Positions 1 to 37,504 of a stretch of 37,504 nt of DNA are shown one piece after another. Each line of letters starts with the position of its first letter. The first letter of the stretch is position 1. The stretch comes from a virus. Taxonomy: Duplodnaviria; Heunggongvirae; Uroviricota; Caudoviricetes. A program made the translations under genes and the position numbers. The notes under the pieces are model-generated. The model was given only the letters and a program-made list of their open reading frames with translations. It was not told where the DNA came from and searched no databases. The stretch is from positions 1 to 37,504 of IMG/VR virus record IMGVR_UViG_2660238580_000001, one strand, 5' to 3'.

Positions 1-1254
1 ATGCTGGAACAAATGGGCATTGCCGCGAAGCAAGCCTCGTATAAATTAGCGCAACTCTCCAGCCGCGAAAAAAATCGCGTGCTGGAAAAAATCGCCGATG
101 AACTGGAAGCACAAAGCGAAATCATCCTCAACGCTAACGCCCAGGATGTTGCTGACGCGCGAGCCAATGGCCTTAGCGAAGCGATGCTTGACCGTCTGGC
201 ACTGACGCCCGCACGGCTGAAAGGCATTGCCGACGATGTACGTCAGGTGTGCAACCTCGCCGATCCGGTGGGGCAGGTAATCGATGGCGGCGTACTGGAC
301 AGCGGCCTGCGTCTTGAGCGTCGTCGCGTACCGCTGGGGGTTATTGGCGTGATTTATGAAGCGCGCCCGAACGTGACGGTTGATGTCGCTTCGCTGTGCC
401 TGAAAACCGGTAATGCGGTGATCCTGCGCGGTGGCAAAGAAACGTGTCGCACTAACGCTGCAACGGTGGCGGTGATTCAGGACGCCCTGAAATCCTGCGG
501 CTTACCGGCGGGTGCCGTGCAGGCGATTGATAATCCTGACCGTGCGCTGGTCAGTGAAATGCTGCGTATGGATAAATACATCGACATGCTGATCCCGCGT
601 GGTGGCGCTGGTTTGCATAAACTGTGCCGTGAACAGTCGACAATCCCGGTGATCACAGGTGGTATAGGCGTATGCCATATTTACGTTGATGAAAGTGTAG
701 AGATCGCTGAAGCATTAAAAGTGATCGTCAACGCGAAAACTCAGCGTCCGAGCACATGTAATACGGTTGAAACGTTGCTGGTGAATAAAAACATCGCCGA
801 TAGCTTCCTGCCCGCATTAAGCAAACAAATGGCGGAAAGCGGCGTGACATTACACGCAGATGCAGCTGCACTGGCGCAGTTGCAGGCAGGCCCTGCGAAG
901 GTGGTTGCTGTTAAAGCCGAAGAGTATGACGATGAGTTTCTGTCATTAGATTTGAACGTCAAAATCGTCAGCGATCTTGACGATGCCATCGCCCATATTC
1001 GTGAACACGGCACACAACACTCCGATGCGATCCTGACCCGCGATATGCGCAACGCCCAGCGTTTTGTTAACGAAGTGGATTCGTCCGCTGTTTACGTTAA
1101 CGCCTCTACGCGTTTTACCGACGGCGGCCAGTTTGGTCTGGGTGCGGAAGTGGCGGTAAGCACACAAAAACTCCACGCGCGTGGCCCAATGGGGCTGGAA
1201 GCACTGACCACTTACAAGTGGATCGGCATTGGTGATTACACCATTCGTGCGTAA
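1..1254 (+). CDS. proA: gamma-glutamyl phosphate reductase (host core gene)
   Basis: Full 417-aa ORF from ATG at 1; translation matches my recollection of E. coli ProA end to end ([11 protein letters not shown] ... GDYTIRA); followed by thrW as in the E. coli chromosome. Confidence 0.96.
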
Positions 1255-1368
1255 ATAAAACCGGGTGATGCAAAAGTAGCCATTTGATTCACAAGGCCAT
1301 TGACGCATCGCCCGGTTAGTTTTAACCTTGTCCACCGTGATTCACGTTCGTGAACATGTCCTTTCAGG

Positions 1369-1444
1369 GCCGATATAGCTCAGTTGGTAGAGCAGCGCAT
1401 TCGTAATGCGAAGGTCGTAGGTTCGACTCCTATTATCGGCACCA
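1369..1444 (+). tRNA. thrW: tRNA-Thr (anticodon CGU)
   Basis: 76-nt sequence GCCGATATAGCTCAGTTGGTAGAGCAGCGCATTCGTAATGCG...GGTTCGACTCCTATTATCGGCACCA with D-loop, anticodon loop containing CGT, T-loop GGTTCGA and 3' CCA; sits just downstream of proA. Confidence 0.93.
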
Positions 1445-1458
1445 TTTAAATCAATAAG

Positions 1459-2622
1459 TTACACATCATTTGTACCTTCCTTATTTTTTGACTGGGACAA
1501 ATTTGGGACCGATGGGTTCAGGATCGAGTCTATTTGCCGTGCGTGTTCGGTAAGGTGATTAGGTGCAAGGTGAGCATATCGACGAACCATTTCGATAGAC
1601 TCCCAGCCTCCCATTTCCTGTAACACTGACAACGGGACTCCGGCTTGAACCAGCCAACTTGCCCAGGTGTGTCTCAAGTCGTGAAATCTGAAATCATCAA
1701 TACCAGCCCGTCTCAGCGCCGCTTTCCAGGCTGTGTTTGCGTCATACCGCATCTTCCTTACTGTTGGCGCTTTCGTTCCGTCTGGTTTGGTACAGCTTTC
1801 CTTGTACACAAATACCCAACGGTGATGATTCCCGATTTGTTTTTTCAATACGCGACATGCAGTATCATTCAGCGCAACGCCAATTGCGCGGTTTGATTTA
1901 CTCTCTTCCGGGTTTATCCATGCCACCCGGCGCTGCATATCTATTTGTTGCCATTCAAGGTTGATGATGTTCGAGCGTCTTAAGCCTGTTGCCAGTGCAA
2001 ATTCAACAACAGACTTTAATGGCTCCGGACATTCATCAATCAGCCTTTGTGCTTCATGGGGCTCCAGCCAGCGGATCCGTTTATTCTTTGGTTGAGGCAC
2101 TTTAATAATTGGTGCCTTATCCAGCATTTTCCATTCACGCTCTGCGGCTCTTAGTAGGGCCTTTATAAATGAAAGATGCGTAGCCTTCGTTGCAACGGAC
2201 GCTGGTTTTGGCGTGTATTCTGGAACAGGTTTCCCTTTTTTTCTGCATGCTTCTGCCCTGAGTTTCCAGTTTTCCTCATGACGCCGGTTCGTCATTTTCT
2301 GCATTGCTGAATAAATTTTTGATTCAGTAATGTCTCTTAGTTGCATTCCTGCGAAATGTTGAAGCCAGAATCCGATCCGGCTTTTGTCATCGTCCAGTGA
2401 TTTTTTATGTGCTTTCTCTTCAAGCCACCTGACACACGCTTCCTCGAACGTTATATCAGGTATTTCACCAAGTTTGCTGACCCGCCATGCTTCAGCCTTT
2501 AGCTTGTCATGGAGTTCTGTCGCCTGCCTTTTGTCCTTTGTTCCAAGAGACTGTTTAAATCTTTTACCGTTCGGCAATGTGAAACTGGCGTACCATATTT
2601 CACCTCTGCGGAAGAGTGACAT
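1459..2622 (-). CDS. int: Tyrosine site-specific integrase, P22-like
   Basis: 387-aa ORF; C-terminal catalytic region with HDLRHTWAS ... RYAHL motifs typical of tyrosine recombinases; resembles my recollection of phage P22 Int, which uses thrW as attB. Confidence 0.94.
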
Positions 2623-2849
2623 TTTCTTTCCTCTGTTATGCCATCACCCGCGCTCACCTGGACAGTATGCAGCGGAGACTGAAGAGCCGCAATGCAGGCT
2701 TGTCGTGTTGTGAGGTAAGGAGATTTATTCTTAGTGGGATCTTTGCGTGTTGCCTGAAGACGCCCTGTGCGTATCCAGTTAATGGCAGTCGGTCTGGATA
2801 TCTTGAGAAAATGACAGGCCTCATCGAGTGTGAGGCTGTATGGCTCCAT
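2499..2849 (-). CDS. xis: Excisionase (P22 Xis-like, 116 aa)
   Basis: Internal Met start [33 protein letters not shown] of the 144-aa ORF gives 116 aa; ATG overlaps the stop of the upstream gene; 3' end overlaps int start in another frame. Confidence 0.75.
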
Positions 2850-3154
2850 TATTTCACCTCTTGCTGTGAGATTTTTGAGAAATGGATACCAGCTCGTTGC
2901 TGCCAGACGATCCAACCGAGAGTCATATTCCATGCCATGTATTCGTTATCGCCGTTTTTTGCTCTCCGACGATCTACTAAGTCACCAAAACGCTTTTCCA
3001 TGAATAATTCATAAGCTTCGCGTTCATCTGGTTCTACTTCCAGAGATAGGAGTGCGATTTCATAAGCACGGCGCTCAATATCGTCTCGCACGTCAAGGCT
3101 GCTGATACGCTCTTTAATTTCTTTAATCAGTTCTTTGTCGGTAAAAGTGGTCAT
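2849..3154 (-). CDS. Hypothetical early-left operon protein (101 aa, acidic)
   Basis: ORF with start/stop overlaps to its neighbours (translational coupling); protein-like composition; no family recognised. Confidence 0.5.
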   Translation of the reverse strand: MTTFTDKELIKEIKERISSLDVRDDIERRAYEIALLSLEVEPDEREAYELFMEKRFGDLVDRRRAKNGDNEYMAWNMTLGWIVWQQRAGIHFSKISQQEVK

Positions 3155-3516
3155 TATGCTCCAGCCTCCGGTGCTTTTGGCATTACTGCCCAGTGAGTGA
3201 TATTGACGTTTTCAAGGTCCCCGACCTGAAATGTCCACTGCCATTCTCCGGTTTCTTTTTGTCCCCAGGTGTACCAGAGAGAACGCCAGCCAATTAGCCA
3301 GCCTTCTCCGTTAGCATCGAATAACAAAACACTTTCATTTGCTGGTGGCAGTTCAGTTGACACTGGTATTACTTTGTTTTCCTGTGCTGCACATTTAGCT
3401 TCAAGCGCATCGAATTTACGCACTAGGTATTCAGCATCCGTTTCATTCACTTTCAGATCTCGCGGTACACATCTCCCACGAAGAAACCCTTCCATTTCGA
3501 AAACATTCATGCGCAT
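3154..3516 (-). CDS. Hypothetical phage protein with Trp-rich C-terminal region (possibly DUF551-like)
   Basis: 120-aa ORF, coupled to neighbours; C-terminal GWRSLWYTWGQKETGEWQW is reminiscent of small prophage proteins; family assignment uncertain. Confidence 0.5.
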   Translation of the reverse strand: MRMNVFEMEGFLRGRCVPRDLKVNETDAEYLVRKFDALEAKCAAQENKVIPVSTELPPANESVLLFDANGEGWLIGWRSLWYTWGQKETGEWQWTFQVGDLENVNITHWAVMPKAPEAGA

Positions 3517-4043
3517 TTGCGTAACTCCGATAATTCGTTAAAGCGTTCCATAAACATCCCGTAGGCATGGCCTGGAGCCAGTGGAATCACGTTGAACATC
3601 TCTGTTGCCGGGATACCTTCCAGCACAGGCCAGAAAGAGCCATCATCAAGCCCGAGATCGCGGCGTTCGGTTGCCAGCATAATGAGATCGGCATATTTCA
3701 CTGGCGTGCTCATAACAGGAGGTAACCCGTATTTCTCACGGATTACGGCGTCTATTTTTTCTTCCATCCGTTTATAGTCAGGAAGAAGTCGTTTCAGTGG
3801 TGCGGGGATGTCCTGGCAATATGCTTCTGTTGCATCATGCATTAAAGCTTCAAAAGCAAATTCCTGCGGCACCAGCTGGCTGCAAAGCACCGCATGTTGG
3901 GCGACGCTGTAGAAGTGAGAAAGATGACCGGCAAAGCGGCAGATATTTGAAAGGGAAACCGCGATATCGTTAATAACGATGTCGTCTTTATTTATCTTGT
4001 CATAATAAAAATGCTTCCCGGAAAAAGTTTTAATAAATGACAT
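3507..4043 (-). CDS. HD-domain phosphohydrolase
   Basis: Internal ATG at 4043..4041 preceded by GGAG; H...HD metal-binding signature (NICRFAGH, LMHDATEAY). Confidence 0.7.
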   Translation of the reverse strand: MSFIKTFSGKHFYYDKINKDDIVINDIAVSLSNICRFAGHLSHFYSVAQHAVLCSQLVPQEFAFEALMHDATEAYCQDIPAPLKRLLPDYKRMEEKIDAVIREKYGLPPVMSTPVKYADLIMLATERRDLGLDDGSFWPVLEGIPATEMFNVIPLAPGHAYGMFMERFNELSELRKCA

Positions 4044-4106
4044 TTCGTTCTCCACTTTATATGCGCTGCACCGCGCTGAATTTTGGGAAAAGGAAGCCCT
4101 CACCAT

Positions 4107-4588
4107 CCGGCGATTATTGAGTCAATTACGTTTCAATAGATGCCCCCGCAGGGGCGGTTAGTTTCTCCACAAAACAGAGAAGAACACCTGCGGTGGCAGC
4201 CGCCCGGATGGATTGGGTTATGAGCCCGTCGTCCGGTGATGCTCTTCTCTGTTTTGTAAAAAGGACGGTACCAGCCGGAAGCAAGGGTACAAACTGGTAC
4301 CGCCAGGACTACACACAGCATAAAGTTGTGGTGCCGGGTGCCTCCCGGTGCCTGGCGAAGGTTGCACACCAGGCGGGTGGGTATCCACAGAAGGTCGACT
4401 GTCAGCCTCAACCTTAACCCGCGTGCGCTGAGCCGCATTCACCACAACGCTAAGGATTCTCTCTGGTTGAAAATACTTAGCTGTTATGTGCCTGCTTTTA
4501 GCCACATCAGGCGAGGTGGACCTGGTTATTCCCCAACAACAAGGATTCGGTTAATCTGGTTATCCCCAACAACGCAAAAGGAAAAGAA
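4107..4588. other. GC-rich, highly structured non-coding island (candidate structured RNA or regulatory region)
   Basis: No credible ORF; 15-bp perfect inverted repeat ACAAAACAGAGAAGA (4169-4183 / 4243-4257) around a 59-nt GC-rich loop; further hairpins (GGTACCAG/CTGGTACC at 4267-4274/4294-4301; GCCCC-CGCA-GGGGC at about 4142-4155). Confidence 0.35.
4522..4573 (+). repeat. Two direct repeats CTGGTTAT(T)CCCCAACAAC just upstream of the 4589 ORF
   Basis: Copies at 4522-4540 and 4556-4573, spaced 34 bp, ending 15 nt before the ATG; second copy contains TTATCCCCA (one mismatch to a DnaA box, TTATCCACA). Confidence 0.35.
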
Positions 4589-5023
4589 ATGTCCGGTAAT
4601 ATCTACACGCTGTACAAATCCCACTGTGAAAATGTTGGAAAGTATCGGGGCATTGAAATCAGTGGGGTAGTGTCATCAGTCGAAATAAGCAAAGTCGAAT
4701 CAAGGGCAACATTACTTACTCTTCTGGACCTTGTCTTACATGAGCACCGGAAGAAATTCGGCACTCCCTATAATCAGTTGAATGGGAAAAAGGCTCTGGT
4801 TCACCTTATTCTGATGAAGCATCACTGGATGCCAAAACAGATTAATGAGATGAAATTTGATGAACTTCTTCTTTCAATTCAGGATGAACTCACACTTGAT
4901 AAAATAAGCGTAACCGCCCAGAAATTTTTAGATTATCGAGACTGGAGATCACAAATTCATCACTTTGATGATTTTGACGAAAATGAATGGGATCCTAATT
5001 TGTCTGCACAATATCTAAAGTAA
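4589..5023 (+). CDS. Hypothetical protein (144 aa), AT-rich moron-like gene opposite in orientation to the early-left operon
   Basis: ATG at 4589 preceded by AAGGAAAAG; long ORF in AT-rich DNA; a plus-strand intrinsic terminator lies downstream at 5261-5284. Confidence 0.6.
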   Translation: MSGNIYTLYKSHCENVGKYRGIEISGVVSSVEISKVESRATLLTLLDLVLHEHRKKFGTPYNQLNGKKALVHLILMKHHWMPKQINEMKFDELLLSIQDELTLDKISVTAQKFLDYRDWRSQIHHFDDFDENEWDPNLSAQYLK

Positions 5024-5201
5024 CATCCTGTGATAAAACCGTGATTTCCTGATCCAGTTTTTTTAAGGAGTCTATTATTTCCTGTCGATAAGACAGCACT
5101 TCACGAAGCTGGTTTATAGCTGCCAGCTTCTTTGCCATCCACTCGTAAATTTCCTCATTTGTGTATCCGGGCGCGACGATTTTGGGTTCTGTTTTGTGCA
5201 T
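4995..5201 (-). CDS. Hypothetical small protein (68 aa), first gene downstream of PL-like promoter
   Basis: ATG at 5201..5199 preceded by GAGGAGG at optimal spacing; track ORF 4995..5216 trimmed to this start. Confidence 0.55.
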   Translation of the reverse strand: MHKTEPKIVAPGYTNEEIYEWMAKKLAAINQLREVLSYRQEIIDSLKKLDQEITVLSQDVTLDIVQTN

Positions 5202-5260
5202 TTCACACCTCCTCAAGTTATCAGTTACTTGTTGATGGGGACCAGATTGTTAAAGAGCTA

Positions 5261-5284
5261 AGCGTCCTGTAGGGCGCTTTTTTG
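5261..5284 (+). terminator. Intrinsic terminator (plus-strand specific)
   Basis: AGCGTCCT-gt-AGGGCGCT hairpin followed by TTTTTT; the reverse complement lacks a U-tract. Confidence 0.55.
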
Positions 5285-5359
5285 TTGCTAACGAATCATC
5301 CTGGACTTCATATGCCCCAGGCGGCTACTTCGTGGGCGTTCTGCCTGTTTGTTGTTTCT

Positions 5360-5400
5360 CTTGGGTACATTATGTATCTCAAGGGTACATTGTCAAGTAT
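5360..5400 (-). promoter_or_regulatory. PL-like promoter with OL-type operator repeats
   Basis: On minus strand: -35 TTGACA (5396..5391), 16-bp spacer, -10 CATAAT (5374..5369); two ATGTACCC repeats overlap it, sharing the TGTAC half-site with the cI/cro operators. Confidence 0.5.
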
Positions 5401-5435
5401 AAAAAAACCTGCCGAAGCAGGTTCATAAACATTGA

Positions 5436-6110
5436 TTAGGCTTTGATTTTGTATCTTCTTGGTTTTCCTGAGAAAATCACAGTTCCAATTATAGAGCAAT
5501 TACCGTTGATCTTAATGTAAGGCTCAGGCCAGTTTGGGTTTAACGCTTTGAGATAACGCTGTGTCCCATCTTCTATCAACCTTTTGAAGGTGGTTTCACC
5601 TGTATCGTGCATCAATGCAATAACGTCGTCACCGTGGCAGGCAGGTACTTCAGGATCGACAAAAATCATGTCTCCCGGGCGGTACTCATCAATCATTGAA
5701 TCACCTATCACCCGCAAGATATAAGTCATTTCCCCACAGGGTACAGGGCAGGGATACGTTTCTGCTGTGCTCAAATCAACCTCAGAATATCCAACTTCTT
5801 TCCATGCTCCGGCCTGTACCCATGATATGACAGGGACTAATGTGATTTGTTTATTAGTGATTGAAACATCAGGTTTTTTTGTGATGTTCGTTGTCTGGTG
5901 TTCTTGATCGAGCCATCCGACAGGCAGGTCGAAACATTTTTCGATGTGTCGTGCCATGCTGTCACCGATATTTTTAGTAGCACCATCTCCCATAAACCTG
6001 CTGGTCTGGGTTGGCTCGCGATCAATCATAGTGGCAAAGGAAGAATTCCCGCCAACACCATCTCTCAGTTTTCTGGCGTTAGACCGCCGGATGTCATGGA
6101 TTGTTTTCAT
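5436..6110 (-). CDS. cI-like prophage repressor (HTH plus LexA/S24-type autocleavage domain)
   Basis: 224 aa; N-terminal HTH region and C-terminal S24 peptidase-like domain (GDSM serine motif, conserved Lys near C-terminus); ATG at 6110 has no SD and lies 15 bp from an operator, suggesting a leaderless mRNA as for lambda cI. Confidence 0.88.
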   Translation of the reverse strand: MKTIHDIRRSNARKLRDGVGGNSSFATMIDREPTQTSRFMGDGATKNIGDSMARHIEKCFDLPVGWLDQEHQTTNITKKPDVSITNKQITLVPVISWVQAGAWKEVGYSEVDLSTAETYPCPVPCGEMTYILRVIGDSMIDEYRPGDMIFVDPEVPACHGDDVIALMHDTGETTFKRLIEDGTQRYLKALNPNWPEPYIKINGNCSIIGTVIFSGKPRRYKIKA

Positions 6111-6124
6111 AACGAAATTAAAAC

Positions 6125-6196
6125 CCTTGTACCGTTAAGGTACAAGTATCTTGAAGGTTCATTTCAATCATGTAATATGTACACTGGAGGTACATA
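6125..6196. promoter_or_regulatory. OR-type operator/promoter region between cI and cro
   Basis: Palindrome CTTGTACC-GTTAA-GGTACAAG (6125-6145) and ATGTAC-N7-GTACAT (6176-6194); rightward promoter TTGAAG (6150-6155)-N16-TAATAT (6172-6177). Confidence 0.6.
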
Positions 6197-6200
6197 TCGT

Positions 6201-6401
6201 ATGAAAGCGTATTGGGACTCTTTAACCAAAGAACAGCAGGGCGAGTTGGCCGGAAAAGTTGGCTCAACACCTGGCTACTTACGGCTGGTTTTCAATGGCT
6301 ATAAAAAAGCCAGTTTTGTGCTGGCTAAAAAACTTGAGCAATGCACGTCAGGTGCAATTACGAAATCTGACTTAAGACCGGATATCTATCCGAAAGATTA
6401 G
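6201..6401 (+). CDS. cro: Cro-like HTH regulator (66 aa)
   Basis: ATG at 6201 preceded by GGAGG (6186-6190); small basic HTH protein MKAYWDSLTKEQQGELAGKVGSTPGYLRLVFNG; divergent from the repressor. Confidence 0.8.
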   Translation: MKAYWDSLTKEQQGELAGKVGSTPGYLRLVFNGYKKASFVLAKKLEQCTSGAITKSDLRPDIYPKD

Positions 6402-6432
6402 CAGAACACTTTCAATTTTTAACCACAGAACG

Positions 6433-7002
6433 ATGAGGCTAATCGTGGGTAAGCATCACTGGAAAATAGAAAAACAGCCTGAGTGGTACGTGAAAGCTGT
6501 CAGAAAAACTATCGCGGCGTTGCCGGGTGGTTACGCTGAAGCGGCTGACTGGCTCGATGTAACAGAAAACGCTTTATTCAACCGCCTTCGTGCAGATGGC
6601 GATCAGATTTTCCCGCTGGGATGGGCAATGGTTTTACAGCGTGCTGGTGGCACTCACTTCATTGCTGATGCTGTGGCGCAGTCTGCAAATGGCGTCTTTG
6701 TGTCTCTTCCTGACGTCGAGGATGTGGACAACGCCGATATTAACCAGCGTCTGCTGGAAGTCATTGAACAGATCGGCAGTTATTCAAAACAGATTCGTTC
6801 AGCAATCGAAGACGGTGTAGTGGAACCGCATGAGAAGACAGCAATTAACGACGAGCTGTATCTCTCAATTTCGAAGCTGCAGGAGCATGCAGCACTTGTC
6901 TACAAAATTTTTTGCATTTCAGAAAGTAATGACGCCCGCGAGTGTGCAGCTCCGGGCGTCGTGGCGTCGATTGCTTCTGGTTGTGGAGAAACTAACGCAT
7001 GA
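6433..7002 (+). CDS. cII-like regulatory protein (YdaT / CP76-type)
   Basis: 189-aa ORF immediately after cro, the usual cII position; resembles YdaT-like prophage proteins from memory; family not confirmed. Confidence 0.5.
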
Positions 7003-7337
7003 ACAGTTTAACAACACACTACCGTCGCTCGCAACTGATTGCGCTTCCTGTACCGGGTGGAAAAGCGAAGGTGGAATATTGCTATGCAGTGAATGTACCA
7101 GGTGACAGGGAAATTGTAACCCACAGCTTTGCAGAGTGGGCTGTGGGTGATTTCAACCGGCAGAAGGAGACAGTCCTTTGCGACAAGTTAACCGCTGGTT
7201 CAAAGATCACTACGGAGTACCCGTCAGAGTCATTCGTTGGGAGCCGGAAACACAACGGGTTATCTACCTCCGCGAAGGCTATGAGCATGAGTGCTTCAGC
7301 CCGCTCGAACAGTTTCGTCGTAAATTCAGGGAAATAG
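6999..7337 (+). CDS. Hypothetical protein; reading frame ambiguous (possible frameshift or two overlapping small genes)
   Basis: ATG at 6999 with GGAGA RBS; protein-like to about 7195, then serine-rich; an alternative frame (TTG 7178 after AAGGAGA, to stop at 7357) reads [40 protein letters not shown] and looks more protein-like. Confidence 0.35.
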
Positions 7338-7346
7338 AGGTCGGTC

Positions 7347-8288
7347 ATGAGCACTAAATTAACCGGCTATGTATGGGATGGTTGCGCTGCGTCAGGCATG
7401 AAGTTATCCAGCGTGGCAATTATGGCCCGCCTGGCTGATTTCAGTAATGACGAAGGTGTGTGCTGGCCATCAATTGAAACCATTGCCCGCCAGATTGGCG
7501 CGGGGATGAGTACCGTCAGAACGGCTATCGCACGGCTGGAAGCAGAAGGCTGGTTAACGCGTAAGGCGCGTCGCCAGGGTAACCGCAATGCGTCGAATGT
7601 TTATCAGCTTAACGTTGCGAAGCTTCAGGCAGCGGCATTTTCTCAACTGTCAGATTCTGACCCGTCAAAATCTGACGCATCAAAATCTGACCCGTCAAAA
7701 TTTGATGCGTCGAAATCTGGCAAAAAAGCGGGTTTTCACCCGTCAGAATCTGGCGGGGATCCGTCAGTAAAATCAAAACATGATCCGTCAGATAAAAAAA
7801 CTTCTCGTCCGGACGCTTCGCAACCGGACATGAAGAAGGATGAACAGGATTTTTTAACTCGTCATCCTGATGCGGTTGTATTCAGCTCTAAAAAGCGCCA
7901 GTGGGGAACGCAGGATGATTTGACCTGCGCACAGTGGCTCTGGAAAAAAATCATCGCCCTGTACGAGCAGGCCGCCGAATGTGACGGCGAGGTGGTTCGT
8001 CCCAAAGAACCTAACTGGACAGCCTGGGCAAACGAAATTCGCCTGATGTGTGTGCAGGATGGTCGTACTCACAAACAAATCTGCGAGATGTACAGCCGCG
8101 TCAGCCGCGATCCGTTCTGGTGCCGTAACGTGCTCAGCCCGTCGAAGTTGCGGGAAAAATGGGATGAGCTTTCCCTGCGCTTATCGCCGTCCGTCAGCAC
8201 GCACACAGAAAAACGTGAAGACCCGTACTTCAAAGCCAGTTACGACAACGTGGACTACAGCCAGATCCCGGCAGGATTCAGGGGGTGA
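7347..8288 (+). CDS. Replication initiation protein (N-terminal HTH domain, iteron-encoded linker, C-terminal domain)
   Basis: 313 aa; N-terminal HTH-like region; central low-complexity linker SDSDPSKSDASKSDPSKFDASKSG encoded by DNA iterons, as in lambda O-type initiators. Confidence 0.78.
   Translation: MSTKLTGYVWDGCAASGMKLSSVAIMARLADFSNDEGVCWPSIETIARQIGAGMSTVRTAIARLEAEGWLTRKARRQGNRNASNVYQLNVAKLQAAAFSQLSDSDPSKSDASKSDPSKFDASKSGKKAGFHPSESGGDPSVKSKHDPSDKKTSRPDASQPDMKKDEQDFLTRHPDAVVFSSKKRQWGTQDDLTCAQWLWKKIIALYEQAAECDGEVVRPKEPNWTAWANEIRLMCVQDGRTHKQICEMYSRVSRDPFWCRNVLSPSKLREKWDELSLRLSPSVSTHTEKREDPYFKASYDNVDYSQIPAGFRG
7655..7800. repeat. Iteron array (candidate replication origin) inside the initiator gene
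   Basis: At least five copies of CCGTCA(A/G)AATCTG(A/G)-like repeats, followed by an A-rich stretch (GATAAAAAAA). Confidence 0.6.
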
Positions 8289-8290
8289 TC

Positions 8291-16218: not shown

Positions 16219-16704
16219 ATGGATTGGAATATGTGGTCTGCTATTGGGGCTTGTGGTTCGGCTATCGCGTCTTTATGGGCGTTGTGTTATGCACGCAAGG
16301 CGTTAAACACATGGAATAGACAAGAGCAATTTAAAGTAAAGTTAGAGTTTAAACGAGCTTTACTTGAGCTGGAGGATGCCTTTGAGGCAATGCCCGATAA
16401 TTGGAATTCCACACAATACAGAATAGCTAGAACAAGAGTTGAACAGCAGTATAATGCTGTTGTTCACCGAGTTGATGATGCAGCACAGCTATATTTCAAG
16501 AAAGAAAACCTTAAATCAGCATACCAGAATGCAGTGAGAGCATGGGTTTTATGTGAAGGGGGGATTAGAGATAAAAGTATACATGCTGAATGGAAACAAC
16601 TCAGGACTGATTATAGTCAATATATTATGACTGGTGGAAATAAAAAGTGCTACTTATCAAAAATAGAAAAAATATATTCTAGAATTGTCGTGTTCATAGA
16701 TTGA
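16219..16704 (+). CDS. Hypothetical membrane-anchored protein (moron between lysis and packaging genes)
   Basis: ATG at 16219 after GGAGG; N-terminal hydrophobic helix (WSAIGACGSAIASLWALCYA) then charged helical region; AT-rich. Confidence 0.6.
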   Translation: MDWNMWSAIGACGSAIASLWALCYARKALNTWNRQEQFKVKLEFKRALLELEDAFEAMPDNWNSTQYRIARTRVEQQYNAVVHRVDDAAQLYFKKENLKSAYQNAVRAWVLCEGGIRDKSIHAEWKQLRTDYSQYIMTGGNKKCYLSKIEKIYSRIVVFID

Positions 16705-16750
16705 TTTTTATATGAGAGAGACAAGTACTCTCTCATTATGGATATTTTAC

Positions 16751-17101
16751 ATGCCACCACGAACCCCAAAAGCCTGCCGCGTTCGCGGCTGCCGCAATAC
16801 CACTACTGATCCGTCAGGCTATTGCGAAAACCACAAAAGCGAGGGCTGGAAGCAATACAAGCCAAGACAATCCCGTCATCAGCGCGGTTATGGTTCTAAG
16901 TGGGATGTTATTCGCGTGCGTGTGCTGCAACGTGACAAAGGCCTGTGTCAGTTATGTCTGCGTGCTGGTGTGGTACGTGAGGCGAAAACCGTTGACCACA
17001 TCATTCCTAAAGCGCATGGCGGCACAGATGCCGACAGCAATCTGCAGAGTCTGTGCTGGCCGTGTCATAAGGCGAAGACGGCCCGTGAACGGCTTAAGTG
17101 A
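16751..17101 (+). CDS. HNH endonuclease (terminase-associated)
   Basis: ATG at 16751; HNH/zinc-finger motifs (CRVRGC ... C..H, DHIIPKAHGG ... CWPCHKAK); directly upstream of the small terminase, as in HK97-like cos phages. Confidence 0.85.
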   Translation: MPPRTPKACRVRGCRNTTTDPSGYCENHKSEGWKQYKPRQSRHQRGYGSKWDVIRVRVLQRDKGLCQLCLRAGVVREAKTVDHIIPKAHGGTDADSNLQSLCWPCHKAKTARERLK

Positions 17102-17127
17102 TAATTATTCTCAACAGCCTGAGGGGA

Positions 17128-17187
17128 GGGGCGGGTCAAATCTCTGTGACCTGACGTCTTCCGGACTGCCCGCCCCATCGTTTTTTT
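17128..17187 (+). other. GC-stem hairpin plus T-tract after the HNH gene (terminator and/or cos-region element)
   Basis: GGGGCGGG (17128-17135) pairs with CCCGCCCC (17169-17176) around a 33-nt loop, followed by TTTTTTT (17181-17187); GGGGCGGGTC resembles the start of the lambda cohesive-end sequence. Confidence 0.35.
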
Positions 17188-17226
17188 ATACCCGCGAAAA
17201 ATGAAATTTAACCAGGAGTGCCGCAT

Positions 17227-17721
17227 ATGGCTGGAACGGCGGGGCGTTCCGGGCGTCGCCCCAAGCCAACGGCGCGCAAGGCGCTGTCCGGAAACCCCGG
17301 CAAGCGAGCCCTGAACAAAGATGAACCTGTTTTTACGCCCATCAAAGGTGTTGAGCCACCGGAGTGGTTCGCTGAAGAAGATCTCCCTCTCGCCACGATC
17401 ATGTGGCAACTGACAACCAAAGAACTCTGCGGTCAGGGCCTGCTGTGCGTGACTGACCTGGCGGTACTTGAGCGGTGGTGCGTGGCCTATGAGTTCTGGC
17501 GACGTGCCGTGAAAAATATTGCCAGACAGGGCAACACCATCACCGGTGCAATGGGCGGTATGGTCAAAAATCCGGAGCTGACCGCCAAAAAAGAACAGGA
17601 GTCCGAGATGAGCAGTACGGGGGCAATGCTCGGACTCGACCCCAGCAGCCGCCAGCGTCTGATTGGCCTGGCGGGGAAGAAGAAAGCCACTAACCCGTTT
17701 CTGAAAATCATCGAATCATGA
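17227..17721 (+). CDS. Terminase small subunit
   Basis: ATG at 17227 after AGGAG; basic N-terminus; immediately upstream of and overlapping the large terminase. Confidence 0.8.
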
Positions 17722-19451
17722 GCCGGAAATCTTACCCCAACGTAAATGCTGCCAATCAGTATGCCCGGGATGTCGTGCGCGGAAAGATTGTGGCCTGCCA
17801 GTTTGTGATTCAGGCCTGCCAGCGCCATCTTGATGACCTGATGGCGGAAAAAAGTAAGTCGTTTCGTTACCGCTTCGACAAGGACCTGGCTGAACGGGCC
17901 GCCAAATTTATTCAGCTGTTGCCGCACACCAAGGGTGAGTGGGCATTTAAGAGGATGCCCATCACGCTGGAGCCGTGGCAGCTCTTTGTGATCTGTTGCG
18001 CGTTTGGCTGGGTCAATAAAGGCTCCCGGCTGCGCCGCTTCCGGGAGGTGTATACCGAAATCCCCCGTAAGAACGGCAAATCGGCAATCTCTGCCGGTGT
18101 CGCCCTGTATTGTTTTGCCTGTGATAACGAGTTCGGCGCGGAAGTGTATTCCGGTGCCACGACGGAGAAACAGGCATGGGAAGTCTTTCGTCCGGCAAGA
18201 CTGATGTGTAAACGCACACCCATGCTGACGGAAGCGTTCGGGATTGAGGTTAACGCCTCAAACATGAACCGTCCGGAGGATGGTGCGCGTTTTGAACCGC
18301 TGATCGGTAACCCCGGTGATGGTTCATCACCCCACTGTGCGGTGGTGGATGAATATCACGAGCACGCCACAGATGCGCTTTACACCACGATGCTTACCGG
18401 GATGGGGGCGCGACGTCAGCCACTGATGTGGGCTATCACTACCGCCGGGTACAACATTGAGGGGCCGTGCTACGACAAACGGCGGGAAGTCATCGAGATG
18501 CTCAACGGCTCGGTGCCTAACGATGAACTGTTCGGGATCATCTATACCGTTGATGAAGGTGACGACTGGACCGACCCGCAGGTGCTGGAAAAAGCCAATC
18601 CAAATATTGGCGTGTCGGTTTATCGCGAATTTTTGTTAAGTCAGCAGCAGCGTGCGAAAAATAACGCCCGTCTGGCAAACGTCTTTAAAACAAAACACCT
18701 CAATATCTGGGTGTCGGCGCGTTCGGCGTATTTCAACCTGGTGAGCTGGCAGAGCTGCGAGGATAAATCACTGACCCTTGAGCAGTTCGAGGGGCAGCCG
18801 TGCATTCTGGCCTTTGACCTGGCGCGTAAGCTGGATATGAACAGCATGGCGCGACTTTATACCCGCGAGATTGACGGTAAAACGCATTACTACAGTGTGG
18901 CCCCGCGTTTCTGGGTACCGTATGACACGGTGTACAGCGTCGAGAAAAATGAAGATCGACGGACAGCCGAACGCTTTCAGAAATGGGTGGAAATGGGCGT
19001 TCTGACCGTTACCGATGGTGCGGAGGTGGATTATCGCTACATCCTCGAGGAGGCCAAAGCGGCGAACAAAATCAGCCCGGTCAGTGAGTCACCCATCGAC
19101 CCCTTCGGGGCGACCGGGTTGTCACATGACCTTGCTGATGAAGACCTGAACCCCATCACTATCATTCAGAACTACACCAACATGTCCGACCCGATGAAAG
19201 AGCTGGAAGCGGCAATTGAATCGGGGCGCTTTCATCATGATGGCAATCCCATCATGACCTGGTGTATCGGCAACGTGGTCGGCAAAACCATTCCGGGTAA
19301 CGATGATGTGGTGAAGCCCGTCAAAGAGCAGGCGGAAAACAAAATCGATGGTGCAGTTGCGCTGATTATGGCGGTTGGCAGAGCCATGCTGTACGAGAAA
19401 GAAGACACGCTGTCTGACCACATTGAGTCCTATGGGATCCGCTCGCTTTAA
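17718..19451 (+). CDS. Terminase large subunit
   Basis: 577 aa; ATPase and nuclease domain organisation typical of large terminases; gene order terS-terL-portal. Confidence 0.93.
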
Positions 19452-19462
19452 CTGAGGTAATT

Positions 19463-19645
19463 ATGATCATGCTGATTCTCGCGCCTCTGGTGGGCGTGCT
19501 GGGGGCGCTTTTGCTGGCGTATGGTGCCTGGCTGATTTATCCCCCGGCGGGGTTTGTTGTTGCCGGGGCGTTGTGCCTGTTCTGGTCGTGGCTGGTGGCG
19601 CGATATCTCGACCGTACACAGTCGTCTGTCGGCGGAGGTAAATAG
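19463..19645 (+). CDS. Small hydrophobic protein (60 aa)
   Basis: ATG at 19463 after GAGG; two predicted TM segments; between terminase and portal. Confidence 0.4.
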
Positions 19646-20886
19646 TGTTCTTTTCGGGATTATTTCAACGAAAAAGTGACGCACCGGTGACCACGCCAGC
19701 AGAGCTGGCGGATGCTATCGGGTTGTCCTACGACACCTATACCGGAAAGCAGATCAGCAGCCAGCGGGCCATGCGACTGACGGCGGTTTTTTCCTGTGTC
19801 AGGGTGCTGGCGGAGTCGGTCGGGATGTTGCCCTGCAACCTGTATCACCTGAACGGCAGCCTGAAGCAGAGAGCCACTGGCGAACGTCTGCATAAGCTGA
19901 TCTCCACGCATCCCAATGGCTATATGACGCCGCAGGAGTTCTGGGAGCTGGTGGTCACCTGTCTGTGCCTGCGGGGAAACTTTTACGCCTACAAAGTGAA
20001 AGCATTTGGCGAAGTGGCTGAACTGCTGCCCGTCGATCCCGGCAGTGTGGTACCGAAGCTTAACAGTCGCTGGGAGCCGGTCTATCAGGTCACATTCCCG
20101 GATGGCTCCACGGATGTACTGAGCCAGGAGGATATCTGGCATGTGCGCACGCTGACGCTGGACGGACTGGTGGGGCTGAATCCCATCGCCTATGCCCGCG
20201 AGGCAATATCGCTGGCGGCAGCGACCGAAGAGCACGGGGCCAGACTGTTCAGCAATGGCGCGGTGACGTCGGGTGTGTTGCGTACAGAGCAGACGCTGTC
20301 AGATCAGGCTTATGAGCGCCTGAAGAAAGATTTTGAGGAGCGTCACACCGGGCTTGGCAATGCTCACCGCCCGATGATCCTTGAGATGGGGCTGGACTGG
20401 AAGTCGATGGCGCTGAACGCCGAGGACAGCCAGTTCCTGGAAACCCGCAAGTTTCAGCTTGAAGAAATCTGTCGTCTGTTCCGGGTGCCGTTGCACATGG
20501 TGCAGAACACCGATCGCGCCACCTTCAACAATATCGAAGAGCTGGGGCTGGGATTTATCAACTATTCACTGGTGCCGTATCTGACCCGCATCGAACAGCG
20601 GATCAACACCGGACTGGTACGAAAAAGTAAGCAGGGCGTTTATTACGCCAAATTTAACGCCGGGGCGTTACTGCGCGGGGATATGAAGTCCCGTTTTGAA
20701 GCCTACGCCACCGGGATCAACTGGGGAATTTACTCTCCCAATGACTGCCGCAACCTGGAAGATATGAATCCGCGTCCCGGTGGTGATGTCTATCTCACAC
20801 CGATGAACATGACCACGAAACCCTCCGATGGCAGTAAAGCCGGTAAGCAGAAGGATAACGCCAATGCAGACGAAACAACGTCTTGA
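19645..20886 (+). CDS. Portal protein (HK97 family)
   Basis: 413 aa; position after terL and before the prohead protease; HK97-type portal by gene order and sequence character. Confidence 0.9.
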   Translation: MFFSGLFQRKSDAPVTTPAELADAIGLSYDTYTGKQISSQRAMRLTAVFSCVRVLAESVGMLPCNLYHLNGSLKQRATGERLHKLISTHPNGYMTPQEFWELVVTCLCLRGNFYAYKVKAFGEVAELLPVDPGSVVPKLNSRWEPVYQVTFPDGSTDVLSQEDIWHVRTLTLDGLVGLNPIAYAREAISLAAATEEHGARLFSNGAVTSGVLRTEQTLSDQAYERLKKDFEERHTGLGNAHRPMILEMGLDWKSMALNAEDSQFLETRKFQLEEICRLFRVPLHMVQNTDRATFNNIEELGLGFINYSLVPYLTRIEQRINTGLVRKSKQGVYYAKFNAGALLRGDMKSRFEAYATGINWGIYSPNDCRNLEDMNPRPGGDVYLTPMNMTTKPSDGSKAGKQKDNANADETTS

Positions 20887-21514
20887 TGTACCGCTGAGTC
20901 TGAAATCTGTCAGTGACTCCGGTGAGTTTGAAGGGTATGGCTCCGTCTTTGGTGTAAAGGACAGCCACGATGATGTGGTGATGTCCGGGGCATTTGCTGC
21001 TTCCCTGCGGGCGTGGAGTGACAGAAAAGCGTTACCTGCGCTGCTCTGGCAGCACCGCATGGATGAACCCATCGGTGTTTACACCGAAATGAAGGAAGAC
21101 GATGTCGGGCTTTACGTCAGGGGACGGTTGCTTATTGATGATGATCCCCTCGCAAAACGCGCACATGCACACATGAAGGCCGGTTCGTTAACCGGCCTTT
21201 CTATTGGGTACGTCCTGAAAGACTGGGAATACGACCGGAGCAAAGAAGCCTTTCTGCTGAAAGAAATCGACCTCTGGGAAGTCAGCCTGGTGACGTTCCC
21301 GTCTAACGACGAGGCGCGGATCAGCGACGTCAAGAACGCACTGGCCCGCGGGGAAATCCCCGAACAGAAAAAAATCGAAAGAGTCCTGCGTGATGTCGGA
21401 CTCTCCCGTACCCAGGCCAAAGCATTCATGGCCGGGGGCTATGGCGCACTGTCCCTGCGCGACGCTGAGGATGTGAGCTCTGCACTGAATGCACTGAAAA
21501 ATCTGAACTTCTAA
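20864..21514 (+). CDS. Prohead protease (HK97 family)
   Basis: ATG at 20864 after AAGGA; lies between portal and major capsid; track ORF starts further upstream at 20828. Confidence 0.88.
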   Translation: MQTKQRLDVPLSLKSVSDSGEFEGYGSVFGVKDSHDDVVMSGAFAASLRAWSDRKALPALLWQHRMDEPIGVYTEMKEDDVGLYVRGRLLIDDDPLAKRAHAHMKAGSLTGLSIGYVLKDWEYDRSKEAFLLKEIDLWEVSLVTFPSNDEARISDVKNALARGEIPEQKKIERVLRDVGLSRTQAKAFMAGGYGALSLRDAEDVSSALNALKNLNF

Positions 21515-21528
21515 TCAGGAGAAATACG

Positions 21529-22734
21529 ATGGCGGTAGATATTAAAGATGTCGAACAGGTCGCGCAGGAACTGCAGCAGAAGTTTGACGACTTCAAAGCA
21601 AAGAACGACAAGCGCGTGGATGCGATTGAGCAGGAAAAAGGCAAACTTGCCGGGCAGGTGGAAACCCTGAACGGGAAACTCAGCGAGCTGGAAAATCTCA
21701 AAAGCGACCTTGAAAAAGAGCTGCTTGAGCTGAAACGTCCGGCAGGTGGTGCGCAAAATAAACTGGCCACAGAGCACAAAGAGGCGTTTGTGGGCTTCCT
21801 GCGTAAAGGCCGTGAAGACGGTCTGCGCGATCTGGAGCGCAAGGCATTGCAGGTGGGCACCGATGAAGACGGTGGCTATGCCGTGCCGGAAGCACTGGAT
21901 CGCAACATTCTCACCCTGCTGAAAGATGAAGTGGTGATGCGCCAGGAAGCCACGGTAATCACTGTTGGCGGTTCCGACTACAAAAAACTGGTGAATCTGG
22001 GCGGCACGGCTTCCGGATGGGTTGGCGAGACTGATGCACGTTCCCAGACCGCCACCTCAAAACTGGGACTGATTGAACCTTTCATGGGGGAAATCTACGG
22101 CAACCCGCAGGCTACCCAGAAAATGCTGGACGATGCCTTCTTCAACGTGGAGGCCTGGATCAACAGCGAGCTGGCAACCGAATTTGCCGAACAGGAAGAA
22201 ATTGCCTTTACCTCAGGCGATGGCACCAAGAAGCCGAAAGGGTTCCTGGCGTATGAATCCACTGATGAAACCGATAAGGTCCGGGCGTTCGGCAAACTTC
22301 AGCATATTGTATCCGGCGAAGCGACTGCGGTGACCGCAGACGCCATTATCAAACTGATTTACACGCTGCGTAAGGCACACCGCACTGGCGCGAAGTTCAT
22401 GATGAACAACAACAGCCTGTTTGCCATCCGTCTGCTGAAAGACAGCGAGGGTAACTATCTGTGGCGTCCGGGGCTGGAGCTGGGGCAGCCGTCCTCTCTG
22501 GCGGGTTACGGTATCGCTGAAAACGAACAGATGCCGGATATCGCAGCTGATGCGAAAGCCATTGCATTTGGTAACTTCAAACGGGGTTACACCATCGTTG
22601 ACCGTATCGGCACCCGCATTCTGCGTGACCCGTACACCAATAAACCGTTTGTCGGTTTTTATACCACCAAGCGCACCGGCGGGATGCTGGTCGATTCGCA
22701 GGCCATCAAACTGCTGAAGATTGCAGAGGCGTAA
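21529..22734 (+). CDS. Major capsid protein (HK97 fold) with N-terminal coiled-coil delta domain
   Basis: 401 aa; N-terminal coiled coil (QELQQKFDDFKAKNDKRVDAIEQEKGKLAGQVETLNGKLSELENLKSDLEKELLELK) then capsid body. Confidence 0.93.
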   Translation: MAVDIKDVEQVAQELQQKFDDFKAKNDKRVDAIEQEKGKLAGQVETLNGKLSELENLKSDLEKELLELKRPAGGAQNKLATEHKEAFVGFLRKGREDGLRDLERKALQVGTDEDGGYAVPEALDRNILTLLKDEVVMRQEATVITVGGSDYKKLVNLGGTASGWVGETDARSQTATSKLGLIEPFMGEIYGNPQATQKMLDDAFFNVEAWINSELATEFAEQEEIAFTSGDGTKKPKGFLAYESTDETDKVRAFGKLQHIVSGEATAVTADAIIKLIYTLRKAHRTGAKFMMNNNSLFAIRLLKDSEGNYLWRPGLELGQPSSLAGYGIAENEQMPDIAADAKAIAFGNFKRGYTIVDRIGTRILRDPYTNKPFVGFYTTKRTGGMLVDSQAIKLLKIAEA

Positions 22735-22742
22735 TCATTCAT

Positions 22743-22760
22743 GGGCGCGGAACCGCGCCC
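22743..22760 (+). other. GC hairpin immediately after the capsid gene
   Basis: GGGCGCGG-aa-CCGCGCCC right after the capsid stop; no strong U-tract. Confidence 0.3.
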
Positions 22761-22783
22761 CCTGTTCTGACGGGTGAAGAATC

Positions 22784-22984
22784 ATGATCCTGAAACAAGA
22801 TCTGAAATGGTCACCGGACGGTATGCGTGTTGAGGTCATTCGGGCCGGTGAGTATGACGACGGGGCGCTTCCTGCCCGTGTGCAGGAGATTGCACTTCAG
22901 GCCGGGTTAGCAGAGCGCGGAATCAGTGCAAAAAGCAGTAAAGCGGCAAAAGAGAAAAAAGCCACGACCAGTAAAGAGGGCTGA
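22784..22984 (+). CDS. Hypothetical small head-module protein (66 aa)
   Basis: ORF between capsid and connector genes with a plausible RBS; no family recognised. Confidence 0.4.
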   Translation: MILKQDLKWSPDGMRVEVIRAGEYDDGALPARVQEIALQAGLAERGISAKSSKAAKEKKATTSKEG

Positions 22985-22986
22985 GC

Positions 22987-23310
22987 ATGCTTCTGACAAT
23001 GGAAGAGATTAAAGCCCAACTCCGGCTGGATGAGGATTTCGATACTGATGACCGCCATCTGCAACTGCTGGCCTGTGCGGCACAAAAGCGGACGGAAACG
23101 TATCTGAACCGGACGCTCTATGCACCGGATGAAACCATTCCGGACAGCGATCCGGACGGTCTGCACCTGCCGGATGATATTCGTCTGGGGATGCTGATGC
23201 TTATCAGCCATTTTTACGAAAACCGCTCGTCGGTTACGGAAGTGGAGAAACTCGACATGCCGCAGAGTTTTGGCTGGCTTGTTGGCCCGTACCGGTACTT
23301 TCCGCAATGA
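22987..23310 (+). CDS. Head-tail connector protein (gp6-like)
   Basis: 107 aa, acidic; position immediately after the capsid region. Confidence 0.7.
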   Translation: MLLTMEEIKAQLRLDEDFDTDDRHLQLLACAAQKRTETYLNRTLYAPDETIPDSDPDGLHLPDDIRLGMLMLISHFYENRSSVTEVEKLDMPQSFGWLVGPYRYFPQ

Positions 23311-23717
23311 AAATTCGTCAGGCGCAGACCAGCGCAACCTACATTCTGCCGGACCCCGGCGAACTGAATAAACGCGTCCTGATCCGCCAGCGGGTGGATA
23401 TGCCCGCGGATAACTTTGGCGTGGAGCCTCAATACCCGGTTACGTTCCGGACATGGGCGAAGGTTATCCAGACCAGTGCCACCACCTGGCAGGAAACCGC
23501 GCAGACCGGGGACGCCATCACCCATTACATCACCATTCGTTACCGCCGGGGGATCACCGCTGATTATGAGGTGGTCTGCGGTGACAGTGTGTACCGGGTG
23601 AAACGTCAGCGCGATCTGAACGGGGCGCGGCGCTTTCTGCTGCTGGAGTGTACGGAGCTGGGCGAGTTTACGCAGAGTCACGGAGGCAGCAATGGCGACT
23701 CCCTTTTTTCACGTTGA
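23307..23717 (+). CDS. Head closure / head-tail adaptor protein
   Basis: 136 aa; start overlaps the upstream stop; conserved position in HK97-like head modules. Confidence 0.65.
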   Translation: MKIRQAQTSATYILPDPGELNKRVLIRQRVDMPADNFGVEPQYPVTFRTWAKVIQTSATTWQETAQTGDAITHYITIRYRRGITADYEVVCGDSVYRVKRQRDLNGARRFLLLECTELGEFTQSHGGSNGDSLFSR

Positions 23718-24198
23718 TGTTCAGCAGCCCGCGGAAATGCGCTTTAACCGCGCCCGTGTCCGGCGGGCGTTTATCACGATTGGGCAGCGTCATATGCGTG
23801 ATGCCCGTCGGCTGGTGATGCGCCGTGCGCGGTCGGCACCGGGTGAAAACCCCGGTTATCAGACCGGACGCTTGGCTCGTTCGATTGGTTACATGGTGCC
23901 GAGAGCCAGTAAAAAGCGAGCCGGTTTTATGACACGCATTGCCCCTAACCAGCACAACGGGAAGGGGAACCGGATGATCTCTGGTGACTTCTATCCGGCG
24001 TTTCTGTTTTTTGGTGTCCGGGGAGGAGCAAAACGTCGTCGTAGTCATCATCGTGGTGCATCCGGTGGCAGCGGCTGGCGACTGGCTCCACGTAATAATT
24101 TCATGGTGGAAACTCTTGAAAAGAACCGCAGCTGGACACGCTATTTTCTGGCGCGGGAATTGCGTAAATCACTGAAGCCGGAGCGACGACACAGATGA
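23692..24198 (+). CDS. HK97 gp10-like neck protein
   Basis: 168 aa, basic; conserved position after the head closure gene. Confidence 0.6.
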   Translation: MATPFFHVDVQQPAEMRFNRARVRRAFITIGQRHMRDARRLVMRRARSAPGENPGYQTGRLARSIGYMVPRASKKRAGFMTRIAPNQHNGKGNRMISGDFYPAFLFFGVRGGAKRRRSHHRGASGGSGWRLAPRNNFMVETLEKNRSWTRYFLARELRKSLKPERRHR

Positions 24199-24755
24199 AA
24201 CTGACTCCTGTTATTGCTGCGCTGCGTGCCCGCTGTCCGTATTTTGAAAACCGGGTGGCAGGCGCGGCCCAGTTCAAAAATCTGCCGGAGGTCGGAAAGC
24301 TGAAGCTCCCGGCGGCATATGTGGTACCGGGTGATGACTCTCCGGGAGAAAACAAAAGCCAGACCGACTACTGGCAGGAGCTGAAAGAGGGCTTCTCCGT
24401 GGTTGTCATACTGAGTAACGGGCGTGATGAGCGCGGTCAGTTTGCCTCGTATGATGTGGTGGACGATGTCCGGCAGATGCTCTTTAAGGCTCTGCTGGGC
24501 TGGAACCCGGAAGCGTGTGGTAACCCGATTACCTATGACGGCGGCACGCTGCTGGATCTGAATCGTCATGAGCTGATTTATCAGTTCGATTTTTCGGTCA
24601 TCAGCGAGCTGACCGAAGACGATACCCGCCAGCAGGATGACCTGAACAGTCTGGATGAACTGCGAACGCTGGCGATTGATGTTGATTATCTCGATCCCGG
24701 TAACGGGCCTGACGGCGATATCGAACATCACACCGAAATACCCCTTCCTTCCTGA
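24195..24755 (+). CDS. Tail completion / tail terminator-like protein
   Basis: 186 aa, acidic; between the neck genes and the sheath gene; family not confirmed. Confidence 0.5.
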   Translation: MKLTPVIAALRARCPYFENRVAGAAQFKNLPEVGKLKLPAAYVVPGDDSPGENKSQTDYWQELKEGFSVVVILSNGRDERGQFASYDVVDDVRQMLFKALLGWNPEACGNPITYDGGTLLDLNRHELIYQFDFSVISELTEDDTRQQDDLNSLDELRTLAIDVDYLDPGNGPDGDIEHHTEIPLPS

Positions 24756-24763
24756 GGATCATC

Positions 24764-24934
24764 ATGTTTGTGAAACCTGTTAAAGGGCGGTCAGTGCCTG
24801 ACCCTGCCCACGGCGACCTTTTGCCCGCCGAAGGGCGAAATGTTGATGAGAACAACTACTGGCTGCGCCGTGAAGCAGCGGGTGATATCCGGCGCGTGAA
24901 TAAAAAGGTGAACACCGATGACGATAAGCTTTAA
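24764..24934 (+). CDS. Small protein (56 aa) preceding the sheath gene
   Basis: ATG at 24764 after GAGGA; ORF overlaps the sheath start by 17 nt; below the track length cut-off. Confidence 0.4.
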   Translation: MFVKPVKGRSVPDPAHGDLLPAEGRNVDENNYWLRREAAGDIRRVNKKVNTDDDKL

Positions 24935-26414
24935 CACCATTCCGTCGAATACGCTGGTTCCGCTGTTTTATGCGGAAATGGATAACCAGGCTGCGAATAC
25001 TGCACAGGACAGCGGAGCATCGCTGCTGATTGGTCATGCCAATAACGGTGCAGAGATTGTTGCCAACAGTCTGGTGCTGATGCCGTCGGCAGACTATGCA
25101 CGCCAGATTTGTGGTGCGGGAAGTCAGCTGGCGCGTATGGTCGAGGCTTATCGCCAGACCGACCCGTTTGGTGAGCTGTATGTGATTGCCGTTCCGGAAG
25201 CCACAGGCGCGGCGGCAACGGTTACGCTGACGGTGACCGGGGCGGCAACCGAAACCGGCACGGTGAATGTCTATGTGGGACGTACCCGCGTGCAGGCTCC
25301 GGTGACCAACGGCGATAACGTCACGACGATTGCCAGCAGTATCAAAGATGCCATCAATGCCGTTCCGACTCTGCCGTTTACAGCTTCATCTTCGGCTGGC
25401 GTGGTCACACTGACCGCGCGTCATAAGGGGCTTTGCGGGAATGAAATTCCTGTCAGCCTCAATTACTACGGCTTCGGTGGGGGCGAAGTGCTGCCAGCGG
25501 GCGTACAGATTGCCGTGGCGACGGGGAACGCCGGAACGGGCGCTCCTGTTCTCACCGGCGCGGTGGCTGCAATGGCGGATGAGCCGTTTGATTATATCGG
25601 CCTGCCGTTCAACGACACGGCCTCCGTTAACACGCTGGTGACCGAGATGAACGATACCAGCGGTCGCTGGAGCTATGCGCGTCAGCTGTATGGTCATGTG
25701 TATACGGCAAAGATCGGCACGCTGTCAGAACTGGTGACCGCAGGTGACCAGTTTAACCAGCAGCACATTACCCTGGCGGGGTACGAAAAAGACACCCAGA
25801 CGCCTGCCGACGAGCTGGCGGCAAGCCGTACCGCCCGCGCAGCGGTGTTTATCCGCAACGATCCGGCACGTCCCACGCAGACCGGTGAGCTGGTGGGTAT
25901 GCTGCCTGCGCCGAAGGGGAAACGGTTCACGATGACCGAGCAGCAGACCCTGCTGTCTCATGGCGTGGCAACGGCGTATGTCGAAAGCGGGGTGCTGCGC
26001 ATTCAGCGTGATGTCACCACGTACAGGAAAAATGCTTACGGGATTGCGGATAACAGCTACCTCGACAGCGAGACGCTGCATACCAGTGCGTATGTACTGC
26101 GCAAACTGAAATCCGTCATTACCAGTAAGTACGGGCGTCACAAGCTTGCCAGCGACGGTACCCGCTTTGGTCCCGGTCAGGCGATTGTCACCCCGGCGGT
26201 AATCAAAGGGGAACTGCTGGCAACCTACCGTCAGCTTGAGCGTGCGGGGATCGTGGAAAACTACGAACTGTTTAAGCAGTACCTGGTTGTGGAGCGTGAT
26301 GCCAGCGATCCGAACCGCCTGAACACGCTGTTCCCACCTGACTATGTTAACCAGTTGCGTGTTTTTGCCGTGGTTAACCAGTTCCGTCTTCAGTATTCAG
26401 AGGAGTCTGCATAA
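24918..26414 (+). CDS. Contractile tail sheath protein (Mu gpL-like)
   Basis: 498 aa; immediately followed by a tube protein gene, the canonical sheath-tube pair of myovirus tails. Confidence 0.9.
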   Translation: MTISFNTIPSNTLVPLFYAEMDNQAANTAQDSGASLLIGHANNGAEIVANSLVLMPSADYARQICGAGSQLARMVEAYRQTDPFGELYVIAVPEATGAAATVTLTVTGAATETGTVNVYVGRTRVQAPVTNGDNVTTIASSIKDAINAVPTLPFTASSSAGVVTLTARHKGLCGNEIPVSLNYYGFGGGEVLPAGVQIAVATGNAGTGAPVLTGAVAAMADEPFDYIGLPFNDTASVNTLVTEMNDTSGRWSYARQLYGHVYTAKIGTLSELVTAGDQFNQQHITLAGYEKDTQTPADELAASRTARAAVFIRNDPARPTQTGELVGMLPAPKGKRFTMTEQQTLLSHGVATAYVESGVLRIQRDVTTYRKNAYGIADNSYLDSETLHTSAYVLRKLKSVITSKYGRHKLASDGTRFGPGQAIVTPAVIKGELLATYRQLERAGIVENYELFKQYLVVERDASDPNRLNTLFPPDYVNQLRVFAVVNQFRLQYSEESA

Positions 26415-26770
26415 TGGCCCGTATCGGGGGAACCTGTTATTTCAAAATTGACGGTCAGCAGCTATCGCTGACCGGCGGCATTGAGGTGCCCATGAACAGG
26501 ACGGTCAATGATGACATCATCGGCCTGGACGGTTCAGTGGACCGCAAGGAAACTCACCGTGCGCCTTATGTCAAAGGGACCTTCAAGGTGCCGAAGAATT
26601 TTCCGGTGAGCAAAATCACCTCGTCTGATGAGATGACCATCACTGCCGAGCTGGCGAACGGTCAGGTCTATGTATTGTCGTCCGCCTGGCTGCACGGAGA
26701 AGCGAACCATAATGCCGAAGAAGGCACGGTTGATCTTGAGTTCCACGGTGAAGAAGGGGATTACCAGTAA
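26414..26770 (+). CDS. Tail tube protein (Mu gpM-like)
   Basis: 118 aa directly after the sheath gene. Confidence 0.85.
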   Translation: MARIGGTCYFKIDGQQLSLTGGIEVPMNRTVNDDIIGLDGSVDRKETHRAPYVKGTFKVPKNFPVSKITSSDEMTITAELANGQVYVLSSAWLHGEANHNAEEGTVDLEFHGEEGDYQ

Positions 26771-27039
26771 TGAAAGAGCTTGAGTTAAAGAAACCGATTA
26801 TCGCTCATGGTGAGACACTCTCTGTACTGGAGTTTGATGAACCCACCGGGAAGGATGTCCGCGAGCTGGGGTATCCCTACCAGATGAATCAGGATGAGTC
26901 CGTCAGACTTCTGGCGCATGTGGTGTCGAAATACATTGTGCGGCTGGCGAAAGTGCCGCAAAGCTCTGTCGACCAGATGTCTCCGGCAGACCTGAATGCA
27001 GCGGCGTGGCTTGTGGCTGGTTTTTTCCTCCAGGCCTGA
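26770..27039 (+). CDS. Tail assembly chaperone
   Basis: 89 aa between tube and tape measure genes; 3' end carries a slippery heptamer. Confidence 0.75.
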   Translation: MKELELKKPIIAHGETLSVLEFDEPTGKDVRELGYPYQMNQDESVRLLAHVVSKYIVRLAKVPQSSVDQMSPADLNAAAWLVAGFFLQA

Positions 27040-27188
27040 CGGCTGAATACCTCACTGATCGCTTCTTTGACTGCGCCAGCTACTGGCGCATTAATCCCTT
27101 CGAATTGCTGAATATGCCGATCAGTGAAATTCCCTTGCTGGTCAGTCAGGCAAACAGGATAGAGCAGGAGAAACGCACACATGGCTGA
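26770..27188 (+). CDS. Tail assembly chaperone, -1 frameshift extension product (G-T like)
   Basis: Slippery heptamer T_TTT_TTC at 27021-27027 in the zero frame; the -1 frame stays open to 27188, overlapping the tape measure start. Confidence 0.55.
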
Positions 27189-29013
27189 ATTTGAGCTTAA
27201 GGCGTTGATCACCGGTGTCGACAGGCTTTCTCCCGCGCTGTCGAAAATGCAAAAGAAAATCCGGGGATTTAAACGCCAGGCGGAAGAAGCGTCACAGGGT
27301 GGGTTGGCGCTTGGTGGCGGACTGGCAGCGGGTCTGACGCTTTCCCTGAAATCTTATGCTGATCAGGAAAACGCCGCCACCGGGCTGAAAGTCGCCATGA
27401 TGGATGCGAACGGCGAGGTTGGAAAGAGCTTTCAGGACATCAATAAACTGGCTATTGGCCTGGGTAACCAGCTACCCGGTACAACGGCTGATTTCCAGAA
27501 CATGATGCAGATGCTGGTGCGTCAGGGGATCCCGGCAGAAAACATTCTTGGTGGTGTGGGTAAAGCGACAGCTTATCTTGCGGTACAACTGAAAAAAACA
27601 CCGGAAGCGGCTGCTGAGTTTGCCGCAAAGATGCAGGATGCTACCGGAACGGCCTCAGAAGACATGATGGGGCTGTTCGACACAATTCAGAAGGCGTTTT
27701 ATCTGGGCGTGGACGATACCAACATGCTGTCATTCTTCACTAAAACCAGCTCTGTTCTGAAGATGGTGAATAAGGACGGTCTTCAGGCTGCACAGAGTCT
27801 TGCCCCCATCAGTGTCATGATGGATCAGATGGGGATGAACGGGGAGTCGGCAGGTAATGCCCTGCGAAAAGTTATCCAGTCCGGATTAAGCGTTAAGAAA
27901 ATCAGGGACGTCAATAAAATCATGGCCCGCCAGAAACTCGGGGTACAGCTCGATTTTACTGATGGCAAAGGGAGTTTTGGCGGTCTTGATAACATGTTCA
28001 GGCAACTGGCAAAGCTGCGAAAACTGACCGACGTTAAGCGAACCGGTGTACTTAAGGCAATATTTGGTGATGATGCCGAAACCCTTCAGGTGGTCAATGC
28101 ACTAATCGATAAAGGAAAGGATGGCTACGATCAGATCCAGCAGAAGATGAATAAACAGGCCAGCCTGAATAAACGTGTTCAGGCTCAGCTTGGTACGCTG
28201 TCCAACCTGTGGGAGGCAATGACGGGGACCGCAACTAACGGCCTTGCGGCTATTGGCGGCGCATTTTCTGGTGACGCTAAGAACATCACGCAGTGGCTGG
28301 GGGAGTTGGGGGAGAAATTCACGAAGTTTGCGGATGAAAATCCCCGGGTTATTCGCGGCGTCGTCGGGCTTGCTGCCGGTCTTGCGATTCTGAAACTGGG
28401 ATTGATGGGCGTGGGCAGTGCCATCAGCATTGTCAGCAGGATCATGTCGATGACGCCGATTGGCATGATTGCGACGGCGATAGCCCTGGCTGCGGGATTA
28501 ATTATCACTAACTGGGATGTTGTCGGACCTTATTTCAAGAAGCTCTGGGAAACCATTGGTCCTTATTTTGAGGCTGGCTGGGAACTCCTTAAGAAAGTTT
28601 TTGCCTGGTCGCCGCTGGGGATGGTGATCAATAACTGGGGACCGGTTGTTAAGTGGTTTCAGGATATGTGGGATAAGCTGAAGCCGATTATTGAATGGTT
28701 TACCGACAGTTCCGGTGACACGGTCGATACCATTAACTCGGCGCAGTGGGGCGCGGGTGCTTATGATGCTTATGGGACGGGAATACCGGCACGGGGATAC
28801 ACGCCTTATCCGGCGGTGGATCCGGCTCAGGCAAACAACGCCTCCGATGCCACAGGCTCGAATCCCTTCATGATTAATAAAGCTACCGCGCCAAAAGTTG
28901 ATGGTGAGATCAAGGTATCATTTATAAATATGCCACCAGATATGCGGGTTACGGAAACACGCTCCAGTGGCATTGATATAAATCACGATGTTGGCTATAC
29001 CCGATTTTGGTAG
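27181..29013 (+). CDS. Tail tape measure protein
   Basis: 610 aa; Ala/Gly-rich helical protein with hydrophobic central segments, downstream of the chaperone pair. Confidence 0.9.
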   Translation: MAEFELKALITGVDRLSPALSKMQKKIRGFKRQAEEASQGGLALGGGLAAGLTLSLKSYADQENAATGLKVAMMDANGEVGKSFQDINKLAIGLGNQLPGTTADFQNMMQMLVRQGIPAENILGGVGKATAYLAVQLKKTPEAAAEFAAKMQDATGTASEDMMGLFDTIQKAFYLGVDDTNMLSFFTKTSSVLKMVNKDGLQAAQSLAPISVMMDQMGMNGESAGNALRKVIQSGLSVKKIRDVNKIMARQKLGVQLDFTDGKGSFGGLDNMFRQLAKLRKLTDVKRTGVLKAIFGDDAETLQVVNALIDKGKDGYDQIQQKMNKQASLNKRVQAQLGTLSNLWEAMTGTATNGLAAIGGAFSGDAKNITQWLGELGEKFTKFADENPRVIRGVVGLAAGLAILKLGLMGVGSAISIVSRIMSMTPIGMIATAIALAAGLIITNWDVVGPYFKKLWETIGPYFEAGWELLKKVFAWSPLGMVINNWGPVVKWFQDMWDKLKPIIEWFTDSSGDTVDTINSAQWGAGAYDAYGTGIPARGYTPYPAVDPAQANNASDATGSNPFMINKATAPKVDGEIKVSFINMPPDMRVTETRSSGIDINHDVGYTRFW

Positions 29014-29039
29014 CCAGGATTCCCCTCACATGTATTGCT

Positions 29040-29104
29040 GGTTGTAAGTCATAAATAGAGTGATAGAATTAATGCACATTTAGAAAAATGTTAATAGGCG
29101 AAAA
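29040..29104 (+). promoter_or_regulatory. Candidate sigma70 promoter for the tail-region moron
   Basis: TTGTAA-N16-TAGAAT in the AT-rich gap between the tape measure stop and the moron start codon. Confidence 0.4.
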
Positions 29105-29635
29105 ATGAAAGGCTATATCACAGCAAGTGTAATTCTTGGAGCAGCGGCTATTTTTTCATCTCTCATAATCTCTGGCAACATCTCCTTTAAAGATGAACAT
29201 ATTATTCAGTTATCTGGAGGAGCCATAAAACTTGGTGATGTTTATAAAGAAAATAAATTGATAAGTGCAAAGATTATTTTTCCAGATAATCAGGGTGAAC
29301 AGATTCTTGTTGTCGACGGCAATCCTGAAAACTTTAAGGAGGATTTTCAGGAGAAATTAAATAAAGTAATAAAAACTTTAAATGCGTCAAAGAAAAAAGA
29401 TGAAGAGAAAGTTAGCCTGGATAATTTAAGTGTTATTGAAGAGTCTAAACTAGAGCTCGTTTCTGCGGTGCGTTACTCTGCTCAGTATGTTCCTATGTTT
29501 ACTCTGACGCTGGACAAAAAAGAAATTACCATGCCTAAAAATACGGTAATATTTCCATTTGCCAGCGATGAAACAGCTAAGTATTTAAATGAACAACAGC
29601 AAAAGTATAAAGATTCGTTGTTTCTGACTCGCTAA
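29105..29635 (+). CDS. Hypothetical exported or membrane-anchored protein (moron inside the tail gene cluster)
   Basis: 176 aa; N-terminal signal-peptide-like helix (ITASVILGAAAIFSSLIISG) with no lipobox Cys; very AT-rich; flanked by its own candidate promoter and a strong terminator. Confidence 0.65.
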   Translation: MKGYITASVILGAAAIFSSLIISGNISFKDEHIIQLSGGAIKLGDVYKENKLISAKIIFPDNQGEQILVVDGNPENFKEDFQEKLNKVIKTLNASKKKDEEKVSLDNLSVIEESKLELVSAVRYSAQYVPMFTLTLDKKEITMPKNTVIFPFASDETAKYLNEQQQKYKDSLFLTR

Positions 29636-29653
29636 TTAATAAAATTCATTACA

Positions 29654-29686
29654 AGGCCACCTTCTAATAGGTGGCTTTTTATTTTT
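29654..29686 (+). terminator. Intrinsic terminator after the moron
   Basis: AGGCCACC-ttctaata-GGTGGCTT hairpin followed by TTTTTATTTTT. Confidence 0.7.
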
Positions 29687-29696
29687 CGGAGTGTAT

Positions 29697-31025
29697 ATGA
29701 CGTGGAAAGACAGGCTTCAGGATGCGTCATTTCGAGGTGTGCCGTTTAAGGTTGAAGAAGAAAGTGCGGGAACCGGCCGTCGTGTGGAAACACACGAATA
29801 TCCGAACCGCGACAAACCCTATACCGAAGATCTGGGAAAAGTCACTTTCCGCCCGTCCATCACGGCTTATGTGGTGGGAGATGACTGCTTTGACCAGCGC
29901 GATCGCCTGATTGACGCGCTGAATAAACCCGGTCCCGGCACGCTTGTCCACCCGACATACGGTGAGCTGAAAGTCTGTGTTGACGGGGAAGTTCGGGTCA
30001 GCACATCGAAGAGTGAAGGGCGTATTGTCCGCTTTGACCTGAAGTTTGTCGAAGCGGGAGATCTCTCTTACCCCACATCAGGCGTGGCGACGGCGCAGAC
30101 GCTGATGTCATCCTGTTCTGCACTGGATGACTGCATCAGTGACAGCTTCAGCGGTTTCAGTATCGATGGCGTGGCGGATTTTGTGCAGAACGACGTTATC
30201 GGTAATGCCAGCACAATGCTTGGGTATGTTTCTGATGCGATGAAAGTGGTGGATTCTGCCGTATCGGATGCCGCCAGGCTGTTGCAGGGGGATATCTCGG
30301 TACTTCTGCCGCCACCATCGTCAGGCAAAAATTTCGTTGAGCAGGTGCAGAAAATGTGGCGTACCGGGAAACGCCTTTATGGTAACGCCAGCGACCTGGT
30401 CACCATGATCAAAACGCTTTCCGGTGTCAGCCTCGGCAGCGATCTGCAACCGCGCGGCGTCTGGAAAACGGACAGTAAAACCACCGCCACGGCGACGCAG
30501 CAGCGTAATGTGGTTGCCAGCACTCTTCGTACGACCGCAATCAGCGAAGCGGCGTATGCCGTCACCCGATTGCCTGCGCCAACAACTTCCGCGGTGATGC
30601 AGAATGCCACAGTGGGGCAGTCAACAACACCCGCGCAGAGCACCGGCTGGCCTTCTGTCACGCATCCGGCACTGAACAATGCACCGGCGGTGAAAAACAC
30701 GGTTGACCTGCCAACGTGGGAAGAACTGACCGACATTCGCGACACACTGAATACGGCAATTGATAAGGAGTTGTCCCGTACAACCAGTGATGCGCTGTTT
30801 CTGGCGCTGCGCCGGGTGAAAGCAGATCTGAATGCGGATATCAACACGCGCCTTGAACAGTCTGCACGGATCATTCAGCGCACGCCGGATGAGGTTTTAC
30901 CCGCGCTGGTGCTGGCGGCGACCTGGTTTGATAACGCGGCGCGTGACGCGGACATTATCCGGCGTAATGCCATTACGCATCCCGGCTTTGTGCCGGTGAT
31001 CCCTCTGAAGGTGCCAGTGCAATGA
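29697..31025 (+). CDS. DNA circularization protein (Mu N-like)
   Basis: ATG at 29697 after GGAG (track ORF starts at a GTG at 29691); position after tape measure as in Mu-like tails. Confidence 0.8.
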   Translation: MTWKDRLQDASFRGVPFKVEEESAGTGRRVETHEYPNRDKPYTEDLGKVTFRPSITAYVVGDDCFDQRDRLIDALNKPGPGTLVHPTYGELKVCVDGEVRVSTSKSEGRIVRFDLKFVEAGDLSYPTSGVATAQTLMSSCSALDDCISDSFSGFSIDGVADFVQNDVIGNASTMLGYVSDAMKVVDSAVSDAARLLQGDISVLLPPPSSGKNFVEQVQKMWRTGKRLYGNASDLVTMIKTLSGVSLGSDLQPRGVWKTDSKTTATATQQRNVVASTLRTTAISEAAYAVTRLPAPTTSAVMQNATVGQSTTPAQSTGWPSVTHPALNNAPAVKNTVDLPTWEELTDIRDTLNTAIDKELSRTTSDALFLALRRVKADLNADINTRLEQSARIIQRTPDEVLPALVLAATWFDNAARDADIIRRNAITHPGFVPVIPLKVPVQ

Positions 31026-32101
31026 ACGACAATGTCACGCTACGGGTAAATGGCCGGGAGTGGAATGGCTGGACATCGGTGCGCATCGGTGCCGGTATTG
31101 AACGGCTGGCGCGGGATTTCAGTGTGGAGATCACTTGCCAGTGGCCGGGAGATGAGGGTATCACCACGCTTCAGCCGCGCATTAAAAACGGTTCAAAAGT
31201 GGAAGTGCTGATTGGTGATGAGCTGGTGATCTCCGGCTGGGTGGAGGCGACTCCCGTTCGTTACGATGCCCGTTCGGTCAGCACCGGTATTGCCGGACGT
31301 AGTCTTACGGCTGACCTGATTGACTGTGCAGCCGAACCGACACAGTTTAACGGACGCTCGCTGGTGCAGATTGCGCAGGCGCTTGCTGCGCCTTTCGGCA
31401 TTGAGGTGGTGAACAGCGGTGCGCCGTCGGGTGTTATTCCTGATGTTCAGCCTGATCACGGTGAAACGGTGATTGAGGTAATCAACAAAATACTCGGTCA
31501 GCAGCAGGCGCTGGCTTACGACGACCCGCACGGCAGGCTAGTGATTGGCGGTATTGGCTCAACGCGGGCACATACCGCGCTGGTACTTGGGGAAAACATC
31601 CTTTCCTGTGATACGGAGAAGAGTATCCGGGAGCGGTTTTCTGTTTACCAGGTGGCGGGGCAGCGTGCCGGAAACGACGATGATTTCGGTGAGGCCACCA
31701 CCACCGCGCTGCGGGCCCGCACAGAGGACGCATTTATTGCCCGTTACCGTCCGATGTATATCAGGCAGACAGGGCAGGCCACGGGGGCAGGCTGTATTGC
31801 GCGTGCTGACTTTGAAGCCCGACAACGGGCGGCGCGGACGGATGAAACCACCTATGTGGTGCAGGGCTGGCGACAGGGTAACGGTACGCTGTGGCAGCCC
31901 AACCAGCGGGTGATTGTCTTCGATCCGGTCTGTGGTTTCGACAATACCGAACTGCTTGTCTCGGAAGTCACGTTTACTCAGGACCAGAACGGCACCCTGA
32001 CGGAAATCCGTGTCGGCCCGCCTGATGCTTATCTGCCTGAACCCGAAGCCCCCGGCGCGCGGAAAAAGAAAAAAGCCAGAGTACAGGAGGACCCGTTCTG
32101 A
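31022..32101 (+). CDS. Baseplate hub protein (Mu gp44/P-like)
   Basis: 359 aa; conserved position in the Mu-like baseplate cluster. Confidence 0.8.
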   Translation: MNDNVTLRVNGREWNGWTSVRIGAGIERLARDFSVEITCQWPGDEGITTLQPRIKNGSKVEVLIGDELVISGWVEATPVRYDARSVSTGIAGRSLTADLIDCAAEPTQFNGRSLVQIAQALAAPFGIEVVNSGAPSGVIPDVQPDHGETVIEVINKILGQQQALAYDDPHGRLVIGGIGSTRAHTALVLGENILSCDTEKSIRERFSVYQVAGQRAGNDDDFGEATTTALRARTEDAFIARYRPMYIRQTGQATGAGCIARADFEARQRAARTDETTYVVQGWRQGNGTLWQPNQRVIVFDPVCGFDNTELLVSEVTFTQDQNGTLTEIRVGPPDAYLPEPEAPGARKKKKARVQEDPF

Positions 32102-32649
32102 TGAGGACGATTGAAGCCATGCAGCGACAACTTCTCGGCCTGATTGGGCGGGCAGTGGTGAAAAGCATCAGTGCCGCCACGAAATGTCAGACCGTGGATG
32201 TGTCCCTGATTGCCGGTGAACCCAAAGCCGGGGTTGAACATCTTGAACCCTACGGTTTTACCGCAAGGGCAAACAGCGGTGCGGAAGCGGTGGTGTTGTT
32301 TCCGGATGGCGACCGTTCTCATGCGGTGGTTGTTACGGTGTCGGACCGGCGCTACCGCCTGAAAGGGCTGCAGACGGGTGAGGTGGCTGTCTATGACGAT
32401 CAGGGGCAGTCTGTGACGCTGACCCGGGAGGGGATCGTGGTGGACGGTGCAGGGAAAACGATCACGTTTCGCAATGCACCTGAAGCACGTTTTGAAATGG
32501 ATCTGGAAGTGACCGGACAGGTGAAAGACCTGTGCGACTCCGGCGGCACCACCATGTCAGCGATGCGGCTTGCCTATAACGGGCATCGTCACAGAGAGAA
32601 CGGTCAGGGCAGTAACACCGACAAACCTGATAAAGCGATGGAGGCATGA
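32101..32649 (+). CDS. Baseplate assembly / spike protein (Mu gp45-like)
   Basis: 182 aa; conserved position in the baseplate cluster. Confidence 0.72.
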   Translation: MRTIEAMQRQLLGLIGRAVVKSISAATKCQTVDVSLIAGEPKAGVEHLEPYGFTARANSGAEAVVLFPDGDRSHAVVVTVSDRRYRLKGLQTGEVAVYDDQGQSVTLTREGIVVDGAGKTITFRNAPEARFEMDLEVTGQVKDLCDSGGTTMSAMRLAYNGHRHRENGQGSNTDKPDKAMEA

Positions 32650-33074
32650 TGGAACTGTGGCTGACGGTGAACGGTAAACGCACCTGCGCCAGCGCACCGC
32701 TGGATCCGCTGACCCGCGCCGTGGTGATTTCCCTGTTTACCTGGCGACGGGCGGAGTCTGATGACAATGCCGACGTCCCGATGGGATGGTGGGGGGATAC
32801 CTGGCCTGCGGTACAGAATGACCGTTACGGCTCCCGACTGTGGCTGCTTCAGCGCAGCAAACTGACCAATCAACTGGTGCAGACGGTAAAGGGGTATATC
32901 CGCGAATGCCTGCAATGGATGACTGATGACGGCGTGGTGTCCCGTATTGATCTGGATATCCGCCGCACCGGGATTAATGAGCTGGGTAACAGTATCACCC
33001 TCTGGCGTCGTGACGGACCGGTAATGATTTCTTTTGATGATCTGTGGAGTGCGATAACGCATGGCGGACAGTGA
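32646..33074 (+). CDS. Baseplate protein (Mu gp46-like)
   Basis: 142 aa; conserved position. Confidence 0.72.
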   Translation: MMELWLTVNGKRTCASAPLDPLTRAVVISLFTWRRAESDDNADVPMGWWGDTWPAVQNDRYGSRLWLLQRSKLTNQLVQTVKGYIRECLQWMTDDGVVSRIDLDIRRTGINELGNSITLWRRDGPVMISFDDLWSAITHGGQ

Positions 33075-34119
33075 ATTTCAGCGCCCGACGCTGGCAGAAA
33101 ATATCAGTATGCTCCGTAACGATTTATTCGCCAGGCTGGACGTCAGCGACACGCTCCGGCGCATGGATGAAGACGTGCGGGCAAAGGTGTATGCGGCGGC
33201 ACTGCATACGGTTTACGGTTACATCGATTATCTGGCAATGAACATGCTGCCTGACCTGTGCGATGAGTCCTGGCTGGCGAGACATGCTGCGATGAAACGG
33301 TGTCCGCGCAAGGGGGCCATGGCTGCCAGCGGGTATATGCGCTGGGAAGGTGTCAGCGATGGCCTGAAGGTGACCGCCGGGAGTGTTATTCAGCGCGATG
33401 ACCTGGTTCAGTACACGGCAACTGCCGATGCAACCAGCTCCGGTGGTGTCCTGCGCGTGCCGATCGCCTGCTCAAGTGCAGGCGCGGGCGGTAACGCTGA
33501 CGACGGTACGTCATTAATCCTGGTCACGCCGGTGAATGGTCTGCCGTCTTCCGGCGTGGCAGATACCCTGACAGGTGGATTTGATACTGAAGAGCTGGAA
33601 ACGTGGCGCGCCCGCGTCATTGAGCGGTATTACTGGACGCCTCAGAGCGGGGCTGACGGGGACTATGTTGTCTGGGCTAAAGAAGTTCCCGGCATTACCC
33701 GCGCATGGACATACCGACACTGGATGGGAACGGGGACTGTCGGTGTGATGATTGCCAGCAGCGACCTGATTAACCCCATTCCGGAAGAATCAACGGAAAC
33801 GGCGGCAAGACAACACATTGAGCCACTGGCTCCGGTAGCAGGCTCTGATTTGTATGTATTCAGGCCGGTGGCACATACGGTGGATTTTCATATCCGCGTG
33901 ACGCCGGACACACCAGAAATACGGGCTGCCATTACCGCGGAGTTGCGTTCGTTCCTGCTGCGTGATGGTTATCCGCAGGGAGAACTGAAGGTATCGCGTA
34001 TCAGTGAGGCGATTTCCGGTGCGAACGGGGAATACAGCCATCAGTTGCTTGCACCGGCGGACAATATCTCCATTGCAAAAAATGAACTGGCGGTTCTGGG
34101 GACGATTTCATGGACGTGA
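33061..34119 (+). CDS. Baseplate J-like protein (Mu gp47-like)
   Basis: 352 aa; conserved position and size. Confidence 0.82.
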
Positions 34120-34694
34120 CAAACGATGATTACATCCGTCTGTTGTCGGCACTGCTGCCGCCCGGTCCGGCGTGGTCAGCCAGCGATCCGGCGATTGCCG
34201 GTGCAGCACCGTCATTAACCCGCGTTCATCAGCGTGCGGATGCCCTGATGCGGGAGCTGGATCCGCGCACCACCACCGAACTGATAAACCGCTGGGAGCG
34301 TCTGTGCGGCCTGCCAGATGAATGTATTCCTACAGGGACACAGACCCTTCGCCAGCGTCAGCAACGGCTGGATGCGAAGGTTAACCTGTCGGGTGGCATC
34401 AACGAGGATTTTTATCTTGCACAGCTTGCTGCCCTGGGCAGACCAGATGCTACCATCACGCGATACGACAAAAGCACGTTCACCTGCTCATCGGCCTGTA
34501 CTGACGCTGTGAACGCGCCTGAATGGCGGTATTACTGGCAGGTCAACATGCCAGCCGCCACCAACACCACCTGGATGACATGTGGTGATCCCTGTGATTC
34601 CGCACTGCGCTTCTGGGGGGACACCGTTGTCGAGTGTGTTCTTAACAAACTCTGCCCGTCGCATACCTATGTGATTTTTAAATATCCGGAGTAA
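34110..34694 (+). CDS. Tail protein (Mu gp48-like)
   Basis: 194 aa; conserved position immediately before the tail fibre gene. Confidence 0.72.
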
Positions 34695-34697
34695 TCC

Positions 34698-35354
34698 ATG
34701 CATCGTATAGACACGAAAACCGCGCAGAAGGATAAGTTCGGCGCGGGTAAGAACGGTTTTACCCGTGGTAACCCCCAGACCGGCACGCCTGCCACCGATC
34801 TGGATGATGACTACTTTGACATGTTGCAGGAAGAGCTTTGTGGCGTGGTGGAGGCATCCGGTGCCAGCCTGGAGAAGGGGCGGCATGACCAGCTGCTTAC
34901 CGCGCTTCGTGCGCTGCTGTTAAGCCGCAAGAATCCGTTTGGCGATATCAAATCGGATGGCACGGTGAAAACGGCTCTCGAAAACCTTGGTTTGGGAGAA
35001 GGTTCGGCATTACCCGTTGGCGTGCCTGTTCCGTGGCCTTCCGCTATTGGTCGCTTCGGGTTTTTTGTTTGCGGTGGTGGCTCTTTTTCTTTTGCATCAT
35101 GTTTTGTTCTTGAGTGGGGCTCTCTGGGCGCTCCATTGCTTGCTTTGGGTGTTGTGTTTCTTTTTGGGTTTGCTTTTGGGCGTGGATTTGTTCGTGTTTT
35201 TGTTTTATTAGCGTATCCAGCGGATGGCGTGGTTTTTGGTTATCTTGGCTTTGCTGGTTTTGTTGGGTCCGTTGTTAATTTTCTGTCTGGAGTCGGTCCT
35301 GTTGTCTTTGGCGCTTCATTTTTAGCGTTAGGCTGTTCATTTGGTTTTGTTTAG
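34698..35354 (+). CDS. Tail fibre protein: conserved N-terminal region intact; C-terminal part inside the invertible segment is aberrant (likely non-functional in this orientation)
   Basis: Typical tail-fibre N-terminus (MHRIDTKTAQKDKFGAGKNGF ... PVGVPVPWPSA); after the crossover site at about 35000 the reading frame continues as Gly/Phe/Val/Leu-rich low-complexity sequence. Confidence 0.55.
   Translation: MHRIDTKTAQKDKFGAGKNGFTRGNPQTGTPATDLDDDYFDMLQEELCGVVEASGASLEKGRHDQLLTALRALLLSRKNPFGDIKSDGTVKTALENLGLGEGSALPVGVPVPWPSAIGRFGFFVCGGGSFSFASCFVLEWGSLGAPLLALGVVFLFGFAFGRGFVRVFVLLAYPADGVVFGYLGFAGFVGSVVNFLSGVGPVVFGASFLALGCSFGFV
34975..35000. repeat. gix/hix-like recombination site (left), within the tail fibre gene
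   Basis: CTCTCGAAAACC-TT-GGTTTGGGAGAA, a 26-bp imperfect palindrome resembling Hin/Gin crossover sites; its reverse complement matches the first 14 nt of the right site. Confidence 0.6.
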
Positions 35355-36872
35355 TGGTCTATGAGTTACATAGTTTTTACTTATACCACTGGTGGAAGAA
35401 ATGGTGCTGAATCAGTGAGTTCACCTGATGCCTCCTCTTTGCTTGATGATGCTGTTGAAGTTGATGTGGCATTTTCTTTTGTGTTTTGGGGTTTATCGTG
35501 GATTGGGCCGTTTTGTATCGCTGGTTTATCTGGTTTTCGTGCGTGGTTCTTACTGTTTATAACTATGATGGTGAAACACGGGAATATATTTTCACATCAA
35601 CTGAATATCTTGCTGTGGGTGTCGGCATTCCGGCATGCTCCTGTTTAGATGCTTGTTACTGCTGTTATTGTTGTTATGCAATCTGCCGTTCTGCAGATTT
35701 TAACTTTTTGGTTTGTTTGCCTGGCCGCCGTGGTGCTGGTGTATATTTCCGTTGCGCCGGATATTGAATGGCCTTCGCCTCTGGGGGTTCTTGCCCTGTG
35801 ACTTCCGGCGCTGTGGTGGTGTTTGTTGCCTTCGCTGCGTGGGTTTGTTCGAGCTGGGTGTTCGGTCGTGTGGTTTCTGCTTGCGTCGGCTTCGGCGCGG
35901 CCTGCGCTTTGCGTTGGTTCCTGCTTGTTGCTGCCATTGCTTTCTTCATTCTTGTTTGACTGTGTTTTTCTGCCGGGTGTACTGTGGCGCAGTGCTGTGC
36001 CTCCGTATTTGTCGCTGTTTTGTCTTCCTTTGATTTGTTGACTGGCGTTAACGGGGCGATAGTGGTTGTATTTTCAGGGTATTCACCCGGGGCTGTGATT
36101 TCTTTTGATTCTCCTGTTTCAGTGCTATATACCGTTTCACCACGGTGGTCTGGCACATATACCCATGATTTTATTTCTGCAGTTCGTCAGCTTTCATACG
36201 CCGCTTTGTCTGTTTCCGGGGCCATTGTTTACTGTTCATATAATCGTTGGCCTGATTAATCAATTGCTGCTTCTCCAATTCGGCTGTATTCCTTTGTTTC
36301 TCCTTTGTTGTTGTTGGCATTTCTGTTTCTTGCGTGGGTGGCTTTTCTTTCGTTATTTGGTTTTTTGTTTTCGGTTGTGCTGCGGTCACGTTATTCTCCA
36401 CTTGCTGGTTCCGTGGTCTGGTTTCTTTTGTTCATGAGTCAGCTTGAGTGTAATCCTCTTTCATCTCCAGCGGATAGAAAGAGTTTGTAGTCGCGGAATC
36501 TCTTTCATTGTTTTTTCAGTCCTTCTCGCTAACTTTTTTTGCTGATGCTAAAATTGTTTCGTCGGGTCTAGGCTTTTTTGTTCTGTATGTGATTTTAGTC
36601 GGTTCGGGCCTTTTTGTAGGTATTCCATGATTATGAGAAATTACTGCATGTTGTTTGTTGTTTTGTGAGGTCCGACCGCTCTGCCCTCTGTTTGGGTCTT
36701 CCCTGGGGCGATTGGTTTCTCCATGTTGTTCAGTGCCTTTATTTGTCGGATAAGCCTTTGCCAGTTCCGGGTATTCTTGTGCTTTTTGATCTGCAGTGTT
36801 TGATTTCGGCCGGGTTGTTGTCGGCGTGTCAGGTATCTGATTCGCCCCTGTCCCTACATTCCTTTTAGCCGC
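35001..36872. other. Invertible (G-segment-like) DNA segment with extreme strand-asymmetric base composition
   Basis: Bounded by inverted gix-like sites next to a serine invertase. Hand counts in 60-nt samples (A/C/G/T): 2/11/20/27, 5/6/17/32, 5/6/19/30, 1/18/20/21, 2/9/16/33. Overlapping stop-free ORFs occur on both strands. Confidence 0.6.
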
Positions 36873-36898
36873 TTCTCCCAAACCAACCTTTTAGAAAA
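36873..36898. repeat. gix/hix-like recombination site (right), upstream of the invertase gene
   Basis: TTCTCCCAAACC-AA-CCTTTTAGAAAA; first 14 nt identical to the reverse complement of the left site. Confidence 0.6.
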
Positions 36899-36952
36899 TG
36901 CAGTTATTCGGCTCAGATGGCATGATCCCGGATTTTTACAGGGTTATTTCTC

Positions 36953-37504
36953 ATGCTCATCGGCTATGTACGCGTGTCAACAAATGACCAGAACACTGCA
37001 TTGCAACGAAACGCGCTGGAGTGCGCAGGATGTGAACTGATATTCGAGGATAAGATCAGCGGCAGAACGTCTGACAGGCCGGGCTTGAAGAAAGTACTCA
37101 GGACTCTGTCTGAAGGCGATACGCTGGTGGTCTGGAAACTGGATCGACTCGGTCGCAGCATGCGGCATCTTGTCGTTTTGGTGGAGGAGCTTCGGGAAAA
37201 GGGTATTAACTTTCGCAGCCTGACCGACAGCATAGATACGTCTTCACCAATGGGACGCTTTTTCTTCCATGTCATGGGCGCACTTGCAGAAATGGAAAGG
37301 GAGCTGATAGTCGAACGTACCAGGGCGGGATTGGCTGCGGCTCGTGAAGAAGGGCGAATAGGTGGGCGTCGATCAAAGCTAACTGATGAACAGTGGGCGC
37401 AGGCAGGCAGGTTGATTGCAGCAGGTGAATCACGACAGCGTGTGGCATTAATTTACGATGTTGGGATATCGACGCTATATAAAAAATTTCCGGCAACCAG
37501 GTAA
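36953..37504 (+). CDS. Serine DNA invertase (Pin/Gin/Hin/Cin family)
   Basis: 183 aa; close match to E. coli Pin as I recall it (MLIGYVRVSTNDQNT ... VVWKLDRLGRSMRHLV ... GRIGGRR ... YDVGISTLYK), including the catalytic serine motif and C-terminal HTH. Confidence 0.93.
   Translation: MLIGYVRVSTNDQNTALQRNALECAGCELIFEDKISGRTSDRPGLKKVLRTLSEGDTLVVWKLDRLGRSMRHLVVLVEELREKGINFRSLTDSIDTSSPMGRFFFHVMGALAEMERELIVERTRAGLAAAREEGRIGGRRSKLTDEQWAQAGRLIAAGESRQRVALIYDVGISTLYKKFPATR

Follow-up and report, generated by a model that had tools for sequence, protein, structure and literature searches.

The invertible locus and its composition

Din-family invertible segments, such as P/pinE of e14, G/gin of Mu and C/cin of P1, are built from the same parts as the locus underlying the stretch analyzed here. 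The likeness to the Pin, Gin, Cin and Hin systems comprises a serine invertase beside a ~1.9-kb segment, inverted 26-bp sites with matching cores, and two fibre C-termini on opposite strands, each with its assembly chaperone. Clonal E. coli cultures are known to contain both orientations of Pin-type prophage segments (PMC4272514). Biologically, we find no difference from these systems; what sets this locus apart is that its segment is unreadable, the two orientations having been merged.

The window is the whole stretch of 37,504 nucleotides of IMG/VR record IMGVR_UViG_2660238580_000001. The locus in question is shown to belong to an SfV/SfIV/e14-like prophage at thrW, in which it forms an ordinary invertible tail-fibre segment of the Pin type. 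The earlier note had recognized the invertible tail-fibre segment, bounded by two gix-like sites and with a Pin/Gin-type invertase beside it. Inverted-repeat search and direct reading of the sequence both recover the sites, whose inverted-repeat arms (34978-35001 and 36872-36895) span 24 nt and are 88% complementary. As in the Din family, imperfect 12-bp half-sites surround a 2-bp core in an inverted pair, and the core is the same in both, AA of the right site being TT on the opposite strand. The invertase is equally real, with matches to Resolvase and HTH_7, and its protein cluster has members annotated as DNA invertase Pin-like or as recombinase family protein. An intact counterpart of the segment, hereafter x, is present in a prophage of E. 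coli APEC20/16 (99.5-100% identical), and the coordinates of the true genes are projected from it (window position = L001 position + 33399). The sequence of the A-poor stretch itself is referred to as the blend.

34698-35044, plus strand: constant 5' part of the tail-fibre gene and the first 43 nt of the segment, unblended, 100% identical to APEC20/16
34698-35498, plus strand: true tail-fibre gene in the x orientation, 266 aa, Collar domain (projected)
34975-35000: left 26-bp gix/pix-like crossover site, CTCTCGAAAACC-TT-GGTTTGGGAGAA, core TT at 34987-34988 (inverted-repeat arm and sequence reading)
35498-36100, plus strand: true tail-fibre assembly gene, 200 aa, Caudo_TAP (projected)
36072-36512, minus strand: true alternative tail-fibre assembly gene, 146 aa, Caudo_TAP (projected)
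36534-36827, minus strand: true alternative fibre C-terminus, 97 aa, Gp53-like_C (projected)
36873-36898: right 26-bp crossover site, TTCTCCCAAACC-AA-CCTTTTAGAAAA, core AA at 36885-36886 (inverted-repeat arm and sequence reading)
36953-37504, plus strand: Pin/Gin-family serine DNA invertase, 183 aa, Resolvase PF00239 at 8e-51 and HTH_7 PF02796 at 9e-13

The two fibre C-termini with their cognate assembly genes on opposite strands, and the constant 5' part outside the segment, are seen in the intact counterpart and are unreadable in the window. Inversion joins the 97-aa Gp53-like_C end to the constant part, giving a 213-aa form. Among the 120 proteins listed, natural fusions of 213 aa (Gp53-like_C) and 266 aa (Collar) both occur in many public genomes.

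The composition of the segment deviates strongly from that of its surroundings, and this anomaly is confirmed as a real feature of the deposited record. Across 35001-36872, the base fractions are A.112, C.196, G.266 and T.427 (11.2% A, 42.7% T), compared with A.246 and T.242 in the rest of the window, where no 300-nt window falls below.147 A. Base counts thus agree with the plus-strand rank order T>G>C>A that had been noted for this interval. The AT skew lies between -0.4 and -0.84 within the segment and is ~0 on either flank, in line with the normal sequence previously described outside both sites. Sliding-window composition, one of the checks proposed earlier, places a break near the crossover sites. 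This break is sharp, as claimed, but not exactly at the sites: it lies 57 nt inside each crossover centre, at 35045 and 36828. The 2-8% A reported from hand counts applies to the blend zones, the worst part of the segment (6.8% A, 46.3% T), and not to seven patches of ordinary composition (35002-35044, 35372-35440, 35550-35653, 35673-35705, 36220-36286, 36433-36499 and 36829-36871).

The skew was correctly seen as linked to the strand and not to codons, the composition of the blend being equal in both halves. The stacked open reading frames are present, and stop codons are depleted to a moderate extent only (.029 on the plus and.033 on the minus strand vs.047 and.043 in the intact segment). 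The two motifs quoted as surviving fibre ends can also be found. The translation of 34698-35044 reaches ...PVGVPVPWPSA before the blend begins at 35045; EYPELAKAYPTNK, taken for an alternative fibre end, is instead the flipped C-terminus of the plus-strand fibre. The outcomes that the earlier note had named as refuting its observation (a smooth composition across the sites, reads of normal composition, or related prophages of the same composition) are unable to tell its explanations apart.

A mirror model for the A-poor stretch

Comparison with the intact counterpart offers a greater level of detail about the anomaly. APEC20/16 matches the left flank at 99.5% identity and the right flank at 100%, with breaks in the alignment at 35044 and 36829. 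In between, the base changes run up the alphabet (A>C 105, A>G 103, A>T 112, C>G 79, C>T 96, G>T 109), with just 13 changes from T. We define y by reverse-complementing x around the crossover dinucleotides of both sites, so that each position w is mirrored at w' = 71873-w. All 688 positions that differ from x carry y, that is, the complement of the mirrored base, while alternative mirror centres explain at most 207 of the 688. Every position is equal to x or y (1915/1915, 0 unexplained), in a single register and with no indels. The mirror axis is set by the core dinucleotides of both 26-bp sites: 34987 + 36886 gives 71873, the mirror sum that had been found independently.

The choice between x and y follows a simple rule. 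The alphabetical maximum of the two is carried at 932 of 937 informative blend-zone positions, and all six conflict types obey T>G>C>A. Minimum letters occur within the blend zones at five isolated positions (35113, 35120, 35373, 35458 and 36415); outside them, they are confined to discrete x-only or y-only zones. A choice in the order T>G>C>A leads to ~7% A, 18% C, 28% G and 46% T, alike in both halves. The predicted A/C/G/T composition of the blend zones,.066/.185/.284/.465, agrees within.002 with the observed.068/.184/.285/.463. Bitwise OR of 2-bit base codes is ruled out as the rule, since C/G conflicts give G and never T. A pure maximum of x and y across the whole segment covers 92.5% of positions, and the x-only and y-only zones are required for the rest.

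35045-36828: blended region, each base being x or y, and the maximum of both in the blend zones
35310-35337: short y-only zone
35372-35440: x-only patch, mirror of 36433-36499; 17 positions keep x despite a later-letter y, with no y calls
35550-35653: x-only patch, of which 35587-35653 mirrors 36220-36286
35673-35705: x-only patch with no x-only mirror partner
36043-36168: y-only zone, showing 35705-35830 in reverse complement, from within the tail-fibre assembly gene of the plus strand
36220-36286: x-only patch, mirrors 35587-35653
36433-36499: x-only patch, mirrors 35372-35440
36612-36650: y-only zone, flipped copy of 35223-35261, with HAVISHNHGIPTK on the minus strand
36738-36778: y-only zone, flipped copy of 35095-35135, with the second quoted motif on the minus strand
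36829-36871: x-only end zone, mirror of 35002-35044; 100% identity to APEC20/16 from 36829 onward

Gapped global alignment to the intact segment places indels near 36045-36290 and 36740-36790. These are spurious, as ungapped comparison and the mirror model show the y-only zones in register. Direct comparison, together with the symmetry of the patches, also rules out internal inverted repeats or extra genomic copies as their source, because extra physical copies would give x-only sequence at one site and y-only sequence at its mirror, not x-only at both. The y-only zones are without y-only mirror partners.

Origin of the blend and competing explanations

We consider it almost certain, judging from the sequence, that the A-poor stretch of 1.78 kb was produced computationally and is a chimera within the assembly deposited as NCBI GCA_001030405.1 (scaffold KQ087687.1). 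An assembly artefact from mixed segment orientation was one of three unranked explanations in the earlier note, and with all 688 changed bases equal to y, it proved to be the right one. The blend itself holds both orientations, the feature typical of the Din family; that both were probably also present in the sequenced culture is what we infer, the invertase presumably having been active there.

Heterogeneous sites can be turned by assembler consensus or bubble flattening into ambiguity codes or settled by a fixed tie-break, and such merging usually hits single SNP columns or near-identical bubbles. The stretch resembles these cases in its deterministic, alphabet-ordered choice and in the column-wise merging of equally supported alternatives of equal length. 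It differs in that unrelated-looking paths of 1.8 kb, a sequence and its own reverse complement, are merged over their full length. Between the inverted sites, the assembler may have encountered two paths of equal length and merged them one column at a time, using a deterministic tie-break; ambiguity codes written at this step and later resolved to the last base would be an equivalent route. The ALLPATHS 2 paper describes ambiguities as being replaced by gaps and not merged column-wise, which speaks neither for nor against that assembler family. A literature search for such merging of two orientations found no paper describing the case.

The x-only and y-only zones, together with their mirror symmetry, may be explained by a later correction step based on reads. 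Such a step would have brought back the true sequence only beside the flanks and in short stretches that the blend happened to share largely with one orientation. In the x-only zones, the pure blend agrees with x at 77%, and in the y-only zones it agrees with y at 79%; the blend zones give 57% for x and 66% for y. The symmetry would follow from complementing, which turns the alphabetical order around: wherever x>y at w, x>y holds at the mirror position too. Such a repair model is only partly satisfying: it leaves y-only zones without y-only partners and presumes read placement at 77% identity.

A related artefact, in which two near-identical prophage copies in opposite switch states were collapsed with no inversion mix within the culture, appears unlikely to us. 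In its favour, related fibre segments are often found several times per E. coli genome (median 2, up to 13 matching places). However, y is the exact reverse complement of x over 1.87 kb, and the second copy would have to be identical in the segment as well as in the flanks, which are unblended and 100% clean on both sides. A second strain, moreover, shows this artefact at the corresponding locus, and mixed orientation within a culture is the documented norm (PMC4272514). We attach very little probability to the idea that the blend was made after deposit, by a data provider turning public IUPAC codes into plain bases. The maximum rule is indeed what results if every such code is read as its final base (R>G, Y>T, K>T, M>C, S>G, W>T). 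Yet KLX37029.1 (GenBank, from the submitter), WP_048228909.1 and WP_248791098.1 (RefSeq) are exact translations of the plain-base blend with no X residues, which indicates that the deposit itself holds the blended bases, and the copy in an NCBI-derived collection is identical to the window.

The other two explanations offered earlier are refuted by the mirror relation. Real strand-specific hypermutation of the cassette, whether by adenine mutagenesis as in diversity-generating retroelements, by a deaminase or by one-strand error-prone repair, would account for a strong plus-strand loss of A limited to the cassette and for the equal shares of C, G and T that replace A. The phage also encodes a Dam adenine methyltransferase (8746-9432), but such an enzyme leaves the base sequence unchanged. 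The resemblance to diversity-generating retroelements, which extends to the tail-fibre target and the roughly equal replacement of adenines by the other three bases, is superficial. C and G are replaced too, as the counts above show, directionally and solely by alphabetically later letters, and the order A<C<G<T corresponds to no chemistry. The "template" would be the mirrored complement of the segment itself, matching at every changed position, and four genes on both strands are affected and destroyed, with no related genome carrying any of the sequence. Hypermutation is thus extremely improbable. A degenerate segment, with fibre genes pseudogenised under mutation pressure, would fit the low-complexity products and the lack of Pfam matches for most of its open reading frames, but we regard it as next to impossible. 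Decay would not alternate 100%-identity patches with ~60%-identity zones in the absence of any indel, nor would it yield a sequence wholly determined by its own mirror image.

Recurrence, database traces and significance

The computational chimera recurs. GCA_002152145.1, from a second strain, carries the same blend at the same locus in a purer form, bringing the independent assemblies affected here to two. With q the deposited sequence and S the mirror sum, the inequality q[w] >= comp(q[S-w]) holds in this assembly at 1800 of 1800 positions, compared with a background of.893 +/-.009; for sequence of normal composition, the background would be ~63%. The outer parts of the segment in this assembly can be fitted with APEC20/16 in two registers, 18 bp apart. 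E. coli 30EVA1 (H60), tried as the intact counterpart of this assembly, has the same span and was rejected as the wrong allele, with 1031 positions unexplained. Recurrence was covered by a fibre-protein survey with 120 proteins listed. Literature searches returned nothing on GCA_001030405, KQ087687 or KLX37029, and one unrelated paper for NGSD01 or OUF88171.

Elsewhere, the blended sequence is absent from complete E. coli genomes (0/5426), none of the related prophages compared carries the A-poor sequence, and an exact 60-mer from the blend has no match in IMG/VR. All four segment genes are destroyed by the blend. The intact counterpart encodes proteins with Collar, Caudo_TAP, Caudo_TAP and Gp53-like_C matches, which the blended open reading frames lose; most of these have no Pfam match and encode low-complexity products. 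One of them, at 35674-36156 on the minus strand, is a spurious product of the y-only zone 36043-36168 with a weak Caudo_TAP match (7e-09), and it is named tail fiber assembly protein in RefSeq (WP_248791098.1). The blended products form singleton clusters among ~15 billion proteins, despite their GenBank and RefSeq accessions. At least three spurious proteins (KLX37029.1/WP_048228909.1, WP_248791098.1 and OUF88171.1) thereby stand in GenBank or RefSeq under plausible names.

It is possible, and we suggest it tentatively, that the blend reflects a systematic fault, not reported to date, in the way one assembly or flattening pipeline handles invertible DNA. If so, similar chimeras might sit in many public drafts, at the fibre switches of phages, at shufflons and at hsdS and fim-type switches, and each would seed GenBank and RefSeq with non-existent proteins. 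The mirror inequality would then betray, reference-free, which segments had been actively inverting in the culture that was sequenced.

As far as can be read from its bases, the blended sequence exists in no cell, and the biology of the locus is that of a textbook Pin-type tail-fibre switch. The biological significance of the stretch is therefore low, and its value is that of a data-quality warning: a consensus rule alone can mimic a compositional anomaly of the kind expected from hypermutation. Its exact signature, a sequence that is at no position smaller than its mirrored complement about the inverted sites, could help to purge databases, with a list of segments that invert in sequenced cultures as a by-product.

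The invertible segment and its composition

The underlying locus is an invertible fibre switch of a previously known kind. Its crossover sites, read directly from the sequence, and neighbouring genes are listed below with the early-region features discussed further on.

34975-35000, left 26-bp gix/hix-type crossover site, CTCTCGAAAACC-TT-GGTTTGGGAGAA
36873-36898, right 26-bp gix/hix-type crossover site, TTCTCCCAAACC-AA-CCTTTTAGAAAA
34978-35001 and 36872-36895, inverted arms flanking the segment
36953-37504, serine invertase, 183 aa (Resolvase 8e-51, HTH_7 9e-13)
5357-6417, non-aligning immunity region, Peptidase_S24 repressor at 5436-6110 (-)
6433-7002, CII-like gene, after the immunity region
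8746-9432 (+), Dam, phage DNA N6-adenine methyltransferase of the early region (Pfam Dam 5e-45)
8782-9423, second non-aligning module, overlapping the 5' part of the Dam gene

The prophage is SfV/SfIV/e14-like with a Mu-type tail and is integrated at tRNA-Thr(CGU) (1369-1444), adjoining proA; position 1 falls within proA (window 1-1444). The thrW attachment site, here tRNA-Thr(CGU), is typical of SfV-like phages. The source of the window is scaffold KQ087687.1 (NCBI assembly GCA_001030405.1), whose retrieved copy has the identical sequence.

The shortage of adenine reported in the earlier note is real at the level of the record. Base fractions in 35001-36872 are A.112, C.196, G.266 and T.427, compared with A.246 and T.242 in the remaining 35 kb, where no 300-nt window falls below A.147. 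Windowed AT skew runs from -0.4 to -0.84 within the segment and is ~0 on either flank. Stops are likewise depleted, though moderately, with stop triplets at.029 and.033 on the two strands vs.047 and.043 in the intact segment. Stop triplets depend on A in one strand or its complement, so both strands lose some, hence the stacked ORFs. The Dam methyltransferase, though it could invite an adenine-modification reading, is irrelevant to the base sequence.

Comparison with an intact segment and its mirror image

The segment was found in none of the 5426 complete E. coli genomes searched. In E. coli APEC20/16 (NZ_CP127297.1) this site is occupied by the same prophage, whose segment is identical in length. 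The 25.6-kb left flank is 99.5% identical and the 676-bp right flank 100%, and the alignment is broken at 35044 and 36829. Elsewhere, 5357-6417 and 8782-9423, both mosaic modules, are the sole parts of the prophage that do not align. In APEC20/16 the tRNA is immediately adjoined by the integrase gene. An IS3-family element closely follows the invertase gene on its downstream side, and GP46, a baseplate gene, has a frameshift annotation (2116-3278 and 7985-8409 of the APEC20/16 locus, L003), and thus this prophage may be a defective copy despite its intact switch segment.

Changes from APEC20/16 to the window are one-directional within the segment: A>C 105, A>G 103, A>T 112, C>G 79, C>T 96 and G>T 109, with only 13 from T. 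In ungapped comparison, "downward" changes are zero in nearly every 50-nt bin. No chemistry accounts for substitution that obeys the order A<C<G<T; such a pattern results from taking the position-wise maximum of two strings. For the second string we took the reverse complement (y) of the APEC20/16 segment (x), pairing each position w with w' = 71873 - w. All 688 window positions that differ from x equal y, whereas alternative mirror centres match at most 207 of the 688. The axis is exactly that of both core dinucleotides (34987 + 36886 = 71873), and none of the 1915 positions across 34980-36894 is left unexplained.

Three kinds of zone are present: blend zones, which keep the larger letter of x and y; seven pairwise mirrored zones of x only; and a few of y only. 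Of 937 informative positions in the blend zones, 932 have the maximum letter; each of the six types of conflict obeys T>G>C>A. A bitwise OR rule was rejected, since C/G conflicts resolve to G. Predicted composition (A/C/G/T) is.066/.185/.284/.465, and that observed is.068/.184/.285/.463. The five isolated smaller-letter positions (35113, 35120, 35373, 35458 and 36415) may be single-base repair remnants or strain SNPs; 35458 and 36415 mirror each other, and 35113 and 35120 mirror into the y-only zone 36738-36778.

A reference-free test uses the property that a sequence max-blended with its own reverse complement is never smaller, at any position, than the complement of its mirrored base. In the blend zones this inequality holds at 1102 of 1106 positions at centre 71873, compared with.868 +/-.016 at other centres and.63 in ordinary sequence. 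The A-poor segment is no real feature of the genome: of the explanations offered in the earlier note, the mixed-orientation assembly artefact is upheld by the mirrored-complement origin of every changed base. Strand-specific hypermutation, DGR-like mutagenesis and gene decay into a degenerate segment are excluded as causes by that same mirror-image origin, by the alphabetical direction of the changes and by the complete absence of indels.

Proteins of the blend and its recurrence

The intact segment encodes four proteins:

fibre, 266 aa, Collar domain
chaperone, Caudo_TAP
second chaperone (-), Caudo_TAP
fibre end (-), Gp53-like_C

The blended ORFs have lost these domain matches, except that ORF 35674-36156(-), spanning y-only zone 36043-36168, gives a weak Caudo_TAP match. 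The minus-strand motif "EYPELAKAYPTNK" at the right end, seen in the earlier note, does not represent the alternative fibre end; it is the plus-strand Collar-type fibre C-terminus flipped, in y-only zone 36738-36778; "HAVISHNHGIPTK" at 36612-36650 is likewise this C-terminus flipped in a y-only zone.

Products of the blended ORFs form singleton clusters among ~15 billion proteins. Those of 34698-35354(+) (KLX37029.1/WP_048228909.1, "phage protein") and 35674-36156(-) (WP_248791098.1, "tail fiber assembly protein") are deposited with residues exactly as in the blend, in the submitter's GenBank and in RefSeq. Proteins that do not exist thus sit in both databases under plausible names, and the exact match indicates that the deposit itself holds the blend in plain bases. 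Downstream conversion of ambiguity codes is rejected on the same ground.

Searching with the blended fibre protein retrieved a second singleton, OUF88171.1 (270 aa, 86% identical over its full length, no Pfam match), the spurious product of a blend in the same prophage region of another E. coli assembly (GCA_002152145.1, NGSD01000003.1, record 385865-398677). Its A-poor segment (6328-8133 of that locus, L004) has A.069, C.175, G.301 and T.455, and satisfies the mirror inequality at 1800 of 1800 positions vs a background of.893 +/-.009. This blend is purer, without interior patches. The segment, shorter by 18 bp, departs from APEC20/16 at about 6500-7200; where APEC20/16 fits the allele, the maximum is found at all informative positions more than ~35 nt from each crossover. 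Hence, the artefact is not a one-off.

Origin and meaning of the blend

At only ~15 bp, the perfect core of the crossover sites falls below the usual k-mer size in assembly. A genome in a single orientation would therefore be unambiguous for an assembler, and both junction types were most probably present among the sequenced reads. Fibre fusion forms of 266 aa and 213 aa are both common in public genomes, and both orientations of Pin-type prophage segments coexist in clonal E. coli cultures (PMC4272514). Two identical prophage copies in opposite switch states, collapsed into one, are an unlikely source of both orientations, as the flanks are clean and the blend recurs in a second strain.

With both orientations among the reads, the assembler would have faced two paths of equal length between the crossover sites, which would have been merged per column by a set tie-break or, alternatively, via ambiguity codes whose last base was chosen afterwards. 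Zones of x only or of y only look like the outcome of partial read-based repair at a later stage. A pure blend has 77% likeness to x in the x-only zones and 79% to y in the y-only zones, compared with 57% and 66% elsewhere. Mirror pairing of the x-only patches follows from complementing, which reverses the alphabet: where x exceeds y it does so at the mirror position too. The y-only zones have no y-only mirror partners. The account as a whole is the most likely origin of the blend, and the repair step is its weakest part. The finding is of value only in that it warns about data quality and might serve to detect errors of this kind.
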